DNA from: Dehalococcoidia bacterium
Lineage (GTDB): Bacteria > Chloroflexota > Dehalococcoidia > Lucifugimonadales > Australimonadaceae
DNA: 64,000 nt
Direction of reading: 5' to 3'
Assembly (NCBI GenBank): GCA_965248065.1
Contig: OZ252088.1
Span: forward strand, 2,709,202-2,773,201
Positions within the stretch are counted from its first letter, which is position 1, and each line of letters starts with the position of its first letter. The notes below the pieces were generated by a model. The model did not search any database and was not told the origin of the DNA. It was given only the letters and a program-made list of their open reading frames with translations. Positions 1 to 64,000 of the stretch are shown one piece after another. A program made the position numbers and the translations under genes.

Positions 1-136
1 TTGCTACTAGCCGACCATGTGGCTACAATGCCGACGCCGCCGCCCCGTCCGCGCTCTAGCCGCTATGGCCAAGCCAAGCGGGTGGCGGCCGAACCTTTGC
101 GGCTCGAGCCATTGCGTTTTGATGGAGGTCCGGTTC

Positions 137-409
137 GTGGCTGAGGAAACCAATCGCCTATTCGTTGGGAACATGCCGTTCAAGATGACCCAGGACGAAC
201 TGGGGGACTTGTTCGCGCAAGCCGGGGGCGTGGCGTCGGTGCATATCCCGACAGACCGCGAGACCGGTCGCCCGCGCGGGTTTGGGTTCGTCGAGATGGA
301 GACCCCCACCGGCAAGGACCAGGCGGTCCAGATGTTCAACGGGTACTCTGTCGAGGGGAGGGCTCTCGTCGTCAACGAGGCCCGGCCTCGCGAGCAGCGC
401 TCCTACTAA
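137..409 (+). CDS. RRM-domain RNA-binding protein
   Basis: RNP2 (LFVGNM) and RNP1 (RGFGFVEM) motifs. GTG start chosen at 137 because GGAGG lies at 124-128. Confidence 0.9.
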   Translation: MAEETNRLFVGNMPFKMTQDELGDLFAQAGGVASVHIPTDRETGRPRGFGFVEMETPTGKDQAVQMFNGYSVEGRALVVNEARPREQRSY

Positions 410-526
410 CCGGCCTCTCTCCGGCGTCGGCCCGATGGGAACCGGGCGACGGTAGGATTCCCGCCTCCCTGACCTTAACCCTTCTGGAAGGGAATCCTCA
501 TGTGGGCCGCGCCCGCCTTTCGCCGC

Positions 527-1702
527 TTAGACCGGCATCGCCAAGTCCATGTACTTATAGCCGGAGCCGGTGTTCATCAGCACCGTCTCAGTCTCCGGCG
601 CCAGGAAGCCGGACTCCCGGAGCTTTCGGTAACCCACCAGCGTCGCCGCGCCCTCCGGCGCCGGCCAGATTCCCTCGGCGGCGCCCATCTCGCGCATGCC
701 GTCTAGGATCTCATCGTCCGTCACAGTGACGGCCGTGCCGCCGCTCTCGCGCACCGCATCGAGAATCAGATAGTCGCCGATGGCCGCAGGGACCCGGATA
801 CCGGCCGCGATGGTCGCCGCATTCTCCCAGGGCTCGGCGTGCCGTTCTCCGTTGCGGAACGCTCGCACAATGGGCGCGCAGCCCTCGGACTGCACGACGA
901 CCATCTTCGGGCGCTCGCCGCCTATCCAACCGAGCCGTTCCATCTCGTCGAACGCCTTCCACATGCCGACAATGCCCGTGCCGCCGCCCGTCGGATAGAC
1001 GATGGCCTCGGGCAGGCGCCAGCCGAGGTCCTCGGCAATCTCGTACCCCATCGTCTTCTTGCCCTCCACTCGATAGGGCTCACGCAGGGTGGAAACGTCG
1101 AACAGCCCCAGCTCCGCGGCCTTCTCGCGGGATAGGCGGCCCGCGTCGGATATCAGCCCGTCCACGAGCGTCAGGTGCGCCCCCGCCAGCAGGGTCTCTT
1201 TCTTGTTCGCCTCCGGCGCGTCCTGCGGCATGAAGACGTAAGACTCCATGCCCCCGCGGGCGCAGTAGGACGCCAGCGCCCCTGCGGCGTTCCCTGCCGA
1301 CGGCGTGATCAAGCGCATGAGCCCCAGCTCTTTCGCCCTCGATACGGCAGCGGACATGCCCCGCGCCTTGAACGACCCCGTCGGGTTGAGCCCCTCGTCC
1401 TTGATGAAGAGCGTTCGAGCGTCCAGCGCGGCCTCCAGCCTCCGCGCCCGGAGCATGGGCGTCCCCCCCTCGCCGAGCGTCACGACGTTCGCCGCGTCCC
1501 TGACGGGCATCAGCTCGAAGTACCGCCATATGCCGCGCGGACGCCCGGCGAAAGCCGACGGATCGACCTCTCGCCTTGCGCTTTCGAGGTCGTAGCGTGG
1601 GAAGAGGACCTTTTGCGCCTCGGGAGAGACGCCGTGCGGCTCGTCGGCGCTGTAGGTCCGGCCAGTCTCAGTGCATTCGAGGTGGGAGAGATAGCTTTTC
1701 AT
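527..1702 (-). CDS. thrC: Threonine synthase (PLP fold II)
   Basis: N-terminal Cys-containing knuckle region, EGLNPTGSFKARG PLP-lysine motif, PSAGNA and YPTGGGTG motifs. Confidence 0.88.
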   Translation of the reverse strand: MKSYLSHLECTETGRTYSADEPHGVSPEAQKVLFPRYDLESARREVDPSAFAGRPRGIWRYFELMPVRDAANVVTLGEGGTPMLRARRLEAALDARTLFIKDEGLNPTGSFKARGMSAAVSRAKELGLMRLITPSAGNAAGALASYCARGGMESYVFMPQDAPEANKKETLLAGAHLTLVDGLISDAGRLSREKAAELGLFDVSTLREPYRVEGKKTMGYEIAEDLGWRLPEAIVYPTGGGTGIVGMWKAFDEMERLGWIGGERPKMVVVQSEGCAPIVRAFRNGERHAEPWENAATIAAGIRVPAAIGDYLILDAVRESGGTAVTVTDDEILDGMREMGAAEGIWPAPEGAATLVGYRKLRESGFLAPETETVLMNTGSGYKYMDLAMPV

Positions 1703-1811
1703 GTTTCACCGCATATCCAACGCTCCACCGAACGTTGGATGCGGGACCGGAGGGTAAGTGCAACCACTATCCGCGGAGAAGGAGCGAGGCTCCTCGTTAC
1801 CAGGAAGCGTC

Positions 1812-2225
1812 CTAGCCCCTCGTGATCCATCGCCATAGGCGGGAGGCCGGCCCTGACCCCGGAGGGTCATCGAGGACCTGTCCGCGCCACCGGCGCTCCA
1901 CAGTTCGGCGGGGCCTCGTGAAGAAGGAGACGTAGGCGATGATGAACAGCGCGACGCCGATATAGGCGATAGGCGCGGCGAGGCTGATGCCCATGAGGTT
2001 GACGTCAATCCAGTTCACCACGACCGCGATGACGAGCAGTATGATGCCCGCCTGGAACAAGCGCCCCGGCGTGAAGCTGAGCGAGAAGCGGCGGGGTCTG
2101 CGGGGGGGCGCGGCCCGGTGAGCCGTGCGCTGCCCGCGCTTGGGGCGACCGGCACCCTCCTCAGGCGCCTCGTCGTCGTCCTTGCCGAGAATCTCCTCAA
2201 TCTCGCGCTGGTACCGCTGCGACAT
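1812..2225 (-). CDS. Hypothetical membrane protein
   Basis: SD GGAGGAG upstream, MSQRYQREIEEIL N-terminus, two hydrophobic helices. Confidence 0.7.
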   Translation of the reverse strand: MSQRYQREIEEILGKDDDEAPEEGAGRPKRGQRTAHRAAPPRRPRRFSLSFTPGRLFQAGIILLVIAVVVNWIDVNLMGISLAAPIAYIGVALFIIAYVSFFTRPRRTVERRWRGQVLDDPPGSGPASRLWRWITRG

Positions 2226-2390
2226 CCCTCGTTCTCCTCCGGGCTGGGCGAGATTCCCCGCCGGCGTGGCGGAGACCCTGCGCCCGCCTCCAGCCCACTG
2301 CCTAAAGCATAGCAGTCGACAAAAGGCAAGGGTAGGTGGGGTACAGCGTCCATTGGGGCTCCCACCGCGAGCGCGCCTATACTGACCGTG

Positions 2391-2614
2391 ATGATTAAGC
2401 GCGTTGTCCTCGACGTCCCCGACCGCATTGCGACGGCTGCATCGCGTCCGTTAGCCAGGTGCTGGAGACCTTCTCCGGCATCGGGGAGATCGTGGGCGGC
2501 CTCGAAAAGCTGACCCTAACGGTCGGATACGACCTCACGACGGTCACGCCGCACGCAATGAAGGCGCAGCTGGCGGCCATCGGCTATCCGGTGGCGGGCG
2601 CGCGCGACCTCTAG
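2391..2614 (+). pseudogene. Heavy-metal-associated (HMA/CopZ-like) metallochaperone, 1-nt frameshift at ~2424 (may be a sequencing error)
   Basis: Not in the ORF track. MIKRVVLDVPD, then after restoring one base (gac c[t]g cat tgc) LHCDGCIASVSQVLETFSG...GYPVAGARDL*. CxxC motif present; its stop shares CTAG 2611-2614 with the convergent CDF gene. Confidence 0.75.
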
Positions 2615-3519
2615 GCGCGGCCTGGCGCCGCGTCCGGGACGTGCGCCTCGTCGCACGCTCCGCCGTCCCCCCGTTCGAGTTGAATCGTGACGTGCCCGAT
2701 GGAGTAGCGGGCGTGCATCATTACGTGCAGCTCGTCCTGCAATGCCCGCACGCAGTCTCCCGTGCATTCGTCTGCAATGGTCACGTGCGCGCTGAGCGCG
2801 TGATAGCCGGACGTGATTGTCCAGATGTGGAGGTCGTGACAACCCTCGACGTGCTCGATGTCCTCGATGTCGGCGCGCAGCGAGGCCACGTCAACGTGCG
2901 CCGGCGTCCCCTCCAACAGGACGTGCGTCGCCTCTCGCACGACCCGCACGGCGCCGTAGACCAGGATGAGCGCTATGACGACGCTCAGGATTGGGTCCGC
3001 GATCCGCCAGTCGAACGCCAGCACCAGGACTCCCGCCACGACCGCCGCCAGCGAGCCCAGCGCGTCGCCCCCCACGTGGAAGAGCGCGGCTCGCACGTTC
3101 AGGTCCGAGTGCGACGACCGGAGCAGCAGCGTCGCGGCTATCACGTTGGCTGCGACGCCCCCGGACGCGACCGCTGAAACGATGCCTCCGCGCACTTCGG
3201 GGGGCGCGGCCATGCGCTGCGCGGCCTCGAACACGATGAGCGCAGCCATGGTAAGCAGGATGACGCCGTTGGTGAGCGCCACGAGTATCTCAGCCCGCAT
3301 GAACCCGAAGCTGCGTGACGCCGTGCCGGGCTTCGCAGCGAGCCACGCAGCGGCCAGCGCCAGCCCGAGCGCGAGCACGTCGGACACGGTATGCCCCGCG
3401 TCGGCGAGCAGGGCGAGGCTTCCGCTGATGAGCGCCCCCGCAACCTCGACCCCGAAGTAGGCCAGCACCACGCCGCCGGCGAGGGCGAGCGCCCGGCGCG
3501 ATGAGCTGTGCTCGTCCAT
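2611..3519 (-). CDS. Cation diffusion facilitator (CzcD/ZitB-like) metal efflux transporter
   Basis: SLALLADAGH and LHVGGD-like motifs, six TM helices, C-terminal HDLHIW...HVTIQLE. Confidence 0.92.
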   Translation of the reverse strand: MDEHSSSRRALALAGGVVLAYFGVEVAGALISGSLALLADAGHTVSDVLALGLALAAAWLAAKPGTASRSFGFMRAEILVALTNGVILLTMAALIVFEAAQRMAAPPEVRGGIVSAVASGGVAANVIAATLLLRSSHSDLNVRAALFHVGGDALGSLAAVVAGVLVLAFDWRIADPILSVVIALILVYGAVRVVREATHVLLEGTPAHVDVASLRADIEDIEHVEGCHDLHIWTITSGYHALSAHVTIADECTGDCVRALQDELHVMMHARYSIGHVTIQLERGDGGACDEAHVPDAAPGRA

Positions 3520-3600
3520 ATCTCCATCCTCACCGGGGTCGGCGCAAAGGTCAATCTGGCGCCGTTCCCGTCGACCAGCAGTTGAAGCCGCTCGCGCCGC

Positions 3601-4251
3601 TTATACGCCGAGGAACTTGATCGTGCTGTGGGCCTTGTGGATGCGGTTGATGTTCACTAGCAGCGCTGTCAGCTCCTCCACGTACCGGGAGTTGGAGAGC
3701 GGGCCCGCGTCGATCGCGCGCAGGCCGGATATGCCGCCGGCGAGGTCGAGCGTTTCCCGGCGCGCGTCGTCATCGTCCGCGCAAACGGCCACGTCGCCGT
3801 TGAGCTCCAGGTCCGGCTTGAGCAGGTCGCGCGCGCTCAGGTTCTGGAACGCCGACGCGACGCGGCTCTCCGGGAGCAGGTCGCGGGTCAGCTCGCCCGC
3901 GGAGCCTTCCGGCACGGACACGGCCCGCATCTGACCGTCCGCGAACTCCAGCGGCGCGATGATGCTGATGACGAGCTTCCCCGCCAGCCCGTCCCTCAGC
4001 GCCAAGGCCGTTGGGCGCAGGCCCTCGAACGGCACGGACAGCAGCACGGCGTCGGCGCCGCTCACGGCCTCCTCGTTGGCCGCGCCGGTGATGGGGAGGC
4101 CGGGCCTTGTTTCGAGCAGCCCTGCTGCCGCCTCGGCCGCTCGGCCCGCGTCGCGCGATCCGATGACGATCTCGTGGCCGGCCATGGCGAGGCGCAGACC
4201 AAGCCCCCGGCCCTCCGGTCCCGTGCCCCCAACGATAGCTATGCGCGGCAT
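3601..4251 (-). CDS. npdG: NADPH-dependent F420 reductase
   Basis: IAIVGGTGPEGRGL Rossmann motif, GSRDAGRA, VASAFQN, DAGPLSNSRYVE. Start set at 4251 (SD AGGAG). Confidence 0.9.
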   Translation of the reverse strand: MPRIAIVGGTGPEGRGLGLRLAMAGHEIVIGSRDAGRAAEAAAGLLETRPGLPITGAANEEAVSGADAVLLSVPFEGLRPTALALRDGLAGKLVISIIAPLEFADGQMRAVSVPEGSAGELTRDLLPESRVASAFQNLSARDLLKPDLELNGDVAVCADDDDARRETLDLAGGISGLRAIDAGPLSNSRYVEELTALLVNINRIHKAHSTIKFLGV

Positions 4252-4279
4252 ACGGCTCCTGCCATCCCCGCCCCTTCTG

Positions 4280-5221
4280 TCATCCCCGCGAAAGCGGGGA
4301 AAGGCCGGTGATCTCGGCGAGGCGCTCGGCGTGCTCTTCCAGGTCGAACACCGGATTGAGCAGCACCTCGTCCACGCCCATCTCCGACCACTCTTCAAGT
4401 AGCTCTTGTATCTTGGACGCGCTGCCCCAGACCGCTGCCCGGTCGGCGTTGTCGGCATTGCCGTAGTAGTAGCCGTACCACTCCCGCAGCCGCCGGTGGG
4501 CGCGCGCCTCGTCGTCGTCGACCGCCAGGTACAGGCGTTTCGATATGGGGAAGGTCGCGGGGTCGCGGTCCGCCTCGGCCAGCAGCGATTGCACCAGCTC
4601 CACCTTGCGCGGGAAATCGTCGAGCGCCGAACTCCCCGCGCCCATCCAGCCGTCGGCGATGCGGACGGCCCGCTTGAGGGCTTGGTCCACGTTCGCGCCG
4701 AACCAGATGGGCGGGTGCGGCTTCTGCAGAGGCTTCGGCTCGATGTTCACGCCGTCGAGGTTGTGGAAGGTCCCGGAGTAATGCGCAGGCGTCTGGGTCC
4801 AGAGCGCCCGGAGGACTTCGACCTGCTCGGTGAAACGGCTCACCCGACGCTCGGGGCTGACGCCGTACATCGGAAGCTCGTCGGCGTTGTTTCCGAGGCC
4901 AACGCCCAGGATGAGACGCCCGCCGCTCATCTGGTCGACGTCCGCCATGAGCTTGGCCAGGTGTATGGGGTTGTGCCTCGGCAGCACGAGCACGGAAACG
5001 CCCAGCCGCGCCCTGGACGTCTGTCCCGCGATGTAGGCGAGGAAGGTCGTCGGGTGAAGCACGTTGGGCCGCCCCGTCACGCGCTCTTGGGTCCAGAGGC
5101 TGGAATACCCCAGCGTCTCGGCCCTCCGGACGAACCGGCCCACGAATTCCATGTCCACCTTGCCGTCGGGAAATATGTGCGGCGAGGCGATTCCTATCTT
5201 CATCCCATCTGCTATCGACAT
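4280..5221 (-). CDS. Luciferase-like (LLM) flavin/F420-dependent oxidoreductase
   Basis: AETLGYSSLWTQE, RLILGVGLG, PKPLQKPHPPIWFG, AVRIADGW. The stop lies inside a REP palindrome (4279-4300). Confidence 0.9.
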   Translation of the reverse strand: MSIADGMKIGIASPHIFPDGKVDMEFVGRFVRRAETLGYSSLWTQERVTGRPNVLHPTTFLAYIAGQTSRARLGVSVLVLPRHNPIHLAKLMADVDQMSGGRLILGVGLGNNADELPMYGVSPERRVSRFTEQVEVLRALWTQTPAHYSGTFHNLDGVNIEPKPLQKPHPPIWFGANVDQALKRAVRIADGWMGAGSSALDDFPRKVELVQSLLAEADRDPATFPISKRLYLAVDDDEARAHRRLREWYGYYYGNADNADRAAVWGSASKIQELLEEWSEMGVDEVLLNPVFDLEEHAERLAEITGLSPLSRG

Positions 5222-5292
5222 TGCTCTTTCCTCTCAGGGGAGGAGTCATGGTAGGGGATGGGCGGCGCCGGGGAAAGTGGGCTCCTCCCCCC

Positions 5293-5533
5293 CTAGAGTG
5301 TCAGTTTGAGCAAAAAATTCAAAATCTGACCAAAACCTCCGGCATAGGCGTGACGGGATGAGTTCGGGGTCAGCTGAGGCGCGTTGAAGCCCCTCCTTGA
5401 CGGGCGATGTAGACTGACCCTTGCCTAGGGAAGCCTCGCCATGCTCAAAGTAGCTGGGGCGCGGACTCGACGCGCCCCCTTGTGAACATCGCTGGCACAG
5501 GGCTTCCCTAGGCAAGGAGTCCAAACGCTCTAG
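5293..5533. mobile_element. Possible MITE/IS remnant bounded by CTAG, with an internal 17-bp perfect inverted repeat
   Basis: CTAG at 5293 and 5530, weak inverted end similarity (CTAGAGTGT / CTAGAGCGT). Perfect IR CCTTGCCTAGGGAAGCC at 5419-5435 and 5501-5517. Confidence 0.3.
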
Positions 5534-5551
5534 CGTCACAAGGGGGTTTCC

Positions 5552-6517
5552 ATGAATAAGGCCAGCGTGTTTGCCCTGCTCGTTGCCACGCTCCTCATAG
5601 TCGCCTGTGGGCAGCCTACTCCGACTCCGACTGCTACTCCCATGCCAACGCTTACTCCTTCGCCAACGCCTGAACCAACGCCTACCCCTACAGCTACTCC
5701 TATCTCGATGCCTACTCCGACTCCGACTGCTACTCCCATGCCAACGCTTACTCCCTCGCCAACCGCTACATCTACACCTACTCCCTCGCCGACGCCTGAA
5801 CCTACGCCTACACCGACACCAAACATTGGACTATGGACGACTTTCGACACGGCTGACCCAGTAACAGAGGATCGCACTCATGGCATCAAACTCTTAGGAG
5901 ATACGCCTGGGCAATCGTTGACCATCCAATGCCAAACATCTGATAGCTCAGTTTATCCTTGGTCGTTTGACCTGATAGTTGAGTTTGGAACTCAACTGAC
6001 GCCAGGAGGAGTTCCATATGCCGGAAGCAGGTGGTTTATTTCCACAATACAAAACGTATACAGAGTCCAAACAGAAAGCAATCCATCGAGTATCAATTCA
6101 TGGGATGCTTTGCCGTCCGGTTCCGAACTTGTTTGGTCGAGAGTCAACTCCCGAATATATCAATCGTACAACGATTATCCTAGCGCAGCAGACTTTAGCA
6201 ATCCCACTCCAGAAGAACAAGCCGCTATAGATGCTTACGTGCGAGGAGCACAAGAGGCACAAAACAAAGACAAAGCAGCTCTGCGTGAGTTCGTGAAGCG
6301 ATTGACCAATGCCGATATGTTTGCTATACGCGCGTTCGGAGGTCAACGAATTGAAAGCAGCAGGTTCGAGTTCCCAGAAGGTTCTTTTGGAGAGACATTA
6401 GCTCAACTTGTCGTGCCCGAGCACCCGCACCTTGCTGTTTTCGATATCCGAGGTCTAGATGTCGCGATACAGCCCATATATGAATCGTGTTGGGAATATC
6501 CTGAGCCAACAGCTTGA
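5552..6517 (+). CDS. Lipoprotein with Pro/Thr-rich linker, unknown function
   Basis: Signal peptide ending LIVA-C (lipobox), ~65 aa PT-repeat with an internal duplication, globular C-terminus, lower GC than the backbone. Confidence 0.8.
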
Positions 6518-6547
6518 CAGCCGAAGAAATAGGAGGAGGCAAGGTCG

Positions 6548-6787
6548 ATGACAGAAACTCCGAGAGACCCCATCGACGATGTCCGATTCGCCACGCAAAG
6601 CATCATAAGAGTTGATCTTCTTCGTCAGAAGATTCATCTGGTGTTTCAAACACGACAACGGAACCAATCGGAAGATTCTCAATCTCAGCCATTGTCGGTA
6701 GAGTTGCCGGCGGAGGATGCAGTGGCCCTTGCCAAAGCAATATTGTCGGATGCTGAGACTCTCCTAGATATAGACGTACAACCATGA
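6548..6787 (+). CDS. Small hypothetical protein
   Basis: SD GGAGGAGG upstream, 79 aa, directly follows the lipoprotein gene. Confidence 0.6.
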   Translation: MTETPRDPIDDVRFATQSIIRVDLLRQKIHLVFQTRQRNQSEDSQSQPLSVELPAEDAVALAKAILSDAETLLDIDVQP

Positions 6788-6850
6788 TGTTCTACCCCTC
6801 CTTGTCTCTAAGTAGACACGCGAGGTAGAAATGACAAGGATTGCCCTCCC

Positions 6851-7183
6851 CTACGGCGGGATCGAGCGGGCAAGCTGCTCCAGGGTAAACGGCTCTCCGG
6901 TCAAGCCAGCGGCCATCGCGGGCGTTACGTCCAGCCCGTTCTTGCGGAGGGTCGAGTGCGGGCGAATGTAGTTGTAGTAGACCGTATGCAAGGCGACCGC
7001 ATGACGGTGCTTCAATAGGCTCTTGGAGAAGGAGTCGGCCTGGCGGGTATAGCGCTTCACCGACATGCGTAGGGTCTTGTTGTATCGTTCGATGTAATTC
7101 GTGTGCATGATGGACGTGTCGGGGTCGCCTATGACGATTTCCTTCCTGATGCCGAACAAGCCGCCAGGAGAGCCGCCCGGCAC
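6851..7183 (-). pseudogene. IS1-family transposase C-terminal remnant
   Basis: GDPDTSIMHTNYIERYNKTLRMSVKRYTR...SFSK...YYNYIRPHSTL...TPAMAAGL. 5' part is missing and truncated next to REP sequence. Confidence 0.75.
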
Positions 7184-7426
7184 TCAATCCGTCATTGCCT
7201 CGAAAATAGGGCTCCGCAGAGGTGGCTTTAGCCATCCTCTACCCCCCTCCCGTCATTCCCGCGAAGGCGGGAACCTAGGATGCCCCCCGCGCCCCACGTA
7301 CCTGTAGGGGCGTCCCTTGTGGGCGCCCCCGCCCAATAGGTTCGCCGTCCCCAACGCTCCCGTCCCCTCCTTGCCAAGGAGGGGCTAGGGGTGGTTCCGT
7401 CTGCGCGGGGGAGGACACCCACCCCC

Positions 7427-7456
7427 TTGACGCCATAGACAATCCTATGTCATAAT
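7427..7456 (+). promoter_or_regulatory. Putative sigma70 promoter upstream of terL
   Basis: TTGACG (7427) - 18 nt - CATAAT (7451), with TG at 7448-7449 (extended -10 position). Confidence 0.5.
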
Positions 7457-7504
7457 AACATCACACGCCAACATACACCCAACACACCGAACCCCCGAGC
7501 GGAC

Positions 7505-7542
7505 GAGCCGCCGGAGCCACAGCAAGGCCCGGCGGCTCTTTT
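7505..7542 (+). terminator. Terminator/attenuator-like hairpin in the terL leader
   Basis: GAGCCGCCGG (7505-7514) pairs with CCGGCGGCTC (7529-7538), followed by TTTT. Confidence 0.5.
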
Positions 7543-7578
7543 CGTTCCGCCGGGCGCCGCCCACGAAAGGAGGACCCC

Positions 7579-9028
7579 ATCAAACGCTCACGCCCCAAGG
7601 ACACCCCCATCGACCTCTCACCATACCGCGACGACCCCCTCGGCTTCGTCAAAGACATCCTCTCCGGCTCCGGCACGCCCTACGCCAAGCAGGAAGAGCT
7701 CCTCCGAGCCCTCGTCAGCGACAAACGCCGCGTCTCCGTCGTCGGATGCAACTCCTCCGGCAAGGACTGGGCCGCCGCTCGCGCCATCCTCTGGTGGATC
7801 GAGACACGCCCCAAAGCCAAGGTCATCGTCACCGCCCCCACCCTCCGCCAGGTCAAGGAGATCGTCTGGGAGGAGCTCCGCGCCGCCCACGCCGCCGCCA
7901 AACACCGCCTCTCCGGTTCCGTCCGCGTCGGCGAGTACCGCGCCGGCCCCGACCGCGTCGGCCTCTGCATCACCTCCAACAACCAGCACAATCTTCAGGG
8001 CTTCCACTCCCCGGAGCTCCTCGTCATCGTCACCGAGGCCCAGGGCGTCAAGCAGCCCTACTTCGAGGCCCTCAAACGCCTCAACCCCAAGAAGATGCTC
8101 CTCCTCGGCAACCCCCTCTCTCTCACCGGCGAGTTCTACGACTCCCACCACGGCAAGAGCCCCCTCTACGAGCGCGTCTCCATCTCCGCCTACGACTCCC
8201 CCAACGTCCAGGAGGGCCGCCTCGACGCCCTCCCCGGCCTCGTCACCCCCGAGGACGTGGAGGAGCGCCGCCAGGAGTGGGGCCCGGACTCCCCCCTCTA
8301 CATCGCCTCGATCCTCGGCGAGTTCCCCGAGGCCCTCGAAGACTCCCTCACCTCCCGCCCCCACGTGGACGCCGCCGTCGAGCGCTGGCGCCGCGAGTCC
8401 CCTTCCGTCATTCCCGCCTGCGGGAGGGGACGCGCGAGCGCAGCAAAGCGCGGGGGAGGCGGCCCCCCTCATCCCGCCCAGCGACGGCCCCCACCTCAAC
8501 CAGCCCTGGCGCATGGGCGTGGACGTCGCCCGGTTCGGCAACGACAAATCCGTCATCTGCCTCCGCCGCGGCGACCGCGTCGAGCGCCTCATCGCCTTCG
8601 AACGCAAGGACACCATGCGCCTCGCCGACGAGGTACGCGAGATCGCCGAGACCCTGCGCGTCCCCGCCGTCTTCGTCGACGAAACCGGCGTCGGCGGAGG
8701 CGTGGTCGACCGTCTGAAGCAGCTCCGCGTCCCCGTCATCGGCGTCGAGGGCGGCGGCAAAGCCTACCGCCCCGCCCAGTTCGCCGACATGCGGGCCGAG
8801 ACGTTCTGGGAGGTGGCGCGCCGCCTCCGCGAGGGCCAGATGTCCCTCCCGCCCGACGACGAGCTGGCAGGCCAGCTCCTGGCCCAGCGCTACGACATCT
8901 CGTCGGCGGGGCGCATCCACCTCGAAAGCAAGGCGACGCTCCGCCGTCACGGCGTCCCCTCCCCCGACAAAGCCGACGCCCTAGCCCTCGCCTTCATGGA
9001 GCCCCCCAACATGAACGTCTGGTTCTAA
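7579..9028 (+). CDS. Solitary phage terminase large subunit (ATPase + RNase H-like nuclease); ATC start; 2-nt frameshift at ~8421
   Basis: The frame open from 7459 encodes DPLGFVKDIL...YAKQEELL...GCNSSGKD...IVTAPTLRQVK...VIVTEAQG...LLGNP...ILGEFP. The second frame encodes GVDVARFGND, FVDETGVGGGVVDRL and SPDKADALALAF. SD AAAGGAGG at 7566-7573 precedes ATC 7579. Confidence 0.85.
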
Positions 9029-9096
9029 CCATGCCCCGCCATTCCGTCCCGGTATCCTGCTGCGCTCCCTGCGCCCGGTGGGTGTACAATCGCGCG

Positions 9097-11124
9097 GTGG
9101 CAAGGCTCTACCGCTACTCCCGGTGGGACGGCTCGCAGGAGCCGTTCGAAGCCGATGCCGGAGCGCTCCTCGACGCCATGGCCGAGGACGTTATCGACCA
9201 CGGCGATGTTCGCCGCGCTCTTCGCGACCTCCTCCGGCGCGGCGCCAACGGAGACGACACCCGTCTTCCCGGACTCCAAGACCTTCTCGAACGGCTGGGC
9301 TCGCGCCGCAGGGAGACCCTCGACCGGTACGACATGGACTCGGTCATGCGCGATCTCAAGGAGCGTCTCGACGACGTGCTCCAGACCGAGCGCGCGGGCA
9401 CGGACCGGCGCCTCGGCGAGATCGAACAGGACCTCGCCCGCATGAGCGGCGAGGAGGCGGAGCAGGCCGGCAAGCTGCGCGACCTCTTCCGGCAGCGGGC
9501 CGACCGCAATCGCGAACGTCTCGATCAGCTCCCCCCGAGCACCGCGGGCGCTCTGCGCGAGCTCCAAGATTTCGACTTCATCGACCCCGAGGCCCAGCGG
9601 AAGTTCCAAGAGCTGATGGACGAGCTCCGCAAGGAGATGCTCGGCTCCGTCGCCTCCGAGATGCGGCAGCAGATAGAGAGCATGGACCCGGAGCAGATGG
9701 CCCAGGCGCGCGAGATGCTGCGCGACCTGAACCAGATGATGCGGGACAAGCTCGCCGGTCTGGAGCCCGACTTCGAGGGCTTCATGGACAAGTGGGGGGC
9801 CATGTTCGGCGACGACCCGCCGCGCAGCTTCGACGAGCTCATGGAGATGCTCGCGCGCCAGATGGGGCAGATGCAGTCCCTGCTCGACAGCATGTCGCCG
9901 GAGCAGCGGCGCGAGCTGTTCGAGGCGATGAACTCCGCCATGGACGGCGACACCGCCGGCGAGCTCGCCGAGCTCGCCGCGAACCTCGGCCAGCTGCTCC
10001 CGTTCGACGACTTCTCGGAGCAGTACCCGTTCCTGGGCGAGGAGAACCTGACCCTGGAACAGGCGATGAACGTCATGGGCGAGATGCAGTCGATGGACGA
10101 CCTCGAAGCGCAGATCCAGCAGGCGATGCGCCGGGGCGACCTCGACGAGCTCGACGCCGACATGCTCGAAACCATCCTCGGGGAGGAGGCCCGCCAAGAC
10201 CTGGACCGGCTCGCGGAGATGGCGAAGCGGCTGGAAGAGGCGGGCTATCTGCGGCGGAACGGCGACCGCTTGGAGCTGACCCCGGCCGGCGTGCGGAAGA
10301 TCGGCCAGAAGGCGCTGCGCGACCTGTTCGGCGACCTCCGCAAGGGCCGCGCGGGCGACCACGAGCTAACGCTGAGGGGCTCCGGCGGCGAGCACACGGA
10401 CGAGACCAAGCCCTACGAGTTCGGCGATCCGCTGGAGATTCACCTGCACCGCACCATCATGAACGCCATCGAGCGTCAAGGCATCGGGACGCCGGTCAAG
10501 GTCGGCATCCAGGACTTCGAGGTCAGACGCACCGAGCACATGGTGCAAGCCGCCACCGTTCTGCTCATCGACCAGAGCCGGTCGATGGGGCTGTTCGGCT
10601 CGTGGGGGGCGGCCAAGCGGGTGGCGCTGGCGTTGGAGGCGCTGATACGCGGCAAGTTCCCCCGCGACCGCTTCTGGATGCTCGGCTTCTCCGACTACGC
10701 CGTCCCCATCAGCGCCGACGACCTCCCGACGCTCTCGTGGAACGCGTGGGTGTCGGGCACGAACATGCAGCACGCCTTCGCCATGTCGCGCCGTCTGCTC
10801 GCCCCCTACAAGGACTGCTCCAAGCAGATCCTGATGATCACGGACGGCGAGCCCACGGCCCACCTGGAAGGGACGCGGGCCTACTTCAACTATCCCCCGA
10901 CGCACCGCACCATCCAGGAGACCCTGCGGGAGGTCCGCCGCTGCACCGCCGAGGGCATCACCATCAACACCTTCATGCTGGAGACGAGCTACTACCTCCT
11001 CGATTTCATCGACCACGTAACCCGGATCAACAACGGCCGGGCGCTATATACGTCGCCGTCCAATCTGGGGCAGTACGTGCTGGTGGACTATCTGAATAAT
11101 CGGCGTCGGCGGGTGGTGAGTTAG
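9097..11124 (+). CDS. VWA-domain protein (YRYSRWDGSQ N-terminus; mycobacterial Rv0959-like)
   Basis: GTG 9097, coiled-coil N-region, MIDAS DQSRSMG, GTN and ITDGEPTAH motifs. Confidence 0.87.
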   Translation: MARLYRYSRWDGSQEPFEADAGALLDAMAEDVIDHGDVRRALRDLLRRGANGDDTRLPGLQDLLERLGSRRRETLDRYDMDSVMRDLKERLDDVLQTERAGTDRRLGEIEQDLARMSGEEAEQAGKLRDLFRQRADRNRERLDQLPPSTAGALRELQDFDFIDPEAQRKFQELMDELRKEMLGSVASEMRQQIESMDPEQMAQAREMLRDLNQMMRDKLAGLEPDFEGFMDKWGAMFGDDPPRSFDELMEMLARQMGQMQSLLDSMSPEQRRELFEAMNSAMDGDTAGELAELAANLGQLLPFDDFSEQYPFLGEENLTLEQAMNVMGEMQSMDDLEAQIQQAMRRGDLDELDADMLETILGEEARQDLDRLAEMAKRLEEAGYLRRNGDRLELTPAGVRKIGQKALRDLFGDLRKGRAGDHELTLRGSGGEHTDETKPYEFGDPLEIHLHRTIMNAIERQGIGTPVKVGIQDFEVRRTEHMVQAATVLLIDQSRSMGLFGSWGAAKRVALALEALIRGKFPRDRFWMLGFSDYAVPISADDLPTLSWNAWVSGTNMQHAFAMSRRLLAPYKDCSKQILMITDGEPTAHLEGTRAYFNYPPTHRTIQETLREVRRCTAEGITINTFMLETSYYLLDFIDHVTRINNGRALYTSPSNLGQYVLVDYLNNRRRRVVS

Positions 11125-11161
11125 GGTTGTGCGGGCCTGCAACTTGGTTTAGTATGTAGTC

Positions 11162-11413
11162 ATGTCCACGACCACACTCAATATCCACGAGGCGAAGACG
11201 CACCTCTCCGAGCATCTTGCCAAGCTGAAAGAGGGCGACCGGATCGTCCTCTGCCGCCGCAACCACCCCATCGCGGAGATTCTGCCCATCCCAGAGCGCG
11301 ACTCCACCCCTCGCCCCTTTGGCCTCGGCAAGGGACTAGCGGAGATCCCCGACTCGTTCTTCGACCCGCTTCCCGACGATCTGCTCGACCTCTTCGAAGG
11401 CAAAGGCGAGTAG
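11162..11413 (+). CDS. Phd/YefM-family (VapB) antitoxin
   Basis: LNIHEAKTHLSEHL N-terminus, RPFGLGKG...FFDPLP C-terminus, directly upstream of a PIN toxin. Confidence 0.88.
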   Translation: MSTTTLNIHEAKTHLSEHLAKLKEGDRIVLCRRNHPIAEILPIPERDSTPRPFGLGKGLAEIPDSFFDPLPDDLLDLFEGKGE

Positions 11414-11426
11414 GGCGGTCGGGAGC

Positions 11427-11809
11427 GTGCGGCTGCTGCTCGACACCTCTGCGTTCATCTGGCTGGCGGAAGGCGAGAGGCTGAGCGAGTCGGCCCGCGA
11501 CCTGATCTCGGACGCCTCCAACGACGTCTTCCTGAGCGCCGTGTCCGCATGGGAGATATCCATCAAACACGGCCTCGGACGGCTCGTCCTGCATTTGCCC
11601 CCGGACGAGTATGTCCCGCAGCAGCGGCGGCTTCACCGAGTGGAGCCGCTGCCCGTCACCGAGGCCGCCGCGTTGCAGGTAGGCAAGCTGCCGGGTCTTC
11701 ACCGCGACCCGTTCGACCGGCTCATCGTGGCGCAAGCCATCGTCGAGGGCTGACCGTGGTGACTTCCGACCGCCTGATTAGCATGTACCCTGTACCGGTC
11801 GTGTGGTGA
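11427..11809 (+). pseudogene. VapC PIN-domain toxin, 1-nt frameshift at ~11749 (possibly sequencing error)
   Basis: LLLDTSAFIW...SAVSAWEI...HRDPFDRLIVAQAIVEG. The expected tail LTVVTSDRLISMYPVPVVW* continues in another frame after a G-run one base short. Confidence 0.85.
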
Positions 11810-11828
11810 TGCGGGGCGGCGGGGGGCG

Positions 11829-12167
11829 CTATCCGGCGAGGCTGTCCAGTTTCCGGAGGAGCTCCTCGACTTGGGAGAGGCCGTCCTTCACGGCTTCGCG
11901 GGGCAGCCAGCCCTCGTAGAAGTTCGCATGGAGGGACCCGGCGGTGTGGAAGTGGACCCGCATCTGACGGTCGCCGACGCCGTCCGCCAGGCGGTTGACG
12001 GCCTGCCAGAGGTCGCGATGCGTATTGTGGGGCCAGCTTCTGGCCTCGGCAACGCATTTGACCATTTCGGCGGCAGCCCCCCAACCTTTCTCGGAAGCTT
12101 GGAGGAGGTCGCCCTCGGCGAGGTATGTCCGCGCTTTGGCTAGGAAGTCTCGGCTCGGCTGGATCAT
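11829..12167 (-). CDS. PaREP1-family (HEPN-like) protein
   Basis: ARTYLAEGDLLQASEKGWGAAAEMVK...SLHANFYEG pattern. Confidence 0.72.
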   Translation of the reverse strand: MIQPSRDFLAKARTYLAEGDLLQASEKGWGAAAEMVKCVAEARSWPHNTHRDLWQAVNRLADGVGDRQMRVHFHTAGSLHANFYEGWLPREAVKDGLSQVEELLRKLDSLAG

Positions 12168-12218
12168 GGGGGAATGGTAGCACGAGCACCTCTCGCGGCA
12201 GGGGGTAGCTTGTCAGGG

Positions 12219-12272
12219 TCGTTCTTCGACCCGTTGCCCGATGAGCTGCTTGATTTGTTCGAGGGGAAGGGC
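12219..12272 (+). pseudogene. Remnant of a second vapB antitoxin 3' end
   Basis: Encodes SFFDPLPDELLDLFEGKG versus SFFDPLPDDLLDLFEGKG at 11354-11407; differences are almost all synonymous. Confidence 0.7.
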
Positions 12273-12292
12273 TGCCGGTTGAGCGGGTATGC

Positions 12293-13129
12293 TTAGAGCA
12301 AGCCAAGCCCGTGTTCGAGGTCTCGAAGCTGTTTCTTTAGATCATAGAGCCTTTGGAGCTGTTCTACTTCTAAGAAACGAATTGCCGAACGAATCTCATG
12401 GAATGTCCCGGAGAGCAGCGCATTGATGGACTGGCGTTGTTTCTCCTGCGCAACGATGAAGATACGGCTATTCCAGAGGTCGTAGGCGTGCTTTAGCTTT
12501 CCGAGAGCATGGTAAATGTCGCCGCCTATCTGTACCTCGAACACAAAAGTGGGAACGGAGTTCGCTACTCGACGCCATACAACATCGAGGCGTTCGTTCT
12601 CCATCTTGTATTCCTGTTCCGCAAAATATCGCTGCATAATGCCCGCTTCGACAAGCTGTTCTTTCAGCCGGTTGTGCAGGGAAGGTTGTGGCTGAGACGA
12701 TGGCCCCGTCGTGATTGCTTGCCCGGTGAAGCTAAGCATCAGTTCTTCTGCGAGGGATGGATCAATCGATTGAAAGCCGCCTCTCGCTAGAGTTCTGACT
12801 CTCTGGTCTGCTAGGGCACTCTCCTTCCATTGTTCAAAAGGAACCGTCCGCTCTATGTCAAATTCGAAGCGAAGCGGCCATAGGACTGAGTTCTGTTCAA
12901 TTTCTTGAGTCCATAAAGGCTTGTCTTGTCTAAACTTCTTGCGTACTGTTCCATGACCGATAATCCCTGCTATTGGAGTCGTTGCATAGAAGAGGACTTT
13001 GTCATTTTCAGCAATCAGTTCCCACATCAGGGCAGGCCTGCCGTCGTTCTTCAGTCCCCAGATGTTTTCTTGCTCGAACGCTTCGAGCCATTGTTTAGGC
13101 TGCCCAACTGCTAACCACCACCGTGGCAT
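12293..13129 (-). CDS. EVE-domain / PD-(D/E)XK-type nuclease fusion (candidate modification-dependent endonuclease)
   Basis: N-terminal EVE-like pattern (WGLK...NDKVLFYAT...GIIGHGTV...LWPLRF). C-terminal RLDVVW...FVFEVQ nuclease-like motif. Lower GC. Confidence 0.7.
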   Translation of the reverse strand: MPRWWLAVGQPKQWLEAFEQENIWGLKNDGRPALMWELIAENDKVLFYATTPIAGIIGHGTVRKKFRQDKPLWTQEIEQNSVLWPLRFEFDIERTVPFEQWKESALADQRVRTLARGGFQSIDPSLAEELMLSFTGQAITTGPSSQPQPSLHNRLKEQLVEAGIMQRYFAEQEYKMENERLDVVWRRVANSVPTFVFEVQIGGDIYHALGKLKHAYDLWNSRIFIVAQEKQRQSINALLSGTFHEIRSAIRFLEVEQLQRLYDLKKQLRDLEHGLGLL

Positions 13130-13253
13130 TCTTTTCTCCAAAATTGAGAATTCGAACAGGAGTATAGCAGTTGGGCGCGAGATGCCGTTGCCCCCTTGAC
13201 AACCCCCGCCCCGGTCCGATATGGACCCGCGACTACTTGCGGGAGGCGTCGTC

Positions 13254-13626
13254 ATGGGGTTGAGCATCGGCATTATGAAGGTTGAATACCTGGAGAGGCC
13301 CGATGGGGCGGCGTACAAGTTCGCGCAGCACATGGCCGAGGAAGGCGCGATGGACGCCTATATGTTCGGCGACGGCGGCAGCTGGATCCCGTTCACGCAG
13401 CGCCAAGTGTTGGAGTTGTTGGACGTATTCGCCGCCAGGAGGGGTCTGAGCGCGGTCGACCGGCGGCTGGTTGTTGAGTGGCTGATGGAGTTGCCGTGGA
13501 TTGGGGGGGTGGCGGGACGCGCTGCCGCCGGACGACGGCCGCGACAGCGAGGACGGCTATCACGCCGTGATGGACAACGACGACCTCCGCGACGGCGGCC
13601 TCATCGAGCTGCACTTCAACTGGTGA
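13254..13626 (+). CDS. Hypothetical protein, probable frameshift in the G7 run at 13503-13509
   Basis: SD GGGAGG then ATG 13254. Removing one G gives a coherent end WRDALPPDDG...GGLIELHFNW*. Confidence 0.5.
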
Positions 13627-13952
13627 TTCCCCGCCCGGAGACCCGTTCGCCGCGACAGTTGCCCATTGCCCGGTCGGCCCATGCCCCCTACCCTGTCTCC
13701 TAGAGCCCGCGTCCGGCGCCCTGGCCGCCCTGGCCGCTCACCAAGGAATGTCACCAGATGTCACCTTTTCTCAGAACCATCTCCTCTGAGAACGCCTAAC
13801 CCAGGCGTGCGCGGGGCTTCACTCTTGGGTCCAACCTTCCGCTGGGAATACCTTACATAGAGCTTGCGAGCTCCTATCGTGGGGGCCTCCAGTCCACCGG
13901 AACCTTAACCTGCCGCTCATTGACCGGGGGGCGGGGCAGCCGTAGAGTGGGA

Positions 13953-14360
13953 ATGTCGGGTGGAGCGCGGGAAGCCACTTTCCGGGACCCCCAAAGGGGG
14001 AGCAGATTGCGTAGACATGCCTTCGGCACGGAGTTCGAGCTTCAGAAGCTGCCCTCCGACTGCGAGCTAACCCGGTTCGGCTGGCTGTTCGGGGCCTCGC
14101 GGCAGTGGCGCGGGAGCGACGGGCTCCACGTTCGAGAGTACGGAAGGCGCCTCCTCGCTCACTACGACCGGGTCGACCCGCGGCGCAACATGGTGGGGCA
14201 CTGGATCGTGGACGCGCCTTTCGAGCTGGCCGTCGGCAGCGCCGGAGTCGTCGGGATGCTGGCGAGCTTCACCATCAGCGCGGGCGCGACGCTGGCCTGG
14301 ATCACGGCGACCGTCGTCACCTCCGTCACGGCGAGCGCTCTCGGGCGCACGCGCTTCTAG
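13953..14360 (+). CDS. Hypothetical protein with hydrophobic C-terminus
   Basis: Uninterrupted ORF in an otherwise empty interval, two predicted C-terminal TM helices. Confidence 0.55.
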   Translation: MSGGAREATFRDPQRGSRLRRHAFGTEFELQKLPSDCELTRFGWLFGASRQWRGSDGLHVREYGRRLLAHYDRVDPRRNMVGHWIVDAPFELAVGSAGVVGMLASFTISAGATLAWITATVVTSVTASALGRTRF

Positions 14361-14440
14361 CCCGCCCCCTCCCTAACCCTCCCCCGCAGAAGACGGGAGA
14401 GGTAACCGGACACCCCCCTCCACAGTCCTCCCCCGCAGAC

Positions 14441-14627
14441 CGGATCTTTGCGTAACCCTATTATCTGGCGGGCGTAACTGTTCCCGCCCACCCACCCGTC
14501 ATGTTGTGGAGGACACCCCCACGCCCCCGGCAGAGGGGCGACGCCCCTCTGCGCTCCCCCGTATTCCAAGCCGGTCCATGGTCAGACAGGCCCACTACGA
14601 ACCCGGTTGAGGTTACGCAAAGGTCTC
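14441..14627. mobile_element. 187-bp MITE, copy 1 (TIR GAGACCTTTGCGTAA, 6-bp TSD GCAGAC)
   Basis: Right TIR TTACGCAAAGGTCTC at 14613-14627, degenerate left TIR, GCAGAC at 14435 and 14628. Inverted homologue at 53299-53486. Confidence 0.75.
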
Positions 14628-14773
14628 GCAGACGGGAGAGGGAACCGGAGCGATGACGGAGGAGGCGTCCTGCGGGGCGTTGATTGGCAGGCCCCGTGGT
14701 TCGACAGGCTCACCCGCGAACCGCTTAGAGGTGACGAACCGATTGGGAAGGGCGCGGGAGCGACGGACGGGGC

Positions 14774-14803
14774 TTGCCGGGGACTGCTTGGGCTCTTTAT
14801 ACT
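14774..14803 (+). promoter_or_regulatory. Putative pyr operon promoter
   Basis: TTGCCG - 18 nt - TATACT just upstream of the PyrR leader. Confidence 0.5.
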
Positions 14804-14831
14804 CAATCGCACAACAGAAGACCGCGACCGA

Positions 14832-14943
14832 CCTTTAAATCCAGTCCTGTGAGGCTGGCAAGGCGGGGACCGGGGCCGTGGGCGTTCGCGTCCGGGGCCT
14901 GATTACGAGACCTCTTTGCCGGCCGGCTGAGAGGTTTTTCTTT
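14832..14943 (+). promoter_or_regulatory. PyrR-binding attenuator leader (binding loop plus terminator)
   Basis: CCTTTAAATCCAGTCCTGTGAGGCTGGCAAGG matches the PyrR consensus ARUCCNGNGAGGYU. Terminator ACCTCT...AGAGGTTTTTCTTT precedes pyrR. Confidence 0.88.
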
Positions 14944-15493
14944 GCCCGACGAGCGTCAGATACTGACAGGCGACGACATGCGGCGCGTGATCAGCCGCAT
15001 CGCCCACGAGGTCGTCGAGCGCAACCACGGCGCCGCCGACCTGCTGCTCGTCGGGCTCCAGCGGCGCGGCGTGCCACTGGCGAACCGCATCGCCGCCGCC
15101 ATCGCCGCCTTCGAGGGCGCCGACGTTCCGGTCGGCTCGCTCGACATCAACCTCTACCGGGACGACTTCACGAGCCGCCCCCAGCCCTTGGTGAGGCCGA
15201 CAGAGCTCCCCGCCGGCGTGGACGGCAAGATCGTCGTCCTGGTGGACGATGTCTTCTACACGGGCCGCACCGCGCGGGCCGCCCTCAACGCGCTGATGGA
15301 CCTGGGTAGGCCGCGAGCGGTGCAGCTGGCGGTGATGGTCGACCGGGGCCACCACGAGCTGCCCATCCGGGCCGACTACGTGGGCAAGAACGTGCCCACC
15401 AGCCTGAACGAAGAAATACAGGTGCGGGTGACGGAGTTCGACGCCGCCGAAGAGGTGGCGCTGGTCAGGCACGACGGGCGGGCGCTGTCATGA
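14942..15493 (+). CDS. pyrR: Pyrimidine operon regulator / uracil PRTase
   Basis: [41 protein letters not shown]. Confidence 0.95.
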
Positions 15494-15521
15494 CGACGAA
15501 CGCCCCGCCCCCCTCCTCAAT

Positions 15522-15649
15522 CCTCCCCCCGGATGGGGGAGGAGGACAAACGAACCTCCCCCCGGACGGAGGAGGACAAGCGAAGCTTCCTTGCAAGAGG
15601 GAGAGGGCCAAATGAACGTTCCTCTGCAAGGGGGAGGGGGACAGACGAA
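15522..15649. repeat. Four degenerate ~30-33 bp palindromic units at the pyrR-pyrB junction
   Basis: Units of the form CC-rich / GGAGGAGGAC / CGAA starting near 15522, 15555, 15585 and 15617. Confidence 0.55.
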
Positions 15650-16667
15650 TCAGCGGCGCAAGCACGTTCTCGACCTCGACGACTTTTCGCGCGAGGAGAT
15701 TCTCGGCGTGCTCGACCTGGCCGAGGCGATGCGCGAGCTGCTGGGGCGCAGCATCAAGAAGGCGCCCTCGCTGCGGGGGAAGGTCGTCATCACCGTGTTC
15801 CTCGAACCGAGCACGCGGACGCGGGTCTCGTTCGAGCAGGCGGGGAAGATGCTCAGCGCAGACGTCATCAACGTCAGCGGGTCGGGCAGCAGCGCGGAGA
15901 AGGGCGAGTCGCTCCTCAACACGGCGCTGACGCTCCAGGCGATGCGCGCGGACCTCATCGTCATCCGCAGCCCGCACTCGGGCGCGCCCTACTTCCTCGC
16001 CAGGAACCTCAACCGCGCAGGCGTCGTCAATGCGGGCGACGGCCGCCACGCCCACCCGACGCAGGCGCTCCTCGACCTGATGACGATGCGGCATCACCTG
16101 GGCGACCTCGCCGGCAAGAAGGTCGTGCTCGTGGGCGACTCGCTGCACAGCCGCGTCGCGCGGTCGGACATCTTCGGACTGACCGCGATGGGCGCTTCGG
16201 TCGTGCTCTCCGGGCCTCCGACGATGATCCCGCTCGACCTGCTCAAGGGCAATGGTTCCCGCCTTCGCGGGGATGACGGAGAGGGAGGGCTGCGAGGTTC
16301 CCGCCTTCGCGGGAATGACGGAGGAGCCCCTAGCCTCACGGTCGAGCCCGACCTTGACGCCGCTATAGAGGACGCCGACGCGGTTATCGCGCTCCGCATC
16401 CAGAAGGAACGGCAGGAGGCCGGGATGCTCCCGAGTATGCGCGAGTACACGCGCCGCTGGATGATTTCGGAGGCGAGGCTCCGCCGGGCCAAGCCGGGGG
16501 CGCTGCTCATGCACCCCGGCCCGATGAACGAGGGCCTCGAAATCGCGTCCTCGCTGGCGCACGGGCCCGGCGCGCAGATCGAGGAGCAGGTCACGAACGG
16601 CGTGGCGATTCGGATGGCGTTGCTTTATCAGCTACTTACCGGCGCGCAAGAAGAGGCCACGGAGTGA
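15612..16667 (+). CDS. pyrB: Aspartate carbamoyltransferase catalytic subunit with in-frame REP insertion
   Basis: FLEPSTRTRVSFE, NAGDGRHAHPTQALLD, VGDSLHSRVARS, MHPGPMN. Confidence 0.95.
   Translation: MNVPLQGGGGQTNQRRKHVLDLDDFSREEILGVLDLAEAMRELLGRSIKKAPSLRGKVVITVFLEPSTRTRVSFEQAGKMLSADVINVSGSGSSAEKGESLLNTALTLQAMRADLIVIRSPHSGAPYFLARNLNRAGVVNAGDGRHAHPTQALLDLMTMRHHLGDLAGKKVVLVGDSLHSRVARSDIFGLTAMGASVVLSGPPTMIPLDLLKGNGSRLRGDDGEGGLRGSRLRGNDGGAPSLTVEPDLDAAIEDADAVIALRIQKERQEAGMLPSMREYTRRWMISEARLRRAKPGALLMHPGPMNEGLEIASSLAHGPGAQIEEQVTNGVAIRMALLYQLLTGAQEEATE
16254..16320. repeat. Two GTCATTCCCGCG-type REP palindromes inside pyrB
   Basis: GGTTCCCGCCTTCGCGGGGATGACG and GGTTCCCGCCTTCGCGGGAATGACG, translated as GSRLRGDDG...GSRLRGNDG. 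Confidence 0.85.
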
Positions 16668-18001
16668 GCCGCGCCATCCTCATCAAGGGCGCCAGACTCA
16701 TCGATCCCGCCGCCGGGACCGACGGCGTGGGCGACCTGCTCCTGCAAGACGGCTGCATCCAGGCATCCGGGGCCGCCGCGCCCGGCGATGCGCTGATCGT
16801 CAACGGCTCGGGTCTGGTCGCGGCGCCGGGGTTCATCGACCTGCATACGCACCTGCGGGAGCCCGGATTCGAGGACAAGGAGTCAATCGCGACGGGAACG
16901 GCCGCCGCCGCCGCGGGCGGCTTCACGACGGTCTGCGCCATGCCCAACACGGAGCCGGCCATCGACTCGGCGACGGTCGTCGATTTCATCGCCCAGCAAG
17001 CGAGGTCGGCGGGGCCGGTGCGCGTGCTCTCGTTCGGCGCCGTCTCCAAGGGGCGGAAGGGCGTCGAGCTTACGGACATGGAGGAGCTCGCCAAGGCGGG
17101 AGTCGTGGGCTTCACCGACGACGGCAGCCCCGTCGCCACGGGCCATCTGATGGAGATGGCGCTGCTCTACGCCGGCCAGCTCGGCCTGCCCATCATGGAC
17201 CACTGCGAGGACCACACGATAACCAAGGGCCTCGGCATGAACGAGGGCCCGGTAGCGTCGCGGTTGGGTCTCGCGGGCTATCCGGCAGCGGCGGAGGAGT
17301 CGCTCATCGCCCGCGACATCGCGGTGCTGGGGCTGACCGGCGGCCGCTTCCACGTCGCGCACCTGAGCACGGCGGGGGGCGTCGAGATGGTGCGAGCGGC
17401 CAAGAAGCGCGGACTGAACGTGACCGCCGAGGTCACGCCCTCGCATCTGACGATGACCGACGAGTGGGTGCTCGGCACGCAGGGCGCCACGTCGAGCGCG
17501 CAGGCGTTGACCGCAGCCGCCTACGAGACGCGGGCCAAGGTGAGCCCGCCGCTGCGCTCGGACTTCGACCGCGCAGCGCTCATCGAAGGCTTGCGCGACG
17601 GAACCATCGACGCCATCGCGACGGACCATGCTCCGCATACGTTCGGGGACAAGGCGGTGCCCTTCGACGAGGCGGCGGTCGGCATCTCGGTGCTCGAAAC
17701 GGCGTTCGCGTCGCTGATGGGCCTCGTTCACGCAGGGGCCGTAGACCTGCCCCTGCTCGTCGCGCGCCTCACGGCGGGGCCTGTCGGCGTACTCGGCGAA
17801 CGTTTCGCCGGACTCGCCACGCTGGCGGAAGGGACGCCGGCCGACGTGACGCTGTTCGACCCGGACGAGAGCTGGGTCGTCGACCCCGCTACGTTCGCTT
17901 CGAAGGGGAAGAACACGCCGCTGGCGGGGGCCGCGCTGAGGGGGAGGGTGAAGCTGACCATCGCGGACGGGCAAATCGCCTACGACGGCATCGGCCTATG
18001 A
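16664..18001 (+). CDS. pyrC: Dihydroorotase (type I)
   Basis: PGFIDLHTHLREPG, CAMPNT, TAEVTPSH, ATDHAPH. Confidence 0.95.
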   Translation: MSRAILIKGARLIDPAAGTDGVGDLLLQDGCIQASGAAAPGDALIVNGSGLVAAPGFIDLHTHLREPGFEDKESIATGTAAAAAGGFTTVCAMPNTEPAIDSATVVDFIAQQARSAGPVRVLSFGAVSKGRKGVELTDMEELAKAGVVGFTDDGSPVATGHLMEMALLYAGQLGLPIMDHCEDHTITKGLGMNEGPVASRLGLAGYPAAAEESLIARDIAVLGLTGGRFHVAHLSTAGGVEMVRAAKKRGLNVTAEVTPSHLTMTDEWVLGTQGATSSAQALTAAAYETRAKVSPPLRSDFDRAALIEGLRDGTIDAIATDHAPHTFGDKAVPFDEAAVGISVLETAFASLMGLVHAGAVDLPLLVARLTAGPVGVLGERFAGLATLAEGTPADVTLFDPDESWVVDPATFASKGKNTPLAGAALRGRVKLTIADGQIAYDGIGL

Positions 18002-19065
18002 CCAAGGCCTACCTGGTCCTGAGCGACGGCACCGTCTACGAGGGGCGCTCCTTCGGCGCGGAAGCCTCCGCGTTCGGGGAGGTCGTGTTCAACACGAGCA
18101 TGTTCGGCTACCAGGAGATGCTCACGGACCCGTCGTACGCGGGCCAAATCGTCGTTCCGACGTACCCGCTCCAGGGCAACTACGGCATCAATGACACGGA
18201 CGCGGAGTCGCGCCGCATACAGGTGGCGGCGTTCGTCGTGCGGGAGCACTCCACGACGCCCAGCCACTACGACTCGACGCGCACGATGCACGAGTACCTC
18301 GCGGACGCGGGCGTCCCCGGCGTCTGGGGCGTGGACACGCGGGCGATCACGCGGCGCATCCGCTCCTCGGGGGTGATGATGGGGGCCGTAGCGATTGGCG
18401 ATCCCCAGGAGGCGCTGCGGGAGCTGACCTCCCGCCCGGCGTACGACACGGTCAATTTCGTCGAGCGCGTCACGGTCGGCGCCGGGTACGAATGGAGCGG
18501 CGACGGCGATAAACGGGTGGCGGTCGTGGACTGCGGGGTGAAGTACAACATTTTGCGCTTGCTCGCCCGGCGCGGCTGTCAGGTGCGCGTGTTCCCAGCG
18601 GCGGCGACCGCCGAGGAGGTGCTGGCGAGCAAGCCCGACGGCGTGGTCTTCTCCCCCGGTCCCGGCGACCCGGTCCACAATGGCCCGACCGTCGCAACGG
18701 CCAAGACGATCATCGAGCGAGTCCCGACGCTCGGCATCTGCCTCGGGCACCAGATCATCGCCAGGGCGCTGGGGGGCGACACGTATAAGCTGAAGTTCGG
18801 CCATCGCGGCGGGAATCATCCGGTGCAGGACCTGGCCACCGGGCGCGTCTACATCACCGCACAGAACCACGGCTATGCAGTGTCCGACGACGGCCTGCCC
18901 GACGACATCGTCGTCACGCACCGGAACCTGAACGACGGCACCATCGAGGGCCTGCGCCACCGCAGCCGTCCCGTGCTGACGATCCAGTACCACTCCGAGG
19001 CGTCGCCTGGGCCGCTGGACAACGAGTACATCTTCGACGAGTTCGTGGAGATGGTGCGCGGGTGA
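17998..19065 (+). CDS. carA: Carbamoyl-phosphate synthase small subunit
   Basis: GEVVFNTSMFGYQEMLTDPSYAGQ, SPGPGDP, GICLGHQ, QYHSEASPGP. ATG overlaps the pyrC stop. Confidence 0.95.
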   Translation: MTKAYLVLSDGTVYEGRSFGAEASAFGEVVFNTSMFGYQEMLTDPSYAGQIVVPTYPLQGNYGINDTDAESRRIQVAAFVVREHSTTPSHYDSTRTMHEYLADAGVPGVWGVDTRAITRRIRSSGVMMGAVAIGDPQEALRELTSRPAYDTVNFVERVTVGAGYEWSGDGDKRVAVVDCGVKYNILRLLARRGCQVRVFPAAATAEEVLASKPDGVVFSPGPGDPVHNGPTVATAKTIIERVPTLGICLGHQIIARALGGDTYKLKFGHRGGNHPVQDLATGRVYITAQNHGYAVSDDGLPDDIVVTHRNLNDGTIEGLRHRSRPVLTIQYHSEASPGPLDNEYIFDEFVEMVRG

Positions 19066-19158
19066 CGGGAATGATGTATTGTAATGATGTAGTATTTCGA
19101 TGCGACAGGTTCTTCCATTCTAGGGAGGCAATTGAACGGCAGGACGGGAGAAAGCGCA

Positions 19159-19569
19159 ATGGAAAATCACTTTGAATGTATGGTGTTAGCAGGACAGATG
19201 GGAGTCTTCGGAGTTGTTATGGATGTCATGCAGAAGCATAGCGGCGCCGGCGAACGATTGTCAGCGTCCGTCATTTCAGTAAATTCCTCGCGGTTTGGTT
19301 CGGACGAAGCGATTAGCATTAGGCTGAAGAGCGGACATCGAGAAGGAGAAATTGGGAAAGTCTTGGTGCGCCCGCTCCACGGCAACCTCCATCTGCTCAT
19401 GGTTCCCGGGAACAGGACGGGAGGAGCGGAGCCTGAGCTGGACTCCGACGGCGCGCGCTTCGCGGTAGTCCTCCAATCGTTGCTAGGCAGACTGGAGAAG
19501 CAGGGACTCCGCGTGCCGAACAGCCCTCCGCCGGAAAAGGAGCCTGCGGGCTTCCGGAGACCGACGTAG
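19159..19569 (+). CDS. Hypothetical protein (insert in pyr operon)
   Basis: ORF with upstream GGGAG, lower GC, closely followed by the HEPN gene. Confidence 0.65.
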   Translation: MENHFECMVLAGQMGVFGVVMDVMQKHSGAGERLSASVISVNSSRFGSDEAISIRLKSGHREGEIGKVLVRPLHGNLHLLMVPGNRTGGAEPELDSDGARFAVVLQSLLGRLEKQGLRVPNSPPPEKEPAGFRRPT

Positions 19570-19573
19570 GAGC

Positions 19574-19996
19574 ATGCGCGTTGAGACGCAACGGTGGCTC
19601 AGACAAGCAGAGGCGGACTTGCGCGCCGCTAGGGACAGTCTCTCTGCGAGACATTACGAGTGGACATGCTTTCAGTCTCAACAATCGGGAGAAAAAGCGC
19701 TTAAATGTTTTCTTCTCGAAAGGGGATATTCTTCCGATGCGATACGCACAATAAGGCACTCCCTTCATGGCCCGGGCAGCGCCTTGGAATCATGCCAATA
19801 TCTCCAGCCGGAATTCGGCTCTCTCGGTACGCACGCGGACTTGTTGAACCAACTTAGTATTGCAACCCGTTATCCCGACAGCGACACACTCATGGGCGGA
19901 GCGGCGCCTGTGGACTTCTTCGTTGAAGATCACGCTCAACGTTCCATAGAGGCCGCTGAAGCTATCATGGAAGCAGTGAGGCGCTTTGTCGAATAA
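19574..19996 (+). CDS. HEPN-domain protein
   Basis: WLRQAEADLRAA...CFQSQQSGEKALK...HSL...ATRYPD...AEAIMEAV pattern. SD AGGAG. Confidence 0.88.
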   Translation: MRVETQRWLRQAEADLRAARDSLSARHYEWTCFQSQQSGEKALKCFLLERGYSSDAIRTIRHSLHGPGSALESCQYLQPEFGSLGTHADLLNQLSIATRYPDSDTLMGGAAPVDFFVEDHAQRSIEAAEAIMEAVRRFVE

Positions 19997-20014
19997 CCCG
20001 GAGAGGAGAGCGCG

Positions 20015-20236
20015 GTGATTACAGCATCCTATACATTCGAGCATGGCTACGCTAAACCGGTATACAGAGGGGTAGTCCTTTGGAACGGAAGCCGAGACGA
20101 CATCGGCCCCGAAAACCCGCAGCGATGGTTTGATGACTTGATTTACGAGTTAATCGATGCGGAAGGTCCGTGGCCGTCCGTTTATGACCTCAAAGACGTG
20201 AAGGTCACTATCGAGATCGGGGAAGTGACTAAGTAA
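20015..20236 (+). CDS. Small hypothetical protein, translationally coupled to carB
   Basis: SD GGAGAGGAG, GTG start, TAATG overlap with carB. Confidence 0.6.
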   Translation: MITASYTFEHGYAKPVYRGVVLWNGSRDDIGPENPQRWFDDLIYELIDAEGPWPSVYDLKDVKVTIEIGEVTK

Positions 20237-23200
20237 TGACCGCTAAGCCCCAAAAGGTCCTCGTCATCGGCAGCGGGCCTATCGTCATCGGTCAGGCAGC
20301 CGAGTTCGACTACGCGGGCGCGCAGGCGTGTAAGTCGCTGCGCGAGGAGGGCATGACCGTCGTCCTCGTCAACTCCAATCCGGCGACGATCATGACCGAC
20401 GAGGAGATTGCGGACGCCGTCTACATCGAGCCGCTGACCGTCGATGTAATCGAGCGAATCATCGCCCGCGAAAGGCCGGATGGGCTATTGCCGACGCTGG
20501 GGGGGCAGACCGGGTTGAACCTCGCCGTCGACCTCCATGAGGCCGGCGTGCTCGACCGGCACAACGTGCGGCTGCTCGGCACGTCCATCGAGACCATCAA
20601 GACCGCGGAGGACCGTGAGCTGTTCCGCTCACTGCTGAACCGCCTGGGCGAGCCCGTGCCGCCTAGTGAGATAGCGAACTCGTTGGACGAGGCGATGGCC
20701 GTCGGCCGTGATCTGGGGCTGCCGCTCGTGGTGCGTCCCGCGTACACCCTCGGCGGGACCGGCGGCGGCTTCGCCACTACCATGGAGGAACTCGAACAGG
20801 TCGCGTCGAGCGGCCTTGCGGCGAGTCCTATCCGCCAAGTCCTGGTCGAGCGCTCGGTGCGGGGCTGGCGCGAGGTCGAGTACGAGGTGATGCGCGACTC
20901 CGCGGATACGTGCATCACCATCTGCAACATGGAGAACCTGGACGCGATGGGCGTCCACACGGGCGATAGCATCGTCATCGCGCCGAGCCAGACGCTGTCC
21001 GATAAGGAGCACCAGATGCTCCGCTCGGCCAGTATCCGCATCATTCGCGCTCTGGGCATCGAGGGAGGCTGCAACATCCAGTTTGGACTGTCGCCGAGTC
21101 CGGTGGTCGGCGAATCGCTTCCCGGCGGGGCGCCCGAGCCGATGCGGTATTTCGTAATCGAGGTCAACCCGCGAGTCAGCAGGTCGTCCGCCCTCGCGTC
21201 CAAGGCAACGGGGTACCCGATAGCGAGAGTCGCCGCCAAGATCGCGGTCGGGCGCAGGCTCGACGAGATACCGAACGCCGTCACCCGGCGCACCAAGGCC
21301 GCTTTCGAGCCTGCGCTCGATTACTGCGTCATCAAGATTCCGCGCTGGCCGTTCGACAAGTTCGCGACGGGCGACCGGGTCATCAGCACGCAGATGAAGG
21401 CGACGGGCGAGGTGATGGCGATCGATCGCGGGTTCGAGGCCGCTCTGCAAAAGGCCGTGCGGTCGCTGGAGCTTGGCGGCAAGTCGCTGCTCTGGGAGGA
21501 CCCCGATTGGGCCGGCGACGGCCTCGACACGCTGCCGCTGGAGCCAACCGACCTACGCTTATGGGCGATGACCGCGGCCCTGCGCAGGGGCGTCGAAATC
21601 GACGCCCTCGCCAAGGCCGCGCAGGTCGACCCGTGGTTCCTGCACGGCCTCAAGCGCATCGTGGAGATGGAGGAGCGGCTGCGCTCCGAGGAGCTTTCGC
21701 GCGATCTCCTGTGGGACGCCAAGCGTCTCGGTATGCCGGACGAAAGCATCGGGACGCTGACCGGCCGCACCCAGGAGCAGGTGCGGGCGCTGCGGCATGA
21801 GCTCGATGTCACGCCCGTCTACAAGATGGTGGACACCTGCGCCGCCGAGTTCGAGGCGGTTACGCCCTACTTCTACAGCACGTACGACCAAGAGAACGAA
21901 TCGAGTCCCTTGCCGGGCGAGAAGGCCATCGTCATCGGCAGCGGTCCAATCCGCATAGGGCAAGGCATCGAGTTCGACTACTGCTCCGTCCATGCGGCGT
22001 GGGCGCTGGACGGCGCGGGCGTCAGCTCGATCATGGTGAACTCGAACCCGGAGACCGTGTCTACGGACTTCGACACGAGCGACCGCCTGTACTTCGAGCC
22101 GCTCGACGAGGAAAGCGTGCGTGACGTCATCGAGAACGAGGGCGTCGATGGAAGCTATCCCCCGTCGGTCGTGCAGTTCGGCGGGCAGACCGCCATCAAC
22201 CTCAGCCAGGCGATAAGCGCCGCTGGACTGCCCATCCTCGGCTCATCGGCGGACGCCATCGACATCGCCTCCGACCGCGAGCGTTTCGGCCAGCTCATGG
22301 CGAGTCTTGGCGTGCCGCAGCCGCCCGGCTCCACCGCGACCTTCCTCGAGGAGGGTATCGAGACCGCCACCAAGCTCGGTTTCCCGCTGGTTGTCAGGCC
22401 GAGCTACGTGCTGGGCGGACGGGCGATGGAGATCGTCGATAACATCACGGAGTTCGTGCGCTATCTGAATCGTGCGTTCGAGGCGGCTCCCGGAAGGCCC
22501 ATCCTCATCGATAAGTACTTCCAAGGCCGCGAGGTCGAGGTCGACGCGGTTGTGGACGGCGAAGAGGTGCTGATCCCCGGCATCATGGAGCACATCGAGC
22601 GGGCAGGAGTGCATTCGGGCGACTCCATGGCCATCTACCCCGCCAGCGGACTTTCCGACCACGAGCGGCGCACCATCGTCGACTACACCACGCGCATCGG
22701 CCTGGCCATCGGCGTTCGCGGACTGATGAACATCCAGTACGTGATCATGAACGAGAGCAAACCCTACGGCCTGACCGTCGCCGCCGACACCGGGCTATCG
22801 TCGGTCTATGTCATCGAGGTCAACCCGCGCTCCAGCCGAACGATCCCGTTCATCTCGAAGGTGACGGGCATTCCGATGGTGCAGATGGCGACGAACGTGA
22901 TGCTGGGCCGGACGATTGCAGAGCAGGGATACACCGGCGGACTACAGCCCGACCCGCCGATGACCAGCGTGAAGGCGCCTGTGTTCTCCATGTCCAAGCT
23001 GACCGGCGTCGACACATACCTAGGGCCCGAGATGAAGTCTACGGGCGAGGTGATGGGCATCGACGTGGCGCCGCGCCCCGCTGTGGCGAAGGCGCTCATC
23101 GCCGCCGGGCTGATGCTCCCGCCGTCCGGGGCGCTGCTCGTGACCATCGCCGACCGCGACAAGGCCGAGGCGGTCCCCTGGCTCAAGACCATGGGCGGCC

Positions 23201-23556
23201 TCGACTACCGCTTCTACGCGACGACAGGCACCGCCGCCCTGATGCGGGGCCTGGGCCTCGAGGTGACGGAAATCAACAAGGTTGGCGAGGCCGAGCCGAA
23301 TGCCTACTCGGTGGTCGCCGACGGCACAGTCGATGCGGTCGTGAACACGATAGCCGAGGTCGCGCAGGCGCTGCGGGACGGGTTTGAGATACGCCGGTCG
23401 GCGACGGAGCGCAGGATCCCCTGCTATACGTCGATGGACACGGCGAGGGCCGCCGTCGAGGCGCTGGCGCACGGCGGCTCCGAGTACCACGTCGCCCGGA
23501 CCGCTGAGTACGTAGGCGGGACCGTAAGAGCCGCTCCGGAGCGGTCTGTACAATAA
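20236..23556 (+). CDS. carB: Carbamoyl-phosphate synthase large subunit
   Basis: IGSGPIVIGQAAEFDYAG, two ATP-grasp halves, IEVNPR motifs, C-terminal MGS domain. Confidence 0.97.
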   Translation: MTAKPQKVLVIGSGPIVIGQAAEFDYAGAQACKSLREEGMTVVLVNSNPATIMTDEEIADAVYIEPLTVDVIERIIARERPDGLLPTLGGQTGLNLAVDLHEAGVLDRHNVRLLGTSIETIKTAEDRELFRSLLNRLGEPVPPSEIANSLDEAMAVGRDLGLPLVVRPAYTLGGTGGGFATTMEELEQVASSGLAASPIRQVLVERSVRGWREVEYEVMRDSADTCITICNMENLDAMGVHTGDSIVIAPSQTLSDKEHQMLRSASIRIIRALGIEGGCNIQFGLSPSPVVGESLPGGAPEPMRYFVIEVNPRVSRSSALASKATGYPIARVAAKIAVGRRLDEIPNAVTRRTKAAFEPALDYCVIKIPRWPFDKFATGDRVISTQMKATGEVMAIDRGFEAALQKAVRSLELGGKSLLWEDPDWAGDGLDTLPLEPTDLRLWAMTAALRRGVEIDALAKAAQVDPWFLHGLKRIVEMEERLRSEELSRDLLWDAKRLGMPDESIGTLTGRTQEQVRALRHELDVTPVYKMVDTCAAEFEAVTPYFYSTYDQENESSPLPGEKAIVIGSGPIRIGQGIEFDYCSVHAAWALDGAGVSSIMVNSNPETVSTDFDTSDRLYFEPLDEESVRDVIENEGVDGSYPPSVVQFGGQTAINLSQAISAAGLPILGSSADAIDIASDRERFGQLMASLGVPQPPGSTATFLEEGIETATKLGFPLVVRPSYVLGGRAMEIVDNITEFVRYLNRAFEAAPGRPILIDKYFQGREVEVDAVVDGEEVLIPGIMEHIERAGVHSGDSMAIYPASGLSDHERRTIVDYTTRIGLAIGVRGLMNIQYVIMNESKPYGLTVAADTGLSSVYVIEVNPRSSRTIPFISKVTGIPMVQMATNVMLGRTIAEQGYTGGLQPDPPMTSVKAPVFSMSKLTGVDTYLGPEMKSTGEVMGIDVAPRPAVAKALIAAGLMLPPSGALLVTIADRDKAEAVPWLKTMGGLDYRFYATTGTAALMRGLGLEVTEINKVGEAEPNAYSVVADGTVDAVVNTIAEVAQALRDGFEIRRSATERRIPCYTSMDTARAAVEALAHGGSEYHVARTAEYVGGTVRAAPERSVQ

Positions 23557-23594
23557 ACGATGATGGCGCGGCGGAGAGCCGCGCGCGAGGTCTG

Positions 23595-25262
23595 ATGGTC
23601 GAAGATTCACGAGAAACTCAGCAGCCGGAGGACGCCCCGCGTCCATCACGGCGGCGGTCGCCGCGACGGCCCGCCCCGGACGCCGAATCGCCGGACGCCC
23701 CCATCGTCGGGGCGCAACCGGACAGCGAGCCGGCCAAGCCCCCTGCGCGCCGCCGCAGGGCCACCCGGACACGGACGGAAACGTCGGCGGACGCAACTCC
23801 GGAGGCTGCCGCGGCGGCGCAGCCCGACGCGACGGCGGACGAGCAGCCGAGGCCGTCGCGCCGGAGGCGTCCTCGCAGATCGCCTGCCGAGGCCCCTACA
23901 GCGGACGCCGACGAGTCGGCGTCCCAAACTGCGCCGCTGGCCGAGCCCGCCACGGAAAGTCCCTCGCGACGTCGGCGCGGACGCGGCGGGCGTCAGACGG
24001 ATGCTCCAGATATCACAGGCGGTGTGGCATCCAAGGCTGAGCCCCCCGAGGCGAAAGGCGATGCCGTCGAGCAGCCGTCTCGTTCGGGACGCGGACAGCG
24101 GGGGCGCGGCGGGCGTCAGACGGATGCTCTAGACCCCGCTGGCGTCTCGGCATCCAAGGCTGAACCCCCCGAGGCGAAAGGCGACGACGCCGAGCAGCCG
24201 TCTCGTTCGGGACGCGGACGCCGGGGGCGCGGCGGGCGTCAGACGGATGCTCTAGACACAGCGAGCGTCTCGGCGTCCAAGGCGGAATCCTCCGAGGCGA
24301 AAGGCGATGCTGCCGAGCAGCCGTCTCGTTCGGGACGCGGACGCCGGGGGCGCGGCGGGCAGTCGGAGGCCGGCAAGGTCACGGCTGAGAAGCCCCAGAA
24401 AGCCTTCATGCATCCGAGCGAGAAGGAATTCGCCGACCTCCTGGACTACTACCACATCAACTATCTCTACGAGCCCCGGTCCTTCCCTCTACGCTGGGAT
24501 GGAAACCGGGTCGTCGAGATGTTTACGCCCGACTTCTACCTGCCGGAGTACGACCAGTACTTCGAGCTGACGACGATGAAGCAGAGCCTGGTCACGCAGA
24601 AGAACCGGAAGCTCCGCCACGTCCGGGAGATGTACCCGGAGGTCAGCGTCCAACTGCTCTACCGGCGCGACCTCATGCGCCTCATGGGCAAGTACGGATT
24701 CGGGCCGCTCTCGGACGTCTCTGTCGAGGGCACGGAGCGAGTGCTGTTCAACGAGGAGCAAGTGCAGGCGCGGGTGAGGGAGCTTGGCAAGCAGGTGTCG
24801 CGAGACTACGCCGGCAAAGAGCCGGTGCTGGTCGGCGTGCTGCGCGGGGTAGTGGTCTTCATGGCCGACCTCATGCGAATGATCGATCTCCCGCTCCAGA
24901 TCGAGTTCATGGAGATATCGCACTATGGCGAGCGCGAGGAGAGCATCGACATCATCAGGGACGTAATGACAGAGCTGAAAGGCCGCCACGTGCTCGTCGT
25001 CGAGGACATCGTCGACACCGGGCTGACCTTGCGCTACCTGCTGGAGCACTTGCAGGCGAAGGGCCCCGTCAGCCTCAAGGTCTGCACGCTCTTGGACAAG
25101 TCGGTGCGCAGGATGGCGGACATTCCCATCGAGTACGTGGGTTTCGAGGTCCCGGACGAATTCGTCATCGGGTATGGCCTCGACTACGGCGGCCGCTACC
25201 GAAACCTTCCGTATATCGGCGTGCTCCAACCCGTCGAGCCCAAGGCGGTCGCTCAGCGGTAG
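23595..25262 (+). CDS. hpt: Hypoxanthine phosphoribosyltransferase fused to a disordered Arg-rich N-terminus and a nuclease-like middle domain
   Basis: C-terminal VLVVEDIVDTGLTL and FVIGYGLDY. Middle domain HPSEKEF...YEPRSF...FTPDFYLPEYDQYFELTT (~24402-24690). Confidence 0.88.
   Translation: MVEDSRETQQPEDAPRPSRRRSPRRPAPDAESPDAPIVGAQPDSEPAKPPARRRRATRTRTETSADATPEAAAAAQPDATADEQPRPSRRRRPRRSPAEAPTADADESASQTAPLAEPATESPSRRRRGRGGRQTDAPDITGGVASKAEPPEAKGDAVEQPSRSGRGQRGRGGRQTDALDPAGVSASKAEPPEAKGDDAEQPSRSGRGRRGRGGRQTDALDTASVSASKAESSEAKGDAAEQPSRSGRGRRGRGGQSEAGKVTAEKPQKAFMHPSEKEFADLLDYYHINYLYEPRSFPLRWDGNRVVEMFTPDFYLPEYDQYFELTTMKQSLVTQKNRKLRHVREMYPEVSVQLLYRRDLMRLMGKYGFGPLSDVSVEGTERVLFNEEQVQARVRELGKQVSRDYAGKEPVLVGVLRGVVVFMADLMRMIDLPLQIEFMEISHYGEREESIDIIRDVMTELKGRHVLVVEDIVDTGLTLRYLLEHLQAKGPVSLKVCTLLDKSVRRMADIPIEYVGFEVPDEFVIGYGLDYGGRYRNLPYIGVLQPVEPKAVAQR
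23982..24361 (+). repeat. 123-bp (41-aa) tandem repeat x3 within the hpt N-terminus
   Basis: CGCGGCGGGC anchors at 23982, 24105, 24228 and 24351. Confidence 0.9.
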
Positions 25263-25338
25263 CGCGGGCGGCGGGCCGTTTGTGCGTTCCGCCCGCATGA
25301 TGTACCCTCGCGCGAAAGACTGCGGAGGAGAGAGCGCT

Positions 25339-26493
25339 ATGGTTATGCAAGGCACTGACATGAAGGTCGCCGAGACCCCAACCGGCGGCCTCGAGGACTT
25401 CCGAGTTCCCGACGCCTACGAGGAATGGCTGGAGAAAGAGGGGGTGATGGTCCACAAGACCTTCTACATCCCCAACTGGCATGAGGTCGAGGTCGGCCCG
25501 TGGGAGCGCAAGGGCGGCGAGGGCGCGGTCGTCCACATCGACAACGCGCACATGCCGAACGACCTCCACGTCGTGGACATCAAGCCCGGCGGCGTCTCCG
25601 AGCCCGAGCACCACATGTACGAGATCAACTTCTACATCGTCTCAGGCCGGGGGGCCACGACCGTCTGGATGGACGAGGACAGCAAGCAGACGTTCGAGTG
25701 GAAGGCCGGTTCCCTCTTCACGATTCCGCTGAACGCTTGGTACCAGCACTTCAACGGCTCGGGCGACGAGAAGGTGCGCTACATGGCCACGACCAACGCT
25801 CCGCCGATGATGCGTCTCTTCCGCGACACGGACTTCATGTTCAACAACGACTTCCAGTTCCGCTCCCGCTACTCCGACGACGAGACGTACTTCTCCGGCA
25901 ACGGCACGCTCTACAACAAGCGCATCTGGGAGACGAACTTCATCCCGAACGCGCCCGACATGGCGCTTTACGGCTGGAAGGAGCGGGGCGCGGGCGGCAT
26001 CAACGCCATGCTCCAGATGGGCAAGAACGACATGGGGAACCACATCTCGGAGTTCCCCATCGGCACCTACAAGAAGGCCCACCGCCACGGGCCGGGCGCG
26101 CACCTCTTCCTCCTCAGCGGCGACTCCGGCTTCTCGCTGCTGTGGACGAAGGAGGACCGCTCCGACATGGTCAAGTGCGACTGGCAGGTCGGCTCTATCG
26201 TTGTTGTTCCGAACGACGGCACCTACCACCAGCACTTCAACTCCGGCACGAAGCGGGCCCGGTACATGGCCCTGCGGGGCGGCAACGGCGGCTTCTACGC
26301 CCCCAACCAGCGGCAGTCCGCCGACGTCAGCATCAAGGACGGCGGCATCCAGGTCGAGTACGAGGACGAGGCGCGGGAGATCCACGAGATCTTCGAGAAG
26401 GAGCTCGCCAAGAGCGGTGCCCAGTGCAACATGAAGGCATTCGTCCCCTACTGCACCGGCGCCGCAGGCGTCACCGACGAGCGCGCAACCTAA
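25339..26493 (+). CDS. Bicupin protein (gentisate 1,2-dioxygenase-like fold)
   Basis: EPEHHMYE...GRG...WYQHFN and KAHRHGPG...HQHFN cupin metal motifs. Confidence 0.85.
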   Translation: MVMQGTDMKVAETPTGGLEDFRVPDAYEEWLEKEGVMVHKTFYIPNWHEVEVGPWERKGGEGAVVHIDNAHMPNDLHVVDIKPGGVSEPEHHMYEINFYIVSGRGATTVWMDEDSKQTFEWKAGSLFTIPLNAWYQHFNGSGDEKVRYMATTNAPPMMRLFRDTDFMFNNDFQFRSRYSDDETYFSGNGTLYNKRIWETNFIPNAPDMALYGWKERGAGGINAMLQMGKNDMGNHISEFPIGTYKKAHRHGPGAHLFLLSGDSGFSLLWTKEDRSDMVKCDWQVGSIVVVPNDGTYHQHFNSGTKRARYMALRGGNGGFYAPNQRQSADVSIKDGGIQVEYEDEAREIHEIFEKELAKSGAQCNMKAFVPYCTGAAGVTDERAT

Positions 26494-26518
26494 GCGCAGC
26501 CCGGCACGAGCAACAAGC

Positions 26519-26550
26519 AAAAGGGCGGGGGCTTGGCCCCCCGCCCTTTT
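26519..26550. terminator. Intrinsic (bidirectional-looking) terminator
   Basis: AAAAGGGCGGGGG-CTTGG-CCCCCCGCCCTTTT after the cupin gene. Confidence 0.8.
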
Positions 26551-26658
26551 CTTTACCCCGTTGCGGCGAGGACTGCGGAAGGGCCGCGTAAAGAACGGCC
26601 TGAGTACACCCGCATTACCTGAGCCACGGACAAGCGGAAGACGTGAGGGGGAGCTGCC

Positions 26659-27166
26659 ATGATTGACTTGGTTGTGAGGGAAGCAACGGTCGCTGACGCA
26701 GCCGGTATTGTGGGCGTGTTCAATCCAATAATCGAGAGCGGCCTCTACACCGCCATCCTTACTCCGTTTTCGGTTGAAGAGGAGGAGCAGTACATTCGCA
26801 ACCTCCCCGAGAGGGCAGTGTTACACGTTGCTGTCCAGTCGCCTGAAGAACGTGTAGTTGGGTTCCAAGGCCTGCAGCCGTTCCCAGCGCACACCAGCGC
26901 GTGGGCGCACATCGGGATAATGGGCACGTTCGTGGATGAAGCGCTCCGGCGTCGGGGGGTCTCGAAGCGCCTCTTTGCGGCCACTTTGCGGGCTGCGCCT
27001 GCCAGGGGATACGAAAAAATCTTGACCTACGTGCGGGCGGACAACCCCGAGGCCCTGTTCGCGTACCAAGCTCAGGGGTTCCACGGTTGTGGGGGTCTCG
27101 ACGCGGCATACGAAACTGGCAGACCGATATGTAGACGAAATAATCATCGAGAAGCTGCTCGCCTAG
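26659..27166 (+). pseudogene. GNAT N-acetyltransferase, +1 frameshift at ~27080 (possibly sequencing error)
   Basis: VDEALRRRGVSKRL acetyl-CoA motif, DNPEALFAYQAQGF. The expected tail TVVGVSTRHTKLADRYVDEIIIEKLLA* is in the next frame. Confidence 0.8.
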
Positions 27167-27212
27167 GCCCAGCAGTACAGACTGTTGATTGGTCCCCTTA
27201 CTACACGGCCCC

Positions 27213-28079
27213 TCACCACCGGATGGCGTGCAGGGTTTGGGCGGCGGCGGCGTAGTCGCGGGCGCCGGTCTTGAGAATCGGCGGGACGAGGTAGACGCCT
27301 CGGACGCCGCCGGCGATGAACTCGCCAAGCATCTCGGCTGCGATCTCGGCGCCGGGGCGGCCCTTCTCCAGGTCGGAGCGCACGCCGTCCGGGACGTTCC
27401 CGAAGACTAGCCCGTCGGCGGTGAGGACTTGCAGTCCCCAGAAGACGGGCACAGGGAGAGGCCCACCGGCGATCGACTCGTAGAGGTCGAGGAAGCGCTC
27501 GCGCTCCTCCAAGGAGTAGATGGGCTGGGTCATCAGGAACTGGACACCCGCTTCCACCTTTGCCGCCGCGAGCTTGGCCTCTCGCTCGAAGTCCTTCTCC
27601 AGGTCAGCGGCTCCGCCGACGCAGAGATCGGCCGGGCCTTGGAGGTTCGCTCCTCGGTAGTCCACCCCTTCCTTCAGCGCCGCCACGTCCCTTATCAGCG
27701 CGGTGGGGGCAATGTCGCGTACCTGCTTCACGCCGTGCCGCATCTCGCGCTCGGTGAGGTTGTCGCCGCCAAGGACGAGGACGTTTTCCAGGCCGAGCAT
27801 CGCCGCGCCCAGCAGCTGCGACTGCAGAGCGATCTTGTTCATGTCGCGGGGCGAGAGGGCGAAGAGGGTCTGCTTGCCGAGGCGCTGCCGGATGACGCTC
27901 GCGACGGTGATGGAGTCGGCGCGCGGGAGACGGCCGGGATTGTAGGCGACCGAGATGAAGTCGGCGGGCACGTCGGCGACGCGGTCGACGAACGCCGGGT
28001 CCGCGGAGCGCGGCGGCGAGAAGTCGCAAATCACGACAGGCCCCGCAGCCTGATTGTAGGCGTCGACGACGGTGGTCAT
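27213..28079 (-). CDS. metF: Methylenetetrahydrofolate reductase family protein
   Basis: CDFSPPR, SPRDMNKIALQSQLLGA...NVLVLGGD, KVEAGVQFLMTQPIY. Confidence 0.82.
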   Translation of the reverse strand: MTTVVDAYNQAAGPVVICDFSPPRSADPAFVDRVADVPADFISVAYNPGRLPRADSITVASVIRQRLGKQTLFALSPRDMNKIALQSQLLGAAMLGLENVLVLGGDNLTEREMRHGVKQVRDIAPTALIRDVAALKEGVDYRGANLQGPADLCVGGAADLEKDFEREAKLAAAKVEAGVQFLMTQPIYSLEERERFLDLYESIAGGPLPVPVFWGLQVLTADGLVFGNVPDGVRSDLEKGRPGAEIAAEMLGEFIAGGVRGVYLVPPILKTGARDYAAAAQTLHAIRW

Positions 28080-28771
28080 GGCGCGCTCGCCTTCATCCCC
28101 CGCCGGCCCGTCGCGCAGAGGTCGGCGAGCACGCACGACGCGCATCGCGGCTCACGCTTCACGCATACCTCCTTGGCGTGGGCGTCGAGGAGCGCATGGT
28201 ACTCGTTGTAAAGCTGGGCGTCGTGCGGGAGATTCTGCTCGAAAAGCGCCTGATAGGCATCGTAGCCCCTCAGCGCGCGGCGCGGCATCATGCGATCGAT
28301 GATGCGCTGGGTGTAGACGTCGATCACAAAGGACGGGAGGCCTGCTGCGTAGAGAACGATGTCATCCGCGGTCTCCGGCCCTATGCCGTGGACGGCGAGC
28401 AGCTCGGCGCGCAGCCGGCGGGGGTCCATGCGGCGCCACTCCTCGACGCTGTCGCCGTAGCGTCCCAGGAAATCGGCCATGGCCTTGAGCTTGCGGGCCT
28501 TGGCGTTGAAATAGCCGCTGGGCCGGACCGTCTCGGCGAGGTCGGGCTCCGGCGCGGCGCGCAGGGCCGACGCGGACATCAGCCCAGCCGCCCTGAGGTT
28601 GGCGATGGCTCGCGCGGCGTTCATCCACGCCGTGTTCTGGGTGAGTATCGCGCCGATGATCGTCTCGAACGGGCCGTCGCCGGGCCACCAGCCCTGGGGG
28701 CCGTAGTGGTCGAAGAGCCGCCGGTACACCTCGCCGAGCAGCTGGGCCGCGCGCGCGGAGCGGGGCGTCAC
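28076..28771 (-). CDS. Endonuclease III-like HhH-GPD DNA glycosylase
   Basis: FETIIGAILTQNTAW, LLAVHGIGPETADDI, C-terminal CxxxxPxCxxCxLxxxC Fe-S motif. Confidence 0.9.
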   Translation of the reverse strand: MTPRSARAAQLLGEVYRRLFDHYGPQGWWPGDGPFETIIGAILTQNTAWMNAARAIANLRAAGLMSASALRAAPEPDLAETVRPSGYFNAKARKLKAMADFLGRYGDSVEEWRRMDPRRLRAELLAVHGIGPETADDIVLYAAGLPSFVIDVYTQRIIDRMMPRRALRGYDAYQALFEQNLPHDAQLYNEYHALLDAHAKEVCVKREPRCASCVLADLCATGRRGMKASAP

Positions 28772-29535
28772 GCTGGCTCCGTGACGACGTCGACGCGCTT
28801 CACCGGCGTGATGGACGCCGTCGTCACCTCGCAGCCGATGCCGTAGAACTCGACGCCCGCGCGGGCGGACGCGGCCACAGCGACGGCGAAGGCAGGGTCA
28901 GCGGGATGCATGGCGACGGCGCGGGCGTCGGCGCGCTGGACCACGAAGAAGACGGCGGCCCGCTCGCCTTGGGCGACCGCCTTGGCCAGCTCCTCGACGT
29001 GCTTGCGGCCGCGGACGGTAGGGGCGTCCGGAAACAGCGCCACGCCGTCCTCGACGAGATTGCAGTTCTTCGCCTCGCCCCAGCACCGGTCCTCCCCTAC
29101 CCTCGCGGACGGGCGGCCGGGAAGCTGGGCCGGGCCCTCGAACAACAAGTCGAGCCTGCTCGCACCGTAGGCAACCTCCCTCCGGACGCGCTCGAAGTCG
29201 TTGAACTCAGGGAGTAGCCCGGCCCGCCACGCCTCGATCACGATGCCAGGAGGCCGCCGGGAGTCAACGCCGACCCACCGCCCTCCGTACTCGACCAGCT
29301 CGACATCGAAGCTCGTCCGGCGTTTGGGGGACGCGGCATGCCGCAGCAGGACGCTTGCGCCCGGCACGAAGAGCTCCGCCATGCGCCCCGAATTGGGGAC
29401 GTGCGCCAGCTGCAACGAGCCGTCAATCTCCACCTCGGCGGCGAACCGGTTGGGCCGGCGGACGAACGTTGCGATTAGGCTCGGGGCGGGAGCGGGGGGT
29501 ACGGAAGTTGTCGGTCTGCTATCGTCGTTCGTCAT
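28768..29535 (-). CDS. sfsA: SfsA-family DNA/RNA nuclease
   Basis: RRPNRF...AHVPNSGRMAEL, SRLDLL, EAKNCNLV, FPDAPTVRGRKHVEEL. Start uncertain. Confidence 0.88.
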   Translation of the reverse strand: MTNDDSRPTTSVPPAPAPSLIATFVRRPNRFAAEVEIDGSLQLAHVPNSGRMAELFVPGASVLLRHAASPKRRTSFDVELVEYGGRWVGVDSRRPPGIVIEAWRAGLLPEFNDFERVRREVAYGASRLDLLFEGPAQLPGRPSARVGEDRCWGEAKNCNLVEDGVALFPDAPTVRGRKHVEELAKAVAQGERAAVFFVVQRADARAVAMHPADPAFAVAVAASARAGVEFYGIGCEVTTASITPVKRVDVVTEPA

Positions 29536-29719
29536 ATCATCCGGCGGCTCCGAGGCCTTTGGGCGGCGTCCCGGCCCCGTCCAGTGGCTCTGTGGAGCGG
29601 GGGGTGGCGACACTCCATCGTAGGGGGCGCGGGGGGATTGGGCAATGGGCAAGTGTCAGTGGTAACTGTTCAGAGCTGATGAGGCGGTTGAGACGATTCT
29701 AAGTCTGATGCGTGAATCT

Positions 29720-30332
29720 TCACGGGGCAATGCCGATAAGAACCAGCGGGACCGCGGGAACTCCGCGCCCTTGCCGGAGCACGTTCAGCAAATCTCGTTC
29801 GTAGTAAGGAACACCGGAGGACATTTCCCGTTCCAGTTCCTTCATAGGAAGTATCTCGATACCCACGTCAATGATGTCCGACACGTAGAAGCTGAGATGC
29901 TTCACAAACAGGTCGTGTGCAACAAAAGCGTACTTGCCTAATTGGACTTCCACCGCAACACGATCTTTCACGAAGTCGGTCTGGTTGTAAGACATTATCG
30001 GCGATTGCCCGGGCTTGCTCTATCGCCTGTTTCTGTTGGCCCTCTGGCAAATCGTAAATGCTACGTAGGAGCTTCTCGTCAGCAGTTACCCAGAAGGTAT
30101 TCCGACGCTCGCTCCATCCTAACGCTTCAAACCCATCCTTGAAGGCTTGATTCATGTCGGCGGGGGAGAACAGCGTTCTGCCTCGCATCGTCTTCTCCTT
30201 TGAGACTTTGGTCCGGCAGGCGAAGGCATCGATCCCTACTATCACGCTTTGCACTTCCTCCCACAACTGCTTGCGGTGAACGAGCAGATATTCCTCGCCA
30301 TTGAGGTGTGAGTAGCGAGCCTTGATCTGCAT
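29720..30332 (-). pseudogene. BstYI/BglII-family type II restriction endonuclease, +1 frameshift at ~30011-30013
   Basis: YSHLNGEEY...SYNQTDFVKDRVAVEVQLGKY...GRGVPAVPLVLIGIAP closely follows the BstYI sequence as I recall it. Removing one base gives 203 aa. Confidence 0.88.
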
Positions 30333-31258
30333 CAGTGTCCCCCATTGGGCTTCGCAGGATCGTAGATTGGCTTCCCCATTGGGCGAGTCCGGAGGTTCCC
30401 CATATGCAATTGGTGTACTCGTTGTCGAGCAATATCCACATACTCAGAAACAATGTCACACCCGTAGGCGGCACGGCTGTGCCTGAGCGCGGCAACGACG
30501 GATGACCCAACTCCCATATATGGATCGAATACCGCGTCCTTCGCATTGGTCATGGAAAGGACGAGGCGCTCCACTAGTTCAACGGGAAACTGGCAAGGAT
30601 GGATCGTCTTCTCCGGGTGGTTGTTCTTGACATTCGGGAATTCCCACACATCGCTCGGATTCTTACCCTTTGGGTTTCCCGACAGCTTGCCGATGTTCGG
30701 ACCCTTGAAATAGCGCTTGCCTGGATACTTTGACGGAACCCTGATCGGATCGAGATTCCATGTATAGTCGTCATTCTTCATCCACCAGTTAATAGTCTCG
30801 TATCGCCCGGATAACCGCCTTGTGGAATGCAGACCGTGCCCGAAGTGCCAGATGATCCGATTGCGGAGCTTGAGTCCCTGATTGCGGAACATGGGGTAGA
30901 GGACGGCGTCGAGGGGGACGATCTCCCCGTTATTGACGTAGTTTCCGACCTGCCAGCAAATCGATCCCTGAGGATGGAGAACTCGAACACACTCGCTGAT
31001 TACGCGCTCTTGTGCCTTAAGATAGTCGTCGAGTGACGTCTTGGCCTCGTAGTCCTTGCCCAAGTTGTACGGGGGTGAAGTAACGACTAGCTTCATCTGC
31101 CCATCGGGAAGCCTCTTCATAAAGGCAAGGTTGTCTTCGCAGGCTAGGACGATTTGGTCGTTAGTGGTCACTCGACCAGCCAGCGATGCCGCAGAGGCGA
31201 AAGCCAGCTTCCCTGAGGTGCCTTTCGTGAAGGGTTGAGACTCACTGGTATATTGCAT
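30332..31258 (-). CDS. Beta-class N4-cytosine/N6-adenine DNA methyltransferase (cognate of the BstYI-like REase)
   Basis: TSPPY motif IV, HPCQFP, FDPYMGVGSS motif I. TGATG overlap with the REase start. Confidence 0.92.
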   Translation of the reverse strand: MQYTSESQPFTKGTSGKLAFASAASLAGRVTTNDQIVLACEDNLAFMKRLPDGQMKLVVTSPPYNLGKDYEAKTSLDDYLKAQERVISECVRVLHPQGSICWQVGNYVNNGEIVPLDAVLYPMFRNQGLKLRNRIIWHFGHGLHSTRRLSGRYETINWWMKNDDYTWNLDPIRVPSKYPGKRYFKGPNIGKLSGNPKGKNPSDVWEFPNVKNNHPEKTIHPCQFPVELVERLVLSMTNAKDAVFDPYMGVGSSVVAALRHSRAAYGCDIVSEYVDIARQRVHQLHMGNLRTRPMGKPIYDPAKPNGGH

Positions 31259-31345
31259 GGGAGAAGACCTCTCTCAGCGCATTTCGAGTCAATCCTGTAT
31301 ACTACGATACTCTCAATATGCAAGGGGGCGTTGGCATGCAAGGGG

Positions 31346-31470
31346 GTAACTGTTCAGACTTCGTGTGGTCCGTCTCGCCCAGCGGTCTCACCGATAGCAC
31401 GGTTTACCTCTGACCAGATCGTTACCCACGCTCTCCGCAGGCATTCGCCTCATCAACTCTGAACAGTTAC
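31346..31470. mobile_element. 125-bp MITE with TIR GTAACTGTTCAGA
   Basis: GTAACTGTTCAGA at 31346-31358 and TCTGAACAGTTAC at 31458-31470. No ORF; no TSD found. Confidence 0.65.
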
Positions 31471-31659
31471 GCGGGAAGGCCCACTGTCCATGCCGCGGGG
31501 GTGGACGGCGAGACCGGCGTCCCTCAGCGTCTCCCTCCGGCTTAGAGTGACGCTGCCGAAGGTTCCCGCCTTCACCAAGGACCGCATCGCCTGGGCAGGC
31601 AGGTTGAACAGGGGATGTTCGAACGCAGGTCCGCCGCGCCGCTGTTGTATAGTCCGGAC

Positions 31660-31839
31660 ATGGAAATTCGCCAGTGCGACGAGTGCGGGACGCCGGTCGA
31701 GACAAGCGTCGACGGCGTGGTCCAGTGCCCCACGTGCCTGACGACGTACGTCGATTCCCAGCTCACGGACGACACCATCATCGAGGAGAGTCTCTCCCTC
31801 AGCGACGTCCTACGCATGGTCAGCGAGGCCCAGCGGTGA
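31660..31839 (+). CDS. Small zinc-ribbon protein
   Basis: CDEC...CPTC, 59 aa. Stop overlaps the GTG start of the enoyl-CoA hydratase. Confidence 0.7.
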   Translation: MEIRQCDECGTPVETSVDGVVQCPTCLTTYVDSQLTDDTIIEESLSLSDVLRMVSEAQR

Positions 31840-32624
31840 GCGACGAGCTTCTCGTGCAGCGCGACGGCCCCGTTGCGACCGTCATCATCAACCGGCCCGA
31901 GCAGCGCAACGCCATCTCCCACGCCATGTGGCAAGCCTTCCCCAGCCTTCTGGCCGAGCTGGATGCCGACGATTCGGTGCGGGTCGTCGTCTTTACCGGC
32001 GCGGGCGACAAGGCCTTCTCCGCAGGGGCCGACATCAAGGACTTCGAGGAGACCCGCAGCACACCGGAGAGTGCGCGCGGCTACCGCGGCACGGTCAACG
32101 CCGCCTGCGAGGCCATCGGACGCTTGTCCAAGCCCACCATCGCCTCCATACGCGGCTACTGTCTCGGCGGCGGCTTCGAGCTCGCGCTCTACGCGGACAT
32201 CCGCATCGCCGCCTCCGACGCGCAGCTTGGCCTGCCCGCCGCGAAACGCGGCATCGTCATCTCCCACGGCCACGTGGACCGGGTCATGCGCCTGGCGGGC
32301 TCCGGGGGCGCGAGCTATCTCCTCCTGACGGGACGCTCCATCTCCGCCGACCGAGCCCTTGCCGCCGGCCTCGTCAGCGTCGTGGTCGAGCCGGAGAATT
32401 TGCAGGACGAGACCGGCGTTCTCGCCGCCGAGATTGCCGAGCTGTCGCCGGTGTCACACCGCTTCCACAAGGAAGTCGTGCGCGACCTCCTCGAGTTCGG
32501 ACCGGCGGACCAAGTCCCCCAGGAGCGTCACGACGCGCTGCGGACAACCGAGGCCAGCGAGGACTTTCTGGAGGGCGTCCGCTCCTTCAAAGAGAAGCGC
32601 AAGCCCCAATTTCCTGGACGCTGA
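31836..32624 (+). CDS. Enoyl-CoA hydratase/isomerase family protein
   Basis: INRPEQRNA, FSAGADI, CLGGGFELA...DIRIA. Confidence 0.92.
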   Translation: MSDELLVQRDGPVATVIINRPEQRNAISHAMWQAFPSLLAELDADDSVRVVVFTGAGDKAFSAGADIKDFEETRSTPESARGYRGTVNAACEAIGRLSKPTIASIRGYCLGGGFELALYADIRIAASDAQLGLPAAKRGIVISHGHVDRVMRLAGSGGASYLLLTGRSISADRALAAGLVSVVVEPENLQDETGVLAAEIAELSPVSHRFHKEVVRDLLEFGPADQVPQERHDALRTTEASEDFLEGVRSFKEKRKPQFPGR

Positions 32625-32751
32625 CTAGACAAACGCCCTCCCGCGTGCCATCGTTCACCTCCTAGGACATGCCCCCTCTCTAGCTCTCCCCCGTCGACGG
32701 GGGAGAGGACCTGATAAGCCTCGATAGAGGGGAAGCGCGAAAGGAGACGTT

Positions 32752-33738
32752 ATGGCAGAAATCGTACTTGGACTCGGCACGTCCCACTCGCCTCTCCTCA
32801 GCATCCCCAACGGGCTCTGGGCCTCGTACGCGGAGCGAGACAAGGAGAACCGGAGCCTCTATCGCGTCCCGGACGGCAAGCACGTCAACTACGAAGAACT
32901 CCTCTCCGAGGCCGACCCCGCCGTCAGGAAGGAGCTGACCGAGGACGTGTTCGAACGGCGACACGAGGCCAACCAGCGCGGCATCGCAAAGGTGGCCGAG
33001 GCCCTCGCCCAAGCCGACCCGGACGTGCTCATCATGTTCGGCGACGACCAGAGCGAGATCTTCGACAAGGAGGCGATGCCTCCCTTCTGCGTCTTCTGGC
33101 AGGACGAGGTGTCGTTCGCGCCCCGCGCCGGCCGCAACCAAGAGTCAGACCGGGCCCGCATCGACTATTACGGCGGAGACGACGCTCGCCTCTACCCCGT
33201 CCACGCTGAGCTGGGCAGGCATATCGTCCAGTCGTTGAACGACCAGAACTTCGACACGATGCACGTCCGCCGGATGAGGGAAGGGCAGAACATGAGCCAC
33301 GCCTTCGGGTTCGTCTGGCGCCGGCTGATGTCCGGCAAGATCGTGCCGACGGTCCCCGTCCACATCAACACTTATTTCCCGCCCAACCAGCCGACGCCCG
33401 AGCGCTGCTGGAACTTCGGCAAGGCGGTCCGGGAGGCCGTGTCGAGCTGGGACAGCGGGACGCGCGTCGCGGTCCTCGGCTCCGGCGGCTTCAGCCACTT
33501 CATCGTCGACGAGGAGATCGACCAGCGCTGCCTCAAGCTCATCGAGGAGCGCGACGAGCAAGGAGTCGCCGCCCTGCCGACGGAGCGGCTCCAAGCCGGG
33601 ACCTCCGAGATACGAAACTGGTTCGCAGCGGCCGGCGCGATGGGCGACGACATGGAGTTCGACCTGTTCGATTACGTCCCCTGCTACCGCTCCGAGGCAG
33701 GCACGGGCTGCGGCATGGCGTTCGCCAAGTGGTCGTAG
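32752..33738 (+). CDS. LigB-family (class III) extradiol ring-cleavage dioxygenase
   Basis: LGTSHSP, GDDQ, SHAFGFV, GSGGFSH, GTSEIRNW. Confidence 0.88.
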   Translation: MAEIVLGLGTSHSPLLSIPNGLWASYAERDKENRSLYRVPDGKHVNYEELLSEADPAVRKELTEDVFERRHEANQRGIAKVAEALAQADPDVLIMFGDDQSEIFDKEAMPPFCVFWQDEVSFAPRAGRNQESDRARIDYYGGDDARLYPVHAELGRHIVQSLNDQNFDTMHVRRMREGQNMSHAFGFVWRRLMSGKIVPTVPVHINTYFPPNQPTPERCWNFGKAVREAVSSWDSGTRVAVLGSGGFSHFIVDEEIDQRCLKLIEERDEQGVAALPTERLQAGTSEIRNWFAAAGAMGDDMEFDLFDYVPCYRSEAGTGCGMAFAKWS

Positions 33739-33774
33739 CCTAGCTGCCGGCGGGTCGTTTGGCGCTCGCCTGCG

Positions 33775-34641
33775 TCACCAAGGCAGCATTGGCTCAGCCG
33801 CGAAGGCGACGAACGCTAACGCCAGGTACACTAGCGAGAACTTGTACGCCGCGACGATTTCGCGCACGCCGTAGCTGTCGAGCAACGGCCATGCGGTCCG
33901 CAGCCAATTCACGCCGAGCAGCGTCGTAACCACCGCGAAGGTCAGCCCGCCGTAGCCCGCAGCCAGTGGAAGCCACGCCATCGCCGTGAGCAGGGCGATG
34001 TACAGCAGCACTTGCCGCACGGTGTCGCGCCGGCTGGCCACCGCCGCCAGCATCGGCACCTTCGCGGCGGCGTAGTCCTCCCGCAGCAGCATCGAGAGCG
34101 TCCAGAAGTGCGGGGGGGTCCAGAAGAAGACGAAGGCGAACATGTAGACTCCCACCGGCGTGATCTCCGAAGAGACGGCGGCCGCGCCGATGAGGGGAGG
34201 GAACGCTCCCGCGGCCCCGCCGATGACGATGTTGTTCCACGAGCGGCGCTTCAGGAGCATGGTGTAGACCAGCACGTAGACAGCCGCAGCGCCGAGGGTG
34301 AGCGCCGCCGCCAGCAGGTTCGCCCCCGCCGCCATGAGCGCCGTCGCCACCGCCACCAACGCCACCCCAATGACGGCGGCGCCGCGCGGACTCACCTCCT
34401 GCGCGGGCACGGGGCGCGTCCGGGTGCGGCGCATCACCGTGTCAATGTCCGCGTCCAAGCCCTGATTGATGGCGTTGGCGCCCGCGGCGGCGAGTGCGCC
34501 CGCGACGACGACCGTCAGCAGCACACCCACGTCCGGCGGCCCCTCCGCCGCCCGCCAGGCTCCCGCGGCCCCGGTCAGCACGAGCAGGGATATGACCCGC
34601 GGCTTGGAGAGCGCGACGACACGGCGTAGGAACGCCGCCAT
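33775..34641 (-). CDS. ctaB: Protoheme IX farnesyltransferase (heme o synthase)
   Basis: LSKPRVISL, DADIDTVMRRTRTRP, VYTMLLKRRS, GGAAGAFPPLIG, WTPPHFW. Confidence 0.93.
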   Translation of the reverse strand: MAAFLRRVVALSKPRVISLLVLTGAAGAWRAAEGPPDVGVLLTVVVAGALAAAGANAINQGLDADIDTVMRRTRTRPVPAQEVSPRGAAVIGVALVAVATALMAAGANLLAAALTLGAAAVYVLVYTMLLKRRSWNNIVIGGAAGAFPPLIGAAAVSSEITPVGVYMFAFVFFWTPPHFWTLSMLLREDYAAAKVPMLAAVASRRDTVRQVLLYIALLTAMAWLPLAAGYGGLTFAVVTTLLGVNWLRTAWPLLDSYGVREIVAAYKFSLVYLALAFVAFAAEPMLPW

Positions 34642-35519
34642 CAGCGCGACCGTCCGAGCAGCGCGAAGCTCAGCTGGGCCACGACGGCCCACCACACCGC
34701 GGCAGCCAGTCCTAGGTGCAACACCCTCAGCGCTTGGGGCAGCTGCAGCGCCACCGCGCTCACCCCTACCGCGATCTGCACGCCCGCCAGCAGCGCGGCT
34801 ATGACGCTCAGCCGCAGCGTCCAGCCGCCCGCATTGCGCGCCTGCCACGCGGTCCACGCGAGCGCCAGCAGCAGCAGCGTCGCCGCTACACGGTGCGTGA
34901 GATGCAAGCCCGTGGCCTCCGCGCTGCTGCGCGCGTCGCACAGCGGCAGACCGGGGCACCCCGCGCTCTGCCCCGTGCCTACGATCGCTCCGCCCGCGAG
35001 CAGGACGAACCCCGCTGCGACGGCGAGAGTCCGCCATCGCTCGACGCCCGGCGGCGGGGTTAGGCGCACGTCGAGCGCTCGGACCGCGCCTGCCGTGAGC
35101 AGCGCCAGCGTCAGCATCGAAAAGGCCAAGTGCGCCAGCCGCACCATGCCGTGCAGCTCCGTGAGCACGGTGACGCCCCCCAGCACCGCCTGCGCAAGGA
35201 CCGCCGCCAGCGCGCCGACAAGCAGGCGGGCGCTCAGCCAGTCGGCGCGACGGGCGCGGAACGCGAACAGCGCAGAGACGGCAACGAGCAGCATCGTCAC
35301 GCCAGCGTAGGCGCGATGCCCGAACTCGATGGCCGTCGCGCCCTCGATCTCCGGGATGAGCACTCCCTCGCACAGCGGCCAGTCCGGGCAGCCCAGGCCG
35401 GAGCCCGATACGCGCACCCACGCTCCGTAGGCGATGAGACCGAATGTCAGCACTGCCGATCCGAGCGCAAGCCATCCGGCGCGGCGGGTATACGCCGTAC
35501 GAGGTTCCCGCGCCTGCAT
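34641..35519 (-). CDS. ctaA: COX15/CtaA-family heme A synthase
   Basis: GAWVRVSGSGLGCPDWPLC, EFGHR, GCPGLPLC, LHLTHR, VLHLGLA. Confidence 0.88.
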   Translation of the reverse strand: MQAREPRTAYTRRAGWLALGSAVLTFGLIAYGAWVRVSGSGLGCPDWPLCEGVLIPEIEGATAIEFGHRAYAGVTMLLVAVSALFAFRARRADWLSARLLVGALAAVLAQAVLGGVTVLTELHGMVRLAHLAFSMLTLALLTAGAVRALDVRLTPPPGVERWRTLAVAAGFVLLAGGAIVGTGQSAGCPGLPLCDARSSAEATGLHLTHRVAATLLLLALAWTAWQARNAGGWTLRLSVIAALLAGVQIAVGVSAVALQLPQALRVLHLGLAAAVWWAVVAQLSFALLGRSR

Positions 35520-35524
35520 GGGCC

Positions 35525-35725
35525 CTACACACTCCTCGATGACATGACCGCCAGCAGGACAATCAGCCCCGCGGGCAGCAATGTCCACACGACCTCAGCC
35601 GAGCGCGCTCCCCAGATGCCGCGCGCGGCATGCGTGCGCACGGGCATACGCAAGGCCGTGACGATAATGGCTGCTTCGGCCAGCGCCATCAGGCTAACGA
35701 CTATCCAGAATCCTGCGGTGGGCAT
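35525..35725 (-). CDS. Small two-TM protein resembling the cytochrome c oxidase subunit II transmembrane segment
   Basis: EVVWTLLPAGLIVLLAV resembles the COX2_TM EIxWTxxP motif. No CuA domain; first gene of the ctaAB run. Confidence 0.65.
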   Translation of the reverse strand: MPTAGFWIVVSLMALAEAAIIVTALRMPVRTHAARGIWGARSAEVVWTLLPAGLIVLLAVMSSRSV

Positions 35726-35850
35726 TTATGATGCGCTACATGAACCGCGCGCGGTTTGCCGTGTGGCAAGGCCGCGCGCTTACTCTATGGTAGCGTAACC
35801 GAGTCCGCCGCCGCTACGGCGCGAGAGTCCCAGGGCTCGCCGGAGGGAGT

Positions 35851-36615
35851 ATGGACATTCGAGAAGAAGAACTCGATCTACCCGTGGGCGAGGGGACGAT
35901 GGCCACGTTCCTGTACCGGCCCGACGACGACGAGCCCCGGCCGGCCATCATCATGGTCCACGACGCGCTCGGCCTCAGCGTCGACGCCCGCGCCCAAGCG
36001 CGATGGATCGCTGAGCAGGGCTACGTGGTCGCCGCGCCGGACACGTTCCACCGGGCGGGGTGCCTGCTGACCACGACCGCCCTCGGCGGCGGCGACCAAG
36101 CGACCCGCCGCATCCGCGAGGGTATGACCAACGACGGGCACCGCGCCGATATGGCCCGCCTCGCCGCCTTCCTCAGAGAGCAGCCGGGCGTTAACGGGCG
36201 CGTGGGGCTGACCGGCTTCTGCCTGGGCGGACGCATCGCCTACCTGGGCGCGACGATGGGCGGCGTGTTCGACGCCGTCGTCGCTTTCTATCCGACGCGC
36301 CTCCGCGAGCCGGACCCCGCCATCCCCGGCTCACCGCGCCCTATCGACGACGCAGGCAATATCACGCAGCCCCTGCTCATGTTCTTTCCGGAGCTCGACG
36401 GCTCCAACCCGGCGGAGGGAGTGGAAGTCATCCGCGCCGCCTCCGAGGACTCTCCCGGCGAGGTCGAGGCGGTCTGGGTCGAGGGGGCAGACCACGGGTT
36501 CGCCCAGCCCGCAGGCGGCAAGCATCACCCCCAGCGCAGCGCCGAGGCGTGGGAGCGGGCGCTCTCATTCTTCGCCGAGCATCTCAGCGCCACGCCCTCG
36601 CGGACGGGGCAATAG
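35851..36615 (+). CDS. Dienelactone hydrolase family protein
   Basis: GFCLGG nucleophile elbow, GADHGF. Confidence 0.9.
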   Translation: MDIREEELDLPVGEGTMATFLYRPDDDEPRPAIIMVHDALGLSVDARAQARWIAEQGYVVAAPDTFHRAGCLLTTTALGGGDQATRRIREGMTNDGHRADMARLAAFLREQPGVNGRVGLTGFCLGGRIAYLGATMGGVFDAVVAFYPTRLREPDPAIPGSPRPIDDAGNITQPLLMFFPELDGSNPAEGVEVIRAASEDSPGEVEAVWVEGADHGFAQPAGGKHHPQRSAEAWERALSFFAEHLSATPSRTGQ

Positions 36616-36630
36616 CGACAAGGAGCGCAC

Positions 36631-37365
36631 ATGGACATCATCGAGCAAATCATCGACATCCAGACAGCCGACGGACCGATGGCAGCGCCGGGCGCGCGCC
36701 CGGCAACCGGCGGCCCCCATCCCGCCGTCATCGTCGTCATGGAAGCGTTTGGGGTGAACCTGAACATCATCGGCATCGCCTCGCGCTTCGCCGAGCAGGG
36801 CTACGTCGCCGTCGCGCCCGACCTCTTCCATCGTTCGGGCCGCCTCCGCTACGCCCCCTACGACAAGCTCCAAGAGATGCGAGCCGAGCTCCGCGTCGGC
36901 TTCAGCGACGCATCGGTCGACGCGGACATTCAGTCCACCATCGACCACCTCAATGCCGACCCCGGCGTCAGCGGCGCCATCGGCATCGTGGGCTTCTGCC
37001 TCGGCGGGCGCATCTCCATGCAGTCCGCCGTTCGAGCAAGCGGCCTCTCCGGAGCGGCCATTTACTACGGCGGCTTCATGTTCCCCGGCGGCGACCAGCC
37101 CGAGGCGTTCTCCGCGCTCGCCGAGTCCCCGGACCTGAACATCCCCGTCGTCGGTTTCTTCGGCAACGGCGACCAGAACCCCACGCCCGAGCAGGCCCAC
37201 GCCTTGGACGACCGCCTAACTGCCCTGGGCAAGGAGCACCGCTTCCACTACTACGACGGCGCCGGTCATGGCTTCTTCTGCGACGACCGCGGCAGCCACA
37301 ACTCCCAAGCCGCTGCCGACGCGTGGGAGAAAACCCTCGCGTTCTTCGCCCAAAGCCTTCGCTGA
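36631..37365 (+). CDS. Dienelactone hydrolase family protein (tandem paralogue)
   Basis: MEAFGVN, APDLFHR, GFCLGG, GAGHGF. Confidence 0.92.
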   Translation: MDIIEQIIDIQTADGPMAAPGARPATGGPHPAVIVVMEAFGVNLNIIGIASRFAEQGYVAVAPDLFHRSGRLRYAPYDKLQEMRAELRVGFSDASVDADIQSTIDHLNADPGVSGAIGIVGFCLGGRISMQSAVRASGLSGAAIYYGGFMFPGGDQPEAFSALAESPDLNIPVVGFFGNGDQNPTPEQAHALDDRLTALGKEHRFHYYDGAGHGFFCDDRGSHNSQAAADAWEKTLAFFAQSLR

Positions 37366-37374
37366 GGCCCCTCC

Positions 37375-37521
37375 TCAGTCCTCCCCCTCAGACGAGGGAG
37401 GAGATTAATAGTGCTCCCCCTCAGACGGGGGAGGTGGTGGTAATACTCCCCCGCAGACGGGGAAAGACGGGCTGCGAGGTTCCCGCCTGCGCGGGAATGA
37501 CGGGTGAGGACGGGAATGACG
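37375..37521. repeat. Cluster of REP palindromes (three CTCCCCC-CAGAC-GGGG units plus a GGGAATGAC unit)
   Basis: Between convergent genes; intact units at 37446-37462 and 37478-37502. Confidence 0.75.
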
Positions 37522-37540
37522 GGTGGGACGGGGGAGAAGG

Positions 37541-38941
37541 TTAGAGCCCGTAGGTCTCCAGGAAGCGCAGCCAGATCTCGCTGAGGGTGGGGAATGACGG
37601 CGTAGCGTGCCAGAGTCGGTCCAGCGTCACCTCGCCAACGATGGCGATGGTGGCCGCGTGGGTGAGCTCGCCCACGCCCGGCCCCACGAACGTCGCGCCC
37701 ACCAGCACCCGGCGGTCCTCGTCGACGACGAACTTCACGCCGCCCTTGAACCCTTCGCCAAGCAGCGGCGCGGCTGCGACGCCCCATCCCATCTCGACCA
37801 CGCGAACATTTAGCCCCTTGTTGCGCGCCGCCCGCTCCGTCAACCCCACGCTCCCCACCTGCGGGTCCGTGAATACGACGGCGGGCACGGCGCCGTTGTC
37901 CGCCCATGCCGACGCATCCTTGCCGAGGATGTGGTCGCCCGCTTGGCGCGCCTGGTACTTGCCCTGATGCGTGAGCAGCGCCCGGCCGTTCACGTCGCCC
38001 ACCGCGTATAGCCAACCCCCCTCCACGCCCTCGACCTGCAGGTGATCGTTGACCGAGACGAAACGGCCCGCCGTTACGCCGACGGTGTCGAGGCCGACGC
38101 CATCCACGACGCCTGTCCTGCCCGCCGCCACGACGATCTCCTCCGCCGAGATCTCTTCGCCGTTGTCCATCGTCGCCTTCACGCCTGCTTCCGTGCGCTC
38201 CACTGACGCCACCACGCAGCCGAGGCGGAACACGACTCCCTGCTCTTCGAGCGACGAGATAACCGCCTCCATCGCGAACGGCTCCATCGTGGCCGAGTCC
38301 TGGGGCTGCAGCCGTTCCAGCACCGTCACGCTGCCCGTCCCGAGCGACTTCCACGCCTGCGCCATCTCGAGGCCCACAACGCCGCCGCCGATGATGATCA
38401 AGCTCTCGGGCGCGCTCTGCGCGGACGTGATTTCGCGGCTCGTCCACGGCTTGGCCTCCGCCAGCCCCGGAATCGGCGGAACGAACGCGACCGACCCCGT
38501 CGCCAGGACGACGGCCTTCCGCGCCTCGATCTCGACCTCCGCGCCGTCGGCCTGCTCGACCACCACGCGCCTCTCGCCCGTCAGCCGGCCCTTCCCGCGG
38601 ACGAGGGCAGCGCCCACCGAATCGACCCATGCCGCCTGATGCCTGTCGTCCCATCTGCTGGCGAAGGCGTCGCGGGCCCGCAGCGCGCGGGCGACGTCCA
38701 CCGTTCCCGTCACGGCGTCGCGCGCCGCCGGAACGCGCCGCGCCGCGGCGAGCGCCTCGGCTGGCCTCAGCAGCGCCTTGCTGGGCATACAAGCCCAGTA
38801 GGTGCACTCCCCGCCCACCAGCTCGGACTCCACGATGACGGTGCTGAGGCCGCCAGGCGACGTTCGCCCCGCCACGTTCTCGCCCGCCGAACCGCCGCCG
38901 ATAATGATTACGTCGTAGGTCTCGGTCATGTTCGTCCCCAC
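37541..38941 (-). CDS. Pyridine nucleotide-disulfide oxidoreductase (LpdA/MerA-like class I)
   Basis: IIGGGSAG, GGECTYWACMPSK redox motif, YAVGD, FTDPQVGSVG. Confidence 0.9.
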   Translation of the reverse strand: MGTNMTETYDVIIIGGGSAGENVAGRTSPGGLSTVIVESELVGGECTYWACMPSKALLRPAEALAAARRVPAARDAVTGTVDVARALRARDAFASRWDDRHQAAWVDSVGAALVRGKGRLTGERRVVVEQADGAEVEIEARKAVVLATGSVAFVPPIPGLAEAKPWTSREITSAQSAPESLIIIGGGVVGLEMAQAWKSLGTGSVTVLERLQPQDSATMEPFAMEAVISSLEEQGVVFRLGCVVASVERTEAGVKATMDNGEEISAEEIVVAAGRTGVVDGVGLDTVGVTAGRFVSVNDHLQVEGVEGGWLYAVGDVNGRALLTHQGKYQARQAGDHILGKDASAWADNGAVPAVVFTDPQVGSVGLTERAARNKGLNVRVVEMGWGVAAAPLLGEGFKGGVKFVVDEDRRVLVGATFVGPGVGELTHAATIAIVGEVTLDRLWHATPSFPTLSEIWLRFLETYGL

Positions 38942-39406
38942 GTTCCTAGGTTGATTGAGTCTTAGGTTACCGGCATTGTTCGGAATAGGAGGAGCCGCAG
39001 CGCTCCCGCCCCATCGCGCCCCTCGTCTGCACAGACGGGAGAGGAGGCCGGATGGTCTCTGCGGCGCCTAATGGGGCGCGCCCCCTGTTTTATGACGGTA
39101 AAACACCTTCTTGATGGGAGTTTTTACTCGTAAAGGCGAAGCGCATATGCCGCCGAAAGGGGGGTCTTCACCTTCTTGATCGGGGCTGTTTAGCAGGCCA
39201 CGGCCTGCTTCCTGCGATCAAGAATGCGATTGAAACGCGAAAACACACATTCGTCGAGGGGCCCTTCTCCTCTGGGGCATGGCCTCTGGGGCATGGCCCC
39301 AAGGGCCTCGCCGGAGGTCCAAATCCATGGTAGCTGCCCGGAGGCAGTTGGAGTAAGGGGCTGATGTCCGGGGTACGTCCCCGGTATCCCTGCGTTACGA
39401 GGCTAG

Positions 39407-40933
39407 TTACTCAGTCTCTGCCGCTTCTGCCTGATGCATCTCCATCTCCAAGGGCACTCGCAGAAGGCGGTCCTTCAGAATCTTGATGGTGTCCGGATCC
39501 AGGTTCGAAGCTTGGTGGCGCGCCTGCCATTCCGCTATCGCATCGTATGTGCAGTGGCGTAAGTAATTCAGGACGCCTTCGCTCCCCTGTAGCTGACTCC
39601 AGTGAGGATGTTGAGTATTTATAGTAACCATGACTCTGTGGTCAGCGGTGGAGTCCACGGCGACGTAAGGATCACTGAGAGAACCGTCGCCCACAAGGTA
39701 GCCAACTATCTCAAACTGGCCTGCCTGGGCCTGGAACGTCGGGGTCCGTCCATCCATCGCTTGGGTAAGGCTTACGAAAGCTTGCGCTACGGCCTGTGGG
39801 GGCGGAACAATCTGAAGTGACACCGTATCCGCAAATTCCGGTGAACTCAGCTCATTCACTAGCTCGTCAATGGCTGTTCGCGTTTCAATGTCACTGGGTC
39901 CGCGATTATCGTCATCTCTCCTGCGCGCTCGGCGGGCGACGGCCGCGTAGTCACTACATGCCGCGCTCAAGTGTTCCTGAATTTCTTCCTCCTCATCCCC
40001 AAGCCAGAGAATGTCGTCCTTGGTATGGCTAACGTCGAACTCATCTAAGTGAATCTCACCTATCAGGCGTTGATTGATTAGGTCATTGGAGCCTTGGAAT
40101 TGCCCATATAAAGCTTCGGGGCGCCAGCTGTCAGGCCAACCACGGATGACACGGCCTGCATGCAGTATGGAAAACCCAGCACTCGATCGACTCCCTCGGT
40201 CTAAAATCCCAACCCAACCATGGACTGATTTCCCGTGAATCGTGAAGGCGAAATCTTTTCGGTAGCGCGAACCATCAGGAGCAGCTAAGAACTGGAACTC
40301 TGAGTCATCCCATTCAAGGGCTGTCCCCTGCCACTCAAGAGTAATTAGGTCATTTCGAAGATCTTGTCGGTACATAGATCGGAGAAATTGCTGAATCTTG
40401 CCTAGGGTTCGCCCTTGGAAAACTCTATTATGACTGTTTACCTCAATTACGGTATAGTGGAGATCGATCGGTTTATTGCTGGCCTCTGAGTGCGGCAAGT
40501 TACCGGTACCGGATGCAATAGCATTGACATCGACTGTAACTTTGTGTTCAGTAGTTTCACCTAATTTCTTCGTCCTAATAGTCCATATATTGCCTATCCA
40601 ACATGCTGAAGTTTTCATTCCCATGCCGAATTGAGAGCGCCCTGTAGTATTCTCAGGAGGGAATCCAACCTTGAGAGCATTCGTGAGTTCGTTATACGAC
40701 ATTCCCATAGCATTATCCGAGACTCGGAGCATCCCGCCATCATTCCTATCGTAGACGATGCCTATCGTAAGACGTTCATTGGCAGAGTTCAAGGCAGCGT
40801 CAAGCACACCCCGGTTGTCGAAGTATGACTGCGTCGCATTATCAACCAGCTCTGCAATTGCGTGCCATGGCGTATACGAAAGGCGCTTGTAGGACTGGAT
40901 AACCTCTAAGCCTAACTGCAACTGTATTGTCAT
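39407..40933 (-). CDS. MORC/GHKL-family ATPase
   Basis: AIAELVDNA, VSDNAMGM, SQFGMGMKTSA, HYTVIEV Bergerat motifs, followed by an S5-like domain. Confidence 0.88.
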   Translation of the reverse strand: MTIQLQLGLEVIQSYKRLSYTPWHAIAELVDNATQSYFDNRGVLDAALNSANERLTIGIVYDRNDGGMLRVSDNAMGMSYNELTNALKVGFPPENTTGRSQFGMGMKTSACWIGNIWTIRTKKLGETTEHKVTVDVNAIASGTGNLPHSEASNKPIDLHYTVIEVNSHNRVFQGRTLGKIQQFLRSMYRQDLRNDLITLEWQGTALEWDDSEFQFLAAPDGSRYRKDFAFTIHGKSVHGWVGILDRGSRSSAGFSILHAGRVIRGWPDSWRPEALYGQFQGSNDLINQRLIGEIHLDEFDVSHTKDDILWLGDEEEEIQEHLSAACSDYAAVARRARRRDDDNRGPSDIETRTAIDELVNELSSPEFADTVSLQIVPPPQAVAQAFVSLTQAMDGRTPTFQAQAGQFEIVGYLVGDGSLSDPYVAVDSTADHRVMVTINTQHPHWSQLQGSEGVLNYLRHCTYDAIAEWQARHQASNLDPDTIKILKDRLLRVPLEMEMHQAEAAETE

Positions 40934-40957
40934 GCGAGATCTCCTATTCGACCTTCA

Positions 40958-41746
40958 CTACCGTACTTCTTCAAAATAGAACTTCCCTTCATCGTCGCGC
41001 ATTATTCGGTAGTCTTGGCCGACTTTGAGGGGGTTGCGCTTTATGGGGCTAAGCCATACCTGATCGGATACATCGGTGCGTTCCCATTCCGTGAGTCCAT
41101 CTCGAAAAGCTATAGCAACTCGCTGTCCATGTGCTACGTCTAGCGCAGCTGGAGAGTCGACTTGAAGTAGGCGAGGAATCGTACGGTCGAGGCGACACGA
41201 AGATACTAGATGTTCCGCACTGATTGCGGGATCATCGCCGTTGATACGGAAAGCGTGATGGTTTCTGAAAGAGCGAAATACCTCAACGACCGTCACGAGC
41301 CCATTCAATAGCCGTATAGGCTCAACCCAGCTAAGCATAGTCTGGTTCACTACAACCAGAACTCTCGGCTGAGCCCCTTTAATCATATCACGTATCAGTG
41401 CTGAGTCGATCGCTGCCGATGACGAGTGCGTAGCAATGTACTCTGCATGCTCGGATCCATACCTGCCCTCAGCGAACACCTCTACTTGAGGAAGAACGTG
41501 TCCAGCAAGTGAGTGATGCGCCATCTCAATTTCTACTATCCACCAATGACGGTATCGTTTGTCGATGAGAACGAGATCGGGGATTTTGACTCCTGCCTCG
41601 GACTCGACACGAGCTCTGAATGGGATAGTATGATACTCAGGAAACAGCAAAGCTGCATGGCTAACGACAATCGATTCAAAATCTGACTCATATTGCGCCT
41701 CTGACGACAAGGGCTCAAACCATTCATTATTAATCAGCAGTCGCAA
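40958..41746 (-). CDS. Hypothetical protein with NucS-like PD-(D/E)XK nuclease motif
   Basis: ESDFE...PDLVLID...WWIVEIEM. TTG start chosen 2 nt after the helicase stop. Confidence 0.65.
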   Translation of the reverse strand: MRLLINNEWFEPLSSEAQYESDFESIVVSHAALLFPEYHTIPFRARVESEAGVKIPDLVLIDKRYRHWWIVEIEMAHHSLAGHVLPQVEVFAEGRYGSEHAEYIATHSSSAAIDSALIRDMIKGAQPRVLVVVNQTMLSWVEPIRLLNGLVTVVEVFRSFRNHHAFRINGDDPAISAEHLVSSCRLDRTIPRLLQVDSPAALDVAHGQRVAIAFRDGLTEWERTDVSDQVWLSPIKRNPLKVGQDYRIMRDDEGKFYFEEVR

Positions 41747-41748
41747 GT

Positions 41749-42966
41749 CTATACACCATACGTCGAGCGCATCCAAGTAATCTCGCCCGCTCCTATCAAG
41801 TCTCGTGCTTCCTCAATCAACCGCTCTTGCTCAGGTGCGGTTAAATAGATCGTATAAATAGTGGCTCGTTCCTTATTGACCGCGGGTCTCAGTGCGCGCC
41901 CTAGCCGTTGAATCCGTTGGCGAACGCTTGCCGTGGAGGATACAATAATCGCGACACTAGTCTCTGGAATATTCACTCCTTCATCAAGTGCTCTGCATGT
42001 AACCAAAATATTGAACACTCCCGTCCGGTACAGCCGCAGGTTATCACGCCTCAGTTCCGGACGAAGGCGCGAGTGATAGAGTGTAGCATTCAAGCCTCTT
42101 GCAGTGAGCACCGTCTGTATGGCTTCCGCCCATTGGATGCTTTCGTGGAACACCAGCACTCGGGCGTTGCGATTGTCTTCGATTAGCCGAATAGCAACTG
42201 GTATTCGGCGTTCTGAAGTAGCTGCGATTCTAGCGCGATTTTGAAGTTTACGAACCAGCACCGGGCTATTCACCGAGTCGCCATCAAGCCTTCGGAGGGT
42301 TTTTGCGATGTCAAGCGTAGCCTGATCGTACCGGCTCTGCTCCTCAACCGTCATCTCTGCTGCGACATTGATGAGGTCAAACGGAACAATCACGCCATCG
42401 GCCAGTGCGCTTCGGTAATCGTAGCGATAAATGAGAGGCCCCAGCGATGGCACTAGAACTTCATCAAACAAGTTGTCGTACTGCCGTTCCGGTGTCGCTG
42501 AGATGCCCAGCGTCGCTGTATGTGAGCCTCGGAGTGCTGCTGCGTTGGCCTCGCTAGCAGTCCGGTGGCACTCATCCACGATAAGCATCGTTTTATACAT
42601 GCCTGCAATCTTCGGAGCATATGTGCGGGCTGTGTTGGCAACCATGAGGTTTACGACGGCTGGCTCAGCCGGACGCCCTTCGCCTGAGTAGGTAGCAATG
42701 GATTCGGCTGGCACTGCGAAATCTTCGCGCAAGCTGATGTACCACTGGTCAAGGAGCACTGTCGTTGGAACGATAATAACGAACCGTCCATCCGCGTACA
42801 ACTTTCGAAAATGGCTCATGCACATCTGCGCGAACGTAGTCTTGCCAGCGCCTGTGACCACTGAAGCAATGCCCCGAAGCGCCTCGATCCAGGTAACGAG
42901 GGCTTCCGATTGCCATCGCCGTGGAAGCTGAGCAACGGTCCATGAAGGAATGGGAGCGTGCGTCAC
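41749..42966 (-). CDS. SF2 helicase (ResIII/XPB-like)
   Basis: TGAGKT, DECH, GISATP, LDEGVNIP, QRLGRALR. Confidence 0.92.
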   Translation of the reverse strand: MTHAPIPSWTVAQLPRRWQSEALVTWIEALRGIASVVTGAGKTTFAQMCMSHFRKLYADGRFVIIVPTTVLLDQWYISLREDFAVPAESIATYSGEGRPAEPAVVNLMVANTARTYAPKIAGMYKTMLIVDECHRTASEANAAALRGSHTATLGISATPERQYDNLFDEVLVPSLGPLIYRYDYRSALADGVIVPFDLINVAAEMTVEEQSRYDQATLDIAKTLRRLDGDSVNSPVLVRKLQNRARIAATSERRIPVAIRLIEDNRNARVLVFHESIQWAEAIQTVLTARGLNATLYHSRLRPELRRDNLRLYRTGVFNILVTCRALDEGVNIPETSVAIIVSSTASVRQRIQRLGRALRPAVNKERATIYTIYLTAPEQERLIEEARDLIGAGEITWMRSTYGV

Positions 42967-43976
42967 TTAGCACTTTTCCCCTTGAGTTTAGGGAATCGAC
43001 TCATTGAAGCTTTAGCATAGTGCTCCACCGGCTCGATTGATAGCCACCGCCGGCCTAACGACTCAGCAGCGGCACCAGTGACATTGCTCCCCGCAAATGG
43101 GTCGATTACCAGGTCTCCCGGCTCGGTCAGGAACTCAATAAAGAACCTAGCTAGCAGGAAGGGCATCCTTGCGGGATGCGAAGGGATACCTCTGTCCCTG
43201 CAATATTGCTGATAAGGATCGTTCGCCTGAGTATTCGAGACGGTGATTACATTTGAGGGGATGGCCCCACCATTGTCTTTGAGGAATGATTTCTTACCAA
43301 TGGCGTGTTCCGAAGGGCGCTTACCGGCATTGTACCGCTTGGTTTTCAGTAGGTTCAGCATCGCTGCGCTATAAGGTGATAAGACTCGACGGTTGTCTGC
43401 TTTTGGCCGTTCTGTAGGAGACATCCACCATACATGAGTAAAGGCATCCTTCACACGAATCCGCTCTACATTCACCCATTGCGCTGGGGAGGGCAGCCGT
43501 GCCGGGTTAGGACAGACAAATTGCTGACACAAGAAGAGTTCCCCCTGCTTAATGAACTTAAGGAGCGCCTCTAGCGCCAAGGTCGACATCACCGGTTGGC
43601 CAGGCTCCCATGCATTGCCTAACTCTAGGACAATCGAACCCTCCGGTTGCAAGTATCTCTTGAATCGCGTGGCGAAATCGGCTAACCAGTCAACATACGC
43701 ATCGCCGACAAGGTTGCCGTAAGCCTTCTTCCGGTTGAGAGGGAACGGCGGGGAAGTAAAGATAAGCTGAGCCGAGGAGAGGTACTCCTCAAAATACGGG
43801 CCGTCGAGTGCGCGCTCAGCAGTCGCAATGAACATCTTGCCGAGTTCAGTCGAGTACGCCCTCCGAGGACGCGCTTGCCGCCTTGTAAGCGGTCGAGCTT
43901 GGGTTCGTGCCACCAGCGGCCTACTTTCCGTAGGTGTTTGGCGGGTAGCATCGACGAGAGTGAATACCGGCGTCAA
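42963..43976 (-). CDS. M.PvuII-like beta-class DNA methyltransferase (probably m4C)
   Basis: FTSPPF, NPARLPSPAQWVN, RVKDA, DNGGAIPSN, HPARMP and DPFAGSNVTG parallel M.PvuII motifs as I recall them. ATGA overlap with the helicase. Confidence 0.9.
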   Translation of the reverse strand: MTPVFTLVDATRQTPTESRPLVARTQARPLTRRQARPRRAYSTELGKMFIATAERALDGPYFEEYLSSAQLIFTSPPFPLNRKKAYGNLVGDAYVDWLADFATRFKRYLQPEGSIVLELGNAWEPGQPVMSTLALEALLKFIKQGELFLCQQFVCPNPARLPSPAQWVNVERIRVKDAFTHVWWMSPTERPKADNRRVLSPYSAAMLNLLKTKRYNAGKRPSEHAIGKKSFLKDNGGAIPSNVITVSNTQANDPYQQYCRDRGIPSHPARMPFLLARFFIEFLTEPGDLVIDPFAGSNVTGAAAESLGRRWLSIEPVEHYAKASMSRFPKLKGKSAK

Positions 43977-44003
43977 CTTAGCTCTGTCCCGTGAAGGGCG
44001 CTA

Positions 44004-44525
44004 CTACCGGGGGTGGCCCTTGTAGATGGCGACGGGGAGGCGGGACCAGCGGAGGTGCTCGATGAGCAGGGTCTCGCCGGGCTCGAATTGTTGGTAGGTC
44101 GCGAGGTCAATGGGGAAGCGCACTCGCCCGAGCGTGGTTACGTACGGCTTCGGCGGGAGGGGGTTGTAGGGGCTGCGGCGGACGATGGGGCCGAGTCTGC
44201 CCGGCACGAACCCATGCCGCGTGTACAGCTCGAATCCTCCCAGCAGCGAGCGAGTGAAGAACAGCACCGCGACCATCAGGAAGATGCTGGACACCTGGAA
44301 GCCTTGCACCTGAACGCCCAACAGCTGGGAGACGGCGAGAAGCGCGACGCTGGCTAGGGCGATGACCAGGTTGCGCGTCGTGGGGCGCAGCAGCGCGCGG
44401 CGCTCGGACGCCCACGCCAGCCGGAACTGCACGCCGCAGTGAACACATGTGGCGTCGCGGGTGAGGTAGAGATGCCGGCAATCGCCGGACTCGTCGGTCT
44501 GTTTCGGCGGGATGGGTCTATTCAT
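44004..44525 (-). CDS. Hypothetical membrane protein with N-terminal Cys motif
   Basis: CRH...CVHC, two TM helices, ATGA overlap with the upstream C26 gene. Confidence 0.7.
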   Translation of the reverse strand: MNRPIPPKQTDESGDCRHLYLTRDATCVHCGVQFRLAWASERRALLRPTTRNLVIALASVALLAVSQLLGVQVQGFQVSSIFLMVAVLFFTRSLLGGFELYTRHGFVPGRLGPIVRRSPYNPLPPKPYVTTLGRVRFPIDLATYQQFEPGETLLIEHLRWSRLPVAIYKGHPR

Positions 44526-45229
44526 GCGGGCATCTCTCCAGCCTCGTACCGTTCGGCCCATCCTATGAGCCAGTCGAACAGCTTGAGGAAGCTCTTGGGG
44601 ACCTCGCGCTCGCGCTCGGGGTGGCATTGAACGCCGATCAGCCAGGGGTGCTCCGGGCTCTCGACGGCCTCGATTATCCCGTCGTCGGGGCTGTAGGCGC
44701 AGGCCATGAGGCCCGGGGCGCGCTGCGCTTCCTTGAAGCCCTGGTGATGGCGGCTGTTGGCGCGGTAGATGGCGCCCGCGCCGATGATGGCGCCGAGCCG
44801 GCTCCCCGGCGAGACGTAGACGGGGTGCATCGCCGACGTTTCGCTCGGAGGGGGGTAGCCGATGGTGTGGCCCGGCAGGTCTTGAATCAGCTTTCCGCCC
44901 ATGGCGACGTTGATGAGCTGCATGCCCCGGCATATGCCGAAGGTGGGCATGTCGCGCTCGACGGCGCAGTGGAGCAGGGCCGTCTCCATCGCGTCGCGCT
45001 CCGGGTAGGTCTGCCCGGCGCCGCCTGGTTGCGGCTGCTCGCCGTACAGGCTGGGTTGGATGTCGTAGCCGCCGGCGAGGAGGAGGCCGGAGACGCCGTC
45101 GAGGGCGTCGTCGATGGTGGTGTAGGTCTTGGGCGTGAGGACGCGGACCTCGCCGCCCCTGGAGGTGATGGAGGCCGCGTAGGGCTCCGCCTCACGGGGG
45201 CCGGTGGCTGTCACTGCGATGAGGGGCAC
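44522..45229 (-). CDS. Gamma-glutamyl-gamma-aminobutyrate hydrolase family (peptidase C26)
   Basis: GLLLAGGYDI, GICRGMQLINVAMGG, NSRHHQ, GVQCHPE. Confidence 0.92.
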   Translation of the reverse strand: MPLIAVTATGPREAEPYAASITSRGGEVRVLTPKTYTTIDDALDGVSGLLLAGGYDIQPSLYGEQPQPGGAGQTYPERDAMETALLHCAVERDMPTFGICRGMQLINVAMGGKLIQDLPGHTIGYPPPSETSAMHPVYVSPGSRLGAIIGAGAIYRANSRHHQGFKEAQRAPGLMACAYSPDDGIIEAVESPEHPWLIGVQCHPEREREVPKSFLKLFDWLIGWAERYEAGEMPA

Positions 45230-45239
45230 GGCCCCGCGC

Positions 45240-46229
45240 CTATGCCGCGCCGACGGCCAAGCTCATCGCCGCCATGTCGACGTTTGCGTCGAGCAGCTCG
45301 GCGGCGCGCCGGGCCTTGTCCGGGTGATGGACCGTGACCGCCGCGCTCAGCGATTCCAGCGCGGCGGCGGCCTCGTGGGTGTTCTGCGGCACGGCGATGA
45401 GAGGCGCGTCGAGGTCGTCGGCGCGCTGGTAGACGTACTGGGAGGGGGTGTCGCAACCGGTGAGGATGAGGGCGCTGAGAGGGAAGTTGAGGGCGGACAT
45501 CTGGATGTCGATGCGCCCGGCGCGGACGATGACGGCCTGGTTGGGGAGGCGGCCGAAGTAGTTGCCGCCCCACTCGGCAATCAGGCCGCCGATGAGGAAG
45601 TGCTCGATGAGCGCGCCGGCCGCGTCGGGAGCGGTGAAGTAGACGCCGCCCAGGCAATCGACGACCTGCTGCACGGTCGGCGCCAGCAGCAGCCGGTCCT
45701 CGGGCAGCGCGCCGAACGCGGGGACGCCATCCCCCGCGAGCTCCGGGAGGAGGCGGGCTTCGGCGTCGTGCTCGGCATAGAGGGTGCGCTTGTTCACGAG
45801 GAGGCCGGCGAGCCGCGAGCCAAAGGCGCTTCGCCAAGCGTCGGCGGTCTCGCCGCCGAGCGAGCGAGCGTAGGGGATGACGCCGACGACGCGGGCGTCG
45901 AGTCCCTCGGCAAGGGCCGGTGACGATCTGATGTCCAACGGAAAACCCTCGACGACGACGATGTCCGAGGACTCGTCCAAGGCCTGGACGAGCCGTCCGA
46001 CTCCACCTTGTTCTCCGAGGAGGTCAACTGCGCGGAAGCCGTCAATGAGCACCTTGTCTGCTCCGCCGCCCAGTTCCGCGAAGAAAGCGGAGTCAGCGTC
46101 GCCGCGCGTCGGTATGGACTTGACCAGGGAGACCCGCTTGCCGGCGGACCGCCAGGAAGCAGCCAACCCAGCCGCCACCGCCGTGACGCCTGAGCCGGAA
46201 GTCTGACCTGCAAGATAAACGATGCTCAT
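45240..46229 (-). CDS. BioD-like/DRTGG-domain protein (Pta N-terminal-like)
   Basis: Degenerate P-loop N-terminus, GRIDIQ DRTGG-like motif, LILTGC. Confidence 0.8.
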   Translation of the reverse strand: MSIVYLAGQTSGSGVTAVAAGLAASWRSAGKRVSLVKSIPTRGDADSAFFAELGGGADKVLIDGFRAVDLLGEQGGVGRLVQALDESSDIVVVEGFPLDIRSSPALAEGLDARVVGVIPYARSLGGETADAWRSAFGSRLAGLLVNKRTLYAEHDAEARLLPELAGDGVPAFGALPEDRLLLAPTVQQVVDCLGGVYFTAPDAAGALIEHFLIGGLIAEWGGNYFGRLPNQAVIVRAGRIDIQMSALNFPLSALILTGCDTPSQYVYQRADDLDAPLIAVPQNTHEAAAALESLSAAVTVHHPDKARRAAELLDANVDMAAMSLAVGAA

Positions 46230-46514
46230 CTAGTCCCGTGGCTCCGTCAATGGGAGGGTTGCGGGATTATAGCAGCCCCCTCCGTCATACCCCGCAGCCG
46301 AGGCCTTGCGTAACCCCGCGTTGGGGCGGAGGGAGCGACGGGGAGGGGCTTGGCATGACGAGTCCTCGTCATTCTCGCGAACGCGGGAATCCAGGGTGGC
46401 CGACAGGCCACATCCGGAGCGTCGGCAGGGGGAGGGCGACCGATACCTAGGTTCCCGCTTTCGCGGGAATGACGGGTGAGGACCGCGCCGCTGTCGCGCC
46501 GCTACGAGGTTCCC

Positions 46515-47397
46515 TGAATCCACAAACGAAGTGCAACACCAGATTAGGGTGTTGCCATGGAATACAGACAGCTCTGCATTGAGGAACGGTGTGAGATTGC
46601 CCGCTTACGCGCCAAGGGCTCCTCGGTCCGGCAAGTCGCTACAACTCTGGATCGCGCGGCATCGACCGTGGCTCGGGAGCTGAAGCGGAACGCGCTGCGA
46701 ACGGACGGGTACCAAGCGTCGCCGGCCCAGGAGCGTGCCCGCGCGCGGCGCTGGACGGGGGCGCGGCTGGAACGGGACGAGGAGTTGCGGGAGCGGGTCT
46801 TGGCGGGCCTGAAGTGGGGGTGGTCGCCGGAGCAGGTCGCCCATGAGATGCGCAGAGAGGAGGGCCGGACGGTGACCTCGGACGAGAGCATCTACCGGTT
46901 CGTCTACGCCCAGGCCGCGCGGCGGACCTTCGGGCACTGGGAGGCGGACACGATGCAGTTCGGGAGGTCGGGAGAGGTGGTGTTGGCCCTGCAGGAACGC
47001 TCCTCGCGCCTCTTGCTCCTCGCGCGGGCGCCGTCGAAGGAGGCGGGGCCGATCGCGGAGTCCATCGCCCGGATGCTGGGGCCGTTGCCGCCGGAGTTTC
47101 GCCAGACGGTGACCTTCGACAATGGGACCGAGTTCACCCGTCACTACGAGCTCCACCGGTTGGGCATCGAGACGTTCTTCTGCGACACGTACTCGCCGTG
47201 GCAGAAGGGGGGAGTGGAGAACGCGATCGGCCGGCTGCGGCGGTTCCTGCCGCGGGGGACGAATCTGGGGGAGGTGTCGGATGAGCGGTTTGCGCTGATC
47301 GGGCAGGCGTACAACAATACGCCGCGCAAGTGCCTGGGCTACCGGACACCGGCGGGGGTCGTCGAGGAGCAGGTGTTGCACTTCAAATGTGGATTCA
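46515..47397 (+). mobile_element. IS30-family element, copy A (141-bp in-frame deletion in transposase 46557-47420)
   Basis: 26-bp IRs (TGAATCCACAAACGAAGTGCAACACC; 23/26 match). GHWEADT, TFDNGTEF, SPWQKGGVEN and NNTPRKCLGY motifs. Confidence 0.92.
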
Positions 47398-47479
47398 CCT
47401 TCCCGCCTTCGCGGGAATGACGGAAGGGGGCGGCCTGTATAATCGCTGTCCGGTAGGAGACGGCGAGGCAGGCGTGGTT

Positions 47480-48439
47480 ATGTCAGACTCAGTGAACATC
47501 CGGGTCCCGGCGACGACGGCCAATCTTGGCCCAGGCTTCGATTGCCTGGGCATGGCGCTGTCGCTGTGGAACACGATGCGCGTTGGTTGGTCGGAGCGCC
47601 CGCACCTGGCGATTCACGGTTCGGGCGAGGGACGACTGTCGCTCGACGAGCGAAATCTGATGTACCGCTCGGCGCAACGGGTCCTCGACGAGACCGGCGC
47701 CAGCCGCCGGAGCCTGTCAATCGAGAGCTGGCAGGAGATACCGCTCAGCCGCGGCCTCGGGAGCAGCTCAGCGGCAATCGTCGGCGGGCTGTACGGAGCG
47801 AACGCTCTTCTCGACCACCCCATCGACCCGCATGGGCTGCTGCAGCTCGCTGCCCAGATCGAGGGGCACCCCGACAACGTCGCGCCGGCGCTGATGGGCG
47901 GGTTGAGCATCGCCGTCGCGGACGGAGACACCGTCCACGCCGCGCCCGTTCCACTGCCCGCCAATCTTCAATGCGTGGCGTACATACCCGACACGCCGAT
48001 GGCGACGAAGCAGGCGCGGAGCGTGCTCGAGCCGCAAACGGCGCGGATCGACGCGGTGTTCAACGTGGGACGCGCCGCGCTGCTCGTGGCGAGCCTCGCG
48101 CTGGACCGGCCGGAGTACCTGCGTCTTGCGACGCAGGACCGGCTGCACCAGCCTCAACGGCAGAAGGTGTACCGTCAGATGAAGGTCATCTTCGACCACG
48201 CGCTGGCGGCGGGCGCGCGCGGCGTGTTCTTATCCGGCGCGGGGTCGTCAATCGTCGCGTTCACGACGCGGGAGGAGAACCGCGCGTTCACCATCGGTTA
48301 CGAGATGGCGGACGCGGGGGACAAGTCAGGGCTGACGGGCACGTTCCGCGTGCTCGAACCCGCAGCGATGGGCGCCGGCCCTGTTGACCAAGTCCCGGAG
48401 GCTGCCGTTCCTCCTCCCTCGTCTGCGGGGGAGGACTGA
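47480..48439 (+). CDS. thrB: Homoserine kinase
   Basis: VPATTANLGPGFDCLG, IPLSRGLGSSSAA, EGHPDNVAP, LSGAGS. Confidence 0.95.
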   Translation: MSDSVNIRVPATTANLGPGFDCLGMALSLWNTMRVGWSERPHLAIHGSGEGRLSLDERNLMYRSAQRVLDETGASRRSLSIESWQEIPLSRGLGSSSAAIVGGLYGANALLDHPIDPHGLLQLAAQIEGHPDNVAPALMGGLSIAVADGDTVHAAPVPLPANLQCVAYIPDTPMATKQARSVLEPQTARIDAVFNVGRAALLVASLALDRPEYLRLATQDRLHQPQRQKVYRQMKVIFDHALAAGARGVFLSGAGSSIVAFTTREENRAFTIGYEMADAGDKSGLTGTFRVLEPAAMGAGPVDQVPEAAVPPPSSAGED

Positions 48440-48455
48440 GGAGGGGGTCTGCGTG

Positions 48456-49682
48456 ATGGGAACGCTCGTCCAGAAGTACGGCGGCACGTCGGTAGGCGAC
48501 GCCGAGAAGATCAGGCGCGTCGCGCAGCGCATCGCCGCAACCCGTGCGGCGGGGAACCAAGTAGCGGTGGTCGTGTCGGCGATGGGAGACACGACGGACC
48601 GGCTAATCGAGCTGGCGGAGTCCATCTCCTCGGCGCCGGAGCCTCGGGAGCTCGACATCCTGCTATCGACGGGGGAACTCGTGTCCTGCACGCTGCTGAC
48701 GATGGCGCTGCGCGAGCTGGGGGAGCAGGCAATCAGCATGAGCGGTGCCCAGGCGGGAGTGCGCACGGACACCGCCCACGGACGGGCGACCATCGTGCGA
48801 TTCGACGCCGAGCGCGTCCGGAACGAGCTGGACGCCGGGCGAATAGTCATCGTGGCCGGCTTCCAGGGAATCAACGAGGAGATGGACGTGACGACGCTGG
48901 GCCGCGGCGGCTCGGACACCACGGCGGTCGCGCTCGCAGCGGCGCTGGGGGCCGTCCGCTGCGAGGTCTACACGGACGTCGACGGCATCTACACAGCCGA
49001 CCCACGCATCGTGCCGAACGCGCGCAAGCTGAGCGAGATCGGCTACGAGGAGATGCTGGAACTGGCGAGCTACGGGGCGAAGATGCACCCGCGGTCAATC
49101 GAGCTGGGCGCGTGGTACAAGGCCCCCATCCTGGTGGCGTCGAGCCGCGAGGACTTGCCCGGCACGCTGATCCACGACGTGGAAACGGAAGGACAGGGAA
49201 TGGAAGTCTCGAACAAAGTCAGAGGCGTGACCTACGACCGGGACGTGGCGCGCATCACGGTGCGGGCCGTGCCCGACCGGCCCGGAATCGCGGCGTCCGT
49301 GTTCAAGCCGCTCTCCGACGCCAACGTGAGCGTCGACACCATCGTGCAGAACGCGAGCGCCGAGCGGCTAACGGACCTCTCATTCACGGTCGATCGCACG
49401 GACCTCCGCCTCGCGCTGGAGCTGACGAGCCGGGTCGCGGACGAAATCGGCGCGGCGGACTGCGTGTCGCACGACCACCTGGGGCAGGTGAGCATCGTGG
49501 GGACGGGGATGCAGAACGCGCCGGGAGTCGCGTCCCTGATGTTCTCGACGCTGGCGCAGGCGGGAGTGAACATCGAGATGATCACGACGTCGCAGATCCG
49601 CATCACCTGCATCGTGGACGAAGAACAGGTCAACACGGCGGTGCAGGCGCTGCACGGCGCGTTCGAGCTCGACCAGGAGTAG
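48456..49682 (+). CDS. lysC: Aspartate kinase
   Basis: VQKYGGTSV, VSAMGDTTD, TTLGRGGSD, DVDGIYTADP, two ACT domains. Confidence 0.95.
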   Translation: MGTLVQKYGGTSVGDAEKIRRVAQRIAATRAAGNQVAVVVSAMGDTTDRLIELAESISSAPEPRELDILLSTGELVSCTLLTMALRELGEQAISMSGAQAGVRTDTAHGRATIVRFDAERVRNELDAGRIVIVAGFQGINEEMDVTTLGRGGSDTTAVALAAALGAVRCEVYTDVDGIYTADPRIVPNARKLSEIGYEEMLELASYGAKMHPRSIELGAWYKAPILVASSREDLPGTLIHDVETEGQGMEVSNKVRGVTYDRDVARITVRAVPDRPGIAASVFKPLSDANVSVDTIVQNASAERLTDLSFTVDRTDLRLALELTSRVADEIGAADCVSHDHLGQVSIVGTGMQNAPGVASLMFSTLAQAGVNIEMITTSQIRITCIVDEEQVNTAVQALHGAFELDQE

Positions 49683-49784
49683 GGTCCCGCCTCCGCCAGA
49701 GGCGCGCCCTCTTCCTCAGTCCTCCCCCATAGATGGAACCTTTGCATAATTGCTCAACGCCGGGGATTCGGGGGCGAGGTTCCC

Positions 49785-50809
49785 TGAATCCACAAACGAA
49801 GTGCAACACCAGATTAGGGTGTTGCCATGGAATACAGACAGCTCTGCATTGAGGAACGGTGTGAGATTGCCCGCTTACGCGCCAAGGGCTCCTCGGTCCG
49901 GCAAGTCGCTACAACTCTGGATCGCGCGGCATCGACCGTGGCTCGGGAGCTGAAGCGGAACGCACTGCGAACGGACGGGTACCAAGCGTCGCCGGCCCAG
50001 GAGCGTGCCCGCGCGCGGCGCTGGACGGGGGCGCGGCTGGAACGGGACGAGGAGTTGCGGGAGCGGGTCTTGGCGGGCCTGAAGTGGGGGTGGTCGCCGG
50101 AGCAGGTCGCCCATGAGATGCGCAGAGAGGAGGGCCGGACGGTGACCTCGGACGAGAGCATCTACCGGTTCGTCTACGCCCCAGGCCGCGCGGCACAAAG
50201 ACCATGATTGGCGGCGCTACTTGCCGAGGGCGAAGTGGAAGCGGGGGAGGCGGGGCCGCAGGGGGGGAAGCTCGGTTTCCTTCATTCCCCTCCGCCGACC
50301 CGTTGCTGAGCGGCCGGCGGCGGCGGCCGACCGGCGGACCTTCGGGCACTGGGAGGCGGACACGATGCAGTTCGGGAGGTCGGGAGAGGTGGTGTTGGCC
50401 CTGCAGGAACGCTCCTCGCGCCTCTTGCTCCTCGCGCGTGCGCCGTCGAAGGAGGCGGGGCCGATCGCGGAGTCCATCGCCCGGATGCTGGGGCCGTTGC
50501 CGCCGGAGTTTCGCCAGACGGTGACCTTCGACAATGGGACCGAGTTCACCCGTCACTACGAGCTCCACCGGTTGGGCATCGAGACGTTCTTCTGCGACAC
50601 GTACTCGCCGTGGCAGAAGGGGGGAGTGGAGAACGCGATCGGCCGGCTGCGGCGGTTCCTGCCGCGGGGGACGAATCTGGGGGAGGTGTCGGATGAGCGG
50701 TTTGCGCTGATCGGGCAGGCGTACAACAATACGCCGCGCAAGTGCCTGGGCTACCGGACACCGGCGGGGGTCGTCGAGGAACAGGTGTTGCACTTCAAAT
50801 GTGGATTCA
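49785..50809 (+). mobile_element. IS30-family element, copy B (full length; +1 C frameshift at ~50180)
   Basis: Same IRs as copy A. It is 142 bp longer and differs by three synonymous SNPs in the shared part. Confidence 0.92.
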
Positions 50810-50895
50810 CCTTCCCGCCTTCGCGGGAATGACGGAAAGGGACGTGAGAGGACGTATTCACCCCGGCGCCAGCCGTGACGGTGAGGAGAGAGACC

Positions 50896-51612
50896 GTGAG
50901 TATTCTGCTGCCCAAGGCCATTTTCTTCGACATGGACAACACCATCCTGGCCTACGACAGCGTCTCTCCCCAGAGCTGGGAACAGGCGTTCATCAGGTTC
51001 GCGCACCGGTTCGACGGCCTGAACGTTCAACAGTTCGGAGAGACCGTGAGCGCAATGCGCGCGTGGTTCTGGAGCGACCCGGCGCGCGACCAGCGAGGGC
51101 GCTCGGACCTGGCGGCGGCCCGGCGTGAGATGGTTGCCTTGGCCTTTTCTCACCTGGGGTTGGACGCAGGTGAGACGACCAACGAGATAGCCGACGCCTA
51201 CGCTGAGATTCAGGAAGCGTCGGTAGAGCCGTACCCCGGCGCCATGGAAACGCTGCAACGTCTTCGAAAGATGGGGAAGGGGATGGCGCTCATCACCAAC
51301 GGCGCCTCCCGGTCCCAACGGCCCAAGATCGACCGCTTCGGGCTAGAGCGCTTCTTCGACTGCATCATCATCGAAGACGAGTTTGGCGTGGGCAAGCCGG
51401 ACCCCCGGGTCTACCGGCACGCCATGGAGCAGCTGGCGGTACAACCGTCGGAGGCGATAATGGTGGGCGACAACTTGCATGCCGACATCGCCGGCGCTCA
51501 GTCCCTGGGCATATACGCGGTGTGGGTCGACTGGAAGGGCGGCGGGCTGCCGGAGAACAGTCCAACCACGCCGGATAGCACGGTGCGGGCGATTTTGGAG
51601 CTGTTGGCGTAG
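50896..51612 (+). CDS. HAD-superfamily hydrolase
   Basis: FFDMDNT, ITNG, GKPD, MVGDNLHADI. Confidence 0.92.
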   Translation: MSILLPKAIFFDMDNTILAYDSVSPQSWEQAFIRFAHRFDGLNVQQFGETVSAMRAWFWSDPARDQRGRSDLAAARREMVALAFSHLGLDAGETTNEIADAYAEIQEASVEPYPGAMETLQRLRKMGKGMALITNGASRSQRPKIDRFGLERFFDCIIIEDEFGVGKPDPRVYRHAMEQLAVQPSEAIMVGDNLHADIAGAQSLGIYAVWVDWKGGGLPENSPTTPDSTVRAILELLA

Positions 51613-51896
51613 GAGACAAGCCCTCCGGGGAGCGGCGCAGGGAGCCGCTCGCGGCAAGGCAAGCGCGCTCGAGCGCATTCGAGCGCGCGTTCCGCGCTGA
51701 GGAGTTGCTGGGCGTTCTCCCGATGCCTCTCCCGCGCTTCTCCGGCCTGGGCGCGCCCGCCCCGCCGCGGCCTGCTGCGAGGGCGGCGACGGGAAACGCA
51801 AAATCTCGCCGCAAACCCGCGGGAATCTGCTTGACGGCGCCCGCCGGCTACGCCAATCTAGCGTCCCTAACCGAAGCGCCACCCAGGAGACCAACC

Positions 51897-52307
51897 TTGG
51901 CGACGGTCGAAGAGATACTGACCAAGAGCAGGGTGATTGCGGTGGTGGGGCTGTCGGATAGGCCGGACCGGCCATCTCATGGGGTGGCGCGGTACCTGCA
52001 AGCGCAGGGGTACCGGGTGATTCCGGTGAACCCCGCGCTGACCGGGCCGGTGCTGGGCGAAGCGCCGTACCGCAGACTGGAGGACGTAGAAGAGCGCGTC
52101 GACCTCGTCGACATATTCAGGAGACCGGTAGATGTGCCGCCCGTCGTAGAAGCGGCCATCGAGATCGGCGCCTCCGCAGTGTGGATGCAACTGGGGATCA
52201 TCCACGAGGAGGCCGCCGCAAAAGCAAGGGCGGCAGGGCTTGACGTCGTGATGGACAAATGCACGGCAATCGAGCACCGGGCCTTGCTCGGAGACCGAAC
52301 AATCTAA
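51897..52307 (+). CDS. CoA-binding protein (YccU-like)
   Basis: IAVVGLSDRPDRPS, VIPVNP, VDLVDIFR, VWMQLG, VVMDKC. Confidence 0.92.
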   Translation: MATVEEILTKSRVIAVVGLSDRPDRPSHGVARYLQAQGYRVIPVNPALTGPVLGEAPYRRLEDVEERVDLVDIFRRPVDVPPVVEAAIEIGASAVWMQLGIIHEEAAAKARAAGLDVVMDKCTAIEHRALLGDRTI

Positions 52308-52355
52308 GAACAGACCGCCGTCACGAAAGGGGGTAAGTGCGCTGTCGAGCGGAGT

Positions 52356-53219
52356 GTGGAGATGGTTTACCGTGAAGCGGACCACGTCAGGTTGCTGAAG
52401 GAGCGGACGCGCGCGTCGATCAGCCTCGCCATGGAAGGCAGGTGGGAAGATGCGGCGCAGCTCAACCGGGAGATTCTCGAAGCGCGCCCCGATAACACCC
52501 AAGCCCTGAACCGGCTCGGCAAGGCGCTGATCGAGCTCGGCCATATGGAGGATGCGCTCCAAGCGTTCGAGCTGGCGCTGGAGATGGAGCCGGACAACCC
52601 CATCGCCGCCAAGCACGTCACGCGGCTCAACTGGGCGGCCGAGAAGGGCCCCTCCGCCAACGCTCATTCGAACGGGCTTCCGGGCCTCAGCGTCAAGATG
52701 TTCACCGGCGATAGCGGGAAGAGCGCGGAGGTCGTCCTGCTGGCCTCCGACCATGCGGGCCATCCGTCGCCCGGCACGCCGGTTTCGCTGGAGCGCAACG
52801 GCTCGACCCTTGCGGTGATCGACGCCGCGGGCGTCTGTCTCGGGCTCACGCCGCCCAAACTGGCGCACCGGCTCATCGCCCTCATGGAAGGCGGCAACCG
52901 TTACGACGGCGCCGTGTCCGGCCTGACGAACGGCGCGGTGCGGGTGGTGCTGCGCGAGGCTTATCAAGACCCGAGCCAGCGGTCGAAGGTCTCATTCCCG
53001 CCATCCTCGGCGTCGACCCCGGAGCCGGAGCCCGTCGAGGAGGCGCCCGCGCCGGAGTGGGCGGAGAATGGACCGCCGATTGCCGAGGCCCCGCCGGTCT
53101 TCAGCGAGGAGGAGTCGCGGACGCTGGAGCTGGTCGGCGTCGGGGCCGCGCTCGACAGCGGGCTGGTCGACGACCTGCTGCTCCCCGACCTGATCGAGGA
53201 GGACGAGCCGCCGCTGTAG
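52356..53219 (+). CDS. TPR-containing protein
   Basis: TPR helices (ALNRLGKALIELG...ALELEPDNP-like) and an acidic C-terminus. Confidence 0.85.
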   Translation: MEMVYREADHVRLLKERTRASISLAMEGRWEDAAQLNREILEARPDNTQALNRLGKALIELGHMEDALQAFELALEMEPDNPIAAKHVTRLNWAAEKGPSANAHSNGLPGLSVKMFTGDSGKSAEVVLLASDHAGHPSPGTPVSLERNGSTLAVIDAAGVCLGLTPPKLAHRLIALMEGGNRYDGAVSGLTNGAVRVVLREAYQDPSQRSKVSFPPSSASTPEPEPVEEAPAPEWAENGPPIAEAPPVFSEEESRTLELVGVGAALDSGLVDDLLLPDLIEEDEPPL

Positions 53220-53298
53220 AGTGGCCCCTTCCGTCATTCCCGCGCAGGCGGGAGAGGGGATTAAGAGGGACATGCGTCCGGCCTCCTCCCCCGTCTGC

Positions 53299-53486
53299 GA
53301 GACCTTTGCGTAAATCTCAAACTGGTTCGTGGTGAGCCTGTCGAACCATGGACAGGCTTGGAATACCGGGGAGCGCAGAGGGGCGTCGCCCCTCTGCCGG
53401 GGGTGTGGGGGTGTCCCCCACAACATAATGGGTGGGTGGGTGGGAAGAGCTACGCCCGCCAGAAAATAGGGTTACGCAAAGGTCTC
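53299..53486. mobile_element. 188-bp MITE, copy 2 (inverted relative to copy 1)
   Basis: Perfect 15-bp TIRs GAGACCTTTGCGTAA, flanked by GTCTGC at 53293 and 53487. Confidence 0.8.
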
Positions 53487-53528
53487 GTCTGCGGGGAGGA
53501 TTGAGGAGGGGGTCTGCGGAGGACCGCC

Positions 53529-55619
53529 TCACTCAGCGAGCGACTCCGCCAGGAGCTCCAGGAGGTCTTTGGCGGCCTTGTGGTCGGCGGCGCCTTTGGC
53601 GGTGATGCCTTCTTCCATCATCTGGAGGCAGAAGGGACAGGAGACGCCCACGACTTCGGCTTCGGTCTCCAGGAAATGGTCGGTCCGTATGTGATTGACG
53701 CGGACCCCCTGCTCTTCCATCCACATGCGACCGCCGCCGGCTCCGCAGCAGAAGCCTCGCTCGCGGCATCTGCCCTCGCCCATCTCGACGAGCTCCAGGC
53801 CGGGGATGGCGCGGGCAATCTCTCGCGGCGGATCGTAGATGTCGTTGTGCCGGCCCAGGTAGCAAGAGTCATGGTAGGCGACGGAGATGGGGACGGCCTT
53901 CTTGGGCCGGATGCGGCGCTCGCGGAGAAGCTGGGCGACGAGCTCGGTGTAGTGGACGACCTCGAAATCGCCGCCTAGCTGCGGATATTCGTTCTTGATC
54001 GTGTTGAAGCAGTGGGGGCAGAGGGTGACGACCTTCCGCACGCCGTAGCCCTTCATCGTCTCGATGTTCTGCTCGGCCATCATCTGAAAGAGGTACTCGT
54101 TGCCAAGGCGGCGCGCCGGGTCGCCCGTGCAGGTCTCCTCGCTCCCGAGCACGCGATACTTCACCCCGGCCAGCTTGAGCACGGACGCCATGGCCCGCGC
54201 CGTCTGCTGGCCGCGCCCATCGAGCGCCGAGGTGCAGCCGACCCAGAGCAGTAGCTCGTTGTCGGGGTCGTCGGCCATGGCGACGGCTTCGGTCCCCTCC
54301 ATCCAGTCGGTCCGCGTGGCCTGCGTGCCGCGCCATGGATGGCCGCGCTGCTCCATCGAGTTGAGGGCGCCCATCGCGGTCTCGGGAACGTCGGCCTCCT
54401 CCATCGTGAGGTAGCGGCGCATGTCAACGATGGAGTCGATGTGCTCGACGAATGCGGGGCAGGCCTCCATGCAGGCGCGGCAGGTCGTGCAGGACCAGAG
54501 GACCTCGGGGCTGATGAAGCCGTGGACGAGGTCGCCCTCCGGCTCCGGCGGCGGGGCGTCGGCGCCCTCGGCGAGGAGGACCGGAGCGCGGGAGACCATG
54601 TAGGCTTTCGCGTCCTGCACGAGCTTCCTCGGCGAGAGAGGCTTGCCGCTGCGCCATGCGGGACACTGGTCCTGGCAGCGTCCGCAGTTCGTGCAGGAGT
54701 CGTAATCGAGCAGCTGCTTGGAAGTGAGCTGGGTGAGCTCGCGCGCGCCGAAGACCTCCAGCGTATCGAGGTCGCCCATCGAGCGGAGCGCGCCCTTGGG
54801 GCGGGTGACGGAGGAGCGCATGACGAGGTTGAGGGGGCTCACGAAGATGTGCATGAGGGGCCCGAACCGCCATGCGGCGTAGACGAACGTGGCCGACATG
54901 AGCGCGGCGTGGGCCCACCAGAGGACGAAGTGCGATACCTCCATGCCGTAGACGGTGGCGCCCACTGCCCGGATGCCTTGGGCGATGACGTAGGAAAAGG
55001 GCGACCAGTAGGCGGACGACACGCTGTAGAGGTCGCTCGCCGGCTCGAGCTCGGTGGCTGCCATGCGCAAAGACTGCAACACGAAGCCGGAAAGGGCCAT
55101 GCTCAGGAGTAGGACGAGGAGCACGCCGTTCTCCAGCATCGTGTTCAGACGGGGCGGCCTGACAACGTAGCGGCGGTAGGCGGCGAGCCCGACGCCCGCG
55201 ATGAGCATCATGCCGCCGATGTCCCAGACGAGCTCCAGCTGCACGCCGATGCGGCGGCTCGCCAGATGCCAGCCAAACCATTTCTCAGCGTTGAACTCGA
55301 CGGCATCGAGGCTCGTCGCGATGAAGAGGATGGCCATGCCCCAGAAGATGAGGAAGTGCATCGCGCCGGGGTAGCGCTCATGTTTCGCAAACCGCCGGTG
55401 GCCGGCGGCGTCGGTGAACAGCGTGCTGAGAGCGGCCCTGAGCCTCGCGCCCCAAGGTCCGACATCCGGGTTGGGCTTCCCAAGCCGCCAGTACCGCGAC
55501 CGCCGCCAGAGCGCCCAGGCGACAGCCGCAAGCGAGATGACGCCGACAAGATAGACGACGGCGCCCAACGGGTAGCCGATGTTCCAGAAGTCGAGGCGTC
55601 CGTTCAGCTCAGGGGGCAA
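53529..55619 (-). CDS. FadF/HdrD-like membrane Fe-S oxidoreductase (TM region + 4Fe-4S + two CCG domains)
   Basis: CTNCGRCQDQCP, CTTCRACMEACP, VTLCPHC, YHDSCYLGRHN, CCGAGGG, SCPFC. Confidence 0.92.
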   Translation of the reverse strand: MPPELNGRLDFWNIGYPLGAVVYLVGVISLAAVAWALWRRSRYWRLGKPNPDVGPWGARLRAALSTLFTDAAGHRRFAKHERYPGAMHFLIFWGMAILFIATSLDAVEFNAEKWFGWHLASRRIGVQLELVWDIGGMMLIAGVGLAAYRRYVVRPPRLNTMLENGVLLVLLLSMALSGFVLQSLRMAATELEPASDLYSVSSAYWSPFSYVIAQGIRAVGATVYGMEVSHFVLWWAHAALMSATFVYAAWRFGPLMHIFVSPLNLVMRSSVTRPKGALRSMGDLDTLEVFGARELTQLTSKQLLDYDSCTNCGRCQDQCPAWRSGKPLSPRKLVQDAKAYMVSRAPVLLAEGADAPPPEPEGDLVHGFISPEVLWSCTTCRACMEACPAFVEHIDSIVDMRRYLTMEEADVPETAMGALNSMEQRGHPWRGTQATRTDWMEGTEAVAMADDPDNELLLWVGCTSALDGRGQQTARAMASVLKLAGVKYRVLGSEETCTGDPARRLGNEYLFQMMAEQNIETMKGYGVRKVVTLCPHCFNTIKNEYPQLGGDFEVVHYTELVAQLLRERRIRPKKAVPISVAYHDSCYLGRHNDIYDPPREIARAIPGLELVEMGEGRCRERGFCCGAGGGRMWMEEQGVRVNHIRTDHFLETEAEVVGVSCPFCLQMMEEGITAKGAADHKAAKDLLELLAESLAE

Positions 55620-55668
55620 GACCGACCTCCATGTGAGGTGGCCGCGAGTTTAGCAGGTCGCCCTCGCC

Positions 55669-55942
55669 CCCCTTCCGCCATTCCCGCCCCCTTCCGCCAT
55701 TCCCGCCCCCCTCCGTCGTTCCCGCGAAAGCGGGAATCCAGGGTGCGCGCCACGCCCCACCCCTAGCACCCTTCCCAATCGGTTCGTGGTGAGCCCGTCG
55801 AACCACGCCGCCCGCCAACCAACCCCAATCCTCTCCACCGTCTGCGGGGGAGAGTTAGAGAGGGGGCCGTCTGCTGGGAACCTCGCCCCCCTCATTCCCT
55901 CGCGCCCCCTTCCGTCATTCCCGCGCAGGCGGGAATCCAGGG
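55669..55942. repeat. Mosaic of REP palindromes from three families
   Basis: Tandem CCGCCATTCCCG units, TTCCCGCGAAAGCGGGAATCC, GGTTCGTGGTGAGCCCGTCGAACC and GTCATTCCCGCGCAGGCGGGAATCC. Confidence 0.75.
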
Positions 55943-55977
55943 TGCTTTGGTCTTAGGCTGGCTTCGTCGAACAGCGG

Positions 55978-56391
55978 TCATCGCGCTTCCCCTTCGAATG
56001 GGTTCTCCATCTCCACGCCAAGCTGGGCAAAGTCACCCACATTCCTGGTGACCACCGTCAGTCGATGCACCATGGCCGTCGCTGCAATCATGGCGTCTTC
56101 CGTCATGGTGTCCGACCTCCCGTGCATGAGTCGCGCCCACTCCCGGAAAGCGGGCGCGTCCATGGGCAGTACACCATAGGAAGGCAGCACCTTGTCCAGC
56201 CAGGCTTCCAGCTCCTCCGCCTTGGCCTCATCCTGCTCGCGGGTGATCTCGATCCCCGCCTGTATCTCACCAACCGTAACCGCAGACACGAAGAGCTGGT
56301 CCGCCGGCGCATGTGCGATCCAGTCCACGACAGCCCCGTGGGGACGGGGGCGGCGTAGTTCCGAAACCACGTTGGTGTCGAGGAGGTACAT
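55978..56391 (-). CDS. VapC PIN-domain toxin
   Basis: YLLDTNVVSE, SAVTVGEI, DAMIAATA, VTRNVGDF. Confidence 0.92.
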   Translation of the reverse strand: MYLLDTNVVSELRRPRPHGAVVDWIAHAPADQLFVSAVTVGEIQAGIEITREQDEAKAEELEAWLDKVLPSYGVLPMDAPAFREWARLMHGRSDTMTEDAMIAATAMVHRLTVVTRNVGDFAQLGVEMENPFEGEAR

Positions 56392-56395
56392 GGGC

Positions 56396-56656
56396 TTACT
56401 CTACGGTCGGGGGTATACGGTGGCGGTGCTGTCGGCGCAGCGGCGTAAGGTCCTCGGTCCGCGCCTCAGAGGTGAGGAGCAACTCCTTCAGGTCGGGCCT
56501 CGCCATCCGCTCCAGCCTCCGCCACTGCTCGATGGGAAGGAGCACGGCGGTCTCCACCCCACGCTTGGTCACGATCTGCGGCCCTTCAGCGATAGCGGTA
56601 TCGAGAAACTCGCTGAACCTCGACTTGGCGTCTTGGACCGGCCATCTCTTGCTCAT
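56396..56656 (-). CDS. Phd/YefM antitoxin
   Basis: WPVQDAKSRFSEFL...GPQIVTKRG. Confidence 0.92.
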   Translation of the reverse strand: MSKRWPVQDAKSRFSEFLDTAIAEGPQIVTKRGVETAVLLPIEQWRRLERMARPDLKELLLTSEARTEDLTPLRRQHRHRIPPTVE

Positions 56657-56859
56657 GGTTCGCTCCGGTTGCTATCGTCCTGACTGGCTATCAGACTAGT
56701 CTAATCCGCATTGGTGTCAAGCGACAGTGACAACCTACGTCCACCAACGTATACGGTAGACAGAACCGTCTTCGAGATGTGGCTCGGCGGACTATGAGCC
56801 TTGGTGCCGCGCCCCACGTGACGTTCGACATCTGAACGAGTACCCATGGCGACCCCCCG

Positions 56860-57085
56860 GTGCGGTTCAGACCTCGGTAGCGCGTCCTCCGGAATCCGCC
56901 CACCGGTCTTCATCCACCCGAAGATGTCCTCAACCCGCTTCCTCAGCCGTTGACTGAGGGCATAGCTGCGATGCCGGGTCGTGCGTCCATCAATAGCGCT
57001 AGAGCGCCTGCTCGTGTTTTGCGCCATGTGCGGGGTGACCCCGCGGGCGCGCATGGCCCTCACGCAACCCCTCGTGTCTCCGTTT
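56860..57085 (-). pseudogene. IS5-family transposase internal remnant (frameshifted)
   Basis: RGVTPHMAQN...SAIDGRTTRH...SQRLRKRVEDIFGWMKT, then GGFRRTRYRG in another frame. Boundaries approximate. Confidence 0.85.
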
Positions 57086-57507
57086 CGAGTGCTCCTATCT
57101 TCACCTCTCCCCTCCCTCAGCCGCCGCCATGTGCATCGACAGCCTGCTAGAGGGCGATCCCGTTCCCGGCGGTCCTGTTGAGGTGAACTTCGCTGATCAC
57201 CAGCGACTCCCTGCCGAGCTGCGGCGGGGTTCCAGTTCCGCCGTTTCGCGAGTTAGCCAGAAGGCCCGCGAAGGCGGGCGGGGCGTCAACTGAGCGCCGT
57301 GCGACGGCCGCCGCTGTTAGCCTGCGGAAGGAGCCCGGCATCGACGTTGAAACGAACAGGGCGACGCCTTCTGACTGGCGTCCCTGCGTTCACTGGTGTA
57401 CGACAACCTTGCGAGAATCGCGCGCCTGGGGCAAGCTAGCTCCTCACGCCGAGGCGTGCCGCGACGGAGATGCCGAGGGTCCTATTCAGGGACAGGCGGT
57501 GGGCCGA

Positions 57508-58166
57508 ATGACGAACATGGGAACGACTAGCAGTCCCGAGGGACTGCCGCACTACCTGACAAAGCACTTCCTGGCCCAGCGGTTGGGGAAGTGCCTGCGA
57601 GACGACGTTGGCTTCTGGTTCTGCTTCGTCGAGCAGTGCAACGCCTGCGGCGGCGGCTTTGTGATCGAGAACATACTGGAAGGCGTCCGGCGTATTGAGT
57701 ATGAGACGCCGTTCCTCGGCTACCAGCCCGACATCCTCCTATGGGGCAAGAGCGAGGAGAAGCCCCTCCGGGCGGTGGAGGTCGTCGCCACGAGCGAGCC
57801 GTCGCGGCAGGGAAGAGGAGGATGTTCAAGGAGCAAGGCGTGGACCTCTACATCGTGCGGTCCCGCACGGCGGAGCAAGCTCAAGCCGTCAAGCAGTGCA
57901 TCGACGGCTTCTACATACTGCCGGCGGACGCCCAAGTCTCCTGCCAGCACAAGGCGAGGAAGAGGCTGAACGAGTCCCTTAGACGCCTAGAGGCCAGGAC
58001 GACGCTCGACTTGGCGTTCACCTTGCATCCCCGCCAAGTCCGTTTCCTACCGGAATGGACCGGCCCCACTAACTACCATCACGCCGGGCGACTCCGTCAG
58101 GGTGATAGCGAGGCGGTTGAATGCTACGCTCAGCACGCTCAATATGATCGGGCAACCGGCTTATGA
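57508..58166 (+). pseudogene. Hypothetical CoiA-like PD-(D/E)XK protein, frameshift at ~57803-57812
   Basis: PHYLTKH...IEYE...YQPDILL...AVEVVAT continues as KRRMFKEQGVDLYIV in another frame. May extend to 58374 through a second shift. Confidence 0.45.
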
Positions 58167-58376
58167 CTTCATTATCGCGTGGAAAACCGATGAGGGCACG
58201 GCCACTGCCCATTCCGATTTTGAGTACGTCGATTGGGCCACACAGAGCAACAACGACTTGGCAGCGGCGTATGCGCTTCCGCGCGGGCTGAAGTTTGACT
58301 CGGACACTTCCGGCGCAGCGGCAGTATTCGCCACCGTGAGGTCCGGCACCGCCCGTCGCAACCAGGAGATCTGACA

Positions 58377-59774
58377 ATGCGCGCCCTAATCACAGTAATC
58401 CCGATCATCGCTCTTATCCTGTCAATTGCTGCCTGCCAGGGAGCCGCCGGGCCCGCTGGGGGGCTGAGGCCTCCCGGGCCGCAGGGCTCCTCAGGCGCAC
58501 CCGGACCAGCCGGACCTCCAGGGCCCGCGGGCGCACCCGCCCTCGTGGATGAGGCCACCGTCGCGTCTCTCATTGAGCAGATACAGGAGCAGTTGGACAC
58601 GGGTTATGCCACGGCGACCGTACCTCCCAAGTCGACGCCCGCCGACTACACCAAGTTCCTAGTAAGAGACGCCATCAGCAGATACGAATCGGAAGGACTA
58701 GATGCCACCGTCGCCTACTACAACACCAAGGAGAGCGTTGACGGCCAGTGGTATGTCTTCATCATCAATGAGAACCAGACCATCATCGCTCATGCCCCCG
58801 ACCCCGACCTGGTGGGCAAGCACATCTCCCAGGCTCTGGGACCCAACTCCTACCCCACCGGGTCCGCCGTCGCCGCCTCCGCCGACCAGGACGGCGCCTG
58901 GTTCGACTACACCTATGCCAATCCCGCCTCTGGCGTTGTGGAGACCAAGCACTCCTGGATGGTGACCCACGACGGCATTACCTTCGGCTCCGGCTGGTAC
59001 GAACGCGGCCCCGGCAAGTCCGACGCCCCCGCCTACACCAGGGCCTTCGTGCAGCAGGCCATGAACCTCTACGTCGCCCTCGGCCTGGAGGAAACCGTCG
59101 CCTACTACAACACCAAGGAGAGCGTTGACGGCCAGTGGTACGTCTTCATCATCGATGAGAACCAGACCATCATCGCTCATGCCCCCGACCCCGACCTGGT
59201 GGGCAAGCACGTTTCCCAGGCTCTGGGACCCAACTCCTACCCCACCGGGTCCGCCGTCGCCGCCTCCGCCGACCAGGACGGCGCCTGGTTCGACTACACC
59301 TATGCCAATCCCGCCTCTGGCGTTGTGGAGACCAAGCACTCCTGGATGGTGACCCACGACGGCATTACCTTCGGCTCCGGCTGGTACGAACGCGGCCCCG
59401 GCAAGTCCGACGCCCCCGCCTACACCAGGGCCTTCGTGCAGCAGGCCATGAACCTCTACGTCGCCCTCGGCCTGGAGGAAACCGTCGCCTACTACAACAC
59501 CAAGGAGAGTGTTGACGGCCAGTGGTACGTCTTCATCATCGACCCAGACGGCTACACGATAGCCCACCATAACCCGCAGTTTCGAGGGCGTGATCCCAGC
59601 CTCCGTGTGGACGCCACGGGGTATTTCTATGGCGACGACTTACAGAGCGCCACTGAGGCGGGTCATTGGGTGGACTATGTGTTGCTCAACCCGGAATCGG
59701 GCGAGAACCGTCAGAAGCACACTTGGATTGTGCGACATGACGGACTGCTATTTGGGTCGGGCTGGTATGAGTAG
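58377..59774 (+). CDS. Lipoprotein with collagen-like linker and three tandem single-Cache domains
   Basis: Lipobox SIAA-C, short GXY run, three WYVFII...AH...WFDY/WVDY...KHSW...FGSGWYE units. No TM or cytoplasmic output domain. Confidence 0.85.
   Translation: MRALITVIPIIALILSIAACQGAAGPAGGLRPPGPQGSSGAPGPAGPPGPAGAPALVDEATVASLIEQIQEQLDTGYATATVPPKSTPADYTKFLVRDAISRYESEGLDATVAYYNTKESVDGQWYVFIINENQTIIAHAPDPDLVGKHISQALGPNSYPTGSAVAASADQDGAWFDYTYANPASGVVETKHSWMVTHDGITFGSGWYERGPGKSDAPAYTRAFVQQAMNLYVALGLEETVAYYNTKESVDGQWYVFIIDENQTIIAHAPDPDLVGKHVSQALGPNSYPTGSAVAASADQDGAWFDYTYANPASGVVETKHSWMVTHDGITFGSGWYERGPGKSDAPAYTRAFVQQAMNLYVALGLEETVAYYNTKESVDGQWYVFIIDPDGYTIAHHNPQFRGRDPSLRVDATGYFYGDDLQSATEAGHWVDYVLLNPESGENRQKHTWIVRHDGLLFGSGWYE
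58708..59540 (+). repeat. 387-bp near-identical tandem duplication (2 copies plus partial third)
   Basis: CCGTCGCCTACTACAACACC at 58708, 59095 and 59482; only a few substitutions between units. Confidence 0.92.
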
Positions 59775-60247
59775 TAGCAACCCGCCTCGAAACTAGGTAG
59801 CGTTCTACGATCCGGCCTTCATATTGAGACGGCCCACCGAAAAGTTCGCAATTCAGTCCCTTTAGGCCCACCAGAGGAAACTCGAACCGATGATTTAGGC
59901 CAAGGACGGCGATTAGCAGCGGCGGGGGAGTGCGGCGGGCGTGGTTCGACAGGCTCACGGCGAACCCATTGGGGAACGGAACGCATCGGCAATGGCGCTT
60001 GGGGCCTGGCCTGTTGACCACCCTACAATTCTCGCGCAGGCGGGAACCTCGCACCCTCCCTGTCGTTCCCGCGTAGGCGTGAATCCAGGCGCGCGGGAGT
60101 GCGGACAGGGCAGGCGGCAAGGAGAACGCCCTCCAATCGGCAGTCACGCAAAAGGGACCATTGAGCAGATTACAAAGGGCTCCTGACGATGGCGGAGCGG
60201 ACCGTAAGGGCGGCGGCTTCTGCTAGACTGACGCGGCGAAGAACGAC

Positions 60248-60478
60248 ATGAGCACACAGGGATCAGCAATGACGCAGTACATCATCTGCTGCTACACACA
60301 AGGCAGACCTGACTGCCGGATACACAAGGACACATGCAGGCACTATCGTAACCGCAAGCCGGCTGCACCGAGCATGCGCTGGAGCGGTCCATATCCCGGC
60401 CTGCAGGCAGCCGAAAACGCTATGTACGCCAGTGGCGATGAGGGCAAGTATTGCGGCGCCTGTCACCCCGAACGGTGA
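60248..60478 (+). CDS. Small Cys/His-rich hypothetical protein
   Basis: RIHKDTC...WSGPY...YCGAC, a possible metal-binding pattern. Confidence 0.6.
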   Translation: MSTQGSAMTQYIICCYTQGRPDCRIHKDTCRHYRNRKPAAPSMRWSGPYPGLQAAENAMYASGDEGKYCGACHPER

Positions 60479-60492
60479 AGGGGGCGAACAGA

Positions 60493-62529
60493 GTGCGAAT
60501 CGCGCTGTCGGCAGTACTGGTCATACTCACGGCTGTTGCCGTCTTGTCCGTAACCTCGGCGACGGACCTATGGGTGCCGGACCACAGGCACGATCCGGTC
60601 ACAGGCGACGTGATTCGGCCAACCCCCGCTGCTCCCTCGCAAACTCCCGCCCTAACGCCAGAGCCAACCTCCGCCCCAACGCCGGAGCCAACTCTTGAAT
60701 CAACGCCGGAGCCACAGACGCCGACAGCCACGCCATGCCCGGCATCGGTATGGTACTGCTCGCTTCCTCCTCACCTGAGGCCCACGCCCACGCCAAAAGC
60801 GACCCCCACTCCATCCCCGCTTGGGGAAAATCTCGACAACTGCTCGGAATACGGTTGGGCTTGGGGAAGAGGAAACCTGCCATCTATCGACTGGCTCGAG
60901 GTAGCAACGCCCCAATATTCGATATGCTACACAGCGGAATACGCGCGCGACATCCATCCCGTGCAGTATTGGATGGAGCATGCGGTACGCCTGATGCAGG
61001 ACGAGTACGGGGTGGCCGAAATCCGCAGCGGCGGCACTCCGGTGCGTGTTAATTTGCTGCTTCTCCCTGAGCCGTACGGCAACTGGGGTACACCACGCTC
61101 TGGGTCGTGGTGCTGTTACCGCAGCGAAATAGATAGCGATTTAAGAGCCTACATGCCCTATCTGACTCCGTCGCATCCGGACTGGTCGCAGCGTTCTGAT
61201 TTCGGTCAGCTACTGCTCCCCCGCGCTGACTATCAGGCGCAGGCCCTTGTGCGAGTGTTTATGTACATGGTTAACGGTGCTGTCTCGGATTACCGAAAAC
61301 CTACATGGGCAAGAACCGCAATGGCCGGCTACGCAGGAATGTTCCAGACCACAGATTACAACCGTACTGAGGGTTTCAAGTCGCTCGTAGAGCGTGTCTC
61401 CCTGCGAGGCAGCATCATGTGCTGCATCTCGACAACAGACGGTTACTTCAGCGGAACGTTGATAATGAAATACATCGCCGACGCCTACGGCGGAGACACG
61501 CTTATGCGACTCGCGAAATCCCCCCGACCATTCAGCGCAGCCTTAGTGAGTGAGTTGGAAAAAATCGGCGTCACGCTCCCTGAGATGTACGATGACCTCC
61601 TGACATGGATGCGCAATCCAGTAGCGACAGCTGTAACTCCTACCCCCACCCCGGAGCCAGTGCCAGAGTCCGGCTCGGCAGCGGCGCAGGGTCAGTGCTC
61701 GGCGTACGACTCCACAGTTTCCTGGCTGGAAGCTCCATACCCCACTTACTCAATCTGCTACACGGCGGAGTACGCCGCCGATGTGGCGTTCGTGAAGCGC
61801 TGGATCGATCACGCCGAGGAACTGATGCTCGACAAGTACCAAGCCGACCTGCGCAACGCTCGAGGTCGGACTAGGCTCTATGTGAACGTCCTGCTCCTCC
61901 CCCAACCGAACGATCAGGCAAACACGGGAAAGACCGGCTTCTATTGCTGCCAAGATGCATCGGGAAGGGAGAGCTGGAGGTCAGGGGAGTTTGCGCAGAT
62001 TCCGTATCTGACGCCCTCACACCCTGACTGGGACACCCGCCCGACGTGGGGCGTGATGCGGCTTCCTCCCGACGACTTCCACGCCAAGAACCTCGTTCAC
62101 GAGTTCACCCATGCCGGACAACGCGTCATCTGGGGATCCGTGAACACGAGACCGGCGCCGCAGTGGGTCAGCGAAGGACTTGCCGAGTACGAGGGCATGT
62201 TCAACGCCACTGAGCACAACCGGACGGTCGGATTCGACTCCCTCGTACGGTATGTACATGACAGGATTCCTGACCGAATCTTCTTAGCCACGTCGCTCGG
62301 CAACGACACGCCATCGCTCACCACGTCGGACGTGTACTTCGGCGGATCGTTGATCATGAAGTACCTGGCCGACAGGTTCGGCGAGGACATCCACGGGCGT
62401 CTTGTCCGGCACACACATCCCTCCTTCGACGAAGCGATGGCAGCCGAGTTCGAGGCTTCCGGCACGACGGCGGCCGAGGTGTTCGAGGACCTACAGACAT
62501 GGCTCAGGGAGCACCGGCAGCGGCTGTAA
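60493..62529 (+). CDS. Secreted protein with two tandem gluzincin-like domains (first degenerate, second HEFTH-intact)
   Basis: Signal-like N-terminus and PT linkers. Domain 2 has LVHEFTH...WVSEGLAEY; homologous domain 1 has LVRVFMY...WARTAMAGY. Confidence 0.82.
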   Translation: MRIALSAVLVILTAVAVLSVTSATDLWVPDHRHDPVTGDVIRPTPAAPSQTPALTPEPTSAPTPEPTLESTPEPQTPTATPCPASVWYCSLPPHLRPTPTPKATPTPSPLGENLDNCSEYGWAWGRGNLPSIDWLEVATPQYSICYTAEYARDIHPVQYWMEHAVRLMQDEYGVAEIRSGGTPVRVNLLLLPEPYGNWGTPRSGSWCCYRSEIDSDLRAYMPYLTPSHPDWSQRSDFGQLLLPRADYQAQALVRVFMYMVNGAVSDYRKPTWARTAMAGYAGMFQTTDYNRTEGFKSLVERVSLRGSIMCCISTTDGYFSGTLIMKYIADAYGGDTLMRLAKSPRPFSAALVSELEKIGVTLPEMYDDLLTWMRNPVATAVTPTPTPEPVPESGSAAAQGQCSAYDSTVSWLEAPYPTYSICYTAEYAADVAFVKRWIDHAEELMLDKYQADLRNARGRTRLYVNVLLLPQPNDQANTGKTGFYCCQDASGRESWRSGEFAQIPYLTPSHPDWDTRPTWGVMRLPPDDFHAKNLVHEFTHAGQRVIWGSVNTRPAPQWVSEGLAEYEGMFNATEHNRTVGFDSLVRYVHDRIPDRIFLATSLGNDTPSLTTSDVYFGGSLIMKYLADRFGEDIHGRLVRHTHPSFDEAMAAEFEASGTTAAEVFEDLQTWLREHRQRL

Positions 62530-62565
62530 GTAGGGCGATATGAATGTCAGGAGCAGCGGGGGTAC

Positions 62566-62922
62566 GTGTGGAGGATTCCGATAGACGCAGGCGCAGAGGC
62601 CATCTATAACAAGCTCCGCGAAGTCGCCAGGAGCAGAGGCATCACCTACTACTCCGAGATAGCTCCTCTGGCTGGTCTTAACATGGACTCACCCGGAGAC
62701 CGCGAGCGCATTTCTCGCATCCTGGGGGATATCAGCACGGCTGAACACCACGCTGAGGGGCCGCTCTTATCGGCGGTTGTGATTCGAATCGAGGAGAACT
62801 CGCCTGGCTCGGGTTTCTTCGGCCTCGCCAAGGACCTGGGTTTGCATGATGGAGGCGACGACTTCCGTTATTGGGTGCAAGAGCTTCAGCGCGTCCATGA
62901 TCATTGGGCCAAGCAGCCGTAA
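62566..62922 (+). CDS. Hypothetical protein, possibly winged-HTH DNA-binding
   Basis: ITYYSEIA...LGDIS...PLLSAVV...PGSGFF...WVQELQRV pattern. Confidence 0.7.
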   Translation: MWRIPIDAGAEAIYNKLREVARSRGITYYSEIAPLAGLNMDSPGDRERISRILGDISTAEHHAEGPLLSAVVIRIEENSPGSGFFGLAKDLGLHDGGDDFRYWVQELQRVHDHWAKQP

Positions 62923-63317
62923 CGAGAGTGGACGACGCGCAGTCAGGCTTACCTTGCTCGCGTTGCCGCGTAACTGCCCTTGGCAGGCGTGCTCTTGCTA
63001 CCTGTCCTGTCTGCGCTCTCTCGCGCACTCTGGATTCCCGCGAAGGCGGGAACCTCGCCTCCTCTGTCGGGGCGGATTTCAGACCCGTCCCCTCCCTCCC
63101 TAACCTCTCCCCCGCAGACGGCGAGGAGGACAGCCCACTGCGACACTTGCCCCTTACCCCGAACCCCCAAACCCTCGTAAAATTAATCCCTGCCATGCCC
63201 TCCCCCAAGCCGAGAACTGCCTCCTCCCCGGCGCCCGCGCCCTCCGACGCGGCAACCTCCCTTGTGCCCATTACGCCGCCGGCCCCGCTCGCCTCGCGTA
63301 ACAAGAAAATCTCGAAT

Positions 63318-63523
63318 CGGGAACTTCTGAGACCCCGGAAGCAGGCCACGGCCATGAAAACACCCCCCAAAACTCCCGTCTCGCCCCCCGTTTTCCGGGA
63401 ACTTTCACGCCTGGCCAACGTGCAAACCGGGAACTTTTCACGCCTAGCCAAAATGCAGTCGGGAACTTTTTCACTCGTAACGAAAATGCAGCCGGGAACT
63501 TTTTTCACCCAAACGGGGAACTT
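63318..63523. repeat. Array of GGGAACTT direct repeats, core spacing 32-33 bp
   Basis: Copies at about 63319, 63397, 63429, 63461, 63494 and 63516. Confidence 0.75.
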
Positions 63524-63846
63524 CCCGCCTCACCCCAATCCTTCCTGCCGCCCTACGCAGGTCGTTGGGCCTGCTCGTCTGTGGGAGAGCCTCGCGCCTA
63601 CGCGTAAATGGCTCACCATGTCTCACAATGTCTCACCTACAGCGCCAAGGCGCCCCCGCGCACTCGGAGGACCAGGGAAGGTTACGAGTGCGGGAGGTGG
63701 GACACAGCAGGACATCCGCAGCCGCGCGGCGCCCCTGCTGGCGCGAGCGGGGATTCCTTGACGCGCGGGGCGCGCGGAGATAGTGTCGGGGGCGCCGCGC
63801 AACGCGGCCCGGCGGCGCGCCGGAAACACAGCGAAGGAGGAGCAAG

Positions 63847-64000
63847 ATGACGAACAAAGAGATTGTCGTGCAAAGCTACGACCCGGCGGCACTGCAGCCT
63901 TTCGAGCGCATCGACACCTACGAGGAGTGGCAGAAGGACGAGGGGGCCAAGCTCCACGGAGGCCTCTACGTCAAGAGCCTCCTCACGCTGGAGCTGGACT
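63847..64000 (+). CDS. Cupin-family protein, 5' part (paralogue of 25339-26493), truncated by window edge
   Basis: SD GGAGGAG. DTYEEWQKDEG matches DAYEEWLEKEG of the first cupin. Confidence 0.7.
   Translation, partial: MTNKEIVVQSYDPAALQPFERIDTYEEWQKDEGAKLHGGLYVKSLLTLELD

What the first reader, a model, noticed from the sequence alone, without database searches (positions are those of the whole stretch)
39407..43976. Candidate undescribed defence operon: PvuII-like MTase, SF2 helicase, PD-(D/E)XK nuclease, MORC ATPase
Seen: four co-oriented, tightly packed genes (ATGA overlap, 2-nt and 24-nt gaps), visibly lower GC than the flanks, all frames intact and catalytic motifs present. Established: M.PvuII-type enzymes normally pair with a small type IIP REase, and prokaryotic MORC/GHKL ATPases are predicted partners of R-M-like systems with SF2 helicases. 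Inference: a multi-subunit restriction system in which m4C marks self and a helicase plus MORC clamp license a separate nuclease. It does not match the gene sets I know for types I-III, BREX, DISARM or Dnd.
Basis: partly seen in the sequence, partly recalled or inferred. Interest (0 to 1): 0.82.

Follow-up and report, generated by a model that had tools for sequence, protein, structure and literature searches.

The report
Four-gene MORC restriction-modification cassette
This is an intact, horizontally acquired four-gene cassette (a DNA methyltransferase, a helicase, a nuclease and a bacterial MORC ATPase) that recurs in the same order in many bacterial phyla. It is most likely an ATP-driven restriction-modification defence of a kind predicted in 2008, but I found no report that it has been named or tested.

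Summary
Four intact, co-oriented minus-strand genes lie at 39407-43976, in DNA of 48-58% GC against flanks of 67-71%.

- **MT:** an M.PvuII homologue (E 1.6e-77, 47.6% identity).
- **HEL:** an XPB/Rad25-like SF2 helicase. It matches the helicase half of PbeA but has no fused nuclease.
- **NUC:** about 262 aa, with no Pfam, NCBIfam or PADLOC family. It has a PD...ExE motif and weak but consistent PD-(D/E)XK fold matches.
- **GHKL:** a true MORC-family ATPase. Its best fold matches are MORC2/3/4, and it carries the published MORC signature GhXhhpXXRhl.

The order MT-HEL-NUC-MORC recurs in 26 of 29 genome loci from at least seven phyla. Nothing else in the flanks is conserved, and the four proteins co-evolve.

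The cassette matches no complete PADLOC system and is not Pbe, Mza, Type III or PvuII-type. It is not a wholly new kind, because Iyer, Abhiman and Aravind (2008) predicted operons of MORC, Rad25-like helicase, nuclease and methylase. This is a new, uncharacterised variant with a standalone nuclease and an N4-cytosine-type methyltransferase.

The mechanism I propose is inferred: m4C marks self DNA, and a helicase-nuclease pair gated by a MORC clamp cuts unmarked DNA.

The parts
42963..43976 (-). MT: beta-class N4/N6 DNA methyltransferase of the M.PvuII family. The longest ORF is 337 aa, but the likely true start is GTG at 43913 (316 aa) or ATG at 43835 (290 aa). Motif IV TSPPF is at nt 43743-43757 and motif I DPFAGSN at nt 43083-43103.
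   Evidence: PF01555 E 3.3e-27. PADLOC MTase_II PDLC03323 E 7.3e-89. M.PvuII (PDB 1boo) E 1.6e-77, 47.6% identity over 286 residues. The N-terminal 40 or so residues are not conserved, while the central region where this class carries its target-recognition domain is as conserved as the catalytic motifs.
41749..42966 (-). HEL: 405-aa XPB/Rad25-like SF2 helicase/translocase with no fused nuclease or other extra domain. Its GTG start overlaps the MT stop (GTGA). Motifs are GAGKT (nt 42838-42852), DECH (42565-42576), SAT (42493-42501) and QRLGRALR (41887-41910).
   Evidence: ResIII, Helicase_C and ERCC3_RAD25_C. Archaeal XPB/Rad25 structures E 7.7e-27. PADLOC PbeA PDLC02707 E 8.8e-69, covering only profile positions 253-647 of 672, which is the helicase half. 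TIGR04095 scores 160 bits against a cut-off of 600.
40958..41746 (-). NUC: a protein of about 262 aa with no described family. The N-terminal part is a PD-(D/E)XK-type nuclease core (P66-D67 at nt 41570-41581; E82-I-E84-MAHH at nt 41513-41533). The C-terminal part is beta-rich (about residues 159-270). TTG start at 41746, 2 nt after the HEL stop; the longest ORF would start at 41776.
   Evidence: No Pfam, PADLOC or NCBIfam hit. 154 unnamed homologues. 963 clusters at 50% identity in the 1.84-billion-protein library, almost all of the 150 listed being about 260 aa and standalone. D67, E82, E84, H88 and Q97 are invariant. AF2 model pLDDT 91.6. Weak but consistent fold hits to PD-(D/E)XK nucleases: R2 RLE, Bax1 and MGME1 in PDB, and Cas4, RecB-family, VRR-NUC and PD-(D/E)XK proteins in BFVD. 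Pfam SduA_C E 0.26 at residues 30-90.
39407..40933 (-). MORC: 508-aa GHKL-S5 ATPase of the MORC family with a family-specific C-terminal region (about residues 322-508). Bergerat motifs are ELVDN (nt 40838-40852), DNAMGM (40700-40717) and GRSQFGMGMKT (40610-40642). The MORC signature GFSILHAGRVI is at nt 40145-40177. Invariant HPH (39602-39610) and RHCTYD (39542-39559) lie in the C-terminal region.
   Evidence: HATPase_c_3 E 8.1e-19. AF2 model pLDDT 76. Top PDB fold matches are the MORC3, MORC2 and MORC4 ATPase modules at E about 5e-16, followed by Hsp90/TRAP1 and SMCHD1. The signature motif GhXhhpXXRhl of Iyer 2008 is met, with G253, F254, R261 and V262 invariant in the family. Residues 3-321 are homologous (hhalign E 3.4e-41) to the ATP-binding protein of a Dcm-MORC-Z1-PD-(D/E)XK cassette.
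38942..39406 (.). Intergenic spacer downstream of the cassette, with intermediate GC (0.56-0.62). It is the probable 3' edge of the acquired DNA and contains a perfect 14-nt tandem repeat, CCTCTGGGGCATGG x2, at 39269-39296.
   Evidence: No tRNA, integrase or flanking direct repeat was found.

Best explanation
The region is a self-contained, horizontally mobile four-gene restriction-modification (R-M)-type defence cassette.

Proposed roles:
- MT is a PvuII-family enzyme, probably an N4-cytosine methyltransferase. It probably acts on CAGCTG or a closely related site and marks the host chromosome as self.
- HEL, NUC and MORC form the ATP-dependent restriction machine.
- The XPB/Rad25-like SF2 motor (HEL) translocates on or opens DNA.
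- The standalone PD-(D/E)XK nuclease (NUC) has D67/E82/E84, a BamHI-like ExE active-site variant. It cuts the DNA, and its beta-rich C-terminal part probably contacts DNA.
- The MORC GHKL-S5 ATPase dimerises on ATP binding and clamps DNA. It gates or recruits the helicase-nuclease pair through its family-specific C-terminal region.
- Functionally this resembles a split MutL/paraMORC3-type clamp-plus-nuclease, coupled to a motor as in CglI or Type III enzymes.

Shown here: the domain identities, intact catalytic motifs, conserved gene order, co-evolution of the four genes, and foreign base composition.

Inferred: the defence role, the m4C chemistry and target site, physical complex formation, which subunit reads the site, and the clamp-gating step.

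Rough odds: R-M-type defence in which MT protects and the other three restrict, about 0.75. The specific MORC-clamp-gates-nuclease step, about 0.35.
For: (1) Domain identities come, and all catalytic motifs are intact.

(2) MT-HEL-NUC-MORC occurs in the same order and orientation in 26 of 29 GTDB genome loci. These span Chloroflexota, Gemmatimonadota, Armatimonadota, Acidobacteriota, Planctomycetota, Actinomycetota and deltaproteobacterial MAGs. L011 has the MT inverted downstream. L027 and L028 carry a different PF01555 methyltransferase instead. The same four genes appear in independent metagenome contigs.

(3) No other flanking gene is shared by more than 3 loci, so the unit is exactly these four genes.

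(4) Start and stop codons overlap or lie within 2-24 nt of each other, which is consistent with translational coupling.

(5) Pairwise-identity matrices correlate: HEL-NUC 0.85, NUC-MORC 0.85, HEL-MORC 0.78 and MT with the others 0.59-0.75. NUC evolves fastest, with a mean pairwise identity of 43%.

(6) Marks of horizontal transfer and defence:
- GC is about 15 points below the flanks.
- Some copies sit among housekeeping genes and others among AbiEii, MazE/PIN, SRA and ubiquitin-like defence genes.
- One copy has an IS3-family element inserted in the MORC gene.

(7) Precedents:
- MORC operons with a Rad25-like helicase, a nuclease and a methylase were predicted to be R-M systems (PMC2292703).
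- A GHKL-nuclease fusion, VcSduA/paraMORC3, protects against phage and needs both its ATPase and nuclease residues (PMC12137116).
- CglI shows that a separate SF2 motor can activate a separate site-specific nuclease (PMC5861437).
Against: - There is no experimental evidence of methylation, restriction or complex formation for any member.
- The nuclease assignment of NUC rests on a motif plus weak fold matches: best PDB E 0.017, best BFVD E 0.0045, and no hit at E <= 0.001. A profile search of PDB sequences found nothing.
- The only apparent NUC::MORC fusion, in L027, turned out to be a frameshift. No Rosetta-stone evidence of contact remains.
- CAGCTG is not avoided in the window: 17 observed against 23.6 expected, ratio 0.72, typical of palindromes here.
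- No recognisable promoter lies upstream of MT.
- The MORC C-terminal region has an invariant His/Cys/Asp/Glu cluster that could itself be catalytic, which would change the assignment of roles.
Confidence: 0.6

Rival explanations
1. Type III-like organisation. MT is not only the protective enzyme but also the specificity (Mod-like) subunit of the restriction complex. HEL plus NUC form a split Res subunit. MORC is an accessory regulator.
For: - MT belongs to the same beta-class PF01555 family that also contains Type III Mod methyltransferases.
- Iyer et al. note that Rad25-like helicases are typical of Type III systems and are usually fused to an RE-fold nuclease. Here the nuclease gene directly follows the helicase gene with a 2-nt gap.
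- MT is first in the operon and overlaps HEL.
Against: - MT's best models are Type II: PDLC03323 at 7e-89 and M.PvuII at 1.6e-77, against MTase_III at 6.5e-11.
- No Type III REase model is among HEL's 25 best PADLOC hits.
- MT co-evolves least tightly with the other three (r 0.59-0.75). It has been inverted in L011 and replaced by unrelated PF01555 enzymes in L027 and L028. That is easier to explain if MT acts alone.
Confidence: 0.18
2. The MORC protein is itself the endonuclease, through its conserved C-terminal region. This would parallel MutL or the GHKL-containing REase R.HgiDII. The 262-aa 'NUC' protein would then be mainly a DNA-recognition or sensor subunit.
For: - The MORC C-terminal region has invariant H442-P-H444, R459-H460-C461, D464 and E468.
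- Iyer et al. suggested that an HxH motif in the paraMORC5 C-terminal domain could be a nuclease site.
- R.HgiDII and several putative REases have an N-terminal GHKL domain plus an unassigned C-terminal domain (PMC2441816).
- The fold matches that make NUC a nuclease are all weak.
Against: - NUC has an invariant PD...ExE constellation on the correct alpha-beta-beta-beta-alpha-beta secondary-structure pattern.
- Its fold hits, though weak, are repeatedly PD-(D/E)XK nucleases.
- The MORC C-terminal region is modelled with low confidence (pLDDT about 50-80) and has no detectable similarity to any nuclease.
Confidence: 0.12
3. The cassette is not a defence system but a mobile DNA-repair or DNA-maintenance module. 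It would combine an XPB-Bax1-like helicase-nuclease pair with a MutL-like ATPase and use methylation for strand or context discrimination.
For: - HEL's closest solved relatives are archaeal XPB repair helicases.
- Bax1, the XPB partner nuclease, is among NUC's weak fold hits.
- MORC is related to MutL.
Against: - The distribution across phyla is patchy, the base composition is foreign, the flanks are variable and one copy is disrupted by an IS. These features fit a selfish or defence cassette, not a repair pathway.
- Linkage to a Type II-like methyltransferase is constant.
- HEL aligns to XPB only from XPB residue 83 onward, so XPB's N-terminal region is missing.
- From my reading of the sequence, HEL also lacks the RED motif after motif III (it has SATPER).
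- Some copies lie in defence and toxin-antitoxin islands.
Confidence: 0.05
4. Chance neighbours: an orphan or ordinary Type IIP PvuII-like methyltransferase that happens to sit next to unrelated helicase, hypothetical and ATPase genes.
For: M.PvuII relatives normally pair with a small REase. The window also carries another separate MTase-plus-small-REase pair at 29868-31258.
Against: The four genes are syntenic in 26 of 29 loci across at least seven phyla and co-evolve. They overlap or abut. No small R.PvuII-like ORF or C-protein gene is present.
Confidence: 0.02

Closest known systems
MORC-associated R-M operons with Rad25-like helicases ('type 1' operons of Iyer, Abhiman and Aravind 2008, PMC2292703); computational prediction only
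   Same: A bona fide MORC (GHKL + S5 + GhXhhpXXRhl motif), a Rad25/XPB-like SF2 helicase, an RE-fold nuclease and a DNA methylase in one predicted operon, with a sporadic, laterally transferred distribution.
   Different: In the published description the nuclease (RE-fold or HKD) is usually fused to the helicase, and the methylases are 'mostly cytosine' (Dcm) types. Here the nuclease is a separate protein of about 262 aa from a family without any database model. The methylase is a PvuII-family beta-class (N4C-type) enzyme, and the MORC has its own C-terminal region of about 190 aa.
Dcm - MORC (ATP-binding protein) - Z1 helicase - PD-(D/E)XK cassettes (Iyer 'type 3'; e.g. Rathayibacter festucae plasmid NZ_CP047182.1 and Hymenobacter plasmid NZ_CP095048.1); related to PADLOC/NCBIfam Mza
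   Same: The four functional roles are the same. The MORC GHKL-S5 module is homologous (33% identity, hhalign E 3.4e-41, including the MORC motif).
   Different: The helicase is of the Z1 type rather than XPB-like. The methylase is C5 (Dcm) rather than PvuII-like. The nuclease is not detectably homologous (hhalign probability 0.1). The gene order and the MORC C-terminal region also differ. MzaB models score only 15-17 bits.
CglI / NgoAVII ATP-dependent restriction enzymes (R2H2; PMC5861437)
   Same: The logic is the same: a stand-alone methyltransferase, a separate nuclease subunit and a separate SF2 motor subunit whose ATP hydrolysis activates cleavage. NUC's C-terminal part gives weak fold hits to B3 DNA-binding domains, the fold that R.CglI uses for site recognition.
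   Different: R.CglI uses a PLD nuclease rather than PD-(D/E)XK. H.CglI is a DEAD-Z1 motor rather than XPB-like. CglI has no GHKL/MORC subunit. The B3 resemblance here is weak (E 0.1-0.2).
VcSduA / paraMORC3 (Shedu type I-D), experimentally validated (PMC12137116)
   Same: It pairs a GHKL-S5 ATPase with a PD-(D/E)XK nuclease, and both activities are needed for phage defence. It has a predicted clamp-like dimer. NUC residues 30-90 give a faint SduA_C match (E 0.26).
   Different: VcSduA is a single polypeptide with no helicase and no methyltransferase, so it does not mark self by modification. paraMORC3 lacks the MORC signature motif that the window protein has. No fusion of NUC and MORC was found.
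PbeA / 'dnd_restrict_1' HKD-nuclease-SF2-helicase proteins of CxC-ABC (PbeABCD) systems
   Same: The helicase core is clearly homologous (PADLOC PbeA E 8.8e-69; TIGR04095 E 9e-47).
   Different: The window protein lacks the N-terminal HKD nuclease. No PbeB, PbeC or PbeD model matched any of the four cassette proteins, and no dnd genes were seen. TIGR04095 scores 160 bits against a cut-off of 600.
PvuII R-M system (Type IIP)
   Same: The methyltransferase is a close family member (47.6% identity, collinear over 286 residues).
   Different: There is no R.PvuII-like small homodimeric REase and no C.PvuII controller gene. The methyltransferase is instead linked to three ATP-dependent or nuclease genes.
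Archaeal XPB-Bax1 helicase-nuclease pair
   Same: An XPB-like helicase gene lies next to a separate PD-(D/E)XK-type nuclease gene. Bax1 chains are among NUC's fold hits.
   Different: The Bax1 hits are weak (E 0.08-0.3). HEL lacks XPB's N-terminal region (its alignment starts at XPB residue 83) and, from my reading of the sequence, the RED motif. XPB-Bax1 is a repair pair with no methyltransferase or MORC.

Membership tests
Prokaryotic MORC family (Iyer et al. 2008) | GHKL domain with all ATP-binding motifs | tested here: met
   E28/N32, D73xGxG77 and G98...G103xG105-K107-T108 are invariant in alignment A2. HATPase_c_3 E 8.1e-19.
Prokaryotic MORC family (Iyer et al. 2008) | S5-fold transducer domain after the GHKL domain | tested here: met
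   The AF2 model aligns over 380-410 columns with the MORC3, MORC2 and MORC4 ATPase (GHKL+S5) modules, E about 5e-16, TM about 0.45-0.58.
Prokaryotic MORC family (Iyer et al. 2008) | MORC-specific motif GhXhhpXXRhl in the S5 domain (absent from paraMORC1-5) | tested here: met
   G253-F-S-I-L-H-A-G-R261-V-I fits every position, and G253, F254, R261 and V262 are invariant.
MORC R-M operon, type 1 (Rad25-like helicase) | Rad25/XPB-like SF2 helicase in the operon | tested here: met
   Best solved relatives are XPB/Rad25 at E 7.7e-27. ERCC3_RAD25_C and NF045503 XPB hits.
MORC R-M operon, type 1 (Rad25-like helicase) | RE-fold or HKD nuclease fused to the helicase (described as 'commonly' so) | tested here: not met
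   HEL is 405 aa and is helicase core only. The nuclease is a separate ORF in all 29 loci.
MORC R-M operon, type 1 (Rad25-like helicase) | Linked DNA methylase | tested here: met
   A PF01555 methyltransferase lies in or next to the cassette in all 29 loci, orthologous in 27 (inverted in L011, frameshifted in L029) and non-orthologous in L027 and L028.
Type III R-M | Res subunit: SF2 helicase with a fused C-terminal PD-(D/E)XK nuclease | tested here: not met
   The nuclease is not fused, and no REase_III model is among HEL's 25 best PADLOC hits.
Type III R-M | Mod-type methyltransferase that supplies specificity to Res | tested here: inconclusive
   MT is beta-class PF01555, as Mod is, but it scores far better on Type II models (7e-89 against 6.5e-11). 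Whether restriction needs MT cannot be tested in silico.
PvuII-type Type IIP R-M | M.PvuII-family methyltransferase | tested here: met
   PDB 1boo E 1.6e-77, 47.6% identity.
PvuII-type Type IIP R-M | Adjacent small homodimeric REase (and C protein) | tested here: not met
   No such ORF lies between 38942 and 44004. NUC matches no PADLOC REase model.
PbeABCD / CxC-ABC system | PbeA: HKD nuclease fused to an SF2 helicase | tested here: not met
   Only the helicase part matches (profile positions 253-647 of 672). No PLD domain was found.
PbeABCD / CxC-ABC system | CxC ABC ATPase (PbeC) and DndE-like protein (PbeD) | tested here: not met
   No PbeB, PbeC or PbeD hits for NUC or GHKL. Component definitions come from PMC10853773.
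Mza (MutL-Z1-AIPR) | MzaB GHKL protein with Z1 helicase and AIPR partners | tested here: not met
   MzaB scores 15-17 bits against an NCBIfam cut-off of 850. No Z1 or AIPR gene is present.
Shedu type I-D / paraMORC3 | GHKL and DUF4263 nuclease in one polypeptide | tested here: not met
   The genes are separate. SduA_C E 0.26 only. The L027 'fusion' is a frameshift.
PD-(D/E)XK nuclease superfamily (for NUC) | alpha-beta-beta-beta-alpha-beta core carrying a D...(D/E)xK-type acidic constellation | tested here: inconclusive
   The invariant P66-D67 and E82-x-E84 sit on consecutive strands of a confident model. Repeated weak fold hits go to PD-(D/E)XK nucleases, but none at E <= 0.001. Lys is replaced by Glu, as in BamHI (from my own knowledge).
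Any named anti-phage system in PADLOC-DB 2.0.0 | All components match that system's models | tested here: not met
   Only generic MTase_II and helicase-core hits were found. DefenseFinder and REBASE were not available.

The most novel reading that the evidence does not exclude
The cassette may be a minimal, ancestral-type MORC machine. In this reading the bacterial MORC clamp is the sensor that distinguishes unmethylated (foreign) from m4C-marked (self) DNA. On ATP-driven closure it licenses an XPB-like motor and a new family of PD-(D/E)XK nuclease. If so, the methylation-linked DNA-compaction and silencing activity of eukaryotic MORCs descends directly from the licensing step of a restriction enzyme. 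This four-gene unit would then be the simplest system in which to reconstitute it.
Probability: 0.3. Interest if true: 0.75.

Novelty: new variant of a known kind. Interest (0 to 1): 0.55.

Why it matters
- No bona fide prokaryotic MORC appears to have been studied biochemically or genetically. The searchable literature gives only the 2008 prediction, plus one validated paraMORC3/Shedu fusion.
- This cassette is compact (about 4.5 kb) and intact, and it is found across at least seven phyla.
- It is present in at least one cultured isolate, Actinoplanes sp. CA-142083.
- It carries the MORC signature motif shared with the eukaryotic silencers.
- It therefore offers a direct way to test what the ancestral MORC ATPase does on DNA, and how a GHKL clamp, an SF2 motor and a nuclease cooperate.
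- It also defines a nuclease-like family of about 260 aa, with 963 clusters at 50% identity, that has no Pfam, NCBIfam or PADLOC model. Current defence-system finders would therefore miss the system.

Tried and rejected
1. **NUC::MORC fusion in L027 (835-aa ORF).** Rejected. Another reading frame restores the conserved NUC C-terminus (...VDLVKGEDGSLKFQPVTKE**) followed by stops. The 'fusion' is therefore a 1-nt indel or frameshift in a long-read MAG.

2. **Palindrome avoidance as a clue to the target site.** CAGCTG is 17 observed against 23.6 expected, which is unremarkable in this window.

3. **Mobile-element borders.** No tRNA gene in the window. No convincing flanking direct or inverted repeats. 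No integrase is adjacent, and an IS30-like gene lies 2.5 kb away.

4. **Sigma-70 promoter and terminator scan.** Counts were at or below shuffled expectation, with nothing upstream of MT.

5. **Sequence searches of NUC.** Pfam, PADLOC, NCBIfam and PDB searches, with the single sequence and with a profile, gave no significant hit.

6. **Homology between NUC and the 'PD-(D/E)XK motif protein' of a Dcm-MORC-Z1 cassette.** None was found (hhalign probability 0.1).

7. **Plasmid and phage collections.**
   - NUC has no hit in plasmids.
   - MORC has only 4 distant plasmid hits and no phage hit.
   - NUC was not searched against phages.

8. **Membership tests.** Pbe, Dnd, Mza, Type III and PvuII-type membership each failed on a defining feature (see the membership table).

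9. **B3-like DNA-binding domain in the NUC C-terminal part.** It remains only a weak lead (Foldseek E 0.1-0.2).

10. **RED motif of XPB.** From my reading of the sequence, HEL has 'LRED' after motif Ia but not at the XPB position after motif III. I did not count it.

Full report
**1. Observation**

The region 39407-43976 holds four intact ORFs on the minus strand: MT (42963-43976), HEL (41749-42966), NUC (40958-41776 as the longest ORF) and a GHKL ATPase (39407-40933). GC falls to 0.48-0.58 here against 0.67-0.71 in the flanks. A 100-nt profile puts the edges near 38.8 kb and 43.9 kb.

The MT stop and HEL start overlap as GTGA, not ATGA. The HEL stop (TAG, 41749) is followed after 2 nt by TTG at 41746, and homologues show this to be the NUC start. 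The NUC stop is followed by 24 nt containing AGGAG and then the GHKL ATG.

The first 40 or so residues of the MT ORF are not conserved, and called homologues are 288-299 aa. MT therefore probably starts at GTG 43913 or ATG 43835. All catalytic motifs are present.

**2. The four proteins**

- **MT.** A beta-class PF01555 enzyme. It is 47.6% identical, collinear over 286 residues, to the N4-cytosine methyltransferase M.PvuII (E 1.6e-77). Its best PADLOC model is a Type II MTase (7e-89). Across 25 cassettes the central region, where this class carries its target-recognition domain, is as conserved as the catalytic motifs. This suggests one shared specificity, plausibly CAGCTG-like. That target is inference.
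- **HEL.** A bare SF2 core whose nearest solved relatives are archaeal XPB/Rad25 (E 7.7e-27). It matches the helicase half of PbeA (8.8e-69, profile positions 253-647 of 672) and scores below cut-off on TIGR04095. It lacks the HKD nuclease that defines PbeA (PMC10853773).
- **NUC.** It has no Pfam, PADLOC or NCBIfam family. None of its 154 word-indexed homologues is named. A profile search of 1.84 billion representatives finds 963 clusters, and almost all of the 150 listed are about 260 aa and standalone.
  - The alignment shows invariant P66-D67 and E82-x-E84, then A86, H88 and Q97. These lie on consecutive strands of a confident AF2 model (pLDDT 91.6).
  - No fold match reaches E 0.001. The named hits are nonetheless repeatedly PD-(D/E)XK nucleases: R2 RLE, Bax1 and MGME1 in PDB, and Cas4, RecB-family, VRR-NUC and PD-(D/E)XK proteins in BFVD. 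Pfam SduA_C appears faintly at residues 30-90.
  - I read NUC as a PD-(D/E)XK nuclease with a BamHI-like ExE variant, at moderate confidence. Its beta-rich C-terminal part gives weak B3-domain hits only.
- **GHKL protein.** A genuine MORC.
  - Its model's best matches are the MORC3, MORC2 and MORC4 ATPase modules (E about 5e-16), ahead of Hsp90/TRAP1 and SMCHD1.
  - It carries the motif GhXhhpXXRhl, which Iyer et al. use to separate MORCs from paraMORCs. Here it is GFSILHAGRVI, residues 253-263, with invariant G, F, R and V.
  - Residues 322-508 are specific to this family and contain invariant HPH and RHCTYD...E.

**3. Conservation of the cassette**

A scan of one genome per GTDB species with the NUC profile returned 29 loci. 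They come from Chloroflexota, Gemmatimonadota, Armatimonadota, Acidobacteriota, Planctomycetota, Actinomycetota and deltaproteobacterial MAGs, and from one isolate, Actinoplanes sp. CA-142083.

tblastn shows MT-HEL-NUC-MORC in the same order in 26 loci. The other three differ only in the methyltransferase:

| Locus | Difference |
|---|---|
| L011 | MT inverted downstream |
| L027 | A different PF01555 methyltransferase |
| L028 | A different PF01555 methyltransferase |

Clustering all flanking ORFs found no fifth conserved gene. Metagenome contigs repeat the four-gene unit. Some copies lie among housekeeping genes. Others lie next to AbiEii, MazE/PIN, an SRA-domain gene and a ubiquitin-like system.

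Pairwise-identity matrices of the four proteins correlate at r 0.59-0.85. The three non-MT genes are the most tightly coupled, and NUC evolves fastest.

Four loci carry damaged copies. One has an IS3-family element in the MORC gene (L004). Three have frameshifts (L022, L027, L029), which may be long-read sequencing errors.

**4. What did not hold up**

The one apparent NUC::MORC fusion (L027) is a frameshift. It gives no evidence of physical contact. CAGCTG is not depleted in the window. No tRNA, integrase, flanking repeats or promoter-like sites mark the island.

**5. Mechanism**

The best-supported reading is an ATP-dependent R-M-type defence. MT marks self DNA. HEL, NUC and MORC restrict unmarked DNA.

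By analogy with CglI, a separate SF2 motor can activate a separate nuclease (PMC5861437). By analogy with VcSduA/paraMORC3, a GHKL clamp controls a PD-(D/E)XK nuclease, and both activities are needed for defence (PMC12137116). On that basis I propose that MORC closes on DNA in an ATP-dependent way and gates the HEL-NUC pair through its private C-terminal region.

This step is inferred. I put it at about 0.35, and the general R-M-defence reading at about 0.75.

The rivals are:

- a Type III-like arrangement in which MT is also the specificity subunit (0.18);
- MORC as the real nuclease through its His/Cys/Asp/Glu cluster, as suggested for GHKL-containing REases such as R.HgiDII (PMC2441816) (0.12);
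- a repair module (0.05);
- chance neighbours (0.02).

**6. Comparison with known systems, and novelty**

The class was predicted in 2008. MORC operons with Rad25-like helicases, RE-fold or HKD nucleases and methylases were described as 'type 1' (PMC2292703). This cassette meets the MORC definition and the helicase and methylase features. It differs in having a standalone, unclassified nuclease and a PvuII-family methyltransferase.

The MORC module is homologous (E 3.4e-41) to that of Dcm-MORC-Z1-PD-(D/E)XK cassettes on plasmids. The helicase, the methylase and the nuclease in those cassettes are non-orthologous replacements.

The cassette fails defining features of Type III, PvuII-type, Pbe, Mza and Shedu I-D systems (see the membership table). 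It has no full-system match in PADLOC-DB 2.0.0.

Literature searches found no experimental work on a bona fide prokaryotic MORC system. That library lacks most subscription-journal papers, and REBASE and DefenseFinder were unavailable.

**Verdict:** a real feature and a new variant of a known, predicted kind. Its interest is moderate. A specialist would not be surprised by it, but it is a clean and widespread entry point for testing what ancestral MORCs do.

Noticed in passing
window 29868-31258 (-): A second, separate R-M-like pair lies in another low-GC patch. It has a 308-aa PF01555 N4/N6 methyltransferase (E 2.9e-52, SPPY motif). A 154-aa ORF directly abuts it at 30332 and has a weak BglII-like REase hit (PF09195 E 0.0017, below cut-off). 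That ORF looks short or truncated.
   Followed up: partly
window 12293-13333 (-): A low-GC (0.52) 346-aa ORF with an EVE domain (PF01878, 5e-7). It may be a modified-base reader or a Type IV-like restriction protein.
   Followed up: partly
window 19132-19996 (+): A low-GC pair: a 145-aa ORF without a Pfam hit, followed 5 nt later by a 140-aa HEPN-domain protein (PF05168, 1.3e-22). It looks like an MNT/HEPN-type toxin-antitoxin pair.
   Followed up: partly
window 5552-6517 (+): A 321-aa ORF at 51% GC, in the lowest-GC patch of the first 10 kb, with no Pfam family. It is probably another acquired gene.
   Followed up: partly
window 46557-47420 (+): An IS30-like transposase ORF (HTH_38 4e-15, weak rve), only 287 aa, 2.5 kb upstream of the cassette. 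It may be truncated. No link to the cassette borders was found.
   Followed up: partly
window 39269-39296: A perfect tandem duplication of the 14-mer CCTCTGGGGCATGG in the 466-nt spacer downstream of the MORC gene. Its significance is unknown.
   Followed up: no
L004 10239-11477: In a Caldilineaceae MAG the MORC gene of the cassette is split between residues 142 and 145 by an IS3-family element of about 1.24 kb (92-aa OrfA and 274-aa DDE OrfB on the opposite strand). This inactivates the MORC gene, while the MT, HEL and NUC ORFs remain full-length.
   Followed up: yes
L027 10041-15549: In an Actinomycetota MAG the cassette lacks the PvuII-like MT. It is followed by a ParB-N protein, a different PF01555 methyltransferase, and a 704-aa PLD + ResIII helicase (PbeA-like architecture). 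This may be a composite or a neighbouring second system.
   Followed up: partly
L032 8361-8798 (also L033, L034): In one set of JGI metagenome contigs a 145-aa SAD/SRA-domain gene (a methyl-cytosine reader fold) follows the MORC gene after 18 nt. The island also holds an SMC-like ATPase and a ubiquitin-like (Multi_ubiq, Prok-E2, JAB, ThiF) system.
   Followed up: no
L022, L029: Cassette genes carry frameshifts: MORC in L022, and MT, HEL and MORC in L029. These could be decaying copies or long-read assembly errors. The two cases could not be told apart.
   Followed up: partly

Follow-up and report, generated by a model that had tools for sequence, protein, structure and literature searches.

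REPs are among the most abundant non-coding repeats of bacteria. IS110 members are guided by an RNA and rely on an enzyme other than a classical DDE transposase, and transposition of IS30 and IS1655 follows a copy-out-paste-in route. IS1630, an IS30-type element of Mycoplasma fermentans reportedly described by Calcutt et al. in 1999, is said to target inverted repeats and to duplicate the whole repeat, approximately 19-26 bp. IS30 is markedly selective in its targets, preferring near-palindromic hot spots and sequences like its own IRs (PMC9333248), the catalytic triad of the family follows the pattern D-(54-61)-D-(33)-E, and non-complementary tip nucleotides have been reported for IS30 elements of the IS1655 type (PMC2516522). 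The known REP-targeting insertion sequences include IS1397, ISKpn1 and ISPsy8 of the IS3 family, IS621, ISPpu9, ISPpu10 and ISPa11 of the IS110 family, and ISRm22 of the IS4 family (PMC1525189). Tobes and Pareja (2006) found all or most copies of such elements inside REPs at a fixed position and regarded the REP as a safe landing site (PMC1525189). The survey of REP-associated elements lists IS3, IS110, IS4, IS256 and IS5 but not IS30; IS1655, the sole IS30-family element tabulated, was only 15-33% REP-associated (PMC1525189). A stop codon situated in the flank has been described for IS870 and ISMt1 (both with a CTAG target), IS1547, IS1110 and IS1239 (PMC13630536), and for ISSmi2 as well (PMC2828477).

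We describe here an IS30-family insertion sequence that appears to bring these two known habits together. In our judgement the probability is about 0.85 that its transposase directs insertion to a single position in a REP hairpin, in a single orientation, with the transposase frame ending at the TGA of that REP. A preliminary description of this DNA stated that no such case was known for IS30. Our literature search (ISfinder lay outside its scope) found no prior description of an IS30-family element aimed at REPs; flank-borrowed stops were already known in other insertion sequences.

The window, which is the whole 64-kb stretch of DNA analysed, contains two IS30-family elements in direct orientation with 99.7% identity (Table 1). 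Both begin with the same 26-nt left IR, TGAATCCACAAACGAAGTGCAACACC, and each has an inverted partner of this sequence with 3 mismatches at its right end; no IR match was expected by chance from the shuffled window. Alignment of the two copies revealed three substitutions, together with an extra C and a 141-bp segment present in copy 2 only, the rest being identical. As read from these sequences, the canonical element is 1028 bp long, with 26-bp IRs (23/26 matching), two non-complementary nucleotides at each tip and one predicted 334-aa DDE transposase with an N-terminal helix-turn-helix. The transposase ORF runs from 42 nt off the left tip to beyond the right tip. The genes thrB (47480-48439) and lysC (48384-49682) are bracketed by the two copies. 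A composite transposon around thrB-lysC was considered and ruled out, because copy 1 and copy 2 each lie between the two halves of a REP of their own.

Table 1. Features of the two element copies and of the related REPs, in window coordinates
Feature	Position	Strand	Description
IS copy 1	46513..47399	+	887 bp, internally deleted form of the 1028-bp element; tips CC...CC counted in
IS copy 2	49783..50811	+	1029 bp (1028 plus one extra C); full length, frameshifted
Left IR, copy 1	46515..46540	+	26-nt IR match
Right IR, copy 1	47372..47397	-	23/26 match to left IR; crossed by the transposase frame
Left IR, copy 2	49785..49810	+	26-nt IR match
Right IR, copy 2	50784..50809	-	Inverted partner of left IR
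Transposase ORF, copy 1	46557..47420	+	287 aa; final 7 codons and TGA (47418-47420) are REP sequence
Left target duplication TTC, copy 1	46510..46512	+	From flank comparison
Right target duplication TTC, copy 1	47400..47402	+	First 3 nt of the REP stem
Left target duplication TTC, copy 2	49780..49782	+	From flank comparison
Split REP, left part, copy 1	46505..46512	+	CGAGGTTC
Split REP, right part, copy 1	47400..47425	+	Full hairpin TTCCCGC-CTTC-GCGGGAA plus TGACGGAA
Right TTC, REP hairpin and TGACGGAA, copy 2	50812..50837	+	TGA at 50830-50832
Deletion junction, copy 1	46920..46923	+	CGGC microhomology; the missing 141 bp are 50195-50335 of copy 2
CCCC run, copy 2	50179..50182	+	CCC in copy 1 and as implied by intact proteins
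Uninterrupted REP, same subtype	16293..16322	+	GCGAGG-TTCCCGCCTTCGCGGGAA-TGACGG, reads GCGAGGTTCCCGCCTTCGCGGGAATGACGG; model of the empty target
Second uninterrupted REP	37472..37503	+	Same CTGCGAGG left flank

Omission of the extra C from copy 2 yields a 334-aa protein, and this restored transposase was used for family assignment. The IS30 model NF033563 of NCBIfam was matched over model positions 1-267 with 238.2 bits against a cutoff of 80, which confirms the family named in the preliminary description, and the Pfam helix-turn-helix domain HTH_38 was matched at 5e-15. In an alignment of 32 sequences the residues D178, D235 and E268 were invariant, and their spacings of 57 and 33 aa fit the D-(54-61)-D-(33)-E pattern of the family. 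The element thus resembles IS30 and IS1655 in having a single DDE transposase with an N-terminal helix-turn-helix, a DD(33)E arrangement, IRs of about 26 bp, a duplication within the range of 2-3 bp and a preference for near-palindromic sites, and its non-complementary tip nucleotides resemble the ends of the IS1655 type (PMC2516522). Its length, its one long ORF and its IRs also agree with the family, whose members measure about 1.0-1.25 kb and have IRs of 20-30 bp. Identity to the nearest plasmid-borne IS30 transposases does not exceed 46%.

We then compared the flanks of the two copies with the REPs of the window. A 24-nt REP core, TTCCCGCCTTCGCGGGAATGACGG, gave 11 matches with up to 3 mismatches on both strands of the window and a looser pattern gave 13 sites in 64 kb, with 0 expected in each case; about 11 of the REPs in the window are free. 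The REP consists of a 7-8-bp stem with a 4-nt loop, and its k-mer depth in public runs was hundreds of times the single-copy level (700-3200 for REP-core bins). Copies 1 and 2 each interrupt a REP (GAGG/TTC/CCGCCTTCGCGGGAA TGACGG), and the two agree in both the nucleotide of entry and the orientation. Their flanks are identical for 10 bp on the left, from CGAGGTTCCC, and for 28 bp on the right, to CCTTCCCGCCTTCGCGGGAATGACGGAA, and are unrelated beyond these limits. When the left and right flanks were joined and one TTC was removed, the result was an uninterrupted REP such as the one at 16293-16322. The two copies therefore share flanks that are the halves of this REP, just as the preliminary description had proposed.

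REP placement in the window is mostly intergenic. One REP pair, at 16251-16325, lies in frame inside a pyrB-like ORF (15591-16667).

Both window copies are defective and, as judged from their coding sequences, cannot transpose on their own, because 47 residues are missing from copy 1 and the frame of copy 2 is broken. The 141-bp deletion in copy 1 preserves the reading frame; the segment lost from the 334-aa protein is residues 122-168, in which 10 positions are clade-invariant. The extra C in copy 2 results in a 126-aa ORF (49827-50207) and a distal frame ending at 50832. Along its whole length, the restored copy 2 protein shares 99% identity with the intact proteins P0001 and P0002, which are encoded on one 3,168,340-bp contig. 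Intact 334-aa copies are thus present elsewhere in the source genome, and these could mobilise both window copies in trans. Four public runs contain this locus. In all four, the 141 bp were present in the high-depth contig into which the element copies had collapsed, and in three of them (X5-X7) this consensus contig also dropped one base at 50179. These contigs indicate that most copies are intact in both respects.

The same four runs were used to estimate copy number. Word depth over the element body was approximately 170-620 as compared with approximately 3-24 for the adjoining single-copy genes, and the depth ratio over the single-copy flanks corresponds to about 35-70 copy equivalents. 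A single 45-nt contig, containing the right IR and the exact local REP variant, accounted for about 45% of the element depth in X5-X7. The protein clusters of the source contig contained 61 distinct sequences, many of which are fragments of frameshifted copies. An exact look-up of P0001 and P0002 gave no record, and the C-termini of the cluster members were surveyed as a proxy for reading each copy. An exact left-IR scan of species-representative genomes, a collection that excludes the source genome, gave only two matches (L001 and L002), one at a contig start and the other a degraded fragment. Contigs joining 49779 to 50812, and so skipping 1032 bp (the element plus 3 bp), were found in the four runs at 95% likeness and were considered as an empty site of copy 2. 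As these joints were gone at 97% likeness, they most likely represent other intact REPs and not an insertion polymorphism.

To these two copies we added 80 related loci with 61-76% protein identity, giving 82 elements in all. The loci were the best tblastn matches to a query that included the 7 REP-encoded residues, which introduces a slight ascertainment bias. They reside in MAGs of Dehalococcoidia, other Chloroflexota, Nitrospirales and Binatia, and of one alphaproteobacterium of the Hyphomonadaceae; the elements are 1028-1037 bp long.

The window junctions, GAGG-TTC-CC-[TGAATCC...GGATTCA]-CC-TTC-CCGCC, taken alone fit a duplication of 2, 3 or 5 bp, and the preliminary description had left the choice between a 2-bp CC and a 3-bp TTC. 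The terminal dinucleotides of the relatives were informative in this respect. Each lineage has a fixed combination of its own, namely GC..CC in all copies of OZ244145.1 and CC..GC in OZ244741.1, with TC... in several other lineages and ...CA in others. Lineage-specific dinucleotides of this kind indicate that the terminal nucleotides, including the flanking CC in the window, are part of the element. A perfect 3-bp duplication was found in 75 of the 82 elements, the window pair included. Most of the other seven are one mutation off a perfect duplication, and one of them, L038, is without a right-hand REP. The duplicated triplet tracks the local REP sequence, being TTC in 55 elements, TAC in 6 and TCC in 4, with further types that include CCC. 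Duplications of 2 bp (CC) and 5 bp (TTCCC) were rejected, since the GC- or TC-tipped lineages and the insertions outside REPs fit 3 bp only. Of the two possibilities first offered, TTC therefore stood and CC did not.

The position of the element within the REP was highly regular. In 68 of the 82 elements the duplication marks the exact start of a hairpin in which at least 6 of 7 pairs form and the loop is almost always 4 nt, and in all REP-associated copies the right end of the element is toward the hairpin. The target consensus was (C)TGGA/TTC/CCGC-TTTC-GCGGGAA-TGACGG, slashes marking the duplicated triplet; 95% of the sites have G at -2 and 99% have G at +19. Two irregular REPs (L019 and L073) have the duplication shifted relative to the stem, with an in-frame TGA still 7 codons past the element. 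L028, which has no REP, carries ATGACG at the usual offset, the samples being few for judging whether the enzyme reads this motif. Among the ORF variants listed for the source genome, the majority carry a REP-encoded tail, and only three (P0124, P0126 and P0140) have tails that are clearly non-REP. The fixed REP position proposed at the outset is thus borne out by both window copies, by most source-genome ORF variants and by these 68 clade members. The concern that other copies might sit in unrelated sequence was addressed through the flanks of the relatives, which placed other copies at the same REP position. By comparison of these sites, the REP-landing habit is real, recurs across several phyla and is apparently undescribed.

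The REP might instead belong to the mobile unit, which would then consist of half-REP, IS and half-REP, the free REPs being unrelated look-alikes or remnants. The REP is the target and not part of the element, because insertions with 3-bp duplications occur outside REPs and because different loop variants lie behind near-identical copies. Six clade members have a 3-bp duplication with no REP on either side (L023, ATG; L028, GGG; L058, GGG; L059, ATC; L066, ACC; L076, CGG). Near-identical copies of the source genome end in FPPSRE, FPPARE, FPLSRE, FPPTRE, FPAARG or SPLSRG, tails that represent different loop and stem variants of the REP, of kinds found among free REPs. A mobile half-REP is also at odds with the left flank that copies 1 and 2 have in common, which is limited to 10 bp with different sequence beyond, and with the existence of uninterrupted REPs that equal the two flanks minus one TTC. 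In two element-free close relatives with 96-97% identical ThrB (L083 and L085), a REP-like hairpin stands uninterrupted upstream of thrB, its spacing from the TATAAT box unchanged; their further left flank is rearranged, such that the thrB site is no clean empty site. At the lysC-HAD spacer, close relatives are without the element and also without a REP-bearing unit of about 76 bp. Joint arrival is possible there, and this site alone cannot order the arrival of REP and element. Given the six REP-free insertions and the loop variants, on which the preliminary concern that the REP halves belong to the element came out negative, we judge it exceedingly improbable that the REP halves travel with the element.

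The transposase ORF of copy 1 ends with ...HFKCGFTFPPSRE, and its stop codon is found 19 nt beyond the element, within the REP flank GGGAATGACGG; the distal frame of copy 2 has the same ending. The frame is open across the right IR in both window copies and in every relative that was read, and in 63 of the 82 elements an in-frame TGA follows exactly 7 codons after the last full element codon. The reported passage of the frame through the right IR to the TGA of the REP therefore extends from the two window copies to most of the clade. Among the best 120 database proteins, most are 334-336 aa long and end in ...LHFKCESTFPPSRE or a variant thereof, the rest being 340-585 aa. Protein length depends on the flank and was 334-594 aa overall. 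Two outgroup IS30 elements, which are 39-41% identical and closely similar in their IRs, carry an internal stop codon, indicating that the open frame is a derived trait of this clade.

The sequence of the tail follows the hairpin. Tails of the form FP..RE are encoded by stem codons CCG/CGG, FL..QE by CTG/CAG, FR..PE by CGG/CCG, and FW..PE by TGG/CCA. As these paired substitutions keep the DNA stem and alter the peptide, the constraint is on the hairpin and not on the seven residues. Six REPs that have CGA in place of TGA (L025, L039, L043, L048, L056 and L082) carry the insertion at the same nucleotide, and the frame reads through. As CGA REPs and non-REP sites are also used, the target is not needed for creation of a stop. 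From the distribution of these sites, the REP stop is borrowed and not required. The dependence on the REP stop suggested by the preliminary description accordingly held as regards an external stop and failed as regards a requirement for it.

Precise placement in REPs could also have arisen without any choice by the transposase. Insertion might be untargeted, with selection retaining only those copies that lie in harmless REPs and are oriented to meet a nearby stop. In favour of this, most REPs are neutral intergenic DNA, and a small number of insertions lie outside REPs. At three of the six non-REP sites an in-frame TGA falls no more than one codon away from its usual position, a hint that tail length is under selection. 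However, selection cannot give the single-nucleotide precision and single orientation seen in the 68 of 82 hairpins that start at the duplication, other neutral intergenic DNA is scarcely used, and the use of TGA-less REPs at the same nucleotide implies that stop-codon selection does not set the position. Moreover, copies that number about 35-70 and are about 99.7% identical have had too little time for purging. Untargeted insertion is therefore an unlikely explanation of the pattern. A second process that would not need transposase-directed insertion is spread of the element between REPs by homologous recombination or gene conversion over the REP flanks. In its favour, the flanking 10 bp and 28 bp are the same REP sequence in both copies, and the great abundance of REPs shows in a k-mer depth hundreds of times that of single-copy DNA. 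We consider this process very unlikely, as the left homology is very short (8-10 bp), every REP-borne copy carries the 3-bp duplication that transposition would leave, elements with this architecture occur on other REP sequences in other phyla (TAC, TCC and CCC duplications), and the non-REP insertions look like ordinary transposition.

Directed insertion into the REP thus remains our preferred reading. The sequences compared show the family, where the element ends, the 3-bp duplication, a fixed site and orientation, an external stop and a high number of recent copies; that the transposase chooses the target would follow from the locations of the copies, and selection after insertion may add to the REP pattern. 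We propose that the transposase picks the site in a manner akin to the hot-spot or IR targeting of IS30. A staggered cut would duplicate the 3 bp at the outer edge of the 5' stem arm in (C)TGGA/TTC/CCGC-N4-GCGGGAA-TGACGG, and after insertion the right end of the element would face an intact hairpin. Translation would then cross the right IR and the hairpin (7 codons) and would stop at the TGA directly after the stem. Landing in a REP may provide a harmless intergenic refuge, and the borrowed stop would be a convenient by-product and not a requirement.

A possible recognition feature is the TGGATTC edge of the target, which resembles the element's own tip. Comparison of clade consensus sequences showed agreement at 9 of 12 positions between the right tip, GG-TGGATTCACA, and the target, GC-TGGATTCCCG; the inner ten positions match at 8 of 10, and only 27 of 5000 shuffles were as good. 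The duplicated TTC sits inside this match, and the match is weak in the window's own lineage, in which the target is GAGGTTC. The likeness suggests that the REP edge may be read as a pseudo-terminus, a view that we hold loosely. More tentatively, this may be an IS30 subfamily spread over several phyla that uses the REP as a regular landing pad with the TGGATTC edge as a terminus mimic, and that has given up its own stop so that the REP hairpin and TGA form the 3' end of its gene and may tune its expression. We regard this wider proposal as possible but doubtful. If it is true, the element would add a sixth transposase family, a classical DDE one, to the REP-targeters, and would offer a tractable system for the reading of a hairpin-forming repeat by a DDE transposase.

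Several features set the element apart from its described counterparts. Unlike IS30 and IS1655, it uses a high-copy genomic REP and not a unique hot spot, it inserts at the edge and not at the centre of the palindrome and always in one orientation, and its frame has no internal stop. IS1630 reportedly shares the preference for hairpin-like inverted repeats but duplicates the whole repeat, and the duplication here is 3 bp at the stem edge. The fixed REP position of most copies is shared with the REP-targeting members of IS3, IS110 and IS4, the classical DDE transposase and 3-bp duplication being differences from the IS110 members. A frame that is open to the end of the element, with termination set downstream, is shared with IS870, ISMt1, IS1547, IS1110, IS1239 and ISSmi2. 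However, IS870 forms its stop inside the duplicated target, and the stop here lies beyond it, in the REP; IS1239 and ISSmi2 have random tails of variable length, and here the same 7-residue tail and TGA are found at most sites. The dependence of the tail sequence on hairpin base pairing is a further difference from IS870, IS1239 and ISSmi2. The combination of REP targeting with a stop taken from the flank, both known habits, is well supported across the many genomes compared.

REP-aimed insertion sequences can reach dozens of copies without hitting genes. The present element adds a precise, orientation-specific REP site for an IS30 lineage of Chloroflexota, Nitrospirales, Binatia and one alphaproteobacterium, and would extend the REP habit to a well-studied DDE family for which hot-spot and IR-targeting assays exist. 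Its sites provide a natural series of compensatory REP variants for finding what is recognised, be it sequence, hairpin or flank. The results also bear on annotation, as the length of the transposase (334 aa to nearly 600) reflects the neighbouring DNA, and gene callers can be expected to give spurious 'fusion' tails where the REP stop is absent.

A second hairpin was observed at the other end of the element. In copy 1 it spans 46533..46555 on the + strand, GCAACACC-N7-GGTGTTGC, such that the inner part of the left IR pairs with the ribosome-binding region just before the ATG. This hairpin is kept in nearly all of the elements examined.

One contig with a loose end at 46511, seen in public sequencing runs X5 and X7, reads through a complete symmetric REP and then into the left end of an element copy (CCTGGATTCCCGCCTCCGCGGGAA|TC-CC-TGAATCC). 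As the insertion in this contig falls at GGA|ATC|C in the 3′ arm of the REP, there are hints that the recognised core is the near-palindrome GGA(T/A)TCC.

Element copies 1 and 2 have the same orientation and enclose thrB and lysC (46513–50811). Recombination between these direct copies could delete or duplicate both amino-acid biosynthesis genes. The possibility that the two copies constitute a composite transposon was rejected because each has its own separate split REP. Copy 1 lies within a REP cluster, since two more REPs of opposite orientation, a REPIN-like inverted pair, are found closely upstream of its split REP. The split REP of copy 2 belongs to a REP-bearing unit in the lysC–HAD spacer, and close relatives lack this unit entirely. 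The motif TTATGCAAAGGT or its complement again adjoins REPs at six loci carrying related elements in other genomes (L019, L020, L052, L072, L074 and L079). The unit together with the recurring motif suggests a larger mobile unit that contains the REP.

Positions of selected REPs and hairpins in the window
Feature	Position	Strand	Location
Tandem REP pair	16251-16325		within pyrB-like (aspartate carbamoyltransferase) ORF 15591-16667
REP	46366-46389	(-)	5′ of copy 1
REP	46452-46475	(+)	5′ of copy 1
REP-bearing unit, ~76 bp, TGGAACCTTTGCATAATT...GGGAATGACGGAAAGGG	49734-49782 + 50812-50840		lysC-HAD spacer
Hairpin GCAACACC-N7-GGTGTTGC	46533-46555		copy 1
Hairpin GCAACACC-N7-GGTGTTGC	49803-49825		copy 2

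At least two versions of the 141-bp deletion derivative (junction at 46920–46923) are present in the source genome, encoding proteins P0004 and P0151. These versions adjoin different REP variants, as seen from the REP-encoded protein tails PARE and PSRE; thus, the non-autonomous deleted form appears to have multiplied in the genome, and it was presumably mobilised in trans. The same +1 C frameshift as at 50179–50182 occurs in P0149 and P0152, which are different 126-aa ORF variants from the source genome, and the majority consensus in the public runs is without the additional C. The frameshift could mark a propagated defective lineage or be a homopolymer error of a long-read assembly.

Within the left IR, the inner segment pairs with the Shine-Dalgarno region directly upstream of the ATG, and nearly every element examined has the resulting hairpin. 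Structures of this kind prevent transcripts that enter from outside the element from being translated. Because the stem is nearly invariant, it provides no covariation evidence.

Two distant IS30-family elements, L163 (NZ_CP102668.1) and L164 (NZ_CP154655.1), reside on alphaproteobacterial plasmids. They share the left flank TGTAAGCGGG beside a very similar IR, and L164 conforms to the arrangement of the window elements, with two tip nucleotides and a 3-bp duplication (GCG). Possibly, L163 and L164 have their own specific target. Across loci L003–L082, which carry related elements, the REP design GGAT-stem-N4-stem-ATGACGG recurs with compensatory stem variants in Chloroflexota, Nitrospirales, Binatia and an alphaproteobacterial MAG, raising the question of whether this REP class and the element spread jointly.

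The pyrB-like ORF contains two tandem REPs in frame, adding ~25 residues (GSRLRGDDGEGGLRGSRLRGNDGG) while the reading frame is kept; these 'extragenic' REPs are therefore sometimes intragenic.
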